Positions 1 through 64,000 of a DNA stretch of 64,000 nt are shown here, one piece after another. Position numbers and translations under genes: made by a program. Under the pieces are notes generated by a model. It saw nothing but the letters and a program-made list of their open reading frames with translations, was not told where the DNA came from and made no database searches. This stretch comes from an uncultured Actinomycetes bacterium. GTDB taxonomy: Bacteria; Actinomycetota; UBA4738; HRBIN12. The stretch covers positions 1,443,377-1,507,376 of the forward strand of contig CAVPJX010000001.1 in the NCBI GenBank assembly GCA_963705545.1. The letters are read 5' to 3'. Numbering within the stretch: the stretch's first letter is position 1; each line of letters starts with the position of its first letter.

Positions 1-1229
1 ACGTGATGCCTCCCCCGGGCCAGACGTACACCGGGGCGCCGCCGCACGTCACGCGCGTGAGGGTCCGGTTCACCGCACGCGTGAGCGCCACCGGGTTGAC
101 GGTCGCGCCGGCCCGGAGCGAGCCTCCGGCGCCGGCCATGAACAGCACCGAGGTCATCGCCGGCTCGCAGTTCTCGGCGATCCGCTCGACCGACTGCTGC
201 AGGTCGTCGGGGAGCGGATAGGGCACGGGCCGGAGCTCGTCGTCGAGCACGAAGTACGCGTGATGCTCGCCCGTCGTCCCGATCATCAGCAGCGTCATGC
301 CCGGGCGCGCGACCGCCGGGTCGAAGTCGTTCAGGATCGAAAGGGGGTCCTCGATGTCGGTCCCACCCCACCCCGTCCCCGGGTTCGCGACGTTGAAGTA
401 CCGGCCCGGCGTCGATCTCCGGCCCTTGACGCGGATCCCGGTCGGCGGGATCTCGAGGAAGCGACCCGCCTGGTGCTCGGATAGGACGCCGGTGATGTGG
501 TCGTCGACGACGACGACCTCGTCAACGTGCTCGAACCACTGCTGCGCGAACATCCCGATCGTGGCCGAACCACATCCGACGCGCATCCGCTCCTCGACGA
601 TGCCGTTGATGCGCGGCGGCTTCCCGGCCTGCAGCACGAGATCGGCTCCGTCGTCGACCGACAGCTCGACGGGTTCCACGTTGCAGAGCGCCAGCAGCGT
701 CTCCATCGTCACGATGCCCTCGCGCTTCGAACCGCCGGTCAGGTGGTTCACGCCGCCGAGGGACAGCATCTGCGACCCGTATTGGCCGGTCGTCACGTGT
801 CCGACCGCCTCGCCCCGCGCCTGCACGATCTGTCGCTCCGCGCCGACGTGGCGATCCGTGTCGATCTTCACATCGACGCCGCAGTAGCTGAAGATCGCCT
901 CCGTCACGACGGTCACGGTGTCGACCCCCTCGATCCTCGCCGAGACGATGAAGGGCGCCGGCTTGTAGTCGGGGTACGTCGTCCCGGAGCCCGCGCCGGT
1001 GACGAACACGTCGGCCGCCGGGAGGAGCTCGCCCTCCCAATCCCCCTCGCGCGCGGCGAACGGGACGAGGGCACCGCCCCGCTCCCTCGTCCGCTCCAGC
1101 ACGAGCAGCGGGTCGACCCGGACCAGCTCGCCCTCGACGTTGCCGTACCGGTCGCACGACCCGGTCCGGCCCGGGCTTGATCACGCAGCGGATGGGGCAC
1201 GCGTCGCAGACGACGGTGTCCTCGTTCAT
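1..1229 (-). CDS. hnr: 6-hydroxynicotinate reductase-like Fe-S flavoprotein; 3' end runs off the window; apparent +1 frameshift at ~1170-1172
   Basis: ATG at 1229 overlaps the upstream stop (ATGA). Reads MNEDTVVCDACPIRCVIKPG, then one base out of frame continues RTGSCDRYGNVEGELVRVDP...GSGTTYPDYKPAPFIVS...VTEAIFSYCG...YGSQMLSLGG...MRVGCGSATIGMFA...RSTPGRYF...GAGGSLRAG...VWPGGGIT, motifs I recognise from Hnr homologues. The main frame is absent from the ORF track. Confidence 0.85.
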
Positions 1230-3967
1230 CGCGCCCCCCCTGCCGCGATCGCCGCGAGCACCCGGTCGGGCGTGGCCGGCAGCCGCCGGATCCCCGAACC
1301 GACGGCGTCGCGGATCGCGTTCAGGATCGCCGGCGCGGTGGGGACGAGGGCGTGCTCCCCGATCCCCTTCGCGCCGTACGGCCCGACCGGGTCGACCGAC
1401 TCGACGAGGACGCAGACGACCTCGGGGACGTCGCCGATCGTCGGGATCAGGTAGTCGTGCAGGTTCTCGTTCCGACCCGGGACGAACTCCTCCATCAGGG
1501 CCATGCCGATCCCCTGCGCGACCCCGCCCGCGATCTGCCCCTCGATCAGGGTCGGGTTCACCGCCCGGCCCACGTCGTGCGCAGCCGTGACCCGCACCAG
1601 CCGCACGAGCCCGAGCTCCAGGTCGACCTCCAGCTCGGCGAGATGCGCGCCGAAGCCGAACTGCGCGTACGGCACGCCCTGGCCGTTCTCGTCGAGCGGC
1701 TGCGTCGGCGGGTCGTACGTGGCGCTGCTCGTGGCCACCATCCCGTCGTCCCCGGTGAACAACGTGCGCAGGTCCACGGTCCTCGTGGTCCCGCGGTCGT
1801 GGGTGATCAGTCGCGGTCCGTCGAGCTCGAGATGCGCGGACTCCGATGCATCGGCCAGCACGAGCAGCCGGCTGCGGAGCCGCGTCCCCGCCAGGAAGGT
1901 GGCGTTGCCCGAGACGAACGTCTGGCGTGAGGCCGAGCTCTTCCCGGCGTCGGGTGTGACGTCGGTATCGGCCCCGAGGAGCTCGATGCAGCCGATCCCG
2001 ACGCCGATCGCGTCCGCGCAGATCTGCGCCATCACGGTGTTCGCGCCCTGGCCCATGTCGACCGCGCCCTGGTGCAGGACGACGCGGCCGTCCTCGCGGA
2101 GGCCCACCTTGATCGTCGAGGGGTTCGGGAGCGCCGTGTTGCCGCACCCGTACCACATGCCCGCCAGGCCGAACCCGCGGCGGCGTGCGGGTCCCCGGAT
2201 CGCGTTCGCCTCGACGGCCTCTTCGCGCGCCCGGGCCCAGTGCGGCCGCAGGGCGTCGAGGCAATCGCGGAACCCGACGCCGCCTTCGAACACCTGACCG
2301 GTCACGGTCGGTTGGCCCGCGACCAGGGCGTTCTTGTAGCGGAACTCCAGCCGATCCATCCCGACGGCGTCGGCGAGCTCGTCGAACAGGCACTCCTGGG
2401 CGATCGTGGATTGCGGCACGCCGAACCCGCGGAAGGCGCCGGCCGGCGGTCCGTTCGTGTGGACGGCGACGGTCTGCGCGCGGTACGCGTCGTAGCGGTA
2501 CGGCCCACCGGCGTGCACCGGAACGCGGTTCGCGACCGTCGGTCCCCACGACGCGTACGCCCCCGTGTCGAACTCACCCAGGAAGTCCATCGCCACGAGG
2601 CGTCCGTCGCGGGTCGCGCCGATCCGCAGGTCCATGCGCGCCGGATGGCGCTTCGTCGTCGACGCCATCGACTCCGGTCGCGTGTACGTGAGCCGCACCG
2701 GTCGCCCGAGCTTCCAGGCGGCGAGCGCGAGGTACGGCTGGACGGAGAGATCGAGCTTGCTGCCGAACCCACCCCCCACCGCCGTCGGCTCGATCCTGAC
2801 GGCGCCGTCCGGCAGACCGAGGATCGCCTCGAGCTCGGTGCGGTCCAGATGCGGGGACTGCGTCGTCACTTGGACCTCGACCCGGTCCCCGACGCGCCGC
2901 GCGGACCCGGCCTCGGGTTCGATGTAGGCGTGCTCGACGAACACCGTCTCGAACCGGCCCTCCACCTCGACCACGGCCCCGTCGAACGCGGGCTCGAGGT
3001 CTCCGCGCCGGACGAGACCCCGGATCAGGACGTTGCCCTCCCGATCCGGGTGGATCCGCGGCGCTTCGTCGGTTCGCGCCTCGTCGATCGACAGCACGGG
3101 TGGGAGCTCGCTCCAGGTGACGGGGAAGGTCGACAGGTCGATCGAGGCCATCGCCTCGGCGTCGCCCACGACCATCGCCACGGCCTCGCCGCGGAACCGC
3201 ACCTCGCCCTCGGCGAACACCGGTTGGTCGGCGAACGACGGGATCACGCCGAACCGGTTGCGCCCGGGGACGTCGGTGGCGCAGTAGACGTCGACGATCC
3301 CTGGGTGTGCCCCGACGAAGGCGCGGAGGTCTCCCAGCTCGAACGCGGCGCGATGGAACGGCGAGCGGATGATCCGGATCTCGAGCGCGTCCTCAGGTAC
3401 CTCGTCGGCTCCGAACGCCTCCGACCCGTCGACCTTGCGGGGCCCGTCCACGCGGGGGAGGCGATGGCCGACGGCCTTGCCGGCGGGCGGGGGCGACTCG
3501 GCCTCCTCCTCCGTCGCGTTCGCGCTCACCACCGCCTCGAGGATCGACCGATACCCCGTGCACCGACACAGCACGCCGCCCAGCGCATCCTTCACCTGCG
3601 TCTCCGTCGGACGCGGCTCGATCCGCAGCAGCGCCGCCGCCGACACGAGCATCCCCGGCGTGCAGATCCCGCACTGCGCGGCGCCGGTGCGGAGGAAGGA
3701 AGCCTGGAGCGCCGCGACCTCCCCCGAGGCATGGAGACCCTCGAGGGTCTCCACCCGTCGCCCGTCCAGGCGACCGACCGGCACCATGCACGCGCAGACG
3801 GGCTCGCCGTCGAGCAGGACCGTGCAGGCGCCACAGTCTCCGGCTTCGCAGCCGACCTTCGTGGCCGTGAGGGCGAGCCGCTCTCGGAGCAGGTCGCTCA
3901 GGCGCGTCGCCGATCGAGGGGCTTCGACCCGCACGCCGTTCACCTCGAACGCGACGGGCGTGCTCAC
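1226..3967 (-). CDS. Xanthine/nicotinate dehydrogenase-family molybdoenzyme with the 2x[2Fe-2S] small subunit fused to the molybdopterin-binding subunit
   Basis: 913 aa. N-terminal GCEAGDCGAC, QCGICTPG and CRC Fe-S motifs; Mo-domain motifs HAYIEPE, GGGFGSK, AFRGFG and AKGIGE. Confidence 0.93.
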   Translation of the reverse strand: MSTPVAFEVNGVRVEAPRSATRLSDLLRERLALTATKVGCEAGDCGACTVLLDGEPVCACMVPVGRLDGRRVETLEGLHASGEVAALQASFLRTGAAQCGICTPGMLVSAAALLRIEPRPTETQVKDALGGVLCRCTGYRSILEAVVSANATEEEAESPPPAGKAVGHRLPRVDGPRKVDGSEAFGADEVPEDALEIRIIRSPFHRAAFELGDLRAFVGAHPGIVDVYCATDVPGRNRFGVIPSFADQPVFAEGEVRFRGEAVAMVVGDAEAMASIDLSTFPVTWSELPPVLSIDEARTDEAPRIHPDREGNVLIRGLVRRGDLEPAFDGAVVEVEGRFETVFVEHAYIEPEAGSARRVGDRVEVQVTTQSPHLDRTELEAILGLPDGAVRIEPTAVGGGFGSKLDLSVQPYLALAAWKLGRPVRLTYTRPESMASTTKRHPARMDLRIGATRDGRLVAMDFLGEFDTGAYASWGPTVANRVPVHAGGPYRYDAYRAQTVAVHTNGPPAGAFRGFGVPQSTIAQECLFDELADAVGMDRLEFRYKNALVAGQPTVTGQVFEGGVGFRDCLDALRPHWARAREEAVEANAIRGPARRRGFGLAGMWYGCGNTALPNPSTIKVGLREDGRVVLHQGAVDMGQGANTVMAQICADAIGVGIGCIELLGADTDVTPDAGKSSASRQTFVSGNATFLAGTRLRSRLLVLADASESAHLELDGPRLITHDRGTTRTVDLRTLFTGDDGMVATSSATYDPPTQPLDENGQGVPYAQFGFGAHLAELEVDLELGLVRLVRVTAAHDVGRAVNPTLIEGQIAGGVAQGIGMALMEEFVPGRNENLHDYLIPTIGDVPEVVCVLVESVDPVGPYGAKGIGEHALVPTAPAILNAIRDAVGSGIRRLPATPDRVLAAIAAGGAR

Positions 3968-4806
3968 GTGGGATCACCTCCGCACGCCGCGAGCACCCGC
4001 GCGACCAGGATCGCCGCGGCATCCAGCCGGTACGCCGCCGTCGCCCGCACGTCGTCGATCGGCTCGAGCATCGACAGGTGATCGCGGATCGTCGCCGTCG
4101 GGATGCCCTCGACCTCAACCGCCGGCCGACCGCGAAGCTCGTCCTCTAACGAACGGATCCGGCGAGCCACCGGTGAGCAGGCGCCGACCGCGATCCTCGC
4201 CGTCGCGACCGACCCATCCGCATCCAGGCCGATCACCGCGGCCACCATCACCACCGAGATCACCAGGTAGCGACGCAGGCCGAGCTTGCGGAACGCCGAG
4301 CGAGCATCGTCGATCGGCGGGACGAGCACCGCGGTCAGGAGCTCGTCGGCACCGAGCGCCGTCGCGCGGTAGCCGGTCAGGAACGCCTCGAGCGGCAGCA
4401 CGCGCACGCCGACCGCAGACGTCAGCTCGACGGACGCGTCGAGCGTCAAGAGCGGCGGGACCCCGTCGGCCGCCGGCGACGCGTTGCACAGGTTGCCGCC
4501 GATCGTCGCCGCGTGCTGGATCTGGATCCCGCCCACCTCTCCGGCGGCCGCCCGGAGCCCGTCGAAGCACGCGGGCAGGGGGGCGATGGCCAGGTCCGCC
4601 CACCGGGTCAGCGCGCCGATCCGGTACGTGTCCCCCCCGCGAGCGATGCCGCGGAGCTCGGCGAGCCCCCCGATGTCGAGCACGGGTCGGGGCAGCGGAC
4701 GTCCCACGTGCTGCGCGTAGACGTCGGTGCCACCGGCCAGCACCGAGACCCCCGCGGCCCGCATCTCGATGGCGGCGGCGAGATCGTCCGGAACCAGGTA
4801 GTCGAC
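3964..4806 (-). CDS. FAD-binding medium subunit of a xanthine/nicotinate dehydrogenase-family enzyme
   Basis: LAGGTD, ATIGGNLCNASPAAD and PIDDVRATAAYR motifs; GTGA overlap with the next gene. Homology (DYLVPDDLAAAIE) extends upstream of the ATG at 4764 to a GTC at 4806 lying 8 nt after GGGGAGG, so the start is uncertain. Confidence 0.88.
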   Translation of the reverse strand, partial: VDYLVPDDLAAAIEMRAAGVSVLAGGTDVYAQHVGRPLPRPVLDIGGLAELRGIARGGDTYRIGALTRWADLAIAPLPACFDGLRAAAGEVGGIQIQHAATIGGNLCNASPAADGVPPLLTLDASVELTSAVGVRVLPLEAFLTGYRATALGADELLTAVLVPPIDDARSAFRKLGLRRYLVISVVMVAAVIGLDADGSVATARIAVGACSPVARRIRSLEDELRGRPAVEVEGIPTATIRDHLSMLEPIDDVRATAAYRLDAAAILVARVLAACGGDPT

Positions 4807-4882
4807 GGCCCAGCCCTCCCCGATCGCCCTGAGGCAGCAGCTTACCGACCGGGGTCCCCCCGGCGCGCGACGGGCGTCGCGC

Positions 4883-4912
4883 TTGACAACGGCGGCGCGA
4901 GGCCACTACGTA
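4883..4912 (+). promoter_or_regulatory. Possible sigma70-type promoter for the aldolase gene
   Basis: Perfect TTGACA at 4883-4888; imperfect -10 TACGTA at 4907-4912, 7 nt before the GTG at 4920. Confidence 0.4.
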
Positions 4913-4919
4913 GGCGCTC

Positions 4920-5732
4920 GTGCCGACGAACCGGACGAAACGGATCCTCGACGACGGCGGCGTCGCCCTCGGCGTGATGATCTTCGAGATGGCGACGTCC
5001 GGCGTCGGCCGCCTGGCCGCGGGTGCCGGAGCCGACTTCGTCCTGCTCGACCTCGAGCACACGGGGTGGTCGCTCGACCGCGTCGGGCCCGTCCTCGCGG
5101 CGATGCGGGCCGACGAGGTCACGCCGCTCGTGCGCGTCCCGGCGACCGTCCCCCACCTGATCGCCGGCAGTCTCGACGCGGGCGCGCTCGGGGTGATGAT
5201 CCCGATGGTGACCGACGAACGACTGGCCGCGACCGCCGTCCGCGCCGCGAAGTTCCCGCCGGACGGAGCGAGAGGGTACGGACTGCTCTTCCGCGACCAA
5301 GCGCATCCGGACGGCATGGGCGCCACGATGCGGTCGGCGAACGAGGAGACCCTGATGATCGTCCAGATCGAGACGGTCGAGGCCCTCGATCGGGTCGACG
5401 CGATCGCCCACACGCCCGGCGTGGACGTCGTCTGGGTCGGCCAGTACGACCTCTCGGCCTCGATGGGGATCCCCGGGGAGTTCGACCACGAGCGGATGCG
5501 GGAGGCCGACGAACGGGTGCTCGCCGCCTGTCACGAGCACGGCCGCGCGGCCGGCATGCTCGCGGGCGGCACGGATCACGCGGACTCGCTGATCGAGCGC
5601 GGCTTCCGATGCGTCGCGGTCGCGAACGACATCCAGCTCTTCGACCGAGGGCTTACGCGCGCGCTCGAGGCCGCGCGCCGCCGGCTTCGGGGACGGCGAG
5701 GAGGATCGGATCCCGGAGAGCGGACCCCTTAG
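4920..5732 (+). CDS. HpcH/HpaI family class II aldolase
   Basis: DFVLLDLEH, LVRVP, GVMIPMV, FPPDGARG, IVQIET and VWVGQYDLSASMG motifs. Confidence 0.9.
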   Translation: MPTNRTKRILDDGGVALGVMIFEMATSGVGRLAAGAGADFVLLDLEHTGWSLDRVGPVLAAMRADEVTPLVRVPATVPHLIAGSLDAGALGVMIPMVTDERLAATAVRAAKFPPDGARGYGLLFRDQAHPDGMGATMRSANEETLMIVQIETVEALDRVDAIAHTPGVDVVWVGQYDLSASMGIPGEFDHERMREADERVLAACHEHGRAAGMLAGGTDHADSLIERGFRCVAVANDIQLFDRGLTRALEAARRRLRGRRGGSDPGERTP

Positions 5733-7369
5733 CGCTTCGCGCCTCGGTGGGCTGCGCCCGACTGATCTCCTTCGCAGATCGCCCCGTTCACCAACGTGAT
5801 CCGTTTCGCCCGCGCCTTGTACTCGCCGCGCGTCCGCCCGATGAACGCTCGGTAGTCCCCGTGCTCATCCGTGGACGTCGTGGTGACCCAAACCCAGTCA
5901 CCATGCCGATGCCGCTTGATCACCACCGGCACGTTCGTGGCGCACGCCTCGTAGCCGTCGTCGACGCTCACGTGCCCGGACGCGTGACGCCGTGAGACGG
6001 CGATGGAGACGTTCCGGTCATGACCCCCTCCGCCGCCGCCTTGCACCACGAAGTCCGACCCGCTCGTCGCCGTCCCTGATGATGTGGTGACGGTGATCCT
6101 GCCGGTCGTCGCGCCCTGCGGGACGGTCGCGATCACCCGTCCGTCGTTCACGAAGCTGTAGTTGGCCGACGCACCGTTGAACCGCACCGACGTCACACCG
6201 GTGAACCGGTTCCCGTTGATCGTCACCGCGGTCCCTGGGTTCCCACCGGATGGCGAGAAGCTGCTGATCGACGGTGCGTTCCCCGTGACGGTGAAGTTCG
6301 AGGAGCTCGTGGCGGTTCCGGTGGGTGTCGTCAGCGTGATCCTGCCGGTCGTCGCGCCCGACGGAACGGTTGCCATCACCCTGCCGGCGTTCTGGAAGCT
6401 GAAGCTGGCGGAGACCCCATTGAACCTCACCCCGTTGACCCCGGTGAAGTTGCTCCCGTTGATCGTGACCGAGGTGCCGACCGGGCCGCTCGTCGGCGAG
6501 AAGTTGCTGATCGACGGCTGGCTTCCCTGGGTCACGGTGAAGTTCGAGGAGCTCGTCGCGGTTCCCGCCGGTGTCGTGAGCGTGATCCTGCCGGTCGATG
6601 CGCCGGACGGAACGGTGGCCATCACCCTGCCGGCGTTCTGGAAGCTGAAGACGGCTCCGACCCCATTGAACCTCACCCCGTTGACGCCGGTGAAGTTGCT
6701 CCCGTTGATCGTGACCGAGGTGCCGACCGGGCCGCTCGTCGGCGAGAAGTTGCTGATCGACGGCTGGCTTCCCTGGGTCACGGTGAAGTTCGAGGAGCTC
6801 GTGGCGGTTCCGGCCGTCGTCGTCAGCGTGATCCTCCCGGTCGTCGCGCCCGACGGCACCGTGGCATTCACCTGCACATCGGAGATGAAGTTGAAGGTTG
6901 CGGAGACGCCGTTGAACCTCACCCCGTTGACTCCCGTGAGATGCGAGCCGCTGATCGCAACCTGGGTCCCCGCCGATCCAGACGTCGGGGTGAAGCCTGA
7001 GATGATCGGTGCGACGGGGGCGACCGGGACGACGAAGTCGTTGACGCTGAAGCCAGTTCCCTCCGAGGTGGTGACCGAGACCTTCCCCGTGGTCGCGCCG
7101 ACCGGCACGGTCGCCATCAGGTGCTGGTCGTCGGAGACGTTGTAGGTCGTTCCGATGTTGTTGAATCTGACCGACGTCACCCCCATGGTCCCACCGGTGA
7201 AACCAGAGCCCGTCACGGTGACGATCGTCCCGGGCGGCCCGCTCGTCGGGTTGAACGATCCGACGATGGGCGCGGCAGCCGACGCGGGGACCGCGGTGAC
7301 GGCGAGGAATGCGACAGCCGAAAGCGAGACGATCGCTCCACGGGTGAACGAACGCACGTTGGACGTCAT
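5729..7369 (-). CDS. Secreted protein with five tandem IPT/TIG domains and a C-terminal beta-rich domain
   Basis: RBS GGGAGG; signal peptide ending PASA; five repeats of P.I..F.PTSG..GT.VTI.G..FTGV..VRFNG...ATVP.GATTGRI..TT..GTATS...F.V. Confidence 0.9.
   Translation of the reverse strand: MTSNVRSFTRGAIVSLSAVAFLAVTAVPASAAAPIVGSFNPTSGPPGTIVTVTGSGFTGGTMGVTSVRFNNIGTTYNVSDDQHLMATVPVGATTGKVSVTTSEGTGFSVNDFVVPVAPVAPIISGFTPTSGSAGTQVAISGSHLTGVNGVRFNGVSATFNFISDVQVNATVPSGATTGRITLTTTAGTATSSSNFTVTQGSQPSISNFSPTSGPVGTSVTINGSNFTGVNGVRFNGVGAVFSFQNAGRVMATVPSGASTGRITLTTPAGTATSSSNFTVTQGSQPSISNFSPTSGPVGTSVTINGSNFTGVNGVRFNGVSASFSFQNAGRVMATVPSGATTGRITLTTPTGTATSSSNFTVTGNAPSISSFSPSGGNPGTAVTINGNRFTGVTSVRFNGASANYSFVNDGRVIATVPQGATTGRITVTTSSGTATSGSDFVVQGGGGGGHDRNVSIAVSRRHASGHVSVDDGYEACATNVPVVIKRHRHGDWVWVTTTSTDEHGDYRAFIGRTRGEYKARAKRITLVNGAICEGDQSGAAHRGAKR
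6290..6800. repeat. Near-identical 246-bp tandem duplication (IPT repeats 3 and 4)
   Basis: The same sequence AAGTTGCTGATCGACGGCTGGCTTCCCTGGGTCACGGTGAAGTTCGAGGAGCTCGT occurs at 6501 and 6747 (period 246 bp = 82 aa). Confidence 0.85.
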
Positions 7370-7529
7370 CTCGACCCCTCCCCGGCTCGAGACCCGGGAC
7401 GTCGGCGCGGTCCGGCACTCGTCCCGAGCGATGGACCTGCCGGCCATCATGGAGCAGCCCGAACGGAGAACACAAGGGGCCGAACGGCCACTTGGAGGGC
7501 CGGATACGGAGCCAGGCTATCCTGCGACG

Positions 7530-8441
7530 ATGCCTGTCCGGATCGGCGTCCAGCTACCCGAGGTCGAGCGCGACGTGCGCTGGCCGGAGTACCTCTCGAT
7601 GGCGCGCGCCGCCGAGGAGGTCGGGTTCGATTCGATCTGGATGGGCGACCACCTGCTCTACCGGGATGACGGACGTCGCGAGCGCGGACCCTGGGAGGCG
7701 TGGACGTTGCTGGCGGCGCTCGCGGCCGCCACCGAGCGGGTCCGGCTCGGCCCACTCGTCGCCTGCGCCGCGTTCCACCCGCCGGGGTTGCTGGCGAAGA
7801 TGGCTGCAACGATCCACGAGCTGAGCGGCGGGCGATTCGTCCTCGGGCTCGGCGCCGGGTGGAACCGGACCGAGTTCGACGCCTTCGGGATCCCGTTCGA
7901 TCATCGCGTCTCCCGATTCGAGGAGGCGTTCGCGATCGTCCGCGGGCTGCTCGCCGGCGAGCGGATGACGTTCGACGGACGGTTCCACCGGGTCGATGAC
8001 GCGGTGCTCCTGCCGGTGCCGGCTCGACGACCGACGCTGATGATCGGCAGCGACGGCGAACGGGTGCTTCGGATCGCCCTCCCGTTCGTGGACGCCTGGA
8101 ACACGTGGTACGACCGCTACGGGAACACGCCGGAGGGGTTCGCTGCGCTCAACGCGCGGATCGACGACGCGGCGGTCAGCGCGGGTCGAGCTCCGCACGA
8201 CATCGTGCGGAGCGCCTGCATCCGCGTGGTGCTGGATCGATCGGCCGACGAGCGGCCGGTCGATCCGGCGTGTCCGCCGCTCGAGGGCTCCGCCGACCGG
8301 ATCGCCGACGGGATCCGTGCGATCGCGCAGGCCGGCGCCGACGAGGCGATCCTGGTCGTCACGCCGATCGACGAGCGGTCGATCCGGGAGCTGGCTGAGG
8401 TGCTGTCGCTGCTCGAGCGGGAGCGGCGAGCCGGACCCTGA
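7530..8441 (+). CDS. LLM class flavin/F420-dependent oxidoreductase
   Basis: AEEVGFDSIWMGDH, LAALAAATERVRLG and GGRFVLGLGAGW motifs; ATG at 7530 lies 6 nt after TATCCT (leaderless). Confidence 0.9.
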   Translation: MPVRIGVQLPEVERDVRWPEYLSMARAAEEVGFDSIWMGDHLLYRDDGRRERGPWEAWTLLAALAAATERVRLGPLVACAAFHPPGLLAKMAATIHELSGGRFVLGLGAGWNRTEFDAFGIPFDHRVSRFEEAFAIVRGLLAGERMTFDGRFHRVDDAVLLPVPARRPTLMIGSDGERVLRIALPFVDAWNTWYDRYGNTPEGFAALNARIDDAAVSAGRAPHDIVRSACIRVVLDRSADERPVDPACPPLEGSADRIADGIRAIAQAGADEAILVVTPIDERSIRELAEVLSLLERERRAGP

Positions 8442-8463
8442 CCGGGCGGGCACCCCGGAGCGC

Positions 8464-9330
8464 CTACGCCTCGCAGGCCTCGACCGTCTCCCCGGCGACG
8501 CACGTATCGGTGCCGTTCCCGCCGGCGAGGGCGTCGCCGCCCGGTCCCCCGTCGAGGAGATCGTCGCCGTCGCCGGACGTCGGGAGGAAGAAGTCGCCCC
8601 AGATCTCGTCGTTCCCCGCGTCGCCGAAGAGCTCGTCGTCGCCCACCTGACCGTAGATCGTGTCCCCGCCGTCTCCCCCGTGGATCCGGTCACCTCCGTC
8701 CGCGGTCTCGGCGTAGATCGCGTTCCCGTAGATCTCGTCGCCGCCGGCTCCGCCGACGATCGTGTCGACGCCGGCACCACCCTCGAGGGCGTCGTCTCCC
8801 TCGCCACCCACGACGCGGTCGGTCCCCGCCTCGCCGTGCAGGTCGTCCTCCTCGGGACCGCCGATCAGCTCGTCGTCGCCCGCGCCGCCCCGCAGCGTGT
8901 CGCCGCCCGACGCTTCCGCGAGGCCACCGTTCGCGAACAGGCGGTCGCGTCCGGCGCCGCCCTCGAGCCGGTCACCACCCTCCCGCCCGTAGAGCTGGTC
9001 GTTCCCGTGGCCGCCGATCAGGTAATCGGAGTCGGATCCCCCGTCGATCAGGTCGTCGCCCGCGCCCGCGTCCACCCGGTCCGCACCCTCGCCCGCGCAG
9101 ATGCGATCGGCCCCGCCGCCGGCCTGGATCAGGTCCTGGTTGTCGAGGCTCACGATCACGTCCGGACCGGCGGTCCCGTAGATCGTGTTCACGTGATGAT
9201 CCCCGACGATCGTCGCCGGCCGGCCGAAGCACATCGGGCGCGCGAGCGCGGGCGTCGCGAGTTGCACGATCGACGCCGCGAGCGTCATCGCGAGCAGACC
9301 CCGGAGGGATGTCCGGACCGGTCGGGCCAT
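8464..9330 (-). CDS. Secreted RTX/hemolysin-type Ca2+-binding repeat protein
   Basis: Signal peptide, CFGRPATIVG start of the mature region, many GGxGxDxLx nonapeptides, C-terminal DTC...ACE. Confidence 0.88.
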   Translation of the reverse strand: MARPVRTSLRGLLAMTLAASIVQLATPALARPMCFGRPATIVGDHHVNTIYGTAGPDVIVSLDNQDLIQAGGGADRICAGEGADRVDAGAGDDLIDGGSDSDYLIGGHGNDQLYGREGGDRLEGGAGRDRLFANGGLAEASGGDTLRGGAGDDELIGGPEEDDLHGEAGTDRVVGGEGDDALEGGAGVDTIVGGAGGDEIYGNAIYAETADGGDRIHGGDGGDTIYGQVGDDELFGDAGNDEIWGDFFLPTSGDGDDLLDGGPGGDALAGGNGTDTCVAGETVEACEA

Positions 9331-9412
9331 CCCCTTCGATGTCGGCACCCGCGCCCGGCCGCCTTGAGCCCCTCGATCGCGGCCGGCGGCCGTCACGGAG
9401 ATACTGGATCCC

Positions 9413-9838
9413 ATGTTGGGCCCCCTGCGCGTGTCGCGTTCGATCCTGATCCCGGAACGGGAGTTGCGGTGGCGGTTCAGTCACGCGTCGGGACCAGGAG
9501 GCCAGTCCGTGAACACCGCCGATTCGCGCGTCGAGCTCAGCTTCGACGTCGCGGTCAGCTCGGCGTTGGGGCCGGTCCAGCGGAGCCGGGCGCTCGAACG
9601 ACTGGCCGGCCGCCTCGTCGACGGGGTCATCACCGTCTCGACCCAGGAGGAGCGGTCGCAGTTGCGCAACCGCGAGGTCGCTCGAGAACGGCTGGCGGCG
9701 CTCCTCGCCGAGGCGGTCGCTCCACCGCCGCCGCGCCGACGCCCGACGCGGCCGAGCCGCGCCGCGGTCGAGCGCCGCCTGACGGACAAGCGGCGGCGAG
9801 CCCAGACGAAGCGGATGCGACGCGCCGACGACGAGTAG
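9413..9838 (+). CDS. arfB: Alternative ribosome rescue peptidyl-tRNA hydrolase ArfB
   Basis: SGPGGQSVN (GGQ motif), RSQLRNR and a basic C-terminal tail RRPTRPS...RRLTDKRRR. Confidence 0.93.
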   Translation: MLGPLRVSRSILIPERELRWRFSHASGPGGQSVNTADSRVELSFDVAVSSALGPVQRSRALERLAGRLVDGVITVSTQEERSQLRNREVARERLAALLAEAVAPPPPRRRPTRPSRAAVERRLTDKRRRAQTKRMRRADDE

Positions 9839-10049
9839 CCGCTCGAAACCACCGGTCGGCGTGTAACCCTCCCCCGACGAGGGTTCACCCCTTCCGGACG
9901 GCTCGCGGCCCGGCGTAGGCGCTGGTTCACAGGCCCGGGCGGAGCGATCCGCCGGAGGGCGTACCCAGATCCCTCGGGCGTGGGCCCGGGCCCGTCGGGG
10001 CGGGGCGCAGACCCGCGGGGCGGACGGCCGAACAGGGTAGCGTGACCCC

Positions 10050-11000
10050 ATGGCGGCCGAGGTCGTGCTCGCGTGTGGGGGTCTACGCAAGTCGTTCGGA
10101 GACCGGGTCGCCGTCGACGATGTGGGGTTCACGATCGCGGCCGGTGAGACGTACGGCCTGCTCGGGCCGAACGGCGCCGGCAAGACGACCACGATCTCGA
10201 TGGTTTGCGGGCTACTGGCGCGCGACGCGGGACGGGTGTCGCTCCGGGGACGGGACCTCAACACCGGCACCGTCGACGTGAAGGCGGCCGTGGGGTTCGT
10301 CCCGCAGGAGATCGCGATCTACCCGGACCTGACCGCCCGCGAAAACCTGCGGTTCTTCGGCAGGCTCTACGACCTGACGGGCAAGGAGCTCGACGCGAGG
10401 ATCGAGCAGGTTCTGTCGACGATCGGCCTTGCCGACCGAGGGAACGAGCGAACCGACGCGTTCTCCGGGGGCATGAAGCGACGGCTGAACATCGGCCTGG
10501 GCATGCTGAACGACCCTACGCTGCTCGTCCTGGACGAGCCGACGGTCGGCGTGGACCCGCAGAGCCGCAACGCGATCCTCGACGCGGTGGAGGCGCTCGC
10601 GTCCGAGGGCCTCGCCGTCCTCTACACGACCCACTACATGGAAGAGGCAGAGCGGCTCTGCGACCGGGTCGGGATCCTCGACGAGGGAACCCTGAAGGCC
10701 GAGGGGACGCGGCGTGAGCTGATCTCGCTCGTCGGCGAGCACGACCGACTGCGGATCGGCGCGCACGGCGACCTCACGGTCGCCGCGCGCGCCGCGCAGA
10801 CGGTCCCGGGAGTCGAGGCCGCTGTCCCCCGGGACGGCGGCCTCGACGTCCTCGCCCTCGATGTCCGGGCGGTCCTCGCCGACATCGTCCGAGCGGTGGA
10901 CGGGACCGGTGCCGGGATCACGTCGATGGAGGTCCGCGAGCCCAACCTCGAGGCCGTCTTCCTGCACCTCACCGGCAGAGCCCTCCGCGACGACGGGTGA
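10050..11000 (+). CDS. ABC exporter ATP-binding protein (DrrA/NodI-like)
   Basis: GPNGAGKTT, FSGGMKRR, LVLDEPT and YTTHYMEEAERLCDR motifs. Confidence 0.93.
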   Translation: MAAEVVLACGGLRKSFGDRVAVDDVGFTIAAGETYGLLGPNGAGKTTTISMVCGLLARDAGRVSLRGRDLNTGTVDVKAAVGFVPQEIAIYPDLTARENLRFFGRLYDLTGKELDARIEQVLSTIGLADRGNERTDAFSGGMKRRLNIGLGMLNDPTLLVLDEPTVGVDPQSRNAILDAVEALASEGLAVLYTTHYMEEAERLCDRVGILDEGTLKAEGTRRELISLVGEHDRLRIGAHGDLTVAARAAQTVPGVEAAVPRDGGLDVLALDVRAVLADIVRAVDGTGAGITSMEVREPNLEAVFLHLTGRALRDDG

Positions 11001-11004
11001 GCCG

Positions 11005-12159
11005 ATGCGTGACGCGTGGACGATCGCTGCGAAGGATCTCCGGCGGCGCTTCCGCGATCGCACGGCGATCCTGGTGGCGCTCGTCCTGCCCTTCGGGCTC
11101 GCTTGGATCTTCAGCCTGACCCTTGGAGACATCGAGACGCAAGGGTTCGAGGCGACGTACACCATCGTCGACGCGGATCTTGGCGGCGAGCTCCCGGCCG
11201 AGTTCCGGCGCCTCCTGGAGAGCTTGGACTTCGTCACGCTTCGCGAGGCGTCGTCGGCCGCGAGGGCCGAGGCCCTGGCGGAGGACGGCACGATCGACGC
11301 GGCGTTCGTCTTCCCCGCCGGGTTCACGGCTCGGGTGCAGGCCGGGCGCGGAGGCGAGATACGCGTGGTCGGCTCCCCTTCGTCGAGCATCGGCTCGCTC
11401 GTAGCGGTCTCACTCGCCCGCTCGTTCGGGTCGAACCTGAACGCGATCGGGCTCTCGGTGGAGGCGGTGGCGGGGACCGGACCGGTCGACCCGGGCCTGG
11501 TGGAGCGCGCCCAGGCGGTCCCCGCCGCGGCCGAGGCCCGCGTCGCATCGGCGACGGACCAGGCGGTGTCGCAGTCGACGTTCTTCGCGATCGGCATGGC
11601 GGTGTTCTTCCTCTTCTTCGCGGTGGAGTTCGGTGTGCGCGGCTTGCTCGAGGAGCGCGAGGAGGGAACCCTCTCTCGCCTACTCGTCGCGCCGATCCAC
11701 CCAGCCTCGGTGATCGGCGGCAAGGCGCTCGCCAGCTTCCTCGTCGGGCTCGTGAGCACGACACTGCTGGTGATCACCACGACCTGGCTCTTGCAGGCGG
11801 AGTGGGGGGATCCGCTCGGCGTGGTGTTGCTGGTGCTCGGCGGGGTGTTAGCCGCGGTCGGCGTGACGGCGCTCGTCGCGACGCTCGCGACGACGACGGC
11901 TCAGGCAGGCGCGTGGGTCTCGATCGTCGCGGTGGTCGGCGGCCTGCTCGGCGGGACGTTCTTCCCGATCTCCCAGGCCGGGTTGCTGGGCACGATCCGA
12001 TTCCTCTCCCCGCAGGGATGGTTGATGGAGGGGTTCCAAGAGCTCGCATACGGCGGAACGCCAGCCGACATCGGGCTCCCGCTCGCAGGCGTGTTCACGA
12101 TCGCGCTCGTGACCGGATGGATCGCATGGATCCGGGCGGAGCGGATGGTGGCGCAGTGA
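11005..12159 (+). CDS. ABC-2 type exporter permease
   Basis: KDLRRRFRDR N-terminus, large extracellular loop, EEREEGTLSRLLVAP, six TM segments. Confidence 0.9.
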   Translation: MRDAWTIAAKDLRRRFRDRTAILVALVLPFGLAWIFSLTLGDIETQGFEATYTIVDADLGGELPAEFRRLLESLDFVTLREASSAARAEALAEDGTIDAAFVFPAGFTARVQAGRGGEIRVVGSPSSSIGSLVAVSLARSFGSNLNAIGLSVEAVAGTGPVDPGLVERAQAVPAAAEARVASATDQAVSQSTFFAIGMAVFFLFFAVEFGVRGLLEEREEGTLSRLLVAPIHPASVIGGKALASFLVGLVSTTLLVITTTWLLQAEWGDPLGVVLLVLGGVLAAVGVTALVATLATTTAQAGAWVSIVAVVGGLLGGTFFPISQAGLLGTIRFLSPQGWLMEGFQELAYGGTPADIGLPLAGVFTIALVTGWIAWIRAERMVAQ

Positions 12160-12199
12160 TGGAACGGCGGGCTGTGTGGATGAGCCGGGAGGGGTCCGG

Positions 12200-13375
12200 G
12201 TGAGCGCGTGGAACAAGGCGTTCGCGATCGCGGGGGTCAACCTGCGTCGCCTGGTCCGGGACAAGACCGGTGCCTTCTTCGTGTTCGTCTTCCCGTTCCT
12301 GATCATCCTCGCGATCGGCGCGGCGTTCGGCGCCGGCTTCACACCGAACCTCGGGGTCGTCGTCGCGCCCACAGCGGGCCACCTCGGCCACGACCTCCGC
12401 GCACGCCTCGAGGCGACGGAGGACCTAGAGGTCCGGACCTACGCGGACGCCGACGCGCTCCGCCGGGCCGTCGAGCGCGGACAGATCGAGGGCGGCCTGG
12501 TGATCCCCGACGGGTACGACGACCGGATCCGAGCGGGCGGCACGGTCCACCTCGTGGTCCTGGCCCGACCGAGCGGCTCGGGGCAGGAGCTGCAGATGAC
12601 CGTGGGCGCGGTCGTCGACGAGCAGAGCGTCACCGTCCGGGCGGCGCGCTTCGCCGTTTCGGAGGGAGCGGCCGACTTGCTCGACGCCGGCTTGTCGCGG
12701 GCCGAAGACTTGGCGACGACGTTCCCCACGGTCGAGGTGGATGCTCGTACCGCCGGCGGCGAGCGCATCGGGACCTTCGAGACCGGCGCGGCGCAGGAGT
12801 TGATCCTGTTCGTGTTCCTAACCTCGCTCTCCGCATCCGCGATGCTGATCGAGACGCGGCGCTTCGGCGTCACCCGGCGGATGCTCGCGTCGCCGACCTC
12901 GGTCCGCACGATCCTCATCGGTGAAACGCTCGGCCGATACGCGATCGCGCTCGTGCAGGCGCTGCTGATCGTCGGGGGAACGGTCGTGCTGTTCCGGGTG
13001 CAGTGGGGGAACCCGGTCACGACGGGGTTGGTGGTGGTGCTGTTCGCGCTGGCGGCGACGGGGGCCGCGATGCTGATGGGGTCGGTGCTTCGGAACGCGG
13101 CGCAGGCGGGAGCGATGGGGGTGTTCCTGGGGCTGGTCCTCGCGGCCCTCGGCGGCTGCATGGTGCCGCTCGAGGTCTTCCCGCCGCTGATGTACAAGAT
13201 CGCGCACCTGACCCCGCACGCGTGGGCGATCGAGGCCCTCAACGGATCGATGGCGACGTCCGCTGGACCGGTCGAGGTGTCGACGGAACTGACCGTCCTC
13301 GCCGTCTACGCCCTGGCGTTGCTCACGGTCGCGACGATCCTGCTCCGTCGGACGATCACCGAACGCGCGGCCTGA
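12200..13375 (+). CDS. ABC-2 type exporter permease
   Basis: GTG after GGGAGG; NLRRLVRDK, RRFGVTRRMLASP, LGGCMVPLE, TPHAWA. Confidence 0.9.
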   Translation: MSAWNKAFAIAGVNLRRLVRDKTGAFFVFVFPFLIILAIGAAFGAGFTPNLGVVVAPTAGHLGHDLRARLEATEDLEVRTYADADALRRAVERGQIEGGLVIPDGYDDRIRAGGTVHLVVLARPSGSGQELQMTVGAVVDEQSVTVRAARFAVSEGAADLLDAGLSRAEDLATTFPTVEVDARTAGGERIGTFETGAAQELILFVFLTSLSASAMLIETRRFGVTRRMLASPTSVRTILIGETLGRYAIALVQALLIVGGTVVLFRVQWGNPVTTGLVVVLFALAATGAAMLMGSVLRNAAQAGAMGVFLGLVLAALGGCMVPLEVFPPLMYKIAHLTPHAWAIEALNGSMATSAGPVEVSTELTVLAVYALALLTVATILLRRTITERAA

Positions 13376-13527
13376 GGCGTCACCTGTCCTTCCCCTCCCA
13401 CCCACCCTGGGACTCGGGCGGCGAACCGTCTCGAGGAGGTCGGGGATGACCAGGCCCCCGGCCATGGGAGCCATGACCCAGGGGATGCGTGCTCCGCCGG
13501 GACCAGGGTCGGAACGTGACGCAGGCG

Positions 13528-13850
13528 ATGGAGCCCAGAACGGAACCGCGGACGGAACCCTGGGCGGACGAGGATGAGCGCGCGTACCGGTCGGCGCGCG
13601 AACGGGCGACGGCGCTCCAGGGCTTCTAGCCCATCTGCTGGTGTACCTGGTGGTGAACGCAGGGCTCTTCGCGATCAACGCGGTGACCAGCGGCGGCGAC
13701 GGGAGGTGGTGGTGCATCTGGCCGCTGGTCGGCTGGGGGGTGGCGTTGCTGATCCACGGGTTGACGATCTTCGCGGGCGTCTTCTCGATCGACTGGCGCG
13801 ACCGGAAGGCGATGCAGCTGTACGAGCGCGACCGTCGCCGGCCTCGCTGA
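13528..13850 (+). CDS. 2TM-domain small membrane protein, broken by an apparent 1-nt deletion at ~13628
   Basis: ...ERAYRSARERATALQGF-TA[missing base]-AHLLVYLVVNAGLFAIN...WWCIWPLVGWGVALLIHG...WRDRK, a typical 2TM-family pattern across two frames. Confidence 0.75.
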
Positions 13851-13856
13851 CGACGA

Positions 13857-14399
13857 TCAGCGACCGGGGCGCATCTCGTAGCGCACGACGAAGAACGTGC
13901 GGTCAGCGGAGCGGCGTTCGAGTCGTTCGACGAGATGCATGCCGACCTTCTCCGCCACGCGGATCGACGCGACGTTCTCGTCGCTCGCGTACGCGCGCAC
14001 GGTGTCCGCGGACAGGCGTTCGAACGCGTACGCGATCAGGGCTCCGACCGCCTCGGTGGCGTACCCGCGGCCCTGCGCCGCGGGCGAGACCGTGTAGCCG
14101 ATCTTGATCACGCCGGGGTCGTCGTCGGCGGGGCTCAGACCGATGTCGCCGACGAGACGGCCGCCCGTGCGCTCCTCCACGGAGAACTGCACCCAGCCGC
14201 CCGGCTCGCCGACCGCGCGTCCGCCCATCCGCTCGATCTCCTCGCGGACGTGGTCCGGGTCGGTGCTGGTCCATCCCTGGTAGCGATGGACGTCGGGATC
14301 GCTCCGGTAGGCCGAGATCGCTTCGGCGTCGCCCGGCACCGACCGGCGCAGCCGGAGCCGCTCGGTCAGGATCGGTCGGAAGGCTGGGTCGGCGCGCAC
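13857..14399 (-). CDS. RimJ/RimL-type GNAT N-acetyltransferase
   Basis: TERLRLR, IGYTVSPAAQGRGYATEA and NVASIRVAEKVGM motifs. Confidence 0.9.
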   Translation of the reverse strand: MRADPAFRPILTERLRLRRSVPGDAEAISAYRSDPDVHRYQGWTSTDPDHVREEIERMGGRAVGEPGGWVQFSVEERTGGRLVGDIGLSPADDDPGVIKIGYTVSPAAQGRGYATEAVGALIAYAFERLSADTVRAYASDENVASIRVAEKVGMHLVERLERRSADRTFFVVRYEMRPGR

Positions 14400-14409
14400 G
14401 CGGCGGAGC

Positions 14410-15204
14410 CTAGCGAGCTCGCAGGGGGGACACCCACGGCGAGTCGAGCGCGAAGCCGAAGTGCTCGAGCAGGGCCGCGCGGTACGCGGCGTCGCCCCGG
14501 AGCTTCCGGATCGAGCGCACGCCCCGGCGCGTGACGATCACGGCGTGTTCGGAGAGCGTGATCCGCCCCTCGGGCGTCGCGATCGAGCACACCCGTTGGC
14601 GGGTGAAGTGCGATGCGGGAGAGGTCTGGTGGAAGGCGCACATCTCCGCGTACTCCGACAGCGCGCGCGGCGTCCGCGTGAACCGGTACTGGGGCTCGGG
14701 CGAGGCCCCGGCATGCGGGCGGCGGGTGAGGACCAGCTCGTCTCCGTCGGGCTCCAGCCGGTACGTCCCGTTGTCCTGCGCCTGGTCCAGGCCGGGCTCG
14801 AGCCGAAGCGGCTCGACGAACCCGTCGCCGAACCCGACGTCGACGAGCCACGGCCGGGGATCGTCCTCGGCGGCGACCTCGAGCAACAGGTGGTCGAAGG
14901 GCGGTCCGTAGCCGTCGTCGCCCTTCACCCCGGCGGCCAGGCGCTCGACACCGAACCCGACGGCGCGAAGGAGTGCCGCGAACGCCCCGTTCAGCTCGTA
15001 GCAGAAGCCTCCGCGGCGCTGCTCGACGATCTTGCGGACCAGCAGCTCCTCCTCGAGGACGATCGGCCGGCCGACGTGGATGTCGAGGTTCTCGAACGGG
15101 ACGGCGTACAGGTGCGCCCGGTGGAGCTCACGGAGGGCCTCGGCCGACGGCGCAGGGGGCAGCGCGAACCCGATGCGGGACAGGTAGGCCTGGACGTCGA
15201 GCAT
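14410..15204 (-). CDS. Arylamine N-acetyltransferase family protein
   Basis: YLSRIG, VPFENLD, RRGGFCYELN (catalytic Cys), DHL and DVGFG (His/Asp of the triad). Confidence 0.92.
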   Translation of the reverse strand: MLDVQAYLSRIGFALPPAPSAEALRELHRAHLYAVPFENLDIHVGRPIVLEEELLVRKIVEQRRGGFCYELNGAFAALLRAVGFGVERLAAGVKGDDGYGPPFDHLLLEVAAEDDPRPWLVDVGFGDGFVEPLRLEPGLDQAQDNGTYRLEPDGDELVLTRRPHAGASPEPQYRFTRTPRALSEYAEMCAFHQTSPASHFTRQRVCSIATPEGRITLSEHAVIVTRRGVRSIRKLRGDAAYRAALLEHFGFALDSPWVSPLRAR

Positions 15205-15232
15205 GCCCCCAGCATCGCCGATGAGCGGAGGA

Positions 15233-15646
15233 TCAGGGACGTCGCCGGTAGGCGATCGCCCAGCGCTCGGTCCATCCGACGCCGTCGGGCGACGACTCCC
15301 ATCGCCAGTGGAACCGCCCGGGCTCGATGTCGCCGAAGACCATCCGCTTGTAGGCGTCGTCGCGATCGACCCGGGTGGGTGTCGCGAACACGACCTCGCC
15401 GTCGCCGCCGGAACCGACGAACGCCCAGTAGTGCGCGTCCGAGTCGGCCCACGTCTGCCGCCAGGTGCCCAGATGGGCGTCGAAGACGGACAGGCTCGTG
15501 CCGGTGAACGCCTCGGGCGCGAACGCCTCGAACCGCTCGACGACGACGGCTCCGTCGAACTCACGGGTGATGCGGTTCGTCCCGGAGCCGCCCTCCCACG
15601 TGCAGTCCCACTCGCCGAGCCAGAAGTCGAGCGCGTCCGGTCCCAT
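15233..15646 (-). CDS. DUF1579-like beta-barrel hypothetical protein
   Basis: LDFWLGEW, WRQTWAD and WESSPDG..W patterns; ATG 7 nt after TACGGT. Confidence 0.7.
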   Translation of the reverse strand: MGPDALDFWLGEWDCTWEGGSGTNRITREFDGAVVVERFEAFAPEAFTGTSLSVFDAHLGTWRQTWADSDAHYWAFVGSGGDGEVVFATPTRVDRDDAYKRMVFGDIEPGRFHWRWESSPDGVGWTERWAIAYRRRP

Positions 15647-15711
15647 GGGCACGACCGTAGGACACCGCGCGCTCCGAGGCTTGCGAGAACGTGCCGCTCC
15701 CTGGGGCGTGC

Positions 15712-16644
15712 TCAGTCCGCGGGCGCCAGCCGGTCGACCTCGGCGCGCTCCTCTGATGACAGATCCCAGGCGTGCACCGCCGCGACGTTCGCGCGGACCT
15801 GCTCGGGCGTCGTCGCCCCGGCGATCACCGTCGCGACGGCCGGCTGGACGGCGAGCCACGACAACGCGAGCTCGAGCAGGGTATGGCCGCGGTCGGCCGC
15901 GAACGCCTCGAGCCGCTCAACCGTCTCGATGCGGGCGTCCAGCAGTTCGTCCTCGAACCCCGGCCTCGCCAGGCGAGACCCGACCGGCGCCGCCTCGCCG
16001 CGCCGGTACTTGCCGGTCAGCAGGCCGTTGGCGAGCGGGAAGTACGGGATGAACCCGATCCCGGATCGGACGCAGGCATCGAGCACCGCCGCCTCGGGCT
16101 CGCGGTGCAACAGGCTGTAGTGGTTCTGAACGGACGCGAACCCCGGTCCGCCGAGGATCTCGGCCGCGCAGTTGGCCTCCTCGAGCTGAGCGTCGGTGAA
16201 GTTCGAGCACCCGATCTCCACGACCTTGCCCTCCCGGACCAACTCGCTCAGTGCGCCGATCGTGTCAGCGATCGGCGTGTCGACGTCGGGGGAGTGCAGC
16301 TGATACAGGTCGATGCGGTCCGTGCCGAGGCGCCGGAGGCTCGCCTCGGCGGCCTCGCGAACGTAGGCGGGGCGCGCGCCCGCCTCCCGGCCGAGGTCGC
16401 TCCGCATGCCACCGAACTTCGTGGCGATGACCACTCGATCGCGTCGCGTCCCGAGCGCGCGGCCGATGAACTCCTCGCTGAGGCCGTCGCCGTAGTTGTC
16501 GGCGGTGTCGAACGTCGTGATGCCGGCGTCGAGGGCGGCCTCGATCACGGTACGCGAGCGATCCTCGTCGATCCGCCGCCCGAAGTTGTTGCAGCCCAAC
16601 CCAGCCAGGCTCACCTCGATCGTGCCGATCCTCCCCATCCTCAT
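15712..16644 (-). CDS. Aldo/keto reductase
   Basis: GLGCNNFG, FDTADNYG, IATKFG, SLRRLGTDRIDLYQLH and PYFPLANGLLTGKY motifs; ATGA overlap with the upstream gene. Confidence 0.93.
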   Translation of the reverse strand: MRMGRIGTIEVSLAGLGCNNFGRRIDEDRSRTVIEAALDAGITTFDTADNYGDGLSEEFIGRALGTRRDRVVIATKFGGMRSDLGREAGARPAYVREAAEASLRRLGTDRIDLYQLHSPDVDTPIADTIGALSELVREGKVVEIGCSNFTDAQLEEANCAAEILGGPGFASVQNHYSLLHREPEAAVLDACVRSGIGFIPYFPLANGLLTGKYRRGEAAPVGSRLARPGFEDELLDARIETVERLEAFAADRGHTLLELALSWLAVQPAVATVIAGATTPEQVRANVAAVHAWDLSSEERAEVDRLAPAD

Positions 16645-17313
16645 CCTTCCGGGGTCCGATCCTCCAGCTCCCACGCGTGGTCCAGCACGTGCCACGCGAT
16701 CCGTCGCACCGCGTAGCGTGGCGTCCAGAGCCTGCCGCCGCGCGGCCCCGTCCGGTCCGGCTCGTCCCGCGGGATCGTCCACAGCGCCTCGACGATCGCC
16801 GCCCGGACCGGGAGGAGCGCCTCGACGCCCTCCTCGGCGACCTTGATGCCCGCGCCCAGCTTGTTCAGGTACGCGCGATCGGCGTCGGCGACGTGCCGGA
16901 CGATCTCCTCGGCGTCGCGGCCGCCGCCGCGCGGGCCCTTCGTCAGCTCCGCGCTATCGGTGGCGTCGACGGCCCCGTCGAACGTCCGCCAGCAGCGCAC
17001 GCAGCACGCGCTCGGACCGCTTCAGGTCGGCCTCGCCGACGGGCGCGCGGTCGGCCGCTGGCGCCGCGCCGGGAGCGCCGAAGTCGGTCGTCGCGTCGCC
17101 GTCGACGCGATCCACGACCCGGAGCTCGTCCGCCGCACCCGGCGGCGCGAACCCGAGCCGCGCCGAGGCGATCGCGGCCCGGTAGCGTTCCGCGTACGCG
17201 AAGAGCGTTCCGATTGCGGCGTCATCGTCGCGACCGGCGCGGCACCAGCCGGGCCAGTCCAGGGCGCCGGCGAACACGCGCTTGGCGCCGACCTCGAGGT
17301 AGACCTCGGTCAC
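16641..17313 (-). CDS. Conserved actinobacterial hypothetical protein (DinB-like C-terminus), apparent +1 frameshift at ~16995
   Basis: MTEVYLEVGAKRVFAGALDWPGWCR...TTDFGAP...RVLRA joins CWRTFD...KGPRGGGRD...RYAVRRIAWHVLDHAWELEDR if one C is removed; stop/start overlaps at both ends. Confidence 0.75.
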
Positions 17314-17984
17314 ATCCGCGTCCCGACCTCGTCGAGGTGCCGCAGGAGGTCGGCCGGATCCTCGTACACGCGGTACGCGCCCGCGCGCTCGAGCTCGTCC
17401 TGGCCGTAGCCCCCTGACAGCAGCCCGACGCCCAACGCCCGCGCGCGCCGCGCGGCGAGCAGGTCCCACACGCTGTCTCCGACGACGACGGAGTCCTCGA
17501 TCTCGACGCCGAGCCGGTCCGCGGCCGCCAGGAAGAGGTCGGGGTCGGGCTTCGCGCGGAGCACCTGGTCGCGCGTCACGATCGGGACGTCGACCGGGAT
17601 GCCGAGCGCCTCCATCGTGGGCGCGGCGCTCTCGAGCCGGCCGCTCGTCGCGATCGCCCACGGCGTGCCGGTCTCGGTCAGGTAGGCCAGGAGCTCGCAT
17701 GCGCCGGGGAGCGGGCGGACCTGCTCGCGTCGCTCGGCGTACGCCTCGGCGTGCGCGGCCATCAGCCGCGTGGCCTCCTCCTCGGTGACCGGACGGCCGA
17801 GCTCGCGCAGCAGCGCGTTCGCGAACAGCCCGCCGCTCATGCCGATCTTGCGGTGGATCCGCCAGACCGACAGCTCGATGCCGGTGGCCTGCAGCGCGTC
17901 GTGCCAGGCCAGGACGTGCTGGTAGACGCTGTCGACGAGCGTGCCGTCCAGGTCGAACAGGTACGCCTGCCGCGCCTCCGCCAT
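17310..17984 (-). CDS. HAD-superfamily hydrolase, subfamily IA
   Basis: FDLDGTLVDS, IATS, KPDPD and VVGDSVWD motifs. Confidence 0.92.
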   Translation of the reverse strand: MAEARQAYLFDLDGTLVDSVYQHVLAWHDALQATGIELSVWRIHRKIGMSGGLFANALLRELGRPVTEEEATRLMAAHAEAYAERREQVRPLPGACELLAYLTETGTPWAIATSGRLESAAPTMEALGIPVDVPIVTRDQVLRAKPDPDLFLAAADRLGVEIEDSVVVGDSVWDLLAARRARALGVGLLSGGYGQDELERAGAYRVYEDPADLLRHLDEVGTRM

Positions 17985-17994
17985 GCCGCGCAGC

Positions 17995-19002
17995 CTAGCG
18001 CGGGTCTGGATCGGCGTCGGCCGCGGACTCGACCAGCTCCGTGGGCGCGTGGTGCACGGCAGGGATCGAGCCCAGCTTGCCCGCCTGGTAGTCCTGGAAC
18101 GCCTGCAGCACCTCGGCTTTCGTGTTCATCACGAACGGGCCCATCCAGGCGACGGGTTCGCCGATCGGTCGCCCGCCCAGGACGATCACCTCGAGCTCGG
18201 GCGAACGGCTCTCCTGTCCGGTCGCCGCAGCGACGCGGACGGCGTCACCGGGGCCGAACAGGGCCAGCTGCCCGGTGCGGACCGGCCGTCCCTCGGCGCC
18301 GACCGTGCCCTCGCCCGCCAGGACGTAGACGAGCGCGTTGAACGCTGGGTCCCAGGGGAGGTCCAGGCGAGCGCCGGGCGCGATCGACGCGTGGACCATC
18401 GCGATCGGGGTGTACGTGTCGCCGGGGCCGCGGCGTCCCTCCAGCTCTCCTGCGATCACGCGCACCAGGGATCCGGCGTCGGCCGAGGCGAACAGCACGA
18501 CCTCGGACGCCCGCAGGTCCTGGTAGCGCGGCGGCGTCCACTTCTCGGCCCTCGGGAGGTTGACCCAGAGCTGCAGACCGTGGAAGAGCCCTCCGCTCAC
18601 GACCAGGTGCTCCGGCGGCTTCTCGATGTGGAGGATCCCGGCGCCGGCGGTCATCCATTGCGTGTCGCCGTTCGTGATCACGCCGCCGCCCCCGTTGGAG
18701 TCCTGGTGCTCGAAGATCCCGTCGATGATGTAGGTGACGGTCTCGAAGCCGCGGTGCGGGTGCCACGGCGTGCCCTTCGGCTCGCCGGGTGCGTACTCGA
18801 CCTCGCCCATCTGATCCAGGTGCACGAACGGGTCGAGGTCGGCCAGGTCCACGCCCCAGAACGCGCGTCGGACCGGGAACCCCTCGCCCTCCAGGGCCGA
18901 GGGTGCGGTGGTCACGGTGCGCACGGACCGATGGCGGGCGGCGGGCGGGAGCTCCGGGAGTCGCTGCAGTCTGGTGAGGTCGTCGACGGTGACGGCCGGC
19001 AT
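17995..19002 (-). CDS. Pirin family protein
   Basis: DPFVHLD, HPHRGFETVTY, WMTAGAGILHIE, QLWVNLP and GPFVMNT motifs; RBS AAGGAGG. Confidence 0.95.
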   Translation of the reverse strand: MPAVTVDDLTRLQRLPELPPAARHRSVRTVTTAPSALEGEGFPVRRAFWGVDLADLDPFVHLDQMGEVEYAPGEPKGTPWHPHRGFETVTYIIDGIFEHQDSNGGGGVITNGDTQWMTAGAGILHIEKPPEHLVVSGGLFHGLQLWVNLPRAEKWTPPRYQDLRASEVVLFASADAGSLVRVIAGELEGRRGPGDTYTPIAMVHASIAPGARLDLPWDPAFNALVYVLAGEGTVGAEGRPVRTGQLALFGPGDAVRVAAATGQESRSPELEVIVLGGRPIGEPVAWMGPFVMNTKAEVLQAFQDYQAGKLGSIPAVHHAPTELVESAADADPDPR

Positions 19003-19067
19003 CGGGTCCTCCTTCGTCGACCACCGGAACGGGCGGACGGTACCGGGGTATTCCCGCCGGGCCCGGA

Positions 19068-20255
19068 TCAGCGCCCGTCGAGGAGCGGGCGAACGCCACG
19101 CTTCACGAGCTGGTCCGCGATGATGTTTCGCTGGATCTCGGAGGTTCCCTCCCAGATCCGATCCACTCGCAGCTCCCGCCAGAACCGCTCAGCGACGTTC
19201 TCGCGCATGTACCCGCGCCCGCCGAAGACCTGGACGGCCCGGTCCGCGACGCGGTTCGCCATCTCGCTCGCGTAGAGCTTCGCCATCGAGCAGCGAGCGT
19301 GCTGCAGCTTCACGTCGACCCCGTCGTCGATGTCGCGGGCGAGCTGATAGGTCATGAGCCGGGCGGCGTGCAGCTCGGTCGCCGAGTCCGCGAGCATGTG
19401 CCCGATCGCCTGGTTCTGAACGATCGGCGTCCCGAACTGCACGCGCTCCTTCGCGAACGCCGTGGCCTCGTCGATCAGCCGTTCCGCCGCACCGCAGCAT
19501 CGCGCCGCGATCATCAGGCGCTCGTAGCGGAACCACTCGTAGGTGAACGACATCCCGTCGCCCTCCTCGCCGACCAGGTTGGCGGCCGGGACGTGCACGT
19601 CCTCGAACGCGACGATCGGATGGTGGTCCCGGTACGTGTGCGAGTACGCGGGGGTCCGCACCACGCGGACGCCGGGCGTGTCAACGTCCACGAAGAACAT
19701 CGCGTGCTCTCCGTCGTGACCGCCGTCCACGAGCTTCGCCTGGAAGAAGCAGTAGTCGGCGTGGTTGAACGACGTCACGTGCATCTTCGTGCCGTTCAGG
19801 ACGTATCCATCGCCGTCGCGGCGGGCGGTGGCGACGATCGCGTCGACGTCGGAGCCCGCGCCCTCCTCGGTGATCGCGTAGCACTCGGTCCGCTCGCCGC
19901 GGACCGTCGGCACGATCCACGTGTCGAGTTGGAACGGGCTGACGACGGCGGGGGCCCACGCGGGCGGCGTGTGGACGCACCAGCCGAGCGCGTTCGTGAC
20001 GCGGCCGATCTGCTCGGAGACGAGGACCTGCTGCAGCATCGAGAGCCCGCCCCCGCCGATCTCGGTCGGCATGTTCATCGAGGAGAATCCGAGCTCGACG
20101 GCTAGGCGCTCGTGCCGTTCCTTCGCCTCGGTCGGGATCTCGCCGCCGTGCTCTTCCGCGTGCACCTCCCAGGGGATCAGCTCGTCGTCGACGAACCGGC
20201 GCGCACGCTCCTGGAGGTCGCGGTCGGCATCGCCGAGCCGGGAGGTTGCCATCAC
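19068..20255 (-). CDS. Acyl-CoA dehydrogenase family protein
   Basis: YAITEEGAGSD, LNGTK, RVQFG.PI..NQAI, QVFGGRGY and RIWEGTSEIQR motifs; GTG 7 nt after TATGCT. Confidence 0.93.
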   Translation of the reverse strand: MMATSRLGDADRDLQERARRFVDDELIPWEVHAEEHGGEIPTEAKERHERLAVELGFSSMNMPTEIGGGGLSMLQQVLVSEQIGRVTNALGWCVHTPPAWAPAVVSPFQLDTWIVPTVRGERTECYAITEEGAGSDVDAIVATARRDGDGYVLNGTKMHVTSFNHADYCFFQAKLVDGGHDGEHAMFFVDVDTPGVRVVRTPAYSHTYRDHHPIVAFEDVHVPAANLVGEEGDGMSFTYEWFRYERLMIAARCCGAAERLIDEATAFAKERVQFGTPIVQNQAIGHMLADSATELHAARLMTYQLARDIDDGVDVKLQHARCSMAKLYASEMANRVADRAVQVFGGRGYMRENVAERFWRELRVDRIWEGTSEIQRNIIADQLVKRGVRPLLDGR

Positions 20256-20311
20256 GTGGGCGAGCATACCGCCGCGATTGAACGGTCGTTCAACGGCGGA
20301 GGTCGGACCGC

Positions 20312-21346
20312 TCAGCTCAGGAACTCGAGCCGATCGCGGTGCGCCGCCAGCTGCTCGTGCACGGCCGGGTCGAACGGGTGATCGCGCTCTGGCTCCTCGA
20401 CGTCGGGCCGCTCCCCGAAGAGCTCGCCGGAGAGGTACCGCTGGCCGGTATCGGCGATCACCGTGACGATCCGGCGGAGCTCGGCGTGCTTCCCCGCGAC
20501 CTTCAGCGAGGCGACGACGTTGATCCCCGACGACGGGCCGCACAGCAGTCCCTCCTCCCGCGCCAGTCGGCGCGCCATCTCGAGCGCCTGATCGGTCGAG
20601 GCCGTCACGATCCCATCCAGCACGGCGAGGTCGAGGTTCCGCGGGACGATCCCGTCACCGATCCCGGGGACGCCGTGGGTGCCCCAGCGCTCCTCCGAGA
20701 TCAACGGGCACTCGGACGGCTCAACGGCGAATGCGCGCACCGACGGATCGTGCCGCTTCAACGCGCGCGCCACGCCCGTGATCCATCCACCCGTCCCCTG
20801 GGCCGCCACGACGGCGTCGACCCGGCCTCCCGACTGCTCCCAGATCTCCTCGCCGCTCCGCTCTTGCGCCGTCGGGTTGTCCGGGTTCTCGAACTCGCCC
20901 GGGAAGAAGAACCGCTCCGGCGCGGTCGCCACGATCGCTCGCATCCGCTCGATCGCCAGGTCGATGTCGGTGCCGGCCCCGGGCGTGAGCACCAGCTCCG
21001 CCCCGTACGCCTGGATCATGCGCTTGCGCTCCGGACTCATGCCTTCCGGCATCACGATCGTGCAGGCGTACCCCTTGATCGCCGCGGCGGCAGCGCACGC
21101 GATCCCGGCATTGCCGGTCGTGCATTCGATGATCGTCATCCCGGGTCGGAGGTCGCCGCGGCGCTCGGCCTCCGCGAGCATGTGCGCGTAGATCCGGTCC
21201 TTCACCGAACCGGTCGGGCCGTACCACTCGACCTTCGCGAACAGCTCGATGCCGTCGGGCGCGATCCGGCCCAGCCGGACGAGCGGCGTCCCACCGATCG
21301 CCTCGAGCAGCGAATCCGACGACGTGCGCGACCGATCCGGATCCAT
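20312..21346 (-). CDS. PLP-dependent cysteine synthase family protein
   Basis: IGGTPLVRL, PTGSVKDR (PLP Lys), TTGNAG, GTGG, PGIG and GPSSG motifs; RBS GGAGG. Confidence 0.9.
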   Translation of the reverse strand: MDPDRSRTSSDSLLEAIGGTPLVRLGRIAPDGIELFAKVEWYGPTGSVKDRIYAHMLAEAERRGDLRPGMTIIECTTGNAGIACAAAAAIKGYACTIVMPEGMSPERKRMIQAYGAELVLTPGAGTDIDLAIERMRAIVATAPERFFFPGEFENPDNPTAQERSGEEIWEQSGGRVDAVVAAQGTGGWITGVARALKRHDPSVRAFAVEPSECPLISEERWGTHGVPGIGDGIVPRNLDLAVLDGIVTASTDQALEMARRLAREEGLLCGPSSGINVVASLKVAGKHAELRRIVTVIADTGQRYLSGELFGERPDVEEPERDHPFDPAVHEQLAAHRDRLEFLS

Positions 21347-21522
21347 CGTTCCCCTCCACGGTGACGCCGGGCCGCAACGGTAGCGTGCCGCCGGACGGCG
21401 ACGGTAGTCGACCGTTGCGTCCCTCGCGACCACGCCCGTCGCCGGGCCTCCCCCGGGACGTCGGCACGGCCGCTCGCTACGCTCGGCGCGATGGGACGGC
21501 GAGCTCGTCCGGGCATGGTCGC

Positions 21523-21912
21523 GTGGCCAAGGGTGCGCGCGATCCGGAGACGTTGATGCGTCGCGCGACGGTCCGAGCGCTCGCGCTCGCCCTCCCGGAG
21601 GCCGAGGAACGGGAGACCTGGGAGACGGCGACCTTCCGCGTGCGGAACAAGATCTTCGCGATGTGCTCCGAGCAAGAACGGGAGGTCTGGATCAAGGCGA
21701 CGCACGATGAGCAACGCGCGCTCGTCGCGATGCATCCGGACGCGTACTTCGTCCCCCCCTACGTCGGATCGAGCGGCTGGGTCGGGGCTCGCGTCGCGCT
21801 GGTGGAGCGCGACGAGATGCGGGAGCTCCTGACCGAGGCCTGGCGGATGACGGCGCCGAAGCGTCTCGTCCGCGCCTTCGATGAGGGGAGCGGTGCGTCC
21901 CGACCGCCTTGA
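21523..21912 (+). CDS. MmcQ/YjbR family DNA-binding protein
   Basis: LALPEAEE..TW...TFRVRNKIFA, PPYVGSSGWV and ELLTEAWRMTAPKR patterns; alternative start ATG at 21556. Confidence 0.85.
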   Translation: MAKGARDPETLMRRATVRALALALPEAEERETWETATFRVRNKIFAMCSEQEREVWIKATHDEQRALVAMHPDAYFVPPYVGSSGWVGARVALVERDEMRELLTEAWRMTAPKRLVRAFDEGSGASRPP

Positions 21913-22043
21913 CCGGAACCCTTCGCATCGATACGCTCGGCGCGACGCGATAGTTAGGGTTCTTTACTATTCGCCCGCGTCCTCGGGAGGGATGCCGGAT
22001 CCGGCCGAACACGCGGCGCCGAGCGGCTCAGGCGTTCGTCGCG

Positions 22044-23942
22044 GTGATCGTCGCCTCGTGCGGCTCGGTCGGCACGCCACGAGCCGCCGATGCCCCCGAT
22101 CGCGCCGCGGTCCAGGCGTTCGTGCGGGTGAACCAGGTCGGCTACGACATGGACGCGCCGCAGCGCGCCTACCTCCTCGCCCGCGCCGACGAGGCCGATG
22201 CATCGTTCGTCGTGACGAACGATGCAGGCGCCTCCGTCCAGCAGGGCGTGGTCGGGGACGACCTGGGCGCGTGGAGCCGGCGGTTCCCACACGTGTACGC
22301 GATCGACCTCGCGCTCGACGAGCCCGGCACCTACACGATCCGCGTCGACGCCGCGACGGCGGCCGCCTCGCCGCCGTTCGCCGTCGGGGATCCGGCGGCG
22401 CTGTACGCGCCGCTCCTGGCGAACGCGCTGCGGTTCTACGGCGCCCAGCGGGACGGGCCGGACGTGATCGGGTCGATCCTTCAGCGCCGGCCTGCCCACC
22501 TGCACGATCGCAACGCCCGCGTCTACCGACATGCCCACTACGCTCCCGACTACACGATCCGTGATCCGGTCCGGGTGCCTGGGACCGGACGCGTGGACGT
22601 CTCCGGCGGCTGGTTCGATGCCGGCGACTACATCAAGGGTGTCCAGACCGAGAGCTACACGGCCGCGATGCTCCTCGTGGCGCGGCGCGACTTCCCGGAG
22701 TTGGTCGGGCCCGGGACCGCCGCCGACTTCACGGACGAGCTCCGCTTCGAGCTCGAGTGGCTCTTGCGGATGTGGGACGACCGCACCGGCACGCTGCTGT
22801 ACCAGGTGGGGTTCGGCGACGGCAGCGAGCGCTACGCGGGCGACCACGATCTCTGGCGGCTCCCGGAGGTCGACGATCACTTCCGTCCGGGCGATCCGCG
22901 GTACCGGTTCATCCGCCATCGTCCGGCGTTCCGGGCCGGACCCCCGGGCTCGCCGGTCAGCCCGAACCTCGCCGGACGCCTGTCGGCCGCCTTCGGACTC
23001 TGCTCGCAGATCTTCCGCGCGACCGACGCCACGCTCGCGGACCGATGCCTGCGGTCGGGTCAGCGCCTGTTCGACCTTGCCGACACCGACCCCGGGCGCC
23101 TCACCACCTTCTCCCCGTTCGACTACTACCCGGAGACCGAGTGGCATTCGGACCTCGAGCTCGGCGCCGTGGAGCTCGCGCTCGCCTCGGGTGCAGGGGA
23201 CCTCCCCTCCGGCCTCGCGCACCCGGGTCCCACGTACTACCTGACGCGCGCGGCGCGCTGGGCGGAAGCGTACGTCCACGGCGACGAGCTTGGCGACACG
23301 CTGAACCTCTACGACGTGAGCGCGCTCGCGCATGCCGAGCTCGTGCGCGCGATCGACGCCGCGGAGGATCCGTCGGGCCTCGCGATCGGTCGCGAGGCGC
23401 TGCTCGACGACATCGATCGACAGCTCCGGATGGCGTCCGAGCAGGCCTCCGCTGATCCGTTCGGCTGGGGATACCCCTACGCGGCGTACGACGGGACCTC
23501 CCACGGCCAGGGTCTCGCGATCACGGCGGGCCTGTACGCCGGGCTGTCGGGCGATCACACGTGGGACGCCTTCGGACGGACGCAGCTCGACGTGATCCTC
23601 GGCGCGAACGCATGGGGCACCACGTTCCTGGTCGGCGCCGGAACGACCTTCCCGAACTGCGTCCACCATCAGATCGCGAACCTGGTCGGGGCGCTGGACG
23701 GCTCGTCCCCGGTCGTGCTCGGCGCCGCGGTGAACGGGACGAACAGCAAGAGCCAGTTCCGCTGGCTCGGCCTGCCGTCGGAGGCGAACCGATGCCCCGG
23801 GGATCGCTCGGATCCGTTCGCGCGCTTCAACGGGATGCGGGCGCGCTGGTGGGACGACGCGCGGTCGTGGCCGACGGCGGAGCCGGCGATCGACTTCGTG
23901 GCGACGACGCCGCTCGCGTTCGCGCTGACGATGAGCGGCTAG
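22044..23942 (+). CDS. Glycoside hydrolase family 9 with N-terminal Ig-like domain, probable lipoprotein
   Basis: VRVNQVGY, DVSGGWFDAGDYIK (catalytic Asp), YQVG, HHQ, and WWDD..SW...EPAID (catalytic Glu). The true start may be ATG at 21992 with a 1-nt insertion. Confidence 0.88.
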   Translation: MIVASCGSVGTPRAADAPDRAAVQAFVRVNQVGYDMDAPQRAYLLARADEADASFVVTNDAGASVQQGVVGDDLGAWSRRFPHVYAIDLALDEPGTYTIRVDAATAAASPPFAVGDPAALYAPLLANALRFYGAQRDGPDVIGSILQRRPAHLHDRNARVYRHAHYAPDYTIRDPVRVPGTGRVDVSGGWFDAGDYIKGVQTESYTAAMLLVARRDFPELVGPGTAADFTDELRFELEWLLRMWDDRTGTLLYQVGFGDGSERYAGDHDLWRLPEVDDHFRPGDPRYRFIRHRPAFRAGPPGSPVSPNLAGRLSAAFGLCSQIFRATDATLADRCLRSGQRLFDLADTDPGRLTTFSPFDYYPETEWHSDLELGAVELALASGAGDLPSGLAHPGPTYYLTRAARWAEAYVHGDELGDTLNLYDVSALAHAELVRAIDAAEDPSGLAIGREALLDDIDRQLRMASEQASADPFGWGYPYAAYDGTSHGQGLAITAGLYAGLSGDHTWDAFGRTQLDVILGANAWGTTFLVGAGTTFPNCVHHQIANLVGALDGSSPVVLGAAVNGTNSKSQFRWLGLPSEANRCPGDRSDPFARFNGMRARWWDDARSWPTAEPAIDFVATTPLAFALTMSG

Positions 23943-24001
23943 TTAGCGCAGCAGATCCGGGTCTGTATCGGCGAGCTTCCGATAGAGGCCGACGGCCATC
24001 G

Positions 24002-24892
24002 CTAGGACGCCGTGTTCCCCTCGGCCAACTCGCTCAGCGGACGTCCGGCGGCGCGGTAAGCCTGGACGATCCCGTGCCGCCATGCCCCCGTGGCCTCGAC
24101 CTGGTTGAAGGTGAACACGTGGAACCCGGCGATCGCGTATCCCGGGTTCGCGACGAAGGGCTCGATCCGGTTGACGAAGCCATCGGGTCGGTACCCGCCA
24201 CGACGCATCAGGCGGGCGACCAGACCTCCGTACTTGCTGACGTACTTCACGGATGGACCGACACCAACCCGGAGCGATACCTCGATCAGCCTCCGACGAT
24301 TGACCGCGCCGGCGATCCCTAGGTGGATCGGCAGGTGGATGCCCCGGGCGCGGATCGTCGCGATCCATCGGGCGACCGCGCCCGGGTCGAAGCAGATCTG
24401 GGTCGCGAGGTGCGTGGCGAGTGGAGCCTTGAGATCCAAGGCCTCCTGCAACGCAACCTCCTCGATCAACGGGTGGCCCTCCGGATAGCCGGCGATCCCG
24501 ATCTCCTTGGGGACCGGGCCCTCGGCGTGGATCGCCTCCAGCAGCTCGAGTGCGGTGCCGTACGCGCCACCGGCGCGATGCCCGTCACCACCCACCACGA
24601 ACAGATCCGAGATGCCCGCGGCCGCGAGTCGGCCGAGGATCGACCGCAGGTGCTCCCGGCTCTGGACCGTTCGTGCGGACACGTGGGGAACGACACGATA
24701 GCCCCCGTTCGCGAGTCGCTCCGCGAGCTCGACGGTTCGGTCGGGACCTTTCGCCGGCGAGCAGGTGACCGTGAGGACCGTCCCCGAGGGCAGGAACCGT
24801 TCGACCTGTTCGACGACCCCGGACATCGGGATCACCTCGAAGCGGCTCGCTTCCAGGAGCGAGGCCAGATCGCGGGGGGCCGACGACGTCAC
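24002..24892 (-). CDS. metF: Methylenetetrahydrofolate reductase (short MetF-type)
   Basis: VPHVSAR, FVVGGD, IGIAGYPEGHP, TQICFD and GFHVFTFNQ motifs; GTGA overlap with the upstream demethylase gene. Confidence 0.88.
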   Translation of the reverse strand: MTSSAPRDLASLLEASRFEVIPMSGVVEQVERFLPSGTVLTVTCSPAKGPDRTVELAERLANGGYRVVPHVSARTVQSREHLRSILGRLAAAGISDLFVVGGDGHRAGGAYGTALELLEAIHAEGPVPKEIGIAGYPEGHPLIEEVALQEALDLKAPLATHLATQICFDPGAVARWIATIRARGIHLPIHLGIAGAVNRRRLIEVSLRVGVGPSVKYVSKYGGLVARLMRRGGYRPDGFVNRIEPFVANPGYAIAGFHVFTFNQVEATGAWRHGIVQAYRAAGRPLSELAEGNTAS

Positions 24893-26064
24893 GACTTCGG
24901 GATCTCCTTCTTCGGATCCCAGTGCGGCATCTCGACCACGTTTGCCTCCACCGCACCCGAGATCGGCGTCTCCACGGTGAGCGAGGTGCCGAGCTTCGCG
25001 AACTCGATCGGCAGCATCGCGAACCCGATGTTCTTCTCCAGGCGCGGCGAGAAGCAGGCCGAGGTCACCCGCCCTACGGTCCGACCGTCCACCGAGATGG
25101 GGAAGACGTCGATCATCTCGTTGTCGATGTACGAGCCGACCGGTTCCCCGCCGATATCGACGCCGACGAGCTTCTGGCTCACGCCCTCGTCGCGGATCCG
25201 TTTCAGCGCGGCTTTGCCGATGAAGTCGGCTTCCTGGTCGAGATCCACCATCCAGGTGTAGTGGTAGCCGACCTCGTACGGGTTGTTCTCGTACCACATG
25301 TCCGCCCCGAAGGCGAGGATGCCCCCCTCGATCCGGCGGATATGGCAAGGCCCGATCACACGCAGGTCGACGGGCTTGCCGGCCTCGAGCACCGCGTTCC
25401 ATAGCTTGACGCCGTTCGCGCTCGCTTCGTGCAGGTAGATCTCGTACCCGACCTCACCCGTGTAGCCCGTCCGTGAGATGACGACGTTCATCCCGCCGAT
25501 CGTGGTCTGCATCAGACCGTAGTACGGGATGTCCAGCACGGCATCGCCGACCAGGTTCGTCAGGACCTTCTTCGCGTTAGGGCCCTGGATCTGCAGTGGG
25601 GCCACATCGATCTCCTGCACCGTGACGTTCATCTTCATGGCATGGGCGATGCCGAGTGCATACAGGTTCACGTCGGAATCGGCGAGGGACAGCCAGAACT
25701 CGTCCTCCGCCACGCGCAGCAGGACCGGGTCGTTCAGGATCCCACCGTCGGGGGCCGTGATGAACACGTACTTCGCCTGATCCACCGCGCACTTGTGCAG
25801 GTCTCGCGGCACGATCATGTTCGTGAGGTCGAAGGCGTCGGGGCCCTTGATCTGGATCTGCTTCTCCACGCCCACGTCCCAGAGCGTGACGTTCTCGACG
25901 AGCGCCCGATACTCACCTACCGGATCACCGTAGTGGCGTGGATGGAACGTGTGGTTGTAGACGCTGTACCGGTGGACCCCGTGCTGGCGCGACGCGTAGA
26001 AGTACGGGGACTTGCGGATCCGGGTGTAGAGCAGGATCCCGGGGTCGGTGATCACCTCAGGCAA
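24889..26064 (-). CDS. GcvT-superfamily folate-dependent demethylase, DmdA-like
   Basis: RIRKSPYF...YSVYNH, WDVGVEKQ, GPDA, PRD, GGILNDP, WLSLADSD, QIQGP, RTGYTGEVGYEIY and RIEGG motifs; TTG start after GAGGAGG; no gcvH/gcvP nearby. Confidence 0.85.
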   Translation of the reverse strand: MPEVITDPGILLYTRIRKSPYFYASRQHGVHRYSVYNHTFHPRHYGDPVGEYRALVENVTLWDVGVEKQIQIKGPDAFDLTNMIVPRDLHKCAVDQAKYVFITAPDGGILNDPVLLRVAEDEFWLSLADSDVNLYALGIAHAMKMNVTVQEIDVAPLQIQGPNAKKVLTNLVGDAVLDIPYYGLMQTTIGGMNVVISRTGYTGEVGYEIYLHEASANGVKLWNAVLEAGKPVDLRVIGPCHIRRIEGGILAFGADMWYENNPYEVGYHYTWMVDLDQEADFIGKAALKRIRDEGVSQKLVGVDIGGEPVGSYIDNEMIDVFPISVDGRTVGRVTSACFSPRLEKNIGFAMLPIEFAKLGTSLTVETPISGAVEANVVEMPHWDPKKEIPKS

Positions 26065-26845
26065 GGGAACGCCTCCTCTCGTGGTAGCCGAGACGGCGCG
26101 AGATCGCCATCGCCGCCTCCATGGTCGCCCGCGCGACGCGCGGGATCTCGATCGAACGGAGTCGGAACGCTGGCCCCGAGACGCTCACCGCGGCGATCGC
26201 CACGCCGTCGGCCCGGCGGATCGGCGCCGCCACGGCGTTCAGGCCTTCCTCCAGCTCCTCCAGCGTCTGTGCGTACCCCTTCGCGAGCGCCTCGACCAGC
26301 TGCCGCCGCAGGTCCTCGGGATCGGTCACCGTCCAGGGCGTCCGTCGCTCGAAGGGGCCGGCGAGCAGGCTCTCACGGTCGCTGTCGGCGAGGCACGCCA
26401 GCAAGACCTTCCCCGAAGCCGAGCAATGCAGCGGCGTCCGCCGCCCGACCCAGTTCACCGACACGATCGCATCGCTGCTGGAGATCTGGTCGACGTACAC
26501 GACATGGTCGCGGTCGATGACCCCTACCGTCACCGTCTCCCCGGTGCGCTCGGCGAGCTCTTCGAGGATCGGCCTCGCGTGACGGACCAGGTCCACCCCC
26601 GCGAACGCGGCTCCCGCCAGATACATCAGGCCCAGGCCTAGCCGGAACTTCTCCGTCGACGGGTTCCGCTCGACCAAGCCGTGCTCGGCGAGGGTCGCGA
26701 GCAGGCGGGACGCGGTCGCCTTGTGCACCTCGAGGCGACGCCCGAGTTCGCTGACGCCCAGCTCCCCCTCCTCGGCGATGATCTCGAGGATCCGCACAGC
26801 GCGCGAGACGGATTGCACCGCAGCTCCACCGGTTTGGTTGCTCAT
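26057..26845 (-). CDS. IclR family transcriptional regulator
   Basis: VQSVSRAVRILE, HTH LGVSELGRRLEVHKATASRLLATL, PLHCSASGKVLLA, GYA...EE...G...VAAPI. Confidence 0.95.
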   Translation of the reverse strand: MSNQTGGAAVQSVSRAVRILEIIAEEGELGVSELGRRLEVHKATASRLLATLAEHGLVERNPSTEKFRLGLGLMYLAGAAFAGVDLVRHARPILEELAERTGETVTVGVIDRDHVVYVDQISSSDAIVSVNWVGRRTPLHCSASGKVLLACLADSDRESLLAGPFERRTPWTVTDPEDLRRQLVEALAKGYAQTLEELEEGLNAVAAPIRRADGVAIAAVSVSGPAFRLRSIEIPRVARATMEAAMAISRRLGYHERRRSLA

Positions 26846-26856
26846 CCCGCACCTCA

Positions 26857-26873
26857 GATGCACCATCCGCAAC
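26857..26873 (-). promoter_or_regulatory. Putative IclR operator, copy 1
   Basis: GTTGCGGATGGTGCATC on the minus strand just downstream of the -10; 14/17 identical to the palindrome at 31606-31622. Confidence 0.6.
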
Positions 26874-26880
26874 ACCACCA

Positions 26881-26910
26881 AGGATAGGGAAGCCCGGCCG
26901 CCTCGGTCAA
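26881..26910 (-). promoter_or_regulatory. Sigma70-type promoter of the iclR-demethylase-metF operon
   Basis: TTGACC (26910-26905), 18-nt spacer, TATCCT (26886-26881). Confidence 0.65.
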
Positions 26911-26931
26911 GCGGGGAGCGGCGAGGGTCGG

Positions 26932-27039
26932 TCAGTCAGGCTCGTCGGTCAGCTCGGCGGCGAGCAGATCCATCAGCAGGCCGTCGTGCCATCGATCGTC
27001 GGGGCCACGCTCGTAGGCGCGCAGCACGCCGACCGGCCG
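26932..27039 (-). pseudogene. C-terminal remnant of a GNAT acetyltransferase (AAC(6')-like/RimL type)
   Basis: Frame reads RPVGVLRAYERGPDDRWHDGLLMDLLAAELTDEPD*; no N-terminus present. Confidence 0.7.
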
Positions 27040-27304
27040 GCCGCGACCCGCCGCGTCGCGGCCGCCCGGTCGAAGGCGGAGCGCGACGCCCAGCCGGGTG
27101 CCGCGGCGTTCGCCGCGTCGATCGCGCGCGGCGCGTCGGCCCGGGTGCCCTCGGCGACCGACCCGATCACCTCGCCGCGTCGATCACGAGTGCCCGTCGC
27201 GGCCGACGCGCCTCCGCGCCGGTCGACGGGCGAGCGCGTCGGGATCGCCCCGGCCTCCGACGGCCCCAGGTCCCGCCGATGAACAGCTCCACGTGCTCGG
27301 CCAC
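27040..27304 (-). pseudogene. N-terminal remnant of an aldehyde dehydrogenase (at the position expected for betB)
   Basis: GGAGGTG RBS, MAEHVELFIGGTW, then in another frame GEVIGSVAEGTRADA.RAIDAANAAAPGWASRSAFDRAA; truncated and frameshifted. Confidence 0.75.
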
Positions 27305-27327
27305 CGCGCTCACCTCCGACGCGCGCG

Positions 27328-27352
27328 GGGGCGGCCCCCGGAGGGCCGCCCC
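27328..27352 (-). terminator. GC-rich hairpin after the betaine SBP gene (terminator or mRNA stabiliser)
   Basis: GGGGCGGCCC-CCGGA-GGGCCGCCCC, 10-bp stem; no U-tract. Confidence 0.5.
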
Positions 27353-27384
27353 GTCGCGGCGTGCGTCCGATCCGGCTCCGGCGC

Positions 27385-28425
27385 CTACGCGGCCAGGCCG
27401 GCGTCGACCCACGGCTGCCACGTGGACTGGTTCGCGTCGACCCAGCTCTGTGCGGCTGCCTCGGGCTCCACCTTGTCGTCTCCCTGCATCTGGACCGTGA
27501 CCGCGTTCTGGTCGTCGTTCGACCAGTTCATCGCGGACAGGAACGCGAACGCTGCGGGCGCCTTCGTCTGCAGGTCCGCGTTGAGCGCCTTGTAGAGGTC
27601 GTCCTCCGGGTACGCGCAGGCGTACGCCGACGCGTCGTTCAGCGCGGCGTCCTCGCACTCGGGCGTGACGTCCGGGAGCTGGACCATCGTCAGGTCGTAC
27701 TGGGCGTGCGCCCAGTGCGGCGTCCAGAAGTAGAAGAGGAACGGCGACTGGTCCTGGTACGCCGTGTCGAGGGCCGTGAGCTGCGCGTTCTCCGACCCCG
27801 CGTACACGACCTTCAGGTCCAGGCCCAGGTTGTCGGCGATCGGCTGGTCGAAGGTGACGAAGCTCGGGTCGCCGTCCAGGAGCTGGCCCTGGTCGCCGGT
27901 CTCCGCCGTGGCGAACTCCGACTCGTTGCCCTTCAACCCTTCCCAGGTGGCGAGGTCCGGGTTCGCGTCGACCATGTAGGTGGGGACCCACCAACCGATC
28001 TGGCCGATCGCACCCAGCTGGCCGCCGTCGACGACCCCGTTGTTCCCCTCGATGTACTTCTTGTAGTCCTTGGCGTGACCGGAAGGCCACACCTCGAGGG
28101 TCGCGTCGAGGTCCCCCGTCGACAACGCTGGGAACTGCGCGAACTCGTCGATCTCGACCAGCTCCACGGTGTATCCCAGCTGCTGCTCGAGCAGGACCGC
28201 GGCCACGTTCGCGTTCGCCGCCGACCCGAGCCACGGGTTCACGGCGATCCGGATCGTGACGTCGCTGTTGTCCGGGACCGCCGGTCCGCTCTCCCCGGTC
28301 GCGCCGCCAGTCGCGGCACCGCCGGTCTCGCCGCCGTCGCCGCTGTCGACGTCGCTGCAAGCAGCGGCGACCACCGCGAACATCGCCACGCTCGCGACGA
28401 TCATCCACCTGCGCGGCTTCCTCAT
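27385..28425 (-). CDS. Glycine betaine/choline-type ABC transporter substrate-binding lipoprotein (OpuAC/ProX family)
   Basis: Lipobox VAAAC; NPW, LEVWP, GWWVPTY and FYFWTPHW aromatic-box-type motifs. Confidence 0.88.
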   Translation of the reverse strand: MRKPRRWMIVASVAMFAVVAAACSDVDSGDGGETGGAATGGATGESGPAVPDNSDVTIRIAVNPWLGSAANANVAAVLLEQQLGYTVELVEIDEFAQFPALSTGDLDATLEVWPSGHAKDYKKYIEGNNGVVDGGQLGAIGQIGWWVPTYMVDANPDLATWEGLKGNESEFATAETGDQGQLLDGDPSFVTFDQPIADNLGLDLKVVYAGSENAQLTALDTAYQDQSPFLFYFWTPHWAHAQYDLTMVQLPDVTPECEDAALNDASAYACAYPEDDLYKALNADLQTKAPAAFAFLSAMNWSNDDQNAVTVQMQGDDKVEPEAAAQSWVDANQSTWQPWVDAGLAA

Positions 28426-30509
28426 CCGTCCTCCTTCCCCTCCGAACCGTTATCGCCGGGACGCCCCACGAGCGCCCGGGCACGGGTCCACCACATCCCG
28501 CCTGTTCCTACGGGCCCGCGCATGCTGCGGGATGCCATCCCGAACGCCTGCGTGATCCGATCGATCACGATCGCCAGCAGCAGGATGCAGATCCCCCCGA
28601 TCATCCCGCGGGCGATCTCGTCGTGGGCCAGACCCTTGATCACCTCGAGGCCGAGGCCGCCTCCGCCGATCAGGCCCGCGATGATCACGACGGACAGCAC
28701 CATCATGATCGTCTGGTTGATCCCCAGCAGGATCGAGGGTCGGGCGAGCGGCAGCTGGACCCGACGGAGCAGCTGACCGCGCGTCGCACCGTAGGCGAGC
28801 GAGGCCTCGACGGTGTCGTGGGGCACCTGTCGGATGCCGAGGTCGGTGAGCCGGACGCACGGAGGAAGGGCGTAGATCATCGCCGCGATCACGCCGGGGA
28901 CGCGGCCGACGTTGAACAGCGCGATCACCGGCACGAGGTAGACGAACGCCGGCATCGTCTGCATCGCGTCGAGGGCAGGCTTCGAGAAGCGCTGGAACGA
29001 GTCGTGTTGCGCGGCGAGGATCCCGAGCGGGATCGCAACGACGATGGCGAGGACGACGGCGACGATCACCTGGCTGAGGGTGTCCATCGCGATGTCCCAC
29101 ATCCCCAGGAATCCGATCGCAGCGAGGCACGAGAAGGCCATGAGGGCGAGCCGGAACCTCCGCGACGCGACCCAAGCGAGCGCGGCCGCGCCGCCGCATA
29201 CCATCCACCAGGGAACCCCCAGGAGCAGATCGCGGATCGGATCGAGGGCGTACATCGTGATCGCGTCCGAGACCGCGCGCGTGAAGTCCCCGAAGGTACT
29301 GGTGATCCAGTCGATCGCCGCGTTCGCGGGATCGGCGACCGAGATCGTCCAGGCGTCGGGCCACGCCTGCTGGCGGAGGACCTGCCGTCCCACGATCACC
29401 GCGAGCGTCGTGGCTAGCGCGGCGGCGATCCAGACCGAGCGCCTCGAGAACGTCCGACCGAAGACCGAGATGCCGGTCTCTCCCCGCCGGTCCCGGGAGC
29501 GTTGGCTCCAGGCGTAGCTGACCCGATCCAAGACGATCGCCATCGCGACGATGGCCAGACCCGCGTTCAGGGCCTCGCCCACGTCGAGCGTCTGGAGGGC
29601 GTTGTAGACCTCTCGACCGAGACCTTGGAAGCCCACCACGGCGGCGATCACGACCATGCCGAGCGCCATCATGATCGTCTGATTCACGCCGAGCATGATC
29701 GAGGGCTTCGCGAGCGGGAGCTGGACCTGCCGCAGGATCTGCCGCTCGGTCGAGCCGTACGCCGAGGCGACCTCGAGCGTGGTGGCCGGGACGCCGCGCA
29801 CCCCCAGGCTCGTGAGACGGACCGCCGGCGGGAGCGCGAAGATCACCGTGGCGATCAACGCCGTGGTCGTGCCGATGCTGAAGAGCAGGACGAGCGGGAT
29901 CAGGTACGAGAACGCGGGGATCGTCTGCATCCCGTCGAGGATCGGACGCAGGATCCGCTCGACGCGATCGTGTCGCCCGGCCCAGATCCCCAGTGGGACC
30001 CCGATCAGGAGCGCGACCGCGACGGCGACCAGCACCAGCGCGAGGGTGGCGATGCTCTGCTCCCACAGGCCGAGCATGCCCATGACCGCGAACCCCGCGC
30101 CCGCGACGATCGCCATCCGCCATCCGGCGATCACTCCGGCGATGCAGACGGCGGCCGTGAGCACACCGAGCCACGTCATCCGGTTCAGGAGCAGCACCAG
30201 GTTCTCGAACAGGGCGTTGACCCCGTTCTTGAGCGGCGTCAGCACGTTGACGAAGATCCAGCTCGTGTCGTCGTTCTCGAGGACCCAGTTCTCGGCCGAC
30301 TCGAACCAGTGACCGATGTCGATCACCCACTTCTCGGGGAACCCCGCCGTGAGCTGCAGGCCGATCAGGGTCACGACGACCGAGATCCCCAGCCAGAACA
30401 GCCGACGACCCCACGGGGAGTCGGCGGGCTCGTGGTGGATCGGTCCCCGAGGGGCCGGGATCTCCTCGCCGCCGACCTCTACCTCGGGGGGGGCGTCGAG
30501 CATCGCCAT
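28422..30509 (-). CDS. ProW/OpuAB-type permease with two fused permease domains
   Basis: 695 aa; LD.MQT.PAF.YL.P, PP.VRLT.LG, VQLPLA.PSI.LG.NQTIMM and DR each occur twice. Confidence 0.92.
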   Translation of the reverse strand: MAMLDAPPEVEVGGEEIPAPRGPIHHEPADSPWGRRLFWLGISVVVTLIGLQLTAGFPEKWVIDIGHWFESAENWVLENDDTSWIFVNVLTPLKNGVNALFENLVLLLNRMTWLGVLTAAVCIAGVIAGWRMAIVAGAGFAVMGMLGLWEQSIATLALVLVAVAVALLIGVPLGIWAGRHDRVERILRPILDGMQTIPAFSYLIPLVLLFSIGTTTALIATVIFALPPAVRLTSLGVRGVPATTLEVASAYGSTERQILRQVQLPLAKPSIMLGVNQTIMMALGMVVIAAVVGFQGLGREVYNALQTLDVGEALNAGLAIVAMAIVLDRVSYAWSQRSRDRRGETGISVFGRTFSRRSVWIAAALATTLAVIVGRQVLRQQAWPDAWTISVADPANAAIDWITSTFGDFTRAVSDAITMYALDPIRDLLLGVPWWMVCGGAAALAWVASRRFRLALMAFSCLAAIGFLGMWDIAMDTLSQVIVAVVLAIVVAIPLGILAAQHDSFQRFSKPALDAMQTMPAFVYLVPVIALFNVGRVPGVIAAMIYALPPCVRLTDLGIRQVPHDTVEASLAYGATRGQLLRRVQLPLARPSILLGINQTIMMVLSVVIIAGLIGGGGLGLEVIKGLAHDEIARGMIGGICILLLAIVIDRITQAFGMASRSMRGPVGTGGMWWTRARALVGRPGDNGSEGKEDG

Positions 30510-31534
30510 CAGTCGACGTCCTCCAGCATCGCCGTCAGCACGGCGGCGCGATCGACGACGCCGACGACCCGGTCGCCGTCGAGCACGCGCAGCGGCAGGT
30601 CGGAGTGGACCACGAGCGGGAGCAGCTCCTGGATGATGGTGTCGGCGGAGATGTCGCTCCCGTACGTGCGTCCGTCCGCGCCCACGGGCTCCATGATCGT
30701 CCGCGCGGTCAACACGTGAGCCCGGGGAACATCGCGGGTGAAGTCGGCCACGTAGTCGTCCGCCGGATGAGCCACGACGTCTTCCGGCGTCCCCACCTGG
30801 ACGAAGGCGCCGTCCTTCATGATCGCGATCCGGTTCCCGAGCTTGAGTGCCTCCATCAGATCGTGCGTGATGAAGATCATCGTCTTCTTCACCTCGCGCT
30901 GCAGCCGCAGCACCTGGTCCTGCATGTCACGTCGGATCAAGGGATCGAGCGCGCTGAACGGCTCGTCGAACAGCATGATCTCGGGGTCCGTCGCGAGCGC
31001 GCGCGCGAGTCCCACCCGCTGCTGCATCCCGCCGGAGAGCTCGTCGGGGTACGCGTTCCCCCACCCGCCGAGACCGACCACGTCCAGCACCTCCTCGGCC
31101 TTGCCCAGACGCTCGGCCTTCTCGACCCCGCGCACCTCGAGACCGTACGCCGCGTTCTCGACGATCCGCCGGTGCGGGAAGAGCCCGAAGTGCTGGAAGA
31201 CCATGCTGATCTTCCGGCGACGAAGGTCGCGGAGCCGGTCGTCGTCGAGCTGCACGACGTCGTCGCCGTCGATCAGCACCTGCCCGGCCGTCGGATCGTG
31301 GAGGCGATTGATCATCCGTACCAAGGTCGATTTCCCAGAGCCGGAGAGCCCCATCACGACGAACACCTCGCCCTCCGCCACGTCGAACGAGACGTCGCGG
31401 ACGGCGGCCACGCATCCGGTCTTCTCGAGGAGCTCCTGGCGGGAGAGCTGCGCGTCCGCAGAGCCGACGATCCGCTCGGCCTTCGGGCCGTACACCTTCC
31501 AGACGTTGCGGCACGAGACGGTGGCGTCGTCCAC
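30509..31534 (-). CDS. Glycine betaine/choline ABC transporter ATPase (ProV/OpuAA) with C-terminal CBS-like region
   Basis: [42 protein letters not shown] and FITHDL motifs; alternative start ATG at 31570. Confidence 0.93.
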
Positions 31535-31605
31535 GAACCCCCCTCGATCGACGGCAGCGCGGCCTTCCATCTTGTGCCCCCGACGACGGGCAGCGCAAGG
31601 TGGCG

Positions 31606-31622
31606 GTTGCGGGTGGAGCAAC
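31606..31622. promoter_or_regulatory. Putative IclR operator, copy 2, in the divergent ABC/betA intergenic region
   Basis: GTTGC-GGGTGGA-GCAAC with perfect 5-bp arms. Confidence 0.6.
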
Positions 31623-31665
31623 GAGCGACTCGCGCGGGGTCCGCCGGGTCGTGCAGGATAGCCCC

Positions 31666-33372
31666 ATGACCGCCTACGACTTCGTGATCGTAGGGGGCGG
31701 CTCGGCCGGCAGCGCCCTCGCCAACCGCCTCTCAGCCGATCCCGGCAACCGGGTGCTGGTCCTCGAGGCGGGACGGCCGGACTACCTGTTCGACGTCTTC
31801 ATCCACATGCCGGCCGCGCTCACGTTCCCGATCGGGAGCCGGTTCTACGACTGGAAGTACGAATCGGAGCCCGAGCCGTTCATGAACGGCCGCCGCATCT
31901 ACCACGCGCGCGGCAAGGTCCTCGGGGGCTCGAGCAGCATCAACGGCATGATCTTCCAGCGCGGCAACCCGCTCGACTACGAGCGCTGGGCCGCCGATCC
32001 CGGCATGGAGACGTGGGACTACGCCCACTGTCTGCCGTACTTCAAGCGGATGGAAACGTGCCTCGCGGCCGAACGCGACGACGCGAGGCGCGGGCACTCG
32101 GGACCGCTCGTCCTCGAGCGCGGGCCGGCGACGAACCCGCTGTTCGGTGCGTTCTTCGAAGCCGTTCAGCAGGCCGGCTACTCGCTCACCGAGGACGTCA
32201 ACGGGTATCGACAGGAGGGGTTCGCACCGTTCGATCGCAACGTGCATCGCGGTCGCCGGTTGTCGGCGGCCCGCGCGTACCTGCATCCGGTCATGGGCCG
32301 ACCGAACCTAGAGGTGCAGACGCGGGCGTTCGTGACCCGTGTCCTGTTCGACGGCGCCCGGGCGATCGGCGTCGAGTACACGCGGGGCCGCGGGGAGGCG
32401 CGTTCGGTGCGCGCCGGCGAGGTGATCCTGTGTGGCGGCGCGATCAACACCCCGCAGACCCTGCAGGTCTCTGGCGTCGGCAACGCCGCGGAGCTGCGGG
32501 CGCTCGGCGTCGAGATCGTGCACGACCTGCCGGGCGTCGGCGAGCACCTACAGGATCACCTCGAGGTCTACGTCCAGTACGCCTGCAAGCAGCCGGTGTC
32601 GATGGCGCCCTACCTCCAGTGGCGTTACCGGCCGTGGGTGGGGTTCCAGTGGTTGTTCTTCCGGCGCGGGCCGGGCGCGACGAACCACTTCGAGGGCGGT
32701 GGGTTCGCACGTAGCAACGATGACGTCGCCTACCCGAACCTGATGTTCCACTTCCTGCCGATCGCGGTGCGTTACGACGGCTCCGCCCCGGCCGGCGACC
32801 ACGGGTACCAGGTCCACATCGGCCCGATGTACTCGGACGCGCGCGGCTCGATCAAGATCAAGAGCGCCGATCCGACCGTGCATCCGGCCCTGCGCTTCAA
32901 CTACCTGTCGACCGAGCAGGACCGTCGCGAGTGGGTCGAGGCGATCCACGTGGCCCGCGACATCCTGAGCCAGCCCGCGATGGACCCGTTCAACGCGGGC
33001 GAGATCTCGCCCGGCCCGGCGGTCGCGACCGACGAGGAGATCCTCGAGTGGGTCGCGCGCGACGGCGAGACGGCGCTGCATCCGTCGTGCACGGCCCGCA
33101 TGGGCGTCGACGAGCTGTCGGTCACCGACCCGCTGACGATGAAGGTGCACGGCCTCGAGGGTCTCCGCGTCGTCGACGCGTCCGTGATGCCCTACGTGAC
33201 GAACGGCAACATCTACGCGCCCGTGATGATGGTGGCCGAGAAGGCCGCCGACCTGATCCTCGGGAACACCCCGCTCGCGCCCGAGCACACCGACTTCTAC
33301 CGGCACGAGCGGCCGAAGCCCCGGAGGAAGCGCGCAGCGCCGACGAGCGATCCTGCCGGCGATCCGGCCTAG
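31666..33372 (+). CDS. betA: Choline dehydrogenase
   Basis: [64 protein letters not shown] and AEKAAD motifs. Confidence 0.92.
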
Positions 33373-34217
33373 CCGAGCCCCAGCATCAGCAGGCCGGCCA
33401 CCACCAACCCGATCCCGACGAACTGGTTCGGCACGAGCCGCTCCCGCAGGATCGCCATCGAGAGCACCACGGCCACCAGTGGGAACACCGCGCTCGCCGC
33501 GAGCGTCACCGACACGTAGCCGCGATCGGCGCCGATCGACAGCCCGATCACCCCGACGATGTCCGCGGCCGCCGCGACGAGCGCGAACGCGAGGCCGCGC
33601 CGATCCCGCAGCCGCGACGCCTGGGACCGGGCGACGATCGCGAGCGGCACGTAGCACGCCACCTGGGCGACGCGCGAGGACCACAGGCCGACGACCCAGC
33701 CGGCGCGCTGCGACAGGTAGCCGAGCAGGAACCCCGCCACCCCGAACGCGACCGCCGAGACGACCGCCCACGGGACGCCGGCGCCGACGCGGCGGATCCC
33801 GGCGCGGAACTCCCGCAGGTCGGTCGAGACGAGCATCACGCCGCCGACGGTGACGAGGCTCCCCAGGAGCGCGATCGTCCCCGGACGCTCGTCCAGGAAG
33901 ACGACCGCCAGCAGGACGCCGACCACGGCGTAGGCGGCTCCGATCGGGCTCACGACCGCCACCGGGCCCAGCTGCAACGCCCGGTAGTGCGTCTGGTAGG
34001 CCGCGGCCGCGCACACGCCGTTCAGCGCCACCAACCCGATCACCGGGCCGAGGGGCGCGAGGGGATCGCCCGACCACAGCAGGATCGCGCTGATCACCAC
34101 GGCCGAGAGCGCCTGCCCGACGATGACGGCCCACAGGCTCCCGACCCGGCGGCCCGCGAGCGCGCCCTCGAAGTCCGCGAGCCCGAACCCGAGGGCCGCG
34201 ACCAGTCCGTAGATCAC
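33369..34217 (-). CDS. EamA/DMT family transporter
   Basis: About ten TM segments; [15 protein letters not shown] and FLDER / ILRER repeat ends. Confidence 0.88.
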
Positions 34218-34230
34218 GCGCGGCCCGGGC

Positions 34231-36348
34231 TCACGCGCGCGGGCCGACGACCGGGGGCCGTGCCTCGGCGAGCGCGTCGACCGCGACGGCGCCGTGCTCG
34301 GACACGATGAGCGGGTTGGCCTCGAGCGAGCTGAGCCGCGACCGCAGATCGTGCGCGGCGCGCGCGATCGCGGCCACGGCCCGAGCCGTCGCCGCGAGGT
34401 CGTGACGGTGCGGATCCAGGCCGCACCGCTCGGCCTGTTCCTGCACGAACCGACGGGCCTGCGCCGGACGCAGCGGTGCCGCGACGAACGTCGCGGCACC
34501 GGCCTCGGCGAGCGCGCCACCCGGCCGCATCGTGAGGCAGGCTCCGAACCGCTCGTCGATCACCGCGCCGACGAGCACCTCGGTCCCCGAAGCCATCGCC
34601 TGGACCAGGACCCTCGGCGCGCGTGCACCGGCACGCCGGGCTGCCGAGAGGACCTCGGCCGCCGCGATCTCGACGTCGGTCCCGTTCGCGAGGCCGAGGT
34701 GCACGCCCCCGAGCTTCGCCTTGTGCGGCAGCTCGGGCGCGAGCGCCTTCACCGCGACGGGGAACCCGATCCGCGCGGCGGCCGTCCGCGCGGCGGCCGG
34801 GTCGCGAACGATGGCCTCTGCCGGGCGACGCACCCCGTAGGCAGATAGCAGGGTGGCACCCTGTGCCTCGTCGAGCGGTCCGCTCAGACCGCGGAGCAAG
34901 CGGATCGCGCGCGACCGGCCGGCGTGCGGTGGCAGGTCGGGCATGGAACGGACGTTCGCCTGCTGGAGCTCGACCAGCGCGCGGATCGCGCCGGTCGCCG
35001 CCCGGTGCCCCTGCAGGAAGGGGATCCCCGCACGACGGATGAACGCGTGCGCGGCCTCGCCGTAGGCGAGCGCGCCCATCGCGACCGAGGCGAAGACCAC
35101 GCCGGTCTCGCGCCGCAGCGCGCGCACCTCCTCGATCACCGGTTCGGCCCAGGTGCCCTCGTCCTCGGATCGCGGCGGGAAGGCGTCGAACGCGATCATC
35201 CCCACGGCGGGGTCGTGCGCCAGCGCCCGCAGGGCCCCGCGGAACATCCGCGTCTCGACCGCGGCCTGCCCCGTGACGTCGAGCGGGTTGTTCTGCGAGG
35301 CGAACGCCGGCAGCGCGCGTCGCAGGCGTCGTTTCGTCGTCGCGGAGAACTCGGGCAGTGACAGACCCTGCGCCCCCGCGGCTTCGGCGAACAACGTGCA
35401 CGCCCCGCCCGATTGCAGCGCCGCGGCCACGCCGGTGGTTCGGAGGCGCCGGTGATGGGACAGGAGGAGCGCGGCCTCGAACATCGTCACCGGATCCTCA
35501 ACCAACACCACGCCATGTCCACGGAACCAGGCGTCGCGGAGCGCCGTGTCTCCGGCGAGCGCCCCGGTGTGCGCCACGATCGAGCGGCGAGCGGCCTCGC
35601 TCCGCCCCTCGGGCGCACAGATCAGGACCGGCTTGCGCGCTTCGCGGAGGGCGTCGAGACCCCGGCCCATCCCGTCGACGTCGCGCATCGTCTCGACGTA
35701 CGAGGTCACGACCCGGGTGTGCCGATCCGCCGCGGCCCAGACGAAGAGGTCGCCCAGTCCGAGGACCGCTTCGTTCCCCACGCCTAGGACGATCCGCAGA
35801 CCGAGCCCTCGGTCGCTCGCGAGCTGGCTCATCGTCCAGGCGACCGTCCCGCTCTGAGAGAGCACGGCGATCGACCCCGGGATCGGGCGTGGCGGAGGCG
35901 TCGTGCCGTACGGTGCGACGCGCTCGACGTGGTTGACGAACCCCTCCACGTTCGGCCCGAGGACCGGCAGATCGTGCCTGAGCGCGACGGCCCGGAGCTC
36001 CGCCTGGAGCCTCCGCCCCTCGTCGCCCGCCTCGGCGAACCCCGAGGAGACCACCATCGCGCTGCGGACGCCCGCTCGCCCGCAGTCGTCCACCATCTGG
36101 ACCGCGACCCGGGCGGGGACGACGATCACCGCAAGGTCGACACCGCGTGGGAGCTCGCGCACGCTCGCGTGGCAGGGCCGTCCCCACACCTCGAGGTACT
36201 TGGGGTTGACCGGGTACAGCTCGCCGTCGAACCCGACGTGCCGGAGCGACCGCTCGATCTCGGGAGCCCAGCTGTCCGGCGACTCCGACGCGCCGACGAT
36301 CGCGATGGAGCGAGGGACGAGCAGCGGTCGGAGCCGGCTCGGGTTCAT
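34231..36348 (-). CDS. ADP-forming acetate/acyl-CoA ligase family protein (CoA-binding plus ATP-grasp)
   Basis: PRSIAIVGAS, YPVNP, SSGFAE, LGPN, SQSG, AHTGALAG (phospho-His), NPLD, HKAKLGGV and EANPL motifs. Confidence 0.9.
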   Translation of the reverse strand: MNPSRLRPLLVPRSIAIVGASESPDSWAPEIERSLRHVGFDGELYPVNPKYLEVWGRPCHASVRELPRGVDLAVIVVPARVAVQMVDDCGRAGVRSAMVVSSGFAEAGDEGRRLQAELRAVALRHDLPVLGPNVEGFVNHVERVAPYGTTPPPRPIPGSIAVLSQSGTVAWTMSQLASDRGLGLRIVLGVGNEAVLGLGDLFVWAAADRHTRVVTSYVETMRDVDGMGRGLDALREARKPVLICAPEGRSEAARRSIVAHTGALAGDTALRDAWFRGHGVVLVEDPVTMFEAALLLSHHRRLRTTGVAAALQSGGACTLFAEAAGAQGLSLPEFSATTKRRLRRALPAFASQNNPLDVTGQAAVETRMFRGALRALAHDPAVGMIAFDAFPPRSEDEGTWAEPVIEEVRALRRETGVVFASVAMGALAYGEAAHAFIRRAGIPFLQGHRAATGAIRALVELQQANVRSMPDLPPHAGRSRAIRLLRGLSGPLDEAQGATLLSAYGVRRPAEAIVRDPAAARTAAARIGFPVAVKALAPELPHKAKLGGVHLGLANGTDVEIAAAEVLSAARRAGARAPRVLVQAMASGTEVLVGAVIDERFGACLTMRPGGALAEAGAATFVAAPLRPAQARRFVQEQAERCGLDPHRHDLAATARAVAAIARAAHDLRSRLSSLEANPLIVSEHGAVAVDALAEARPPVVGPRA

Positions 36349-36370
36349 CCGGCGGCGTGCGGTCGGGCGG

Positions 36371-37207
36371 TCAAGACCGGTCGCCCCGGAACTTCGCGTC
36401 GCGCCAGGCGATCGCTTCCTTCAGGCCTCGTTCGTTCGTGATCTGCCGGAACTCCGCGCGGGCGGGCAGGTCCGCCGTCTCGATCATCGTGTCGAGCTCG
36501 GTGTTCGCCTCGAGCGCCTGCCGGAACCCGGCCACATCCCATGCGCGGTTCACGGCACGTTTCGTGGTCTGGATCACGAACGGCTCGTTCTTCGCGATCT
36601 CCTCGGCCAGCGCGACCGTCTCGTCGTCCAGGCGGTCGCGGGGGACCACGCGGTTCACCATGCCGATCCGCAGTGCTTCGTCCGCCGGGATCCGGTCTTC
36701 CCCCGTGAACAGCAGCTCCTTGGCCTTCCGCACCCCGACGACCCACGGCAGGAACATCGAGACCACGCCCGACCCGAAGCGCACGTCCACGTACCCGAAG
36801 ACCGCGTCGTCGGCGGCGACCGCGAGGTCGCACGCGAGCATCAGATCGGTCCCCCCCGCGAGGCAGTAGGAGCGCACGCTCGCGATCACGGGCTTGGGGC
36901 AGTCCACGATCTCGAGCATCTTCGCCGTGGAGCCCCGCAGCTCCTCGTGCCAGTGCTTGGCGTCAAGCACGCCACCGCGCGCGTCCTCGTTCAGGTCGTA
37001 CCCGGCGCAGAACGCGCGGCCGGCGCCGCGGAGGATCACGACCGCGACATCATCGTCTTCGCCGGCCCGTCGGATCGCTTCCGAGAGCGCGGCGACCAGC
37101 TCGCCGTTGAGGGCGTTGAGGGCCCGGCCGCGGTTCATCGTCAGGCGGCGGACCGGGCCGAGGTCTTCGGTAACCAACACGGGCTCGTTCGCGGCATCGT
37201 CGCTCAT
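36371..37207 (-). CDS. Enoyl-CoA hydratase/isomerase family protein
   Basis: LNALN, GAGRAFCAGYDL, PKPVIASV, CLAGG and KAKELLFTG motifs. Confidence 0.9.
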   Translation of the reverse strand: MSDDAANEPVLVTEDLGPVRRLTMNRGRALNALNGELVAALSEAIRRAGEDDDVAVVILRGAGRAFCAGYDLNEDARGGVLDAKHWHEELRGSTAKMLEIVDCPKPVIASVRSYCLAGGTDLMLACDLAVAADDAVFGYVDVRFGSGVVSMFLPWVVGVRKAKELLFTGEDRIPADEALRIGMVNRVVPRDRLDDETVALAEEIAKNEPFVIQTTKRAVNRAWDVAGFRQALEANTELDTMIETADLPARAEFRQITNERGLKEAIAWRDAKFRGDRS

Positions 37208-37440
37208 GGGGCTCCCCTCCGGTCCGGCGCCACGGCCGGGCGGGCATCGTATCGGCGCCGGGCGGCGAGGCGCCAACGCGCCGGTCCCTCTGCTGAGCGA
37301 ACCGATCTCTCGTCCGACGCGAACACCCCTCAGGGTCGCCTTGCAAGTGCGAACCACACCGTGGTAATCACCGTTGTCATCGCCTCAGGGGGCCGGATCG
37401 CTCGCCCGGCGCCTCCGGGGCGGTCGAAGGGGGCACAGTC

Positions 37441-38673
37441 ATGCAGCATCCGATGGACCGAAGGGCATTCCTCCGCCGCGGCGCAGGCGCCCTCATCGCC
37501 GCGCCCAGCCTGGCGTCGATCCTCGCAGCGTGTGCCCGGCCGGGCCAGATCCCCGAGGGGACGGTGCTGGTCCCCCCCGCCCGCCAGGACACTCCGGTCG
37601 AGCTCCCGCTCTACGGCGAGCCGATCCCGACGGACACGCCGATCGAAGCCGGGGGGACGCTGCAGGTCTACAACTGGGACTCCTACATGAAGAAGTCGGT
37701 CCTCAAGGCCTTCGAAGCGCAGTACGACGTCACGATCGAGTGGACGACCTTCCTCAACATGGAGGAGGGGATCGCCAAGATGAGCACCGGCCAGATCGCG
37801 GCGGACGTCTTCTTCCCCACGGTCGACTACCTCGGCCGCCTGAACGAGGCGCAGCTGATGCAGCCGCTGAACCATGAGCTGATCCCGAACCTCGAGGAGA
37901 ACGTCTGGCCCGCGTTCCGTGACCCCTTCTACGACCGTGGCTGGCGGTACTCGGTCCCCTACGTGATCTGGAACACGGGCATCGCGTATCGACGCGATCA
38001 CATCGACGATGCGGAAGTGGCTGAGAAGGGGTACGACATCCTGTGGGATCCGGTGTATCACGGGAAGACGGGGTTCTACGACTCGTACCGCGACGCTCTC
38101 GGCATGGCGCTCCTCCGCCGCGGCGTGACCGACCTGAACACCGGAGACGCCGAGCAGATCGCATCCGCGAAAGACGACCTCCTCGAGATGATCGATCTGA
38201 CGGGTGCACAGATCACGGTCAACGGGGTCTACGCCAGGATGCCCGAGGACGAATTCTGGCTCCACCAGGCGTGGTCCGGCGACATCGTCGGCGCACAGTG
38301 GTACCTGCCCAAGGGCGTGTCGACCGATGTGCTCGGGTACTGGTTCCCGCCGGATCGACGAGGCGCCGGCTTCAACGACCTGATGGTGATCCCTTCGACG
38401 TCGAAGAACCCTCGGCTCGCCCACGAGTTCCTCAACTTCTTCCTCGACGCACACTGGGGGTACCAGAACTTCGCGCTCTGGAACGGGTACCAACCCCCGT
38501 TCACCACGATCAAGCCCGCCAACCTGATCGACGACGGCGTCGTGCCCGCCACGATCCCCGACGCCGTCCTCACCAAGGGGGACTACGCCAAGGCCTACTT
38601 CCTGCTCGAGCTCGAGCCGGACGTGGACCAACTCTGGTTAGACGCCTGGGACGAAGTGACGGTCGGTGCGTAG
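37441..38673 (+). CDS. potD: Spermidine/putrescine-type ABC substrate-binding protein (PotD/PotF family), Tat lipoprotein
   Basis: DRRAFLRR twin-Arg signal and LAAC lipobox; YNWDSY, QAWSGD and AHEFLNF motifs. Confidence 0.85.
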   Translation: MQHPMDRRAFLRRGAGALIAAPSLASILAACARPGQIPEGTVLVPPARQDTPVELPLYGEPIPTDTPIEAGGTLQVYNWDSYMKKSVLKAFEAQYDVTIEWTTFLNMEEGIAKMSTGQIAADVFFPTVDYLGRLNEAQLMQPLNHELIPNLEENVWPAFRDPFYDRGWRYSVPYVIWNTGIAYRRDHIDDAEVAEKGYDILWDPVYHGKTGFYDSYRDALGMALLRRGVTDLNTGDAEQIASAKDDLLEMIDLTGAQITVNGVYARMPEDEFWLHQAWSGDIVGAQWYLPKGVSTDVLGYWFPPDRRGAGFNDLMVIPSTSKNPRLAHEFLNFFLDAHWGYQNFALWNGYQPPFTTIKPANLIDDGVVPATIPDAVLTKGDYAKAYFLLELEPDVDQLWLDAWDEVTVGA

Positions 38674-39637
38674 CGACGCCGACGCGCTCGCGCGTCCCCG
38701 CCGGCGATGGTGGCGTCGCGACGCCGACTCGATCGCGCGCGACACCGGCGTCCACTACCCGCGGTGGTTCTGGCCCTCGTTCGCCTTGCCCGGCGTCATC
38801 TGGTTGGCGATCTTCTTCATCCTGCCGATGTACACGGTGGTGTCGGTCGCGTTCGGGACGGTCGATCCGATCTTCCGCGGTCCGATCCCCGTCTACCAGC
38901 CCTGGTATTGGACGACCTCGGCGTTCGAGCAAGTCATCAGCCGGTTCATCGGTCCCGCCGCGTTCTGGCAACCGGTCCTCGTCCGTACGCTCTTGTTCGT
39001 CCTGGTGGCCAGCTTGATCTGCTTGGTGGTCGGATACGCGGTCGCCTACTACGTCGCCAGGTTCGGGGGGAAACGCAAGACCCTGTTGCTGATCCTGCTC
39101 ATCTCCCCGTTCTGGATCAGCTACTTGATGCGGATCTTCGCCTGGCAGAGCCTCCTGACCGTAGACGGTTGGGTGAACGACCTGCTGCTTGCCCTCCACC
39201 TGATCTCCGAGCCCGTGAACTGGCTCTCGGGTCGAGCGATCACCGTGGTCCTGTCGCTCGTCTACGGATATATCCCCTACATGATCCTGGTGCTCTTCGG
39301 CCAGCTCGACCGGATCAATCAGAGCCTGCTCGAAGCCGGCCGGGATCTCGGAGCCAGCCCCGCGCGCACCTTCCTCCGGGTGACCCTGCCCCTATCCCGA
39401 CAGGCGATCCTCGCGGGCCTGGTGATCGTCTCGCTGCCGATGTTCGGTGACTACTACACGAACGACCTCATGGGTGGGCCCCGGACCCGGATGTACGGGA
39501 ACCTGATCGACCGCGCGGTCAGCCAGGCCGGGCAAGGACCCCGCGCCGGCGCGCTCGTGATCCTGTTGATCCTGTTCCTGTTCATCCCCATGGGGTACTA
39601 CCTGCGATCGACGAAGCGCGCCGCGGAGGCACGATGA
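38666..39637 (+). CDS. potB: Polyamine ABC permease PotB
   Basis: PFWISYLMRIFAW, YGYIPYMIL and LLEAGRDLGASP (EAA loop) motifs. Confidence 0.88.
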   Translation: MRSDADALARPRRRWWRRDADSIARDTGVHYPRWFWPSFALPGVIWLAIFFILPMYTVVSVAFGTVDPIFRGPIPVYQPWYWTTSAFEQVISRFIGPAAFWQPVLVRTLLFVLVASLICLVVGYAVAYYVARFGGKRKTLLLILLISPFWISYLMRIFAWQSLLTVDGWVNDLLLALHLISEPVNWLSGRAITVVLSLVYGYIPYMILVLFGQLDRINQSLLEAGRDLGASPARTFLRVTLPLSRQAILAGLVIVSLPMFGDYYTNDLMGGPRTRMYGNLIDRAVSQAGQGPRAGALVILLILFLFIPMGYYLRSTKRAAEAR

Positions 39638-40570
39638 GCGATACGGCGATCAGGGGATCGACCCTGCCCTCGATCTCGACCCGGTCGAGCTCCGGTGGTT
39701 GGTTCCGCAACCCATGGCGGCGGCCCTGGGTGCTGGCGACCGTGACGTGGGGCTATCTCGCGTGGTCGATCCTTCCCGTCATCATCGCGATCATCTTCTC
39801 CTTCAACGCCGGACGATCGAGGAGCTCGTGGCAAGGGCTTCTCGTTTCGTTGGTGGTGGCAGGATCCTGACGACGCACTCTTCACGGATCCCGCGTTCCG
39901 CAACGCGATCCCGCAGAGCTTCAAGCTCTCGATCCTCACCGTCCTGATCGCCGTACCGCTCGGGACCCTGTTCGCGATCGGACTCGACCGCTGGCGCGGA
40001 CGGCCGGCGGCCGGCGCGAACTTCGCGATGCTGTTCGCCTTCGTCCTTCCCGAGATCGTGATCGGTGTCTCGATGTTCCTCGTGTTCACCTACCTGATGA
40101 ACGATCTCTTCGACCTCGGGACGCTCGCCCAGGTGATCGGGCTGGTGACCTATCAGATCTCCTATCCGGTGATCGTCGTCCGAGCACGATTACTCACGAT
40201 CCCGAAGGACTTCGAGGAGGCCGCGATGGATCTCGGCGCTTCACCCACGCGCGCGGTGCATCGGGTGCTCTTGCCCATGCTCTATCCGGCGGTCTTCGCC
40301 AGCGCGGCCCTGGTCTTCGCAGATGCGATCGACGACTTCGTCACGGTGAGATATCTCTGCGCGGCGCAGAACTGTCAGTCCCTGTCGATGATCATCTACG
40401 GCTCGGCGCGAGCTTCACCGACACCCGCGGTGAACGCCGCGGCGACGCTGATGCTCATCTCGACGCTGACCGTGGTCGGACTGGCTCTGGTCGTCTACCG
40501 GTTCATGACCCGGGGACAACGCACCGAGCAAGAGTCAGGGGTCAAGGAGTTCGTGAGCCTCAACATGTAA
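39634..40570 (+). CDS. potC: Polyamine ABC permease PotC with an apparent +1 frameshift at 39835-39837
   Basis: IIFSFNAGRSRSSWQG joins FSFRWWWQ...PEIVIG...EEAAMDLGASP...DDF if one G is removed from GGG. Confidence 0.82.
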
Positions 40571-40596
40571 CGGCAGGCCGGGAGCACCGACGCCTG

Positions 40597-41715
40597 CTAC
40601 CCGACCTCGAGCTCTTCGGCTTCCTGCGACTGGGGTCCGCTCGTGTCCTTGAGGACCCGCAGCGCCGATTCCGGCATCCGGACGGCAACGGCGGAGCCCT
40701 GCCGGAACGGGAGCTCACCGCCCTCGTTCGGAACCCAGGCTTGGACCCGCCCACCCGTCGCCAGGTTGACGAAGATGTGAAGGACGGACCCGACGTAGAC
40801 GACTCGCTCCACCATGCCGGGGACGCGATTCGGGCCGGGGTCGCCGGCGGCTCCGAGCTCGATGCGTTCGGGTCTGATCGTGATCTTCACCTCGCCCACC
40901 GCGTCGGTCTCGCCTTGGCCGGCCGTGAGCTCGAACTCACCCATCTCGAGCCGACATCCACCCGCTCCCGACCCGAGCGCCTTGGCGTCGAGCAGGTTCG
41001 AAACGCCGAGGAAGTCCGCGACGTACGTGGTCGCTGGCTCCTCGTAGATCTCCTCCGGCGGACCCACCTGTTCGACGAGCCCCTGAGACATCACGGCGAT
41101 CCGGTCGGACATCGTCAGGGCTTCCTCCTGGTCGTGGGTCACGTAGATGAACGTGATCCCGACGCGCTCCTGCAGGGCCTTCAGCTGGACCTGCAGGCCC
41201 TTGCGGAGCTTGGCGTCGAGCGCGCCGAGCGGCTCGTCCAACAGCAGCACGGCGGGGTTCAGGATCAGCGCCCGAGCGAGCGCCACGCGCTGTTGCTGCC
41301 CGCCTGAGAGCTGGGACGGCCGGCGCTTCGTGAACTGCGTCAGCTGGACGAGGTCGAGCGCGTCGCCGACCCGCTGCTTCGTCTCCTGCTTCGAGGCCTT
41401 CTGATAGCGCAGGCCGAACGCGACGTTCTCCTCGACGGAGAGGTGCGGGAACAGCGCGTAGTTCTGGAACACCGTGTTCACGTTGCGCTTGTGCGGCGGC
41501 ACCTGCGCGACGTCGACCCCGTCGAGGAGGATCTGCCCCTGGGTGGGCCGCTCGAAGCCGGCGATCATCCGCAGCGTCGTGGTCTTACCGCACCCGGACG
41601 GGCCGAGCATCGAGAAGAACTCGCCCGACGGCATCTGAAGATTGATGCCGGCCACCGCGGTGAACTCGCCGAAGCGCTTCACCAGGTCGACGAGCTGAAC
41701 CTCTCCCCCCGCCAT
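40597..41715 (-). CDS. potA: Polyamine ABC ATPase PotA, convergent to potDBC
   Basis: [46 protein letters not shown] and THDQEEAL motifs; TOBE-like C-terminus. Confidence 0.92.
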
Positions 41716-41793
41716 CGCCCGCGCAGCATGCCTGACGCCCGGTCCGCCGGTCAAGGTTGACCCACCGTTCAGGCCGTGTGGCAGGATGCCGTG

Positions 41794-42996
41794 ATGGCGG
41801 CCGGCGCTGGCGATCGCACCGACCCCGTGCCGGTTGTCCGGTTCCGCCGCGAGATCCTGCCCCTGCTCGCCGGCTATTGGTCGTTCGGTCAGTTCTGGGG
41901 CGTGTGGGTCATCCTCGTGTTCGAGTTCCAGCGCGACCGAGGCATCTCCGATCCCCGCCTCGGCATCGACTACACCGCGATCTCGATCACGGCCGTCGTC
42001 GTGATGCTGTTCCTCGCCCCCCGTCTACAGACGCTGCCGCTCCGCATCAGCGTGCCGGCGTCGCTCGCCACGCTCGCCGTCGCGACCGTAGCCGTGGCGT
42101 TCATCCCGGACGCCGGACTCCCACTGGCGTTCGTGCTGATCGGCCTGGGCAACGGCCTGATCGACGTCTACCTGAACGTCGCCGCGCAACGGTTGGAGGT
42201 GCGCTCGCACCGGCCCGTCCTGCAATGGTTGCACGCCTCCTACGCCCTCGGTGGGGTGACCGGAGCCACGATCGCCGGCGCGCTCCGGTTCGCGGACCTC
42301 GACTACCGGCTGGGGTTCGCGATCGAGGCCGTCGCCCTCCTCGCGACCGCCGCCTGGACCGCCGCGACGGTCACCCGCGAGCCGCCCGCCGCGGCCGTCC
42401 GGACGTCGATGGCGCTCTCGCCGCTGTTCCGGACGCCCGCGCTGTGGATCCCGGCCCTGATCGTGATGGCGACGTTCCTCGTGGAGGGCTCGATGGACGT
42501 GTGGTCTGGCCTGTACCTCCGCGACCAGCTCGGTGCGTCGGCCGCCGTCGCCGCGGCGGCGTTCGTCGCGTTCGCCGGCGCCGCGTTCGTTGGGCGCCTC
42601 GTGGCGAGCCGCGTGCTCTTCGGGCGCGGTCGCCGCACCACGATCATCCTGGCGGGAACGGGGGCCGCCGTTTCCGGGCTGATCGCGGTCCTCACCGACA
42701 GCGTCCTCGTCGTCGGCGCGGCGTTCCTGCTGCTGGGGTTCACGATCTCCGCGGCGTCGCCCGCCGCGTTCGGCCTGGTCGAGGAGATCTCGCCGGCGGA
42801 CGACCAAGCGAACGCCTTGGCCGCGGTCACGACCGTGGGCTACACCGGGTTCATCTGGAGCCCACCGCTCCTGGGCTGGCTGGCGCAAGCGTTCAGCCTC
42901 CGCGCCGCGATGGCGACGATCGTGATCGCCGCGCTCGGGATCGTGGCCGGCGGGCTGGCCGCGCCCCGGGGGCTGGCCGCGCCCCGCGTGCGGTAG
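41794..42996 (+). CDS. MFS transporter
   Basis: About 12 TM segments; GLIDVYLN...LHASYALG and EGSMDVWSGLYL motifs. Confidence 0.85.
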   Translation: MAAGAGDRTDPVPVVRFRREILPLLAGYWSFGQFWGVWVILVFEFQRDRGISDPRLGIDYTAISITAVVVMLFLAPRLQTLPLRISVPASLATLAVATVAVAFIPDAGLPLAFVLIGLGNGLIDVYLNVAAQRLEVRSHRPVLQWLHASYALGGVTGATIAGALRFADLDYRLGFAIEAVALLATAAWTAATVTREPPAAAVRTSMALSPLFRTPALWIPALIVMATFLVEGSMDVWSGLYLRDQLGASAAVAAAAFVAFAGAAFVGRLVASRVLFGRGRRTTIILAGTGAAVSGLIAVLTDSVLVVGAAFLLLGFTISAASPAAFGLVEEISPADDQANALAAVTTVGYTGFIWSPPLLGWLAQAFSLRAAMATIVIAALGIVAGGLAAPRGLAAPRVR

Positions 42997-43380
42997 CTAC
43001 TTCAGGTTCACGTTGATGTGCTTCGTCTCCAGGTAGTCATCGAGCCCCTCGCGGCCGAGCTCGCGGCCGATTCCCGACTGCTTGTAACCACCTCACGGCG
43101 ACTCGGTCGGTGCTGGCTGCGTGTCGTTGATCCACGCGATCGCCGGCGCGACCTTCTGCACCGCCATCATCATCGGGTCGTTCCAAGGCGTGATCGCGGC
43201 CGCCACGCCGACCGGCTCCTTCACGACGAGCGACAGCGCGTCGGGGCGAACCGGCGGGATGTCGCCGTAGATCTTCGTCGCCCGGCCGCCGTAGTACTCG
43301 AGCATGAAGGCGACCTCGGCGATGTCCTCATGCGCCGCGTCGATCGCGGCCTCGACGTCCGCCGACTGAGAGTTCGGTAG
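42997..43380 (-). pseudogene. Internally deleted aldehyde dehydrogenase pseudogene
   Basis: One frame reads ADVEAAIDAA | EDIAEVAFMLEYYGG...KEPVGVAAAITPWNDP....QKVAPAIA | WIND...[32 protein letters not shown]; no start codon, internal TGA at 43093, catalytic core missing. Confidence 0.85.
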
Positions 43381-43391
43381 TCCGTGACGGA

Positions 43392-44219
43392 CTAGTGGGC
43401 GGGGGGCTCGGGATCGGGCGGCGCCATCCCTATCCCCCAGGCGTCGGCTCCACCATCGACGACCACGGTGGTCCCGGTGATGTACCCGCCGCCGGCCGAC
43501 GCCAGGAAGGCGATCGTCGCGGCGACCTCCTCCGGCGAACCCGCTCGTCGCATCGGGACCTGCGCGGCGAACGCGTCCACGACGTCCTGGCCGCCGTACT
43601 GCAACACCCCCTCGGTCTGGATCAACCCCGCGGCGATGCACACGGCCCGGATCCCGTACTTCGACCACTCGAGCGCGATCCCCGACGCGAACGTCTCGAG
43701 CGCCGATCGCGCCATCGACGCGTGCACCATCGACGGCATCCCGCGTCGAGGACTGAACCCCAGGAACGCGATGAACCCGGATCGCTGCGGGATCATCCAA
43801 CGCGACGCGACCCGCTCGGTCACGTCGAACGACCCGTCCACGTTCAGGCGATGGACCGCGCGGAGCCCTTTGAGCGGGATGTCCTCGAGTGGCGCCGCGA
43901 ACTGCCCCCCGGCGTTGTTCACCAGGATGTCGACCCGTCCGAACCGCTCGTCGATCAGGTCCAGGAACGCGGCCACCTGATCCGGCTCGCGGACGTCCGT
44001 CTGAACGGCGAGGCAGTCCGACCCACCGGCGACGATCTCGTCGCGGACCGCCTCGAGGGGCTCGGCCCGCCTCCCGCAGATCGCGACCGACGCGCCCGTA
44101 GCCGCCAGCTCGCGAGCCGTGGCGCGGCCGATGCCCGTGCCCCCGCCGGTCACGATCGCCACCCGGTCCGCGTTCGCGTCCGGGGCCAGGGGCGATCGGA
44201 AGGGGCGGCGGTCGATCAC
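43392..44219 (-). CDS. SDR family oxidoreductase (2,4-dienoyl-CoA/trans-2-enoyl-CoA reductase-like)
   Basis: VTGGGTGIG, LVNNAGGQF, EWSKYGIR and YITGTTVVVDGG motifs; HASMAR in place of YxxxK. Confidence 0.88.
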   Translation of the reverse strand: MIDRRPFRSPLAPDANADRVAIVTGGGTGIGRATARELAATGASVAICGRRAEPLEAVRDEIVAGGSDCLAVQTDVREPDQVAAFLDLIDERFGRVDILVNNAGGQFAAPLEDIPLKGLRAVHRLNVDGSFDVTERVASRWMIPQRSGFIAFLGFSPRRGMPSMVHASMARSALETFASGIALEWSKYGIRAVCIAAGLIQTEGVLQYGGQDVVDAFAAQVPMRRAGSPEEVAATIAFLASAGGGYITGTTVVVDGGADAWGIGMAPPDPEPPAH

Positions 44220-44273
44220 ACCGACGAGTATGCCGGACGACGTGGTCCGCGGGTTCGCGACGATACTCGTAGG

Positions 44274-44516
44274 ATGAGTGGGATGGGATGGCTGCTCCTG
44301 ATCCTCGTCCTGATCGCCGCGGCGTTCGGCGTGCTCGGCGCCGTGATCAAGGCCACGGTGTTCGTCGTGCTGACGATCATCTTCGTGGTGCTTACGTTCG
44401 CGGTGATCGCGTACCTCGTCTTCAAGCAGCAGGCGCAGAAGATGCAGGAGCAGTTCGAGCGCCGGCTGCAGCCGCCGAAGACCGACTATCCGCCCGGACG
44501 CGACGACCGCTACTGA
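44274..44516 (+). CDS. Small two-TM membrane protein
   Basis: MSGMGWLLLILVLIAAAFGVLGAVIKATVFVVLTIIFVV...; ATG 6 nt after GATACT. Confidence 0.7.
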   Translation: MSGMGWLLLILVLIAAAFGVLGAVIKATVFVVLTIIFVVLTFAVIAYLVFKQQAQKMQEQFERRLQPPKTDYPPGRDDRY

Positions 44517-44710
44517 TCCGGGGCGGGCGCCCCCGGGTGCTGTTTGAGGAACCGCGCGAGCTCCAGCACACGCTCGCGATCCTCGGGTGCGAGCGGGGCG
44601 AGTAGCGCACGGAGCTCCTCAACCGAGGCCAGCAGCAGGCGGGTCTCCTGCAGGTCGGGGTCCTCGTCCCACTCGGAGCCCGTCTCGGGTCCCTCCGTAT
44701 CGTCGCCCAT
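44510..44710 (-). CDS. Small acidic hypothetical protein (66 aa)
   Basis: Protein-like composition (acidic N-terminus, amphipathic helices LAPEDRERVLELARFL); fills the gap between genes. Confidence 0.55.
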   Translation of the reverse strand: MGDDTEGPETGSEWDEDPDLQETRLLLASVEELRALLAPLAPEDRERVLELARFLKQHPGAPAPDQ

Positions 44711-44777
44711 AACCCGGATGGAACCACATCCGCCGGTCGCTTGGGAGCCTCCCGGGCGAGAACGGGTGCCGAAGCCG

Positions 44778-45191
44778 TCAGGCGCTTGGATCCTCTCGTC
44801 GCCACCCAGCCACGAACCACACGGTTCCTCGACCGATCAACAGGAACGTCAGCGTGAACAGCATCGAGACCGCGAGGAACGCGAGGAAGCGTCCCGGCTC
44901 GTCGGGGGACCCGACGATCAGCGACCGTACCGCCACGCCGGCGGGGACCGCCACGAGCCAGGTCCGGAGCAGCGGGGCGAGCCCTCGGCGTCGATACAGG
45001 CGCAGGAGGATCGCCGCGCCGAACCAGGCCGCCAGCAACGGGATCGCGTTCCGGAGGAAGATCGCGAGCTGCGACGCCTCCTGATGTCGCTCCATCCCCA
45101 CCAGGACGAACACGATCAGCGCGAGGGCGTCGGACACGACGAGCGCGGGCGTGGAGAGCGGTTCCGTGTCTCGCCGGGCAGCGGCTCGCAT
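44778..45191 (-). CDS. DUF3054-like membrane protein
   Basis: D.LALIVFVLVGM..H, P.L.AW and TWLVAVP.G...R patterns; four TM segments. Confidence 0.75.
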   Translation of the reverse strand: MRAAARRDTEPLSTPALVVSDALALIVFVLVGMERHQEASQLAIFLRNAIPLLAAWFGAAILLRLYRRRGLAPLLRTWLVAVPAGVAVRSLIVGSPDEPGRFLAFLAVSMLFTLTFLLIGRGTVWFVAGWRREDPSA

Positions 45192-45225
45192 CGCCTCATC
45201 ATCTCAAGCGCCGTACGCTCGCCGC

Positions 45226-45963
45226 ATGTCGACGTACTCATCGTCGAAGCGTGACCCGGAAGGCTCGCCCGCGCCCGCGACCACCAGGGCGGGTACCCTG
45301 CTGGGGGAGCTCCGAGGCGTCGCCGATCCGACGCGTCTGCCGGGCATGGCGCGCGTCAGGATCACGATCGATCGCGCGCTCGGCGTCCCGATCCCCACGC
45401 TCCGACGGATCGCCCGCGTGCATCGCGGCGATCATGCGCTAGCGATCGCGCTGTGGGACTCGGGCGTGCACGAAGCGCGGATCCTCGCCTCCATGATCGA
45501 CGACCCCGCCCGGGTGACGGCCGAGCAGATGGAGGCCTGGGCCGTCGCGTTCGACTCGTGGGACGTGTGCGACCAGGTGACCGGCAACCTGTTCACGCGC
45601 ACGGCCGACCCGCTCCGGACCGCGCGCGCGTGGACCGCCCGCCCCGAGCCGTTCGTCCGTCGAGCCGGGTTCGCGATGATCGCAGAGCTGGCCCACCGCG
45701 ATCGCGCGTCGAGCGACGCGGTATGGGAGCGGCAGCTCCCCCTGATCCGGCGAGCGGCGACCGACGAGCGCAACGTCGTGAAGAAGGCGGTGAGCTGGGC
45801 GCTCCGGCAGATCGGGAAGCGGAACCTGTACCTCAACGGCCGGGCGATCGCTCAGGCGGAGGCGCTCCTCACCCTCGATGCTCGGAGCGCGCGTTGGATC
45901 GCACGGGACGCCCTCCGCGAGCTTCGGAGCGACGCCGTCCGGTCGAGGCTCCGCGAGGACTAG
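45226..45963 (+). CDS. DNA alkylation repair protein (AlkD-like)
   Basis: LGVPIPTLR, HEARILA, FDSWDVCD, EPFVRRAGF and DERNVVKKAVSWALRQIGKRN motifs. Confidence 0.88.
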   Translation: MSTYSSSKRDPEGSPAPATTRAGTLLGELRGVADPTRLPGMARVRITIDRALGVPIPTLRRIARVHRGDHALAIALWDSGVHEARILASMIDDPARVTAEQMEAWAVAFDSWDVCDQVTGNLFTRTADPLRTARAWTARPEPFVRRAGFAMIAELAHRDRASSDAVWERQLPLIRRAATDERNVVKKAVSWALRQIGKRNLYLNGRAIAQAEALLTLDARSARWIARDALRELRSDAVRSRLRED

Positions 45964-46355
45964 CCCGCTGCGGAGCCGAGCACCGCCTCGGCCTCGAACT
46001 CGACCTTCCAACGTGGGTCCAGGAACCCCGCCACGACGACCATGGTCGAGGCGGGACGGACGGTGCCGAAGACGGCGCCGAGCCTGGCCGCAACCGACTC
46101 CCAGTCGGACGCGTCGGTGAGGTACGTCCGGGTCCGCACCACGTCGCCCCAGGTCGCACCCGCCGACTCCAACGCGGCCGCGACGATCTCGAGGCACCGG
46201 GCGATCTGCTCGCCCGGATCGGGATCGACCTCGCCGTCCGGGCGGATCGGCGCGGTGCCGGACACGAGGACCCGGTCTCCGACGCGGATCGCGCGGCTGA
46301 AGCCGATCACCGGTTCGAACGGGGAACCCGACGAGATCAGCCGACGTTCGGTCAC
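45960..46355 (-). CDS. RidA family protein
   Basis: SGSPFEPVIGFSRAIRVG, VSGT, DVVRTR, RPASTMV and VEFEAEA motifs. Confidence 0.9.
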   Translation of the reverse strand: MTERRLISSGSPFEPVIGFSRAIRVGDRVLVSGTAPIRPDGEVDPDPGEQIARCLEIVAAALESAGATWGDVVRTRTYLTDASDWESVAARLGAVFGTVRPASTMVVVAGFLDPRWKVEFEAEAVLGSAAG

Positions 46356-46375
46356 GACGGCACCCTAGACGAGGA

Positions 46376-46409
46376 ACGGACCGGGGAGCGCGGGCGCTCC
46401 CCGGTCCGT
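46376..46409 (-). terminator. Intrinsic terminator hairpin after the MMPL gene
   Basis: ACGGACCGGGGAGCG-CGGG-CGCTCCCCGGTCCGT, perfect 15-bp stem, 15 nt past the MMPL stop. Confidence 0.75.
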
Positions 46410-46423
46410 CGCGTGACGTCCGG

Positions 46424-48760
46424 CTACTGTTGCTCCCGGGCCTCGACCAGCTCGGCAGGCGAGTCCGGCACCGAGAGCGTGTGCGCGGCCTCGTGTCCCT
46501 CCACGTCGAGCTTCGGCAGCCACTGCAGCCACTTCGGCAGATACCAATTGCGGTCCCCGAGCAGCTTCATGGCTGAAGGGACCAGGATCGATCGCACGAC
46601 CGTGGCATCGAGGAACACGGCCACGGCCAGACCGAAGCCCATCTGCTCGAGGCCCGCGATCCGACCGCTCGCGAAGGCGGCGAACACAGCGACCATGATC
46701 ACGGCGGCGCCCGTGATGATGCCACCGGTGGTCCGCAGGCCGAAGGCCACCGCCTCGGAGTTGTCGCCGGACTTGTCGTACTCCTCGCGGATCCGGGTCA
46801 GCAGGAAGACCTGGTAGTCCATCGACAGGCCGAACAGGATGGAGAAGAGGAACAACGGCAGCCAGGATTCGATCGCGTCGACGCGGATGAACCCGAGGTG
46901 GTCGGCGATCCAACCGGCCCACGACGGACCGCCCTTCTGGAAGATCAACACGATCAGCCCGTACGCGGCGCCCACCGACAACAGGTTCATCACGATGGCC
47001 TTCGCCGGCACCACGACCGACCGGAACACCACCGTCAGCAGCATGAACGACAGCGAGAGCACGAGCAGGATGATGATCGGCGTGTACTGATCGGAGATGT
47101 CGAAGAAGTCCTTGACGATCGCCGTGTCGCCGCCGACGAGCACGCCCGAGTCTGCGCCGAAGGCTAGAGGGACGTACGTGTCCCGCATCTCGGTGATCGC
47201 GGCCACCGCGATCTCGTTCGACGCGTCAGCCGCCTCGCCGGCCATCGGGAACCGCACGAGCGTCACGGTGCCGTCCGTGCTCGTCTGCGGCGGCAGGGGC
47301 TCGGAGAAGGAGGGGTCGTCCGAGGCGGCCGCCTCCAACGCCTCGATCCCTTGCTGCACGCCGGTGTCGGATGACGACCCAGGGATCACGACGTCCGCGG
47401 TCGCCTGACCGCCACCGCTCTCAGGGAACTTCGCGATCAACGTGTCGAAGGCGTCCTTCGTCTGGATCCCGTCCGGGATCGTGGCGATGCCCGAGAACCC
47501 CAGCTTGATCCCACGCCCGTCGTCCTCGGGGTGCGCCTGCGCCCAATAAGGGAAGGACAGCAGGATCATGAAGCTGGCCGTGAGCACCAGCCACAAGACC
47601 GGTCGCGCCATCACGCCGCGTGTCACGGTGTCCCAGAACCCCCCGGCCCGACCGTGCTCCAGCGTTCGGCCCCGCCCGAAGACCCGTCCCGGCTTCACGA
47701 GGTGGTCCGAGAACAGCGCCATGAGCGCGGGCAGCAAGGACATGGACAGGGCGATCGAGACGAGGACGACGAGGATCGCGCCGCCGGCGAGTCCGCGGAA
47801 GATGGTGGTCGGTACGAGCAGCATGCCGGCGAGCGCCAGCACGACCGTGATCCCGCTGAAGAACACGGCACGGTTCGCCGTCGCCCCCGACCTTCCGATC
47901 GCCTCGAGGTTGTCACGTCCTCGTGCGCGCTCCTCGCGGTACCTCGACACGATGAACAGCGAGTAGTCGATCCCGACCGCCAACCCCATCATGGAGATCA
48001 GGTTCGGCACGAAGAAGCTGAACCGCCAGAACTGGCCGATCAGCCCGACCAGCCCGAGCGCGGTGACGATCGCGAAGATCCCCAAGATGATCGGCGTGAC
48101 GCCCGCGAGCAGCGATCCGAACACGATCAGCAGCACGATGATCGCGGCGAAGATGCCGATCGCGTCGCCCCTCTTGAAGTCCTCTTCCGAGATCTTCTTG
48201 AAGTCGTCGGTGGAGCTCGGCTCCCCCAGCATGAACAGCTCCGTGTCACCGGTGGTGTAGCGCTCGCGGATCGTGTTGAGGTCCTCGACGATCGACGCCG
48301 TCTGATCGGTGTCCGAAACGAGGATGGCGGTGAACAGGACCGCGCTCCCATCCTCTGACGGGATCGGACCGAGCGCGGCTACCGCCGGATCCGCCGCGTC
48401 CTCTTCGGAAAGCGGGAACGCGGACGGGACGCTGAGCACGACGTTCGGATCGAGGCCTCGGAGGTCGTCGAGCGCCGCGTTGACTTCCTCGGCGAAGGCG
48501 GGATCGGCGACCGCCCCTTCACCTCCCACCATCACGAACGTCTCCGGCGAGACGTCCTGCTCGAGCTTCGCCGCCTCGAGGAGCTTCTGGGCCCGGATCG
48601 CCTCCGGGTTGTTCGTGAAGTCGAAGTCGTTCGTCAGCGCCGGGCTGAGCAGCGTGCTCATCGCCGCGAACCCTGCGATCAGGATGGCCGCCCAGATCCC
48701 GACGGTCCTCCACGGGTGGCGGCTGCTCGCCCGGGCCAGAGCCTCAGGATTGATCCTCAC
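46424..48760 (-). CDS. MMPL family (RND) transporter
   Basis: GLAVGIDYSLFIVSRYREE, FGLSMDYQVFLLTRIRE and DATVVRSILVP motifs. Confidence 0.95.
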   Translation of the reverse strand: MRINPEALARASSRHPWRTVGIWAAILIAGFAAMSTLLSPALTNDFDFTNNPEAIRAQKLLEAAKLEQDVSPETFVMVGGEGAVADPAFAEEVNAALDDLRGLDPNVVLSVPSAFPLSEEDAADPAVAALGPIPSEDGSAVLFTAILVSDTDQTASIVEDLNTIRERYTTGDTELFMLGEPSSTDDFKKISEEDFKRGDAIGIFAAIIVLLIVFGSLLAGVTPIILGIFAIVTALGLVGLIGQFWRFSFFVPNLISMMGLAVGIDYSLFIVSRYREERARGRDNLEAIGRSGATANRAVFFSGITVVLALAGMLLVPTTIFRGLAGGAILVVLVSIALSMSLLPALMALFSDHLVKPGRVFGRGRTLEHGRAGGFWDTVTRGVMARPVLWLVLTASFMILLSFPYWAQAHPEDDGRGIKLGFSGIATIPDGIQTKDAFDTLIAKFPESGGGQATADVVIPGSSSDTGVQQGIEALEAAASDDPSFSEPLPPQTSTDGTVTLVRFPMAGEAADASNEIAVAAITEMRDTYVPLAFGADSGVLVGGDTAIVKDFFDISDQYTPIIILLVLSLSFMLLTVVFRSVVVPAKAIVMNLLSVGAAYGLIVLIFQKGGPSWAGWIADHLGFIRVDAIESWLPLFLFSILFGLSMDYQVFLLTRIREEYDKSGDNSEAVAFGLRTTGGIITGAAVIMVAVFAAFASGRIAGLEQMGFGLAVAVFLDATVVRSILVPSAMKLLGDRNWYLPKWLQWLPKLDVEGHEAAHTLSVPDSPAELVEAREQQ

Positions 48761-48803
48761 GGTGCCCCCTTCCGTTCCGGCCCCTCGGCAGCGGCCGATG
48801 TCC

Positions 48804-48863
48804 TTGACGTACGGTGTATGCTTACGCTGTACGACCCTAGGGCGTACACCGTAAGCTTGTCAA
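48804..48863. promoter_or_regulatory. MMPL promoter with three TetR-type operator boxes
   Basis: Boxes CGTACGGTGTATG (48808), CTTACGCTGTACG (48821) and CGTACACCGTAAG (48843); minus-strand TTGACA (48863-48858), 18 nt, TAGGGT (48839-48834). Confidence 0.75.
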
Positions 48864-48885
48864 CCCCGACCGAGGTGAACGTTCC

Positions 48886-49620
48886 ATGACTACCACGAGC
48901 GCTCGGGGACGACCCGCCCCCAAGTCGCGCGAGCGACTGACCCGCGACCGGATCGTCGAGGCGGCGCTGCACGTGATGGACACCGAGGGCCTGGACGCCC
49001 TGTCGATGCGGCGCGTGGCGCGCGAGGTGGGAGCCGAGGCGATGTCGCTCTACCACCATGTGCGGGACAAGGACGATCTCCTGCAGGGCGTCTGCGACAA
49101 GGTGATGGCTGGCTTCGAGTTCCCGCAGGACGACGGCGACTGGGGCATGCGCTGTCGCGCGGGGGCGCGCGCCTGGCGGCGCCTGCTGCAGGCGCACCCC
49201 GACCTGATGCGGCTGTTCGCCGAGACGCACGGACCGGCTCCCACCTCGGCCGAGTCCCTCCGACCCACCGAGTTCGCCCTGGCGTTGATCCGCGAGGCCG
49301 GACTCTCCGATCGCGACACGGTCCAGGCGTTCCATGCCTTCGGCGGCTACATCCAGGGCTTCGTGATGATGGAGGGCGGCTCGATCAAGGGAGCGGGGCA
49401 CGACGATAACTTCGCCGCGGACGCGCTCGAGGCCGGCATCTCCCCCGAGGCGTTCCCGGTGCTCTCCGCCGTGGGCCACTACTTCGCCGAGTGCGACGCC
49501 GACGAGCAGTTCGAGTTCGGCCTGGACCTGATGATCCGCGGGCTGGAGGCCATGGTCGCCGCACGCCCGGACGACGGATCGCGCGCCGGCACGGACCCCA
49601 CCGGCCCGGACGCCGACTAG
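48886..49620 (+). CDS. TetR/AcrR family regulator with TetR_C domain
   Basis: LTRDRIVEAAL..MDTEGLDALSMRRVAREVG...MSLYHHV..KDDLL, and FEFGLDLMIRGL. Confidence 0.95.
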   Translation: MTTTSARGRPAPKSRERLTRDRIVEAALHVMDTEGLDALSMRRVAREVGAEAMSLYHHVRDKDDLLQGVCDKVMAGFEFPQDDGDWGMRCRAGARAWRRLLQAHPDLMRLFAETHGPAPTSAESLRPTEFALALIREAGLSDRDTVQAFHAFGGYIQGFVMMEGGSIKGAGHDDNFAADALEAGISPEAFPVLSAVGHYFAECDADEQFEFGLDLMIRGLEAMVAARPDDGSRAGTDPTGPDAD

Positions 49621-50795
49621 ATCAGCCGAAGCTCCCTGCCGACGCGGCCGAAGATCTCGAGCGCCTCCGCCAGGTCGTCGGCCGTGTGATCGGCCGTCAC
49701 GATCGTGCGGACCCGAGCCTCCCCCCGGGCGACGGTCGGGAACACGATCGCCGGGCAGAACACTCCCTCCTCGAACAGGCGACGGGCGAACGTTTGGGTG
49801 GCCTCCTCGTCTCGCGTGATCGCGGGGGTGATCGGCGTCTCGGACATCCCGGTGTCGAACCCGAGCTCTCGAAGCCCCGACTTGAACGAGGCTGAGCGCT
49901 CACGCAGACGGACGAGCCGGTCGGGCTCGTCAGCGATCACGTCGAGGGCGGCCAGGCATGCGGCCACGACCGCGGGAGGCGCGGATGTCGAGAACAGGTA
50001 CGGGCGCCCGCGATTCTGCAGCCAGCCGATCAGGTGCGGTGGACCGGCGATGAACCCTCCGAGGACGCCGATCGCCTTCGACAGAGTGCCGACCTGGACG
50101 TCGACACGCCCGTGCAGCCCGAAGTGGTCCACGGTCCCGGCGCCGCCCTCCCCGAGCACACCGGTCGCGTGCGCGTCGTCGAGCATCATGATCGCGCCCC
50201 GCCGCTCGGCGACCTCGACCAGATCCGTCAGCGGCGCGATGTCGCCATCCATCGAGAAGACCCCGTCGGTGATCAGGAGCTGACGACGTCCGGGACCTGC
50301 GCTCTCCGCGAGCAGGACGTCGGCGGCCTCGACGTCCTTGTGTGGGTAGACCCTGATCTCTGCCCGCGAGAGCCGGGCCCCGTCGATGATGGACGCGTGG
50401 TTCAGTCGGTCCGAGACGATCACGTCCTCCTTCGACAGGATCGCCGCGACCGTGCCGGCGTTCGCGGTGAACCCCGACTGGAACATCAGCGCGTCGTCGG
50501 CCCGCTTGAACGCCGCGAAGCGGCGTTCAAGCTCGCGGTGCATCGCCATCGACCCCGCGATCGTGCGGACCGCCCCGGTCCCGGCGCCGTAGCGGAGCGC
50601 CGCGTCCGCCGCCGCGCGGTTCATCCGGGGATGGTTCGCGAGGCCGAGGTAGTTGTTCGAGGCCAGGTTGATGACGTCGCGGCCGTCGAACCGAGCGCGG
50701 GCTCCGGTCGGTCCCTCCAGCGTCCGGGGATGCAGGAGCAATCCGTCGCGCTCCAAGGACGCGAGCTCGTCCTTCAGGTAGTCGAGTGCAGTCAT
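49617..50795 (-). CDS. kbl: Glycine C-acetyltransferase (2-amino-3-ketobutyrate CoA ligase)
   Basis: SNNYLGLANHP, NHASIIDG, DGVFSMDG, DDAH and GTLSKA (PLP Lys) motifs; adjacent to tdh. Confidence 0.88.
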   Translation of the reverse strand: MTALDYLKDELASLERDGLLLHPRTLEGPTGARARFDGRDVINLASNNYLGLANHPRMNRAAADAALRYGAGTGAVRTIAGSMAMHRELERRFAAFKRADDALMFQSGFTANAGTVAAILSKEDVIVSDRLNHASIIDGARLSRAEIRVYPHKDVEAADVLLAESAGPGRRQLLITDGVFSMDGDIAPLTDLVEVAERRGAIMMLDDAHATGVLGEGGAGTVDHFGLHGRVDVQVGTLSKAIGVLGGFIAGPPHLIGWLQNRGRPYLFSTSAPPAVVAACLAALDVIADEPDRLVRLRERSASFKSGLRELGFDTGMSETPITPAITRDEEATQTFARRLFEEGVFCPAIVFPTVARGEARVRTIVTADHTADDLAEALEIFGRVGRELRLI

Positions 50796-50796
50796 G

Positions 50797-51858
50797 TCAC
50801 CCTCCCGGCAGCAGGATCACCTTGCCGGCGTCGCCGGCGGCCGTCGTCGCGAACGCATCCTCGTACGCCGTGAGCGGGAACCGATGCGTGATCACCGGCG
50901 ACACATCCACACGCCCGGTCGAGAGCAGGGTCGTGGTCTGCTGCCAGGTGCGGAACATCTCGCGCCCGGTGATCCCCTGCAGCCGAGCCTCCTTGAAGAT
51001 GACCTGATCGTTCAGGTCGAGCGTGACCGGACCGTCCGGCAGGCCGAGGAGCGACATCCGTCCACCGCGCGCGAGCATCCGCGTGCCCTGATCGATCGCC
51101 ACGGCGTTCCCGCTCATCTCCAGGACGACCTCGGCGCCGACGCCGCCGGTCGCCTCGAGCACGGCCTGCACGGGATCGACCTCGACCGGATCGATCAGGA
51201 GGTCCGCCCCGAGCCCACGCGCCATCTCCCGGCGGTTCGGGTTCGGTTCGATCGCGATCACCTTCCAGGCGCCGAGGGAACGCGCGATCCCGACTGCGAA
51301 CAGTCCGATCGGTCCGCAGCCGAGCACCGCGACGGGGTTCGTCGCGATGTCCTCGCCGCCGCCCGTGCCGAACGCCGCGTGGACCCCGTTGCCGAACGGC
51401 TCCATGATCGACGCGACGTCCGGGTGGATGCCCTCGCCTACCACCCATGCGTTCGCGGAGGGGAGCACGACGAAGTCGGCGAACGCGCCGTCCGTGTCGA
51501 CGCCGAGGATGCGGAGGTGCTCACAGATGTGCGGGCGCCCGCCGCGACACGTGGAGCAGCGCCCGCACGCGATATGCGTCTCCGCCGCGACGAACGCGCC
51601 GGGCTCGAGGTGGTGGACCTCGGTGCCGACCGACTCGACCGTCCCGGCCACCTCGTGCCCGAACGTCATCGGCAGACGGCGGATCCGGTTCGCGGCCCAC
51701 TCGTTCCAGTCGTAGATGTGCAGGTCGGTCCCGCAGAGCGACGCCGCGTGGACCCGGACGAGCACCTCGCCCTCGCCGGGCACGGGGATCGGCATCTCCT
51801 CGAGGCGGGCACCGCGCTCCGCCGCGGTCTTGCGGAGGGCGCGCATCGTCCCGGTCAC
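50797..51858 (-). CDS. tdh: L-threonine 3-dehydrogenase
   Basis: CGTDLHIY.W.EW, GHE, ETHIACGRCSTC...HIC, EPFGNGVH, GCGPIG and GITGREMFRTW motifs. Confidence 0.93.
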   Translation of the reverse strand: MTGTMRALRKTAAERGARLEEMPIPVPGEGEVLVRVHAASLCGTDLHIYDWNEWAANRIRRLPMTFGHEVAGTVESVGTEVHHLEPGAFVAAETHIACGRCSTCRGGRPHICEHLRILGVDTDGAFADFVVLPSANAWVVGEGIHPDVASIMEPFGNGVHAAFGTGGGEDIATNPVAVLGCGPIGLFAVGIARSLGAWKVIAIEPNPNRREMARGLGADLLIDPVEVDPVQAVLEATGGVGAEVVLEMSGNAVAIDQGTRMLARGGRMSLLGLPDGPVTLDLNDQVIFKEARLQGITGREMFRTWQQTTTLLSTGRVDVSPVITHRFPLTAYEDAFATTAAGDAGKVILLPGG

Positions 51859-51938
51859 GGCCGGAGCGTATCGTCCGATACCGGGAACCGCGCGGACGTC
51901 GTCGGCCGTCCCAATCCGATACCGATCGAGGAGGCCTC

Positions 51939-52844
51939 ATGAAGCACCGGTTGCTGGGCTCGGTCCTCGTGCTCGTCCTCGTGCTCGCGGCGGCCGCCTG
52001 CGCCGGTTCCGCGACGGACACCGGAGACGGCGGGACCACCGGCGGGGCGACCGGCGGGGCGACCGGCGGGACCGGGATCACCCACCCGGCCGGCGCGAAC
52101 GAGCTCGTCCTGCGTGTCCACCAGGAAGGCGGCTTCGTCCCGATCGACTACACGATCGCGGCCGTTCCCGGCTTCTCGCTGTTCGGCGACGGCACGGCGA
52201 TCACGTCCGGGCCGCAGATCGAGATCTACCCGGGTCCGGCGCTCCCGAACCTGATCGCCACACCGCTCACGGATGACGGCGTGGAGGCGCTGCTCCAGGC
52301 GGCGATCGACGCCGGGCTCGAGAAGGACGGCGATCACGTCGACCTCGGAAGCGTCGGGATCTCGGACATGCCCACCACGGTCTTCACGCTCGTCGTCGAC
52401 GGGACCGAGCACGTGACCCGCGTGTACGCGCTCGGTGCTCTCGCCGAGCAGCCGGCGGGGATGAGCGACGAGGAATGGGCGATCCGGCAGGCTCTCGAGA
52501 CCTTCGCGGGCCAGGTCGGAGACCTCCGCGCATGGCTCCCCGCCGGTTCGGTGGGCGAGGACGCCCCGTACGTGCCGTCCGCGATGCGGATCTTCGTCGG
52601 GCCGTACACCGCCGATCCCCAGCTCGAGCAGTCGGAGGTCGCGTGGCCGCTCGACACGGACCTCGCGTCGGTCGGTCGGCCGACCGACTTCGACGATCGT
52701 CGGTGCGCGGTGATCGACGGCTCCGACCTGCAGACGCTGTGGCCACTCGCCGAGCAGGCGAACCAACTGACGCCCTGGACGAGCGAGGGCGGCGTCTACG
52801 CGATCGTGTTCCGACCGCTGTTGCCCGACGAGTCTGGCTGCTGA
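51939..52844 (+). CDS. Hypothetical lipoprotein
   Basis: GAGGAGG RBS, signal peptide with AAAAC lipobox, TGGA repeats, EGGFVP and IYPGPALPNL segments. Confidence 0.8.
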   Translation: MKHRLLGSVLVLVLVLAAAACAGSATDTGDGGTTGGATGGATGGTGITHPAGANELVLRVHQEGGFVPIDYTIAAVPGFSLFGDGTAITSGPQIEIYPGPALPNLIATPLTDDGVEALLQAAIDAGLEKDGDHVDLGSVGISDMPTTVFTLVVDGTEHVTRVYALGALAEQPAGMSDEEWAIRQALETFAGQVGDLRAWLPAGSVGEDAPYVPSAMRIFVGPYTADPQLEQSEVAWPLDTDLASVGRPTDFDDRRCAVIDGSDLQTLWPLAEQANQLTPWTSEGGVYAIVFRPLLPDESGC

Positions 52845-52850
52845 GCGTCG

Positions 52851-54056
52851 TCAGCGCCGCCGCGTGGGCTTGCGCAGGCTCGAGCGCCGGCCCCCCTTCG
52901 AACCGCTGAACACGACGCGCGGCGGGGCGACCTTCATGCCCTCCTGTTCGAACTCCTCGTGCAGGTCGAGGCGAGCGGCCATCCGGCTGACGTCGCCCTG
53001 CTGGTCGGGGGTCACGAACGTGATGCTCGTTCCCGTCCTGCCGGCGCGCGCGGTGCGGCCGACGCGATGGACGTATCCCTTGTCCTCGAGCGGCGGGTCG
53101 TAGTTCACGACGAGGGTGATGTCGTCGAGGTCGAGCCCGCGCGCCGCGACGTCGGTGGCGATCAGGACCCCGACGTGCTTCTCCTCGAAGCGCTTGAGCG
53201 CGCGCTCGCGCGCCTGCTGGGTCATGTCGCCGTGCATCGTGACCGTCGGCACGCCCTGGGCGCGGAGCTGTCGAGCCAGTGAGTCCACCGCGCGCTTCGT
53301 GTTCACGAACACGAGCGTCAGCCCCGGTTCGGCCCCGACGAGTTGGACGAGCGTCGTGAGCTTGTCGTGCGTCGCGACGGGGACGAACCGGTGATCGGCC
53401 TCCTCGACCGTCTTCCCCTCGGTCTCGATCTCGTGACGGACCGGGTCGCGCGTGTAGACGTCCGCGATGCGGCCCACGGCGCCGTCGAGCGTCGCCGAGA
53501 AGAACATCGTCTGCCGATCCTTCGGCAGGAGGCGGACGAGGCGATCGACCTGCGGCTGGAACCCCATGTCGAGCATCCGGTCGGCCTCGTCCAGGACGAG
53601 GATCCGGACGCCGTCCAGGCGCACGAGCTTCCGATCGGCGAGGTCCTGCAGGCGACCGGGCGTGGCGATCAGGACGTGCGCGTCGCCGACGCCCTTGGAC
53701 TGCTCGCGGACGTGGGTTCCGCCGTAGACGACCTTGGCCTTCAGGTGCTTGGCGCGCGCGATGTCGTCGAGATCGTCCTTCACCTGCTGGGCGAGCTCGC
53801 GGGTGGGGACGAGGATCAGGGCAGCCGGCCTGTGTTCCTCGTCGGGTCGCAGCTGCTCCACGATCGGGATCGCGAACCCCAGCGTCTTGCCTGACCCGGT
53901 CTTCGACTTCGCCAGGGTGTCCCGGCCCGAGGTCGCGTCCTGGATCACCATCACTTGGATCGGGAACGGTCGCTCGATCCCCCGCGCCGCGAGCGTCCGG
54001 ATCACCGGCTCGGAGACGCCGAGCTCCTGGAAGGACGGTATGGCGGGATCGGACAT
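52851..54056 (-). CDS. DEAD-box RNA helicase
   Basis: Q-motif PFPIQ, TGSGKT, PTRELA, TPGRL, DEAD, SAT, ARGLD and HRVGRTARAG motifs. Confidence 0.95.
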   Translation of the reverse strand: MSDPAIPSFQELGVSEPVIRTLAARGIERPFPIQVMVIQDATSGRDTLAKSKTGSGKTLGFAIPIVEQLRPDEEHRPAALILVPTRELAQQVKDDLDDIARAKHLKAKVVYGGTHVREQSKGVGDAHVLIATPGRLQDLADRKLVRLDGVRILVLDEADRMLDMGFQPQVDRLVRLLPKDRQTMFFSATLDGAVGRIADVYTRDPVRHEIETEGKTVEEADHRFVPVATHDKLTTLVQLVGAEPGLTLVFVNTKRAVDSLARQLRAQGVPTVTMHGDMTQQARERALKRFEEKHVGVLIATDVAARGLDLDDITLVVNYDPPLEDKGYVHRVGRTARAGRTGTSITFVTPDQQGDVSRMAARLDLHEEFEQEGMKVAPPRVVFSGSKGGRRSSLRKPTRRR

Positions 54057-54142
54057 GCGACTCCGAGCGTACACGCCCGGCATGACGTAGGAGGTCCGCG
54101 GGTAGGCTGGATGCGACGTACGCGACGGATCTCGGGGGGACC

Positions 54143-55981
54143 ATGGACGATCGCCTCACGGCCTGGCGAGACCTGGCGAGCCAGCTCGCCGTCGACAGCA
54201 TCCGAGCGACCACGACGGCCGGCTCCGGACATCCGACCTCCTCGATGTCGGCCGCCGATCTCGTCGCCGTGCTCTTCGCCGATCACCTGCGGATGGATCT
54301 CACCGACCCGAAGGGGATCGGGAACGACCGCTTCGTGATGTCGAAGGGGCACGCGGCGCCACTGTTGTACGCGGCCCTCAAGGCGATCGGCGCCATCTCG
54401 GACGACGAGCTCCGTTCCCTCCGGCGGTTCGGATCGCCCATCCAGGGGCACCCCGCGCCCGCCCCCGAGCTCCCCTGGGTGGACGTCGCCACGGGATCGC
54501 TCGGGCAGGGCCTTGCGATCGGGGTCGGGATGGCCTTCGCGCAGCGGCTCGACGGCTCGGCCGGACGGGTGTGGATCCTGCTCGGCGACTCCGAGATGGC
54601 CGAGGGGTCCGTCTGGGAGGCGATGGAGGCCGCGGCGTTCCACGAGGTCCGGGACCTGGTGGCGATCCTGGACCTGAACCGGCTCGGTCAGCGTGGGCCG
54701 ACGATGCACGGGTGGAAGGCGGACGTCTTCCGCGACCGCGCGATCGCCTTCGGGTGGCACGCGCTCGAGATCGACGGCCACGACGTCGCCGCGATCGATG
54801 AGGCGTACCGGGAGGCCGAGGCGACGGATCGCCCCACCTTGGTGATCGCCCGCACCGAGAAGGGGCACGGGGTGTCGTTCCTCGCCGACCAGGAGGGCTG
54901 GCACGGCAAGGCGCTCTCTGCGGAGCAAGCGGAGGCCGCGATCGCCGAGCTCGGTGGGCCCCGGTCGATCACGATCACACCGCCCAAGCCGGAACCGTGG
55001 GTCCCGCTCGGACCCGTCCGGATCGAGGCCGGAACGCCGCCGGTGTACGAGGCGCCGGTCGCCACGCGCAAGGCGTTCGGGGACGCGCTCGCCTGGCTCG
55101 CCGAACATCGTGCCGACGTCGTCGTGCTCGACGGCGAGGTCGGCAACTCCACGTACACCGAGGAGGCGCAGGCCGTCGCGCCGGAGCGCTTCTTCCAGAT
55201 GTACATCGCGGAGCAGGCGATGATCGGGGCGCAGGTCGGCCTCCAGGCATTGGGCAAGACGGCGTGGAGCGCGACGTTCGGCGCCTTCCTGACCCGCGCC
55301 GCGGACATGATCCGGATGGCCGCCGTCTCGCGGGCGGACCTCCGTCTGTGCGGATCGCACGCCGGGGTCTCGATCGGCGAAGACGGCCCGTCGCAGATGG
55401 CCGTCGAGGACCTCGCGTTGATGCGGGCGCTCAACGGCTCGACCGTCCTGTACCCGGGCGACGGGCACGCGACCGTCGCGCTCGTCCACACCATGAGCGA
55501 CCTACCGGGGATCTCCTACCTGCGGACCACCCGCGAGGCGACGCCGATCCTGTACGGCTCGGACGAGCCGTTCCCGGTGGGGGGCAGCAAGACGTTGCGG
55601 TCCGGACCCGAGGACCGCGTCACGCTGATCGGGGCCGGTGTGACGCTCCACGCATGCATCGCGGCGGCCGAGCGCCTAGCCGCCGACGGCGTTGCGGCAC
55701 GCGTGATCGACGCCTATTCGATCAAGCCGATCGACGCCGTCACCGTGCGTCGCGCCGCCGACGAGACCGGCCTGGTCGTCGTCGTCGAGGATCACCGCGT
55801 CGAGGGGGGCCTCGGCGACGCCGTCCTGGACGCGCTCGCCGCCACCGGCCCCCTGAGTGGTCGCGTCATCAAGCTCGGTGTCACGCAGATGCCGGGGTCG
55901 GGCACACCCGAGGAGCTCCGCGCATGGGCCGGCATCGACACGGACGCGATCGTGGAGCGCGTCGGCCGGGCGCTCAGCTGA
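54143..55981 (+). CDS. tkt: Transketolase (short 612-aa form)
   Basis: GSGHPTSSMS, SKGHAAP, TGSLGQG, GDSE..EG..WE.....N (TPP motif), IAEQ and GEDGPSQ motifs. Confidence 0.93.
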   Translation: MDDRLTAWRDLASQLAVDSIRATTTAGSGHPTSSMSAADLVAVLFADHLRMDLTDPKGIGNDRFVMSKGHAAPLLYAALKAIGAISDDELRSLRRFGSPIQGHPAPAPELPWVDVATGSLGQGLAIGVGMAFAQRLDGSAGRVWILLGDSEMAEGSVWEAMEAAAFHEVRDLVAILDLNRLGQRGPTMHGWKADVFRDRAIAFGWHALEIDGHDVAAIDEAYREAEATDRPTLVIARTEKGHGVSFLADQEGWHGKALSAEQAEAAIAELGGPRSITITPPKPEPWVPLGPVRIEAGTPPVYEAPVATRKAFGDALAWLAEHRADVVVLDGEVGNSTYTEEAQAVAPERFFQMYIAEQAMIGAQVGLQALGKTAWSATFGAFLTRAADMIRMAAVSRADLRLCGSHAGVSIGEDGPSQMAVEDLALMRALNGSTVLYPGDGHATVALVHTMSDLPGISYLRTTREATPILYGSDEPFPVGGSKTLRSGPEDRVTLIGAGVTLHACIAAAERLAADGVAARVIDAYSIKPIDAVTVRRAADETGLVVVVEDHRVEGGLGDAVLDALAATGPLSGRVIKLGVTQMPGSGTPEELRAWAGIDTDAIVERVGRALS

Positions 55982-55984
55982 GGT

Positions 55985-58258
55985 TCAGGCGCTCGCCGCC
56001 GGGATCAACGGAACGCCCCCGAGGGCGTACGCGATGATCTCCTCCGGCGGGACGGGGCGGCTGAAGAGGAACCCCTGACCCAGGACGCACCCGTGCTCCA
56101 CCAGGAACCCGAGCTCACCCTCGGTCTCGATCCCCTCCGCGAGCGTGGTCATGCCCAGGCCGCGGCCCAGCTCGATGAACGCCGACACGATGCTCGCGGC
56201 CTGCTCGTCCTTGTCGACCCCTGAGACGAACGACCGATCGATCTTCAGGATCTCGACCGGCACCTCACGCAGGCGGGAGAGCGAGGAGTAGCCCGTGCCG
56301 AAGTCGTCGATCGCGATCTTCAACCCGCCGTGGTGCAGGTCCCACAGGATCTCCTGCGCCCGGTCCGGATCCATCATCGCGGAGGTCTCCGTGATCTCGA
56401 CGACGACCTTCGCGGGCTCGAGGCCGCCGCCGCGGATCCGCTCCAGGATCCGCTGGGCCAGGTCGGGCTGCCAGAACTGCCGGGGTGACAGGTTGAAGCC
56501 CATCTCGAGGTCGATGCCGAGCTCGCGCCAGACCCCGGCCTGGTAGATCAGCTCCTTCACGACCCAGTCCCCGATCGACTCGATCAGGCCCAGCTCCTCG
56601 GCGAGGGGGATGAAGTCTCCAGGCGCCACCATCGAGCCGTCGGGCTCGATCCAGCGGATCAAGGCCTCGACCCCCAGCATCCCGCCGGTCGCGAGCTCCA
56701 CGACGGGCTGGTAGTGCAGGGTCCAGCGCTGAGACTCCACGGCCTTGCGCAACCGGGTGACCAGCTTGAGCCTCGCGCTCGGGTCGACCGTCCCGGGCAC
56801 CGAGATCACGTGGCCACCCGGACCGGCCTTCTTGCTCTCGTACATCGCGGCCTCCGCGTTGCGCACGAGGGCACCGGCGTCGTCGGCGTCATGCGGGTAG
56901 AGGCTGATCCCCATGCTGGCCGACGCGTAGAGCTCCGTGCCGCCGACCTCGAACGCGGTCGAGAGGGCCTCGTGGATCCGCTGCACCACGGATTCGACCC
57001 GGATCATCGCGGCATCCATGTCCCCGGTTCCCTCGCGCTCGAGGTCCGCGAGCAGCAACAGGAACTGATCGCCGCCACGACGCGCCACCAGGTCGGTCTC
57101 CCGCGTCGCTTCGCGCAGGCGGTCGGCGACCTCGCGCAGCACGGCGTCGCCGTTCGCATGCCCGAGGCTATCGTTGACCAACCTGAAGTCGTCCAGGTCG
57201 AGGACGATCACGGCGACGGCCCCGTCATGGCGATTGGCGCGAGCCATCGAGAGCTCGAGCAGCTCCTCGAACATCGAACGGCTCGGGAGCCCGGTCAGCT
57301 CGTCGTGGTATTGCAGGAAGGCCACCGTCTCGTCGCCGCGCTTGCGGTCGCTGACGTCGATCATCACGCCGTGCGAGTAGCGGGCGATCCCCTGCTCGTC
57401 GCGCACGATCGCGGCCTCGTCGTGCACCCATACGATCCGTCCGTCCTTCGCGAAGAGCCGGTAGTCGAGGGTGAACGGCTCCCCGGTCTCGTTGTGTCGC
57501 GAGTTCTCCGCGATCGCGCGCTCGCGGTCATCGGGATGCAGGATCTTGGGCCACAGGTCCGGATCCGCCAGCCACTCCTGCACCGTGTAGCCCAGGACGC
57601 GCTCGACCTGAGGGCTGATGAACAGCGTGGGCGCGGAATCCTGAAGGGCGTCCACGTAGGTGATCGCCGGGATGTTCTCCACGATGGAGCGGTACTGGTG
57701 CGCGGTGAAGCGACGATCCTCCGCATCGCGCTGGCGCTCCACGGCCGCCCCCATCGCCAGCGCCACCGCGCGGAGCGCGTCCACCTCGGGAACCGACCAG
57801 GTCCGGGCATCGTGCGTGTCGTCGAAGCCGAGGAACCCCCACCACTCGTCGCCCACCGTGACGGGCACGGCCAGCACGGCGTGGACGCCCTCGCCACCGA
57901 GGACCCGACGCTCGGGGTCGGGCAGCTCCTCGAGCCCTCCCGCGACGATCCGCCCGGCGCCAAGGAGCTCGATCCACCGAGCGAAGTCGGGAGCGTAGGG
58001 GTGCAGGTGGCTGCCGGGGGTGCGGAAGATCGCTCCGACGCCCTCACCGAGCCACTCGAAGCGCAGGTCCATCCACAGCCGGCCGTCCGGTCCCCGGACG
58101 TTCTGGAAGGCATAGGCGCGATCGGTGCCGAGCGCCAGGCCGAGGCGCGACAGCACCTCGACCATCTGGTCCTGCCAGGCCTCGTCGCGGAGGAAGCGTC
58201 CCGTCGCGAACGCCACCGCTTCGAGGACGGCCTCACCGCGCGCGGCCGGATCCCCCAT
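55985..58258 (-). CDS. GAF-PAS-GGDEF(degenerate)-EAL c-di-GMP phosphodiesterase
   Basis: GAF-like GFLGFD; PAS HPDDRE; HDELTGLP; GGDQF; VEALIRW, DDFGTGYSS, KIDRSF and AEGIE motifs. Confidence 0.92.
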   Translation of the reverse strand: MGDPAARGEAVLEAVAFATGRFLRDEAWQDQMVEVLSRLGLALGTDRAYAFQNVRGPDGRLWMDLRFEWLGEGVGAIFRTPGSHLHPYAPDFARWIELLGAGRIVAGGLEELPDPERRVLGGEGVHAVLAVPVTVGDEWWGFLGFDDTHDARTWSVPEVDALRAVALAMGAAVERQRDAEDRRFTAHQYRSIVENIPAITYVDALQDSAPTLFISPQVERVLGYTVQEWLADPDLWPKILHPDDRERAIAENSRHNETGEPFTLDYRLFAKDGRIVWVHDEAAIVRDEQGIARYSHGVMIDVSDRKRGDETVAFLQYHDELTGLPSRSMFEELLELSMARANRHDGAVAVIVLDLDDFRLVNDSLGHANGDAVLREVADRLREATRETDLVARRGGDQFLLLLADLEREGTGDMDAAMIRVESVVQRIHEALSTAFEVGGTELYASASMGISLYPHDADDAGALVRNAEAAMYESKKAGPGGHVISVPGTVDPSARLKLVTRLRKAVESQRWTLHYQPVVELATGGMLGVEALIRWIEPDGSMVAPGDFIPLAEELGLIESIGDWVVKELIYQAGVWRELGIDLEMGFNLSPRQFWQPDLAQRILERIRGGGLEPAKVVVEITETSAMMDPDRAQEILWDLHHGGLKIAIDDFGTGYSSLSRLREVPVEILKIDRSFVSGVDKDEQAASIVSAFIELGRGLGMTTLAEGIETEGELGFLVEHGCVLGQGFLFSRPVPPEEIIAYALGGVPLIPAASA

Positions 58259-58382
58259 ACCCAGCACCTATCGGCCAGGCCCGCAGCAAGCTGAAGAGGC
58301 AGGGTTGCGTTCCGGCGCGACCCTGGACCTAAGGTTGGGTCGCGACCGCCCGGGGAGCGCCGCCTGCTACCCTTCCTCGGCC

Positions 58383-58664
58383 ATGAGCGACTATCGAGAG
58401 GTGCTGCACGAGCGGCTCTACGTCCGTGTCCCGGGCGGCGACAAGCTCCGCAAGACCGCGGATGCTCGTCTGAAGCACCTGCTCGCGAACGGTTGGCGCG
58501 AGACCGACCGCCAACAGCTCCCCGATCACCTCATGGTCCGGTTCGAGCGCACGGGACACGCTCCGATGAAGGCGCGCCTGCCGAAGGCGGCCCCGGAGAT
58601 CCGCATCGAGCGGCGGCCCCGTCGCGACGGTGGTCCCGGTGGCGGGCCACGCGGCCGTCGATAG
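58383..58664 (+). CDS. Small basic hypothetical protein (93 aa) with an Arg/Gly-rich tail
   Basis: MSDYREVLHERLYVRV...LLANGWRE...RFERTG...RRPRRDGGPGGGPRGRR; TACCCT 9 nt upstream; GC-rich third codon positions. Confidence 0.7.
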   Translation: MSDYREVLHERLYVRVPGGDKLRKTADARLKHLLANGWRETDRQQLPDHLMVRFERTGHAPMKARLPKAAPEIRIERRPRRDGGPGGGPRGRR

Positions 58665-58719
58665 TCCTCCCAGCCGGATATCCTCCGGTCACGTCTCTGG
58701 ATGCCGGATGGATCGCGGG

Positions 58720-58805
58720 TATGCTTTGCTGACTCCGGCGAACCTCCGGCCCGCGGTGAAGCGGATCCCCGGCCTCGCCGATACCTGAACCCTGGAGGTG
58801 ACCGC
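58720..58805 (+). promoter_or_regulatory. kamA -10 element and structured 5' UTR containing an anti-SD
   Basis: TATGCT at 58720-58725; nested stems across 58736-58780; ACCTCCGG (58742-58749) is complementary to CTGGAGGT (58792-58799, the RBS). Confidence 0.5.
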
Positions 58806-60227
58806 GTGAGCGCCGTGGACATGCAGACCCCGGCCGGCCGGATCCGGCCCGGACATCGCGATCCGCACGCCCACGCGGCGGAGCAGCCGTTCCGCTACCC
58901 GCTCGAGCGCGAGTACGTCGAGCCCGACTGGACCCGCCTCCCCGGCTACCGAGACATCACACCGGAGCAGTGGCGATCGGCCCAGTGGCAGCGCGCTCAC
59001 ACGGTGAAGAACCTGAAGGAGCTCAAGGCGGCCTTCGGCGACCACCTCGATGACGACCTGCTCGCCGACATCGAGCGCGACCAGCAGGAGCGCGCCACGA
59101 TGTCGATGCTGCTCCCGCCCCAGATGATCAACACGATGGAGGAGGGTGACCTCCGCTACGACCGGGTCCGCCGCTACATGGCGCCCGCGTTCTCCGATCG
59201 ACAGCCCGAGTGGGCCTCGCACCCGATGGCGTCCCGCGACTCCCTGCACGAGGCCGACATGTGGGCGGTCGAGGGGCTCACCCACCGCTACCCCACGAAG
59301 GTGCTCGCCGAGCTGATCCCAACGTGCCCGCAGTACTGCGGCCACTGCACGCGCATGGACCTCGTCGGGAACGACACGCTGCAGGTCCTCAAGTACAAGT
59401 TCGAGATCAAGCAGAACGAGCGCTGGGACCTCATGCTCGACTACCTCCGCCGCACCCCTTCGGTTCGCGACGTCGTGGTCTCTGGCGGCGACATGGCGAA
59501 CGTCCCGATCAAGCGCCTCGTCGACTTCGTCCGCCAGCTCGTCGCGATCGAGAACATCCGCGACATCCGGATCGCGACGAAGGGCCTGATGGGTCTCCCG
59601 CAGCACTTCCTGCAGGACGACGTCCGCGCCGGGTTCGAGGCGATGGCGGATGCCGCCCGCTCACGAGGGGTCGACATCGCGCTGCACACCCACGTGAACT
59701 GCGCCCAGCAGATCACGCCGCTGGTGGGCGAGGCGGCACGGATGGTCCTGGACGCCGGGTTCCGCGACGTCCGCAACCAAGGGGTGCTGCTGCGGGGCGT
59801 CAACACGAAGCCGAACGACCTGCTCGAGCTCTGCTTCATGCTGCTCGACCACGCGAAGATCCTGCCCTACTACTTCTATCTCTGCGACATGATCCCGAAC
59901 GCCGAGCACTGGCGGACGTCCGTCGCGGAGGCGCAGGACCTCCAGTACACCCTCCTCGGCTACATGCCCGGGTTCGCGACACCGCGCGTCGTGTGCGATG
60001 TGCCGTTCGTGGGCAAGCGATGGGTCCACATGCTCGCCGACTACGACCGGGTCCGCGGCATCTCGTACTGGACGAAGAACTACCGGACCGGTATCGAGTT
60101 CGACGACCCGGAGGCGTTGACCCGGACCCATCCGTACTACGACCCGATCTACACGCTGCCCGAGGAGGGTCAGGCGTGGTGGCGCGAGCAGATCGCGAAG
60201 GGCGAGCTCCACTCGGAGACCGCGTGA
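58806..60227 (+). CDS. kamA: Lysine 2,3-aminomutase (KamA family radical SAM)
   Basis: GLTHRYP, CPQYCGHCTR (CxxxCxxC), DVVVSGGD, NQGVLLRGVN, PYYFYLCD and CDVPFVGK motifs; GGAGGTG RBS. Confidence 0.88.
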   Translation: MSAVDMQTPAGRIRPGHRDPHAHAAEQPFRYPLEREYVEPDWTRLPGYRDITPEQWRSAQWQRAHTVKNLKELKAAFGDHLDDDLLADIERDQQERATMSMLLPPQMINTMEEGDLRYDRVRRYMAPAFSDRQPEWASHPMASRDSLHEADMWAVEGLTHRYPTKVLAELIPTCPQYCGHCTRMDLVGNDTLQVLKYKFEIKQNERWDLMLDYLRRTPSVRDVVVSGGDMANVPIKRLVDFVRQLVAIENIRDIRIATKGLMGLPQHFLQDDVRAGFEAMADAARSRGVDIALHTHVNCAQQITPLVGEAARMVLDAGFRDVRNQGVLLRGVNTKPNDLLELCFMLLDHAKILPYYFYLCDMIPNAEHWRTSVAEAQDLQYTLLGYMPGFATPRVVCDVPFVGKRWVHMLADYDRVRGISYWTKNYRTGIEFDDPEALTRTHPYYDPIYTLPEEGQAWWREQIAKGELHSETA

Positions 60228-60231
60228 GGCG

Positions 60232-61092
60232 ATGACGCGGCTCCTGCACGTCGTCGGCGTCCAGGCGGCTCCGGTGACCGCCGACCCGGAGGGCTCGCTC
60301 GACAAGCTGGAGCACCTGGTTCGCATGCTCGATGCGAGCTTCCCGAAGGCGCGGCTGTACCTGTTCCCCGAGCTGTTCCTCACCGGGAGCCACCCCTTCC
60401 ACCGTTCGTCACCCGTCGAGCTCGTGACGCACCGGATCCCCGGGCCCCTCACCGACCGCCTCGGCGAGATCGCCGCTCGATCGAAGCGATGGCTCCAGCC
60501 CGGCTCGATCTACGAACGAGCCGGGGGCCGGACGTACAACACCGCCCTGCTCTTCGCGCCGAACGGCGAGCTCGTGCTCCGCTACCGGAAGCTGTTCCCG
60601 TGGATGCCGTTCGAGACGTCGACGCCCGGGAGCGAACCCCCGGGCGTGACGAGCATCCCTCGCGTCGGAACGATCGGCATGATGATCTGCTACGACGGGT
60701 GGTTCCCGGAGGTCGCGCGCGGCCTCGCGCTCGCCGGCGCGGAGGCGATCATCGCGCCGACGATGACGTCGACGCCCGACCGTGAGGAGGAGCTGGTCTT
60801 GTCCCGGGCGAACGCGATCGTGAACCAATGCTACGTCCTCAACGTCAACGCCGCCCTCACGGTCGGTGGCGGGCGCAGCATCGGCGTCGATCCCGAGGGT
60901 CGCGTCCTCTTCGAGGGCGGGAGCGGCGAGGAACTCTTCCCGGAGGTCCTGGATCTCGACCGGGTGCGAACCGTCCGTGAGCGTGGGACGCGCGGGTTGA
61001 ACCGGATGCTCCGTCAGCTCACCGAGGACGCCCCGGCCGCGGCCTTCCGGCACTACCGCGAGCTGTCGCGGCCTCGGCGCCGGACCTCGTAG
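60232..61092 (+). CDS. Carbon-nitrogen hydrolase (nitrilase superfamily amidase)
   Basis: FPEL (Glu), YRKLFPW (Lys) and ICYD (Cys) catalytic triad motifs. Confidence 0.92.
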   Translation: MTRLLHVVGVQAAPVTADPEGSLDKLEHLVRMLDASFPKARLYLFPELFLTGSHPFHRSSPVELVTHRIPGPLTDRLGEIAARSKRWLQPGSIYERAGGRTYNTALLFAPNGELVLRYRKLFPWMPFETSTPGSEPPGVTSIPRVGTIGMMICYDGWFPEVARGLALAGAEAIIAPTMTSTPDREEELVLSRANAIVNQCYVLNVNAALTVGGGRSIGVDPEGRVLFEGGSGEELFPEVLDLDRVRTVRERGTRGLNRMLRQLTEDAPAAAFRHYRELSRPRRRTS

Positions 61093-61835
61093 GCGGCGAC
61101 CCACGCCGCCCCCAGCAGCGTCAACGTCGCGATGACGGCGAAGACCGCGCGGCCCGAGGGCCCCACGGGCCCATCGCTCGGCGGCGACGTCGCGGCGGCC
61201 GGGGAGGGCACGGGCGAGAGACTCATCGTCGGCGTCGGCGTCGGCGTCGCCACAGACTGGCGCGAGGGTGCCACCATCGGTAGGTGAGGTCGGGCCGAAC
61301 CCAAGACGTCGCACCGGTGTTCGTCGCGGACGACGGCCGTCCAACGCAGATCCTGGATCGGCACGCCCTCGAGGTCGAGGTCGCGCGTGATCTGCCGACC
61401 GGGGACCTGGATCGTGAGCCGGCGGCCGTCCACCGTGCCTCCGAGGAAGACGTTCTGGGCGCGCTCCGGGAGGAGCAGGATCAGGACGCCCTGCTGCGGG
61501 ACAGCGTCGTATCGGACGATCCGGTTCAGGTCCCGGTAGTAGGCGACGTCGACGACCGAGACCGTGGGATCGCGGATCAGGATGTCCACGCGGAAGGGAC
61601 GCCCGTCTCGGTCGGGGGCCGTGAGGGGCCCCGCGAACCGAAGATCCCACCGGGCGGACGTGCCGTCTTCGACGATCGAGCCGGTACCCTCGATCAGGTC
61701 CGGGGGTTCGCCGGGACCGAGGGCGGACGGTCGACACGGCGCGACGTCGCCCGGCGCATCGGCCGCCGCCATCAGCAGCGGAGCCAGCGACAGGATCGCG
61801 AGGACGGAGCGGGGCCGGAGGCCGCGCATCGTCAC
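61053..61835 (-). CDS. Hypothetical secreted protein with a Pro/Thr linker and C-terminal membrane anchor
   Basis: GTGA overlap with the upstream gene; signal peptide; two Cys; TPTPTPT linker; TM segment followed by RRRGR. Confidence 0.7.
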
Positions 61836-63337
61836 GACGCCGGGCAGTCCCGTTGCTTCAGGATCAGCTTCTCCAGACGAGGATCGCGCGTGAAGTCGAA
61901 CGCCCCCGACAACGGATCCGCCTGGGCGTCGCGATCGGTCATCGGCTTCAACCCATGGAGCTCCTCGATGAAGCGCAGCACCGAGGAGAACTCGTAGACC
62001 GTGCTGTCGATCCAGCCGCCGTCGGGATTGTCGCCGCGCCGCGTGTACGGCGAGATGACCAGCGCGGGGGTCCGTGGACCCAGGCCCATGATGTCGTAAT
62101 GCGGCGGGGGCACGTGGTCGTAGAAGCCGCCGAAGTCGTCCCAAACGATCACGATCGCCGTCGTCGGCCAGGACTCGCTGCGCATCACCGCGTTCACGTA
62201 CTGCACGGTCCAGTTCTCGCCGACGCAGACGTTCGTCCCCGAGCCGGGATGTTCGTTCGCGTTCCCTTCCGGCGGGATCAACCAAGACACGGCCGGCAGC
62301 TCCCCGTCCTTCAGGTCCTGCAGGATCGTCTCCGGCGGTTGGACCTTCTCCCACATCGGGCCGAACCGCACATGCCGGATCGCCTGGAGCCCGTTCATCC
62401 ATTGATCCGCGTTGCCGTAGTACTTCCAGCTGATGCCGTTCTTCTCGAGGAGGTCCGGGAGGACCTTGATGTCGAAGCACGTCCGCGTGTCCTCCCAGTA
62501 CTGCGAGATCCGGATCAGCTGATCGGGGATCTCCTGCGTGATCTCGTCCTCGAGCTTCATGATCCGCTTGATGTCCTGCTTCGTGAGCCCATCGCGGAAG
62601 CGCTTCGTGTACTCCTGCGGGTCGTCGCAGTAGCTACCGGGCGTGTCGGCGTTCGATTTGTTGTCGATGACCCCGTTGGACTGCGCCGCAACCGTGTAGA
62701 GGTGCTCGGGGAACGTGGGGCCGTACATCGAGGTGAAGAAGTGATCCGCGAGCGTGAATCGGTCGGCGTAGGCCCAGTAGGCAGGAAGGCTTCCGCGCGA
62801 GTGCTGGACGTAACCCGATAGGTCCTGGCCCGAGCCGATGATGTTGAACCCGTTCATCGCGCCGCCGTTGATCGAGTACAACCCCGACGAGAACCCGTGC
62901 GTGATGTCGTGCGGCTGGATGTACGGCGCGTCCTTCAGCCGGACCGTCTCGCCGGGAACACACCCCGCGTCGCTGCACTCCAGGGTGCCCCCTTCGGTCG
63001 TGCCCTCCGCCCCCGGGTATCGCCCGAAGTAGTGATCGAACGTCCGGTTCTCCTTGATCAGGAAGATCACGTGCTCGATCGGGTTCTGACCGGGAACGAT
63101 CTGGCCTGGGTTCTCGCCTCCGTCGCCGCCGTTCCCCCCGCCGCCGCCATCGGTCCCCGAAGGCCCCGTCGGGCCGGAGGCGGCCTCGTTCCCCCCCACG
63201 GGCCAGAACTGCCAGACGAGGAACACGACCAGCAGGACGGCGAACACGACGAACGCCCGCCGTCTGGCGATCTGCCGGCGGGTGGGGCGACGACGTTGCG
63301 ACGCCGGTCGGATGACGGGACCGGGAGGCTGCTGCAC
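61832..63337 (-). CDS. Membrane-anchored phosphoesterase (phospholipase C/AcpA family)
   Basis: [49 protein letters not shown] and [11 protein letters not shown] motifs. Confidence 0.92.
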
Positions 63338-63348
63338 GGGGGCCGAGT

Positions 63349-64000
63349 TTATCGACGGTGCGGGTCCGCCGAGCGGAGCTCCTCCAACAACGACGCGAGC
63401 CGCACCTGCGCCGCACGGTACCGGGCATGGTCCGCGCGGTTGTCCATCTGATACGGGTCGGCCGGACCGAGCCGACCCGTCAGGTCGTAGAGCTCGCGCG
63501 TGCCGTCAGCGGTCTCGATGTACACGAGATCCCGCGTCCGAACCGCCCACCATCGAGCAAGATGTGCGTCGCCCACGTACTCCAAAAGGACGCCAGGTGG
63601 ACCTCGCCACCGGCCGCCCGACAACGCTCGCGCGAAGCTCCGACCGTCGGATCGGAGGTCCGGGCGGGTGTCGGCGAGCTGGACGAGCGTGGGAGCGAGG
63701 TCGACGTTGGACACGAGCCCGGACACGGTCGCCGACCGCTGCCCTGGCATCCGGATCGCGAGCGGGGTGTGGACGCACTCCTCGTACGGGCAGCGCTTGC
63801 CTCGGATCCCGTGCTCGCCGAACGAGAAGCCGTTATCGGTCAGGTAGACGATCACGGTGTTCTCCAGCTCACCGCGCACCCGGAGCGCCTCGACGATCCG
63901 CCGCACCGCGTCGTCCATGCCGAGCAAGGCCTCACGCTGACGACGCCGTTCGTCCTGGAGCTTCGCGATCTCGGGCGCCGTGTACGGCCGCTTACGGGCG
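63349..64000 (-). CDS. Sulfatase family protein, C-terminal part (5' end outside the window)
   Basis: [13 protein letters not shown]...GEH....K..PYEE..HTPL, NVDLAPT, ELYDL and DPYQMDN motifs. Confidence 0.88.

Follow-up and report, generated by a model that had tools for sequence, protein, structure and literature searches.

The 64-kb stretch of DNA analysed here (C1:1443377-1507376, the window) carries on its minus strand iclR, a DmdA-like gene of the GcvT family and a divergent MTHFR gene, whose stops and starts overlap. An OpuA-type ABC importer and the 5' remnant of an aldehyde dehydrogenase (ALDH) gene lie 5' of this iclR operon, and betA is divergently oriented. The features are as follows.

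24002..24892, minus strand: MTHFR-like gene, 296 aa; PF02219 at 40.6 bits against a cut-off of 24.
24889..26064, minus strand: DmdA-like GcvT-family gene, 391 aa; PF01571 at 142 bits, and PF08669.
26057..26845, minus strand: IclR-family regulator, first gene of the operon; PF01614 at 156 bits and PF09339 at 56 bits.
26848..26873, minus strand: direct repeat GTTGCG-N14-GGTGCG, a candidate operator that follows the promoter-like hexamers and precedes the iclR ATG.
26881..26910, minus strand: promoter-like hexamers TTGACC (26910-26905) and TATCCT (26886-26881), spacing 18 nt, as read from the sequence.
27069..27298, minus strand, approximate ends: 5' remnant of an ALDH gene, in the betB-like position of orthologous loci; found by tblastn.
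27385..28425, minus strand: OpuAC-type substrate-binding protein; PF04069 at 175 bits.
28422..30509, minus strand: fused double permease of a betaine/choline ABC importer, with two BPD_transp_1 domains.
30509..31621, minus strand, start uncertain: ProV/OpuAA-type ATPase; TIGR01186 at 368 bits against a cut-off of 326.6.
31600..33372, plus strand: BetA choline dehydrogenase, divergent from the importer; TIGR01810 at 842 bits against a cut-off of 732.

All the genes named in an earlier sequence-only reading (iclR, the GcvT-family gene, metF, the importer, the ALDH remnant and betA) were found where it had placed them, and the translational coupling that it claimed for the first three is borne out by their overlaps. 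At the first junction iclR runs 8 nt into the DmdA-like gene, which starts with TTG and has GAGAGGAGG 7 nt upstream, and the stop of the DmdA-like gene overlaps the GTG start of the MTHFR-like gene by 4 nt (GTGA), because of which the latter start was placed at 24892. The iclR ATG lies at 26845 and its reading frame stays open up to 26881. The permease and binding-protein genes meet at ATGA, and the ATPase gene shares 1 nt with the permease gene. The fused permease scored 496 bits with TIGR03416 (cut-off 363) and 457 bits with ProW (439), and BetA scored 871 bits with NF002550 (605), its start being uncertain and its family match running from residue 27 on. The ALDH remnant corresponds to residues ~9-71 of the ALDHs of 482-486 aa that occupy this position in orthologous loci, with ~60% identity in two frames (E 1e-7 in a small tblastn search using the full-length L043 and L077 ALDHs as queries); an intact orthologue of these is absent from the genome itself, where the best match has 38% identity. 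As previously stated, gcvH and gcvP are missing from the neighbourhood, and indeed from the whole 64-kb window; they lie elsewhere on contig C1 (C1:246861 and C1:252610), as does the bona fide gcvT (C1:504433, 395 bits).

The GTTGCG-N14-GGTGCG pattern has a single match in the window on both strands and 27 matches across 983 kb of loci overall, and a match stands directly 5' of iclR in all eight iclR-first loci having upstream DNA. A TTGAC box and a TAG..T box occur in iclR-first loci at the position equivalent to that of the promoter-like hexamers. IclR probably regulates the operon through the GTTGCG repeat. The control unit observed is one operon with a candidate operator, which is narrower than the "regulon" first suggested.

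The closest characterised relative of the DmdA-like protein, in both sequence and structure, is DmdA of Pelagibacter ubique and Ruegeria pomeroyi (PDB 3tfh, NF009133). The best PDB match was 3tfh at 208 bits, against 150 bits for 1woo. Judged from its sequence by the NCBI curated cut-offs, however, the protein is predicted to be neither DmdA (NF009133, 327 bits against 410) nor GcvT (180 bits against 300 and 158 against 236). The AF2 model (pLDDT 93.9) superimposed on 3tfh with a TMq of 0.91 and an rmsd of 1.5 A, against a TMq of 0.84 for GcvT, and the predicted fold is thus nearest to DmdA. The phylogenetic tree, which did not include the SAR11_1303 and SAR11_1265 proteins, placed the protein in a clade of its own (SH-aLRT 100%) within a 14-row clade at 97%, and the AU test rejected a joint clade with the rows passing the DmdA model (p 4.8e-5). 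The nesting within GcvT or DmdA that had been put forward for checking was therefore not found. The N-terminal and core motifs are common to both proteins, and the alignment with 3tfh displayed the DmdA-type segments already pointed out (R.RKSP.F, Y.VYNH, WDV..E.Q, GG..NDP and W.SLAD.D) as well as the replacement of RSGWSKQ by RTGYTGE. The two proteins nevertheless share only ~30-40% identity, and the DmdA-like protein has RTGYTGE-VG in place of RSGWSKQ-GG and carries a clade-specific aromatic insert, GYHYxWMVD, unlike DmdA. Their settings differ too, with betaine/choline genes and uncultured Actinomycetota hosts on one side and DMSP genes and marine Alphaproteobacteria on the other. Like DmdA, the protein would presumably carry out a redox-neutral transfer of an onium methyl group to N5 of THF, the chemistry being that given for DmdA in PMC5395565.

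The MTHFR-like protein is far below the cut-off of the canonical family model (TIGR00676, 58 bits against 294), and among PDB structures it matches 7xg9 (S6MTHFR) best, with 117 bits where canonical MTHFRs reach 35. S6MTHFR of Sphingobium was shown to oxidise CH3-THF and pairs with THF-dependent demethylases (PMC11868366). That the nearest solved relative is a methyl-THF oxidiser reinforces the argument drawn earlier from MetF. An MTHFR is useful only if the product is methyl-THF and not methylene-THF. The motifs VT[CA]SP and TFNQ are common to the MTHFR-like protein and 26 aligned linked homologues, both blocks being readable in 24 of the 26. Three of the five residues named for type-4 MTHFRs are lacking: Ser, Thr and Thr replace Leu48, Arg78 and Pro268 of S6MTHFR, which have been tied to blocked NADH binding and to CH3-THF oxidation (PMC11868366), and Pro49 and Phe269 are kept. 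The gene product is proposed to be an oxidoreductase converting 5-methyl-THF to 5,10-methylene-THF.

The best 80 of 96 orthologues found (identity 76-89%) were analysed as loci. All come from uncultured genomes, which with few exceptions carry the label Actinomycetota or Actinomycetes. The linkage to betaine genes on which the sequence-only reading had turned proved strong: every one of the 36 loci whose flanks reach 6 kb or more on each side carries at least one betaine-pathway gene, although linked loci belong to related genomes (8 genera in 2 families, as counted in the genome sample below) and the counts are not independent. Such a gene is also present in 74 of the best 80 of 96, the other six having short flanks. 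The linked genes are betA, ALDH, DMGDH-like, sarcosine oxidase, ETF and a BetI-like regulator, and the linkage is kept in two gene orders, iclR-first and DMGDH-first. Among the 36 long-flank loci, DMGDH-like genes were found in 29, sarcosine oxidase subunits in 27, ALDH in 21 (the model scores carrying no specificity for betaine aldehyde), betA in 15 and the OpuA importer in 13. Of the best 80 of 96, 54 have a DMGDH-like gene no more than 400 bp away, and 28 have a MetF-like gene in their flanks (15 of the 36 long-flank loci), which in 18 is directly downstream. An orthologue of at least 81% identity was found in 19 of 81 sampled genomes of the class. All 19 have betA, which in 18 is on the same contig within 12 kb; betA is also present in 32 of the 62 sampled genomes lacking the orthologue.

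We lean, with little more than even confidence, towards a pathway in which glycine betaine and THF give dimethylglycine and 5-methyl-THF and the latter is oxidised by the MTHFR; the substrate, the product and the direction in which the MTHFR runs are all inferred from gene context. Betaine would be imported by the adjacent OpuA-type system or made from choline via BetA, and the DmdA-like enzyme would move one of its N-methyl groups directly to N5 of tetrahydrofolate, a transfer that would need neither O2, cobalamin nor homocysteine. The MTHFR-like enzyme would then restore the folate pool and feed one-carbon oxidation with 5,10-methylene-THF. Dimethylglycine may be converted to sarcosine and glycine by DAO-GcvT fusion dehydrogenases with ETF, which are encoded on contig C5 here and adjoin the DmdA-like gene in relatives. 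No folate-dependent glycine betaine demethylase of such type was found in the published literature, and this would, if true, be an undescribed route for the first demethylation of glycine betaine in a soil actinobacterium.

Two points of background count against betaine as the substrate: trimethylammonium is a poorer methyl donor to N5 than sulfonium, and Reisch et al. are said to have reported in 2008 that glycine betaine is no substrate for the DmdA enzymes characterised. The same methyl transfer and MTHFR oxidation could act on another onium or N-methyl compound brought in by the OpuA-type system, such as DMSP, dimethylsulfonioacetate, proline betaine, a carnitine-derived betaine or choline itself, and we regard this as unlikely but deserving serious consideration. 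The nearest characterised enzyme is a sulfonium demethylase, a sulfonium analogue had already been named as an option, OpuAC-type binding proteins are broad and the one here matched ProX and choline-binding models only weakly, and the five DmdA-like paralogues in the genome imply a family with several substrates. Yet the persistently linked genes spell out the route from choline through betaine, dimethylglycine and sarcosine to glycine, the DmdA-specific SKQ-GG motif is missing, no cultured marine DMSP degrader is among the sources of the best 80 of 96 orthologues, and nothing of the DMSP pathway, MMPA-CoA ligase included, was noticed in six annotated loci.

The DmdA-like protein might instead be no methyltransferase at all, serving as an accessory, T-protein-like folate binder that traps methylene or formaldehyde as 5,10-methylene-THF, the one-carbon unit being released by an oxidative demethylase (a DMGDH-like enzyme, a Rieske oxygenase or a monomeric sarcosine oxidase). 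GCV_T domains play this part in DMGDH, sarcosine oxidase and TMAO demethylase, all of which are among the protein's matches; RTGYTGE is a GcvT-type motif, two of the DmdA-like paralogues adjoin a Rieske oxygenase (C1:287536-291424), and methylene-THF-forming roles were suggested for such paralogues by Sun et al. 2011 (PMC3160333). We consider it rather improbable, since the neighbouring DMGDH-like and SoxA proteins already possess GCV_T domains of their own, the operon in the window has no oxygenase (an FAD monooxygenase is near only 2/80 of the best 80 of 96 orthologues), sequence and fold are closer to DmdA than to the methylene-forming members, and the translationally coupled MTHFR of the S6MTHFR kind would be left unexplained. 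Public names of the orthologues ("glycine cleavage system aminomethyltransferase T", "aminomethyltransferase" and, once, "DmdA") would make the protein either a true DMSP demethylase or an additional glycine cleavage T-protein, with nothing new; given scores under every curated cut-off, the separate clade with union with DmdA rejected, and a bona fide GcvT elsewhere with gcvH and gcvP distant, such naming is very hard to believe.

In the ligM-metF-ligH operon of Sphingobium lignivorans SYK-6, a THF-dependent demethylase forms CH3-THF that is oxidised by the neighbouring MTHFR (PMC11868366). LigM/DesA with S6MTHFR thus follow the same operon logic of a GcvT-superfamily demethylase beside an MTHFR, but LigM is remote from the DmdA-like protein (39.5 bits, N-terminal half only) and acts on aryl methyl ethers; the type-4 MTHFR survey, as its accessible text describes it, began from LigM, DesA, CmuAB and Dmt and not from DmdA-like proteins (PMC11868366). 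BHMT, the Rieske oxygenase GbcAB and the corrinoid MtgB/MtgA occupy the same step, betaine to dimethylglycine, with unrelated protein families and cofactors, and the net MtgB-MtgA reaction, betaine and THF to dimethylglycine and methyl-THF, is the one proposed here (PMC13080624). For SAR11 it had already been suggested in general terms that GcvT-family paralogues near opuA or metF act in betaine or DMSP catabolism: Sun et al. 2011 speculated on betaine or DMSP demethylation by SAR11_1303 and SAR11_1265, one adjoining opuA and one metF (PMC3160333). In SAR11 the two contexts are split over two genes, and BHMT is also present.

The genome itself has no match to the MttB/MtgB family. BHMT and GbcA gave no match above cut-off either there or across the 81 sampled genomes, a gap in the pathway that the DmdA-like enzyme would fill; this is weak evidence because both models were also silent in every control genome at the thresholds used. 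Against the proposed route stand other candidates in the genome. Three Rieske oxygenases of ~410 aa are distantly GbcA-like (132-155 bits against a cut-off of 670 in the genome search; 171 and 190 bits for two of them scanned as ORFs). A further candidate is a PF02574 domain adjoining a sarcosine-oxidase-like gene at C1:799492-802771. For the later steps, a DMGDH type a orthologue (73.5% identity) with ETF lies at C5:217994-221280, on another contig than the operon.

The DmdA-like gene lies in a compact array on contig C1, in a window of about 70% G+C; the genome measures 3.04 Mb, with a completeness of 96.5%. ORF listing together with Pfam and NCBIfam scans placed seven genes and one gene remnant at 24002-33372.

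Features of the array (window positions; bit scores against model cut-offs where a cut-off is listed)
24002-24892, minus strand: MTHFR-like gene (PF02219-type Pfam MTHFR, 40.6 bits)
24889-26064, minus strand: GcvT-family gene encoding the DmdA-like protein
26057-26845, minus strand: iclR
26848-26873, minus strand: direct repeat between a -10-like box and the iclR start
between iclR and the aldehyde dehydrogenase remnant, minus strand: promoter-like region
27069-27298, minus strand: aldehyde dehydrogenase (ALDH) remnant of about 230 bp, residues ~9-71, in two frames
27385-28425, minus strand: OpuAC-type binding protein (PF04069, 175 bits)
28422-30509, minus strand: fused double ProW-type permease (TIGR03416, 496 bits versus 363)
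30509-31621, minus strand: ProV-type ATPase (TIGR01186, 368 bits versus 326.6)
31600-33372, plus strand: betA, divergent from the importer (TIGR01810, 842.2 bits versus 732.1)

The binding protein, permease and ATPase of the OpuA/ProU-type importer, predicted to carry betaine or choline, all scored above their family cut-offs. The iclR gene shares 8 nt with the GcvT-like gene, and a GAGAGGAGG ribosome-binding site is found upstream. The overlap is 4 nt (GTGA) between the GcvT-like and MTHFR-like genes and 1 nt between the ATPase and permease genes, and the permease and binding protein genes are joined at ATGA. The gcvH and gcvP genes were found at C1:246861 and C1:252610, hundreds of kilobases from the window, as is the bona fide GcvT gene at C1:504433-505548 (394.7 bits on NF001567 and 320.3 bits on TIGR00528). 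The sequence-only reading had described this array and the lack of gcvH and gcvP near it, and both observations are confirmed because the genes, the tight junctions and the distant gcvH, gcvP and gcvT were all found.

The window locus is a rearranged, partly eroded form of an ancestral cluster, since the ALDH stub has no intact orthologue in the genome (best match 38%) and the module of dimethylglycine-dehydrogenase-like (DMGDH-like) and ETF genes lies on another contig. A GH9 cellulase-like gene with a CelD_N domain (22044-23942, plus strand) is located directly 3' of the MTHFR-like gene in convergent orientation, at the place that a DMGDH-like gene holds in relatives, and it marks a rearrangement breakpoint. 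Upstream of iclR, the hexamers TTGACC and TATCCT stand 18 nt apart and are followed by GTTGCG-N14-GGTGCG just before the ATG. The pattern GTTG[CT][GA]-N11-17-G[TG]TG[CT][GA] matched the whole window, on both strands, only at this site; it was found before iclR in all eight iclR-first loci with upstream DNA, among 27 matches in 983 kb of loci overall. The form GTTGCG-N13-15-GTTGCR precedes iclR in L029, L040, L043, L050, L060, L061, L063 and L082 of the surveyed loci. A palindrome is the usual operator of IclR regulators, and no conserved palindromic operator was found here, the direct repeat being conserved instead, which makes it a candidate operator of the direct-repeat type.

The linkage to betaine genes, which the sequence-only reading had drawn from this single locus, holds across orthologous loci. 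The survey covered the best 80 of 96 relatives in species-representative genomes, all close orthologues with 76-89% identity; six loci were annotated by Pfam and NCBIfam, and all 80 were scored by tblastn with the window proteins and the annotated neighbours. All 80 belong to MAGs of uncultured organisms, which with few exceptions carry the label Actinomycetota or Actinomycetes. Thirty-six loci had at least 6 kb on each side (long-flank loci).

Genes of the betaine pathway near the orthologue (long-flank loci; all loci)
At least one betaine-pathway gene: 36/36; 74/80 (the remaining six have short flanks)
DMGDH-like gene (DAO-FAO_M-GCV_T fusion): 29/36; 62/80
Sarcosine oxidase alpha or gamma: 27/36; 43/80
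ALDH: 21/36; 35/80
betA: 15/36; 16/80
MetF-like gene: 15/36; 28/80
OpuA components: 13/36; 17/80

The DMGDH-like gene was within 400 bp of the orthologue in 54 of the 80 loci. Two gene orders recurred. One has betA divergent from the opuA genes, then ALDH, iclR, the orthologue, the MetF-like gene, the DMGDH-like gene and ETF (for example L029, L043 and L077), and the other has the opuA genes, the DMGDH-like gene, the orthologue and the MetF-like gene, followed on the opposite strand by sarcosine oxidase genes (as in L052, L019 and L067). Model scores do not assign the ALDH of these loci to betaine aldehyde, the BADH model giving 391 bits versus 669 among many similar scores. The class was also sampled evenly with 81 genomes, own genome included, and the orthologue (at least 81% identity) occurred in 19 of them, from eight genera and two families. 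All 19 carry betA, one as a contig-end fragment below the cut-off, and in 18 it lies on the same contig within 12 kb of the orthologue; betA was also found in 32 of the 62 genomes without the orthologue. Presence of the orthologue implies betA, but the converse does not hold. Because the genomes are related, independent support is smaller than these counts suggest. Two unpublished genomes (G032 and G059) enter only the 81-genome tallies and are not among the 19, and G059 has a 65%-identity match to the protein.

The MTHFR-like protein has a modest Pfam match and scores 58 bits on the bacterial MetF equivalog versus a cut-off of 294. Two further MTHFR domains occur in the genome: the one on C1 is canonical, and the one on contig C5 is part of a homocysteine-methyltransferase/MTHFR fusion, so the operon copy is an extra, dedicated paralogue. 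Its nearest solved structure is S6MTHFR (PDB 7xg9) at 117 bits, the next best reaching 35.5 bits in this PDB comparison, which is not a tree. In the accessible text of its description, S6MTHFR of Sphingobium lignivorans SYK-6 converts CH3-THF to CH2-THF, hardly reacts with NADH, and defines a 'type 4' MTHFR family whose partners are the THF-dependent demethylases LigM, DesA, CmuAB and Dmt (PMC11868366). The same text ties this property to Leu48-Pro49, Arg78 and Pro268-Phe269 (PMC11868366). In the 7xg9 alignment, counted by eye, the MTHFR-like protein has Ser-Pro, Thr and Thr-Phe at these residues, and SP and TF are likewise present in the MetF-like genes beside orthologues (26 aligned, both blocks readable in 24). 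Like type 4, the protein appears closer to S6MTHFR than to MTHFRs of types 1-3, and its gene is paired with a demethylase-like gene through the 4-nt overlap, a MetF-like gene being directly downstream of the orthologue in 18 of the 80 loci. It was not filed as type 4 because the conserved Leu48, Arg78 and Pro268 are not matched; it is, as judged from its sequence, a related and distinct subgroup next to type 4 with a predicted catalytic direction. Actinobacterial MTHFRs of this kind may already be present in the supplementary lists of the S6MTHFR study (PMC11868366).

An ordinary GcvT or DmdA is a very improbable identity for the central protein. Its best NCBIfam model is indeed that of DmdA (NF009133), at 327 bits under the curated cut-off of 410, and the 90%-cluster representative of the orthologues reached 329.5 bits. 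The GcvT models gave 180.5 bits versus 300 (NF001567) and 157.7 bits versus 235.85 (TIGR00528), and the gene is far from gcvH and gcvP. Among solved relatives, P. ubique DmdA (208 bits) ranked before T. maritima GcvT (150 bits) and the TMAO demethylase (141 bits), and LigM matched the N-terminal half only. An AlphaFold2 model (mean pLDDT 93.9, from a 37-row alignment) superposed best on DmdA 3tfh (TMq 0.91, rmsd 1.5 A) and next on GcvT (0.84), which predicts the three-domain DmdA/GcvT fold. The tree had 75 rows, namely 62 full-length proteins from the 150 best 50%-identity representatives, the paralogues of the genome and four orthologues; its 'DmdA' label denotes proteins that pass NF009133 (10 of the 62) and not experimentally characterised sequences. 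The orthologue clade had 100% SH-aLRT support within a 14-row clade at 97%. The ten DmdA-pass rows grouped away from it, both groups falling in a DmdA-like assemblage of 69 rows that is separate from the GcvT rows. Holding orthologues and DmdA-pass rows together cost 123.7 lnL units and was rejected by the AU test (p 4.8e-5; 40-row subset, LG+G4, groups named after the first tree was seen). The protein therefore nests neither in GcvT nor among the DmdA-pass rows.

The motifs shared with DmdA and the RTGYTGE in place of RSGWSKQ, both recognised earlier from the sequence, are visible in the 3tfh alignment. The motif R[ST]G[WYF]S..-GG is absent from the protein and eight orthologues, which have RTGYTGE-[VI]G; seven DmdA-pass rows have S at 202 and GG, with TG in one row, and the columns separating the two groups include TGE-VG versus SKQ-GG. 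A two-residue insert specific to the orthologue clade yields an aromatic-rich loop, GYHYxWMVD, and a cation-pi cage at this loop is a speculation. The W of RSGWSKQ in the PDB chain is, by an offset that we infer, presumably the residue numbered W171 in studies of DmdA. Trp W171 has been reported as key for DMSP binding (PMC7487153). This position was rejected as a diagnostic, because rows that pass the DmdA model can have W, Y or F there. The protein is highly conserved, the 120 best database clusters being 77-88% identical; named annotations among them were GcvT, aminomethyltransferase and, once, DmdA. The family search scored 8000 of 8000 candidates, and 90%-identity clusters held up to 504 member sequences.

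We somewhat favour folate-dependent glycine betaine demethylation, followed by oxidation of 5-methyl-THF by the MTHFR-like enzyme, as the role of the operon. Glycine betaine would be imported, or formed from choline by BetA, and the DmdA-like enzyme would transfer a betaine methyl directly to N5 of THF, giving dimethylglycine and 5-methyl-THF. The MTHFR-like enzyme would then oxidise 5-methyl-THF to 5,10-methylene-THF, and dimethylglycine and sarcosine would be oxidised by flavoprotein-GCV_T enzymes. The strict substrate range of DmdA speaks against the betaine reading. The same chemistry on another onium compound is a doubtful alternative, the neighbours of the orthologues being betaine genes. 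An accessory role in capturing methylene-THF seems rather improbable. None of the sequence features tested separates methyl- from methylene-THF chemistry, and the catalytic Asp was rejected for this purpose, D112 being nearly invariant across all groups; methyl-THF is preferred as the product because the enzyme is DmdA-like and coupled to an S6MTHFR-like gene. For the betaine reading, the corrinoid route MtgB-MtgA has, in the accessible text, the same net first step (PMC13080624), which we take to make the reaction thermodynamically reasonable.

Searches of the genome for the other betaine demethylases found no match to the MttB/MtgB family, at best 155 bits versus 670 on GbcA (from three Rieske oxygenases of about 410 aa) and at best 215 bits versus 338 on BHMT (from the methionine-synthesis fusion protein). 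The BHMT and GbcA models were passed in none of the 81 sampled genomes and were also silent in control genomes at the thresholds used, so that only close equivalogs are excluded. The steps after dimethylglycine are present in the genome: C5 encodes three DAO-GCV_T fusion proteins, one of which, with ETF genes alongside, is orthologous (73.5%) to the DMGDH-like gene located after the MetF-like gene in L043. At C5:150000-165000 (L103) a choline/ethanolamine-kinase-like gene comes after each of two DAO-GCV_T fusion dehydrogenases. An APC-family permease and weak metallophosphoesterase-like ORFs are in the vicinity, and similar permease and phosphoesterase ORFs are upstream of the orthologue in L009 and L043, a hint that the entry substrate may be phosphocholine or a related headgroup. 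At C1:799492-802771 (L106) a single open frame encodes both a homocysteine S-methyltransferase domain (PF02574, 157 bits) and an AI-2E transporter domain, and the gene beside it resembles N-methyltryptophan oxidase or sarcosine oxidase. Only 103-108 bits were reached there on the BHMT model, the genome search reading through one TGA, and this methyltransferase-domain protein is a possible alternative enzyme using betaine or another methyl donor.

In soils and plant residues, few osmolytes and carriers of methyl groups are as abundant as glycine betaine and choline, and the first demethylation sets whether these two are stored or burnt. If the proposed pathway is true, many 'GcvT' and 'DmdA' annotations outside the oceans would be redefined and these widespread labels corrected, which matters because dmdA-like matches serve as markers of DMSP cycling. 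It would also add a cofactor-cheap, oxygen-independent route to the known ones, supply a missing pathway step in a large uncultured lineage of actinobacteria, and carry the recently defined pairing of a THF-dependent demethylase with a methyl-THF-oxidising MTHFR into a field other than the catabolism of lignin, chloromethane and dicamba. Among known routes, a 2022 betaine study names BHMT and GbcAB, a Rieske oxygenase, in its accessible text (PMC9321204), and a further one is that of MtgB, a corrinoid enzyme (PMC13080624). A direct THF-dependent glycine betaine demethylase was not found in the full-text literature searched, which leaves out most subscription journals and supplements, and the accessible works on tetrahydrofolate methyltransferases concern corrinoid systems. 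In the accessible text, the nearest precedent is the speculation of Sun et al. (2011) on SAR11 paralogues: SAR11_1303, beside opuA and a monomeric sarcosine oxidase, was proposed for betaine metabolism, and the DmdA-like SAR11_1265, beside metF, was proposed to take the second DMSP methyl (PMC3160333). In fold and presumed chemistry the enzyme follows DmdA and LigM. What is new here is the host lineage and the MTHFR subtype, together with the predicted substrate and role in the pathway. We give about an even chance to the wider proposal that soil Actinomycetota use a fourth, undescribed betaine demethylation route, independent of O2, cobalamin and homocysteine, in which a DmdA-family enzyme passes the methyl directly to THF and a new MTHFR subtype, dedicated to oxidising methyl-THF, restores the folate. 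The orthologue would then be one of a DmdA-like radiation (five in this 3-Mb genome), each member acting on a different methylated osmolyte.

The genome has 14 GCV_T-domain matches, five of which are DmdA-like paralogues with 297-339 bits each on the DmdA model, all under the cut-off; such paralogues occurred in 67 of the 81 sampled genomes. In this lineage the family has undergone a radiation, its members presumably acting on different methylated substrates. A 670-aa open frame on contig C2 (C2:415003-417015; L107:17004-19016) joins DmdA-like GCV_T/GCV_T_C domains to Methyltransf_11 (residues 448-540), a SAM-dependent methyltransferase domain, and the 694-aa representative P0141, with its DmdA-like part at the N-terminus, suggests extended or fused forms elsewhere. 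At C1:287536-293275 (L101) two tandem DmdA-like paralogues stand beside a Rieske oxygenase, distantly GbcA-like (171 bits versus 670), and an Amidohydro_3 protein, forming a demethylation module of another kind that bears on the formaldehyde-capture alternative.
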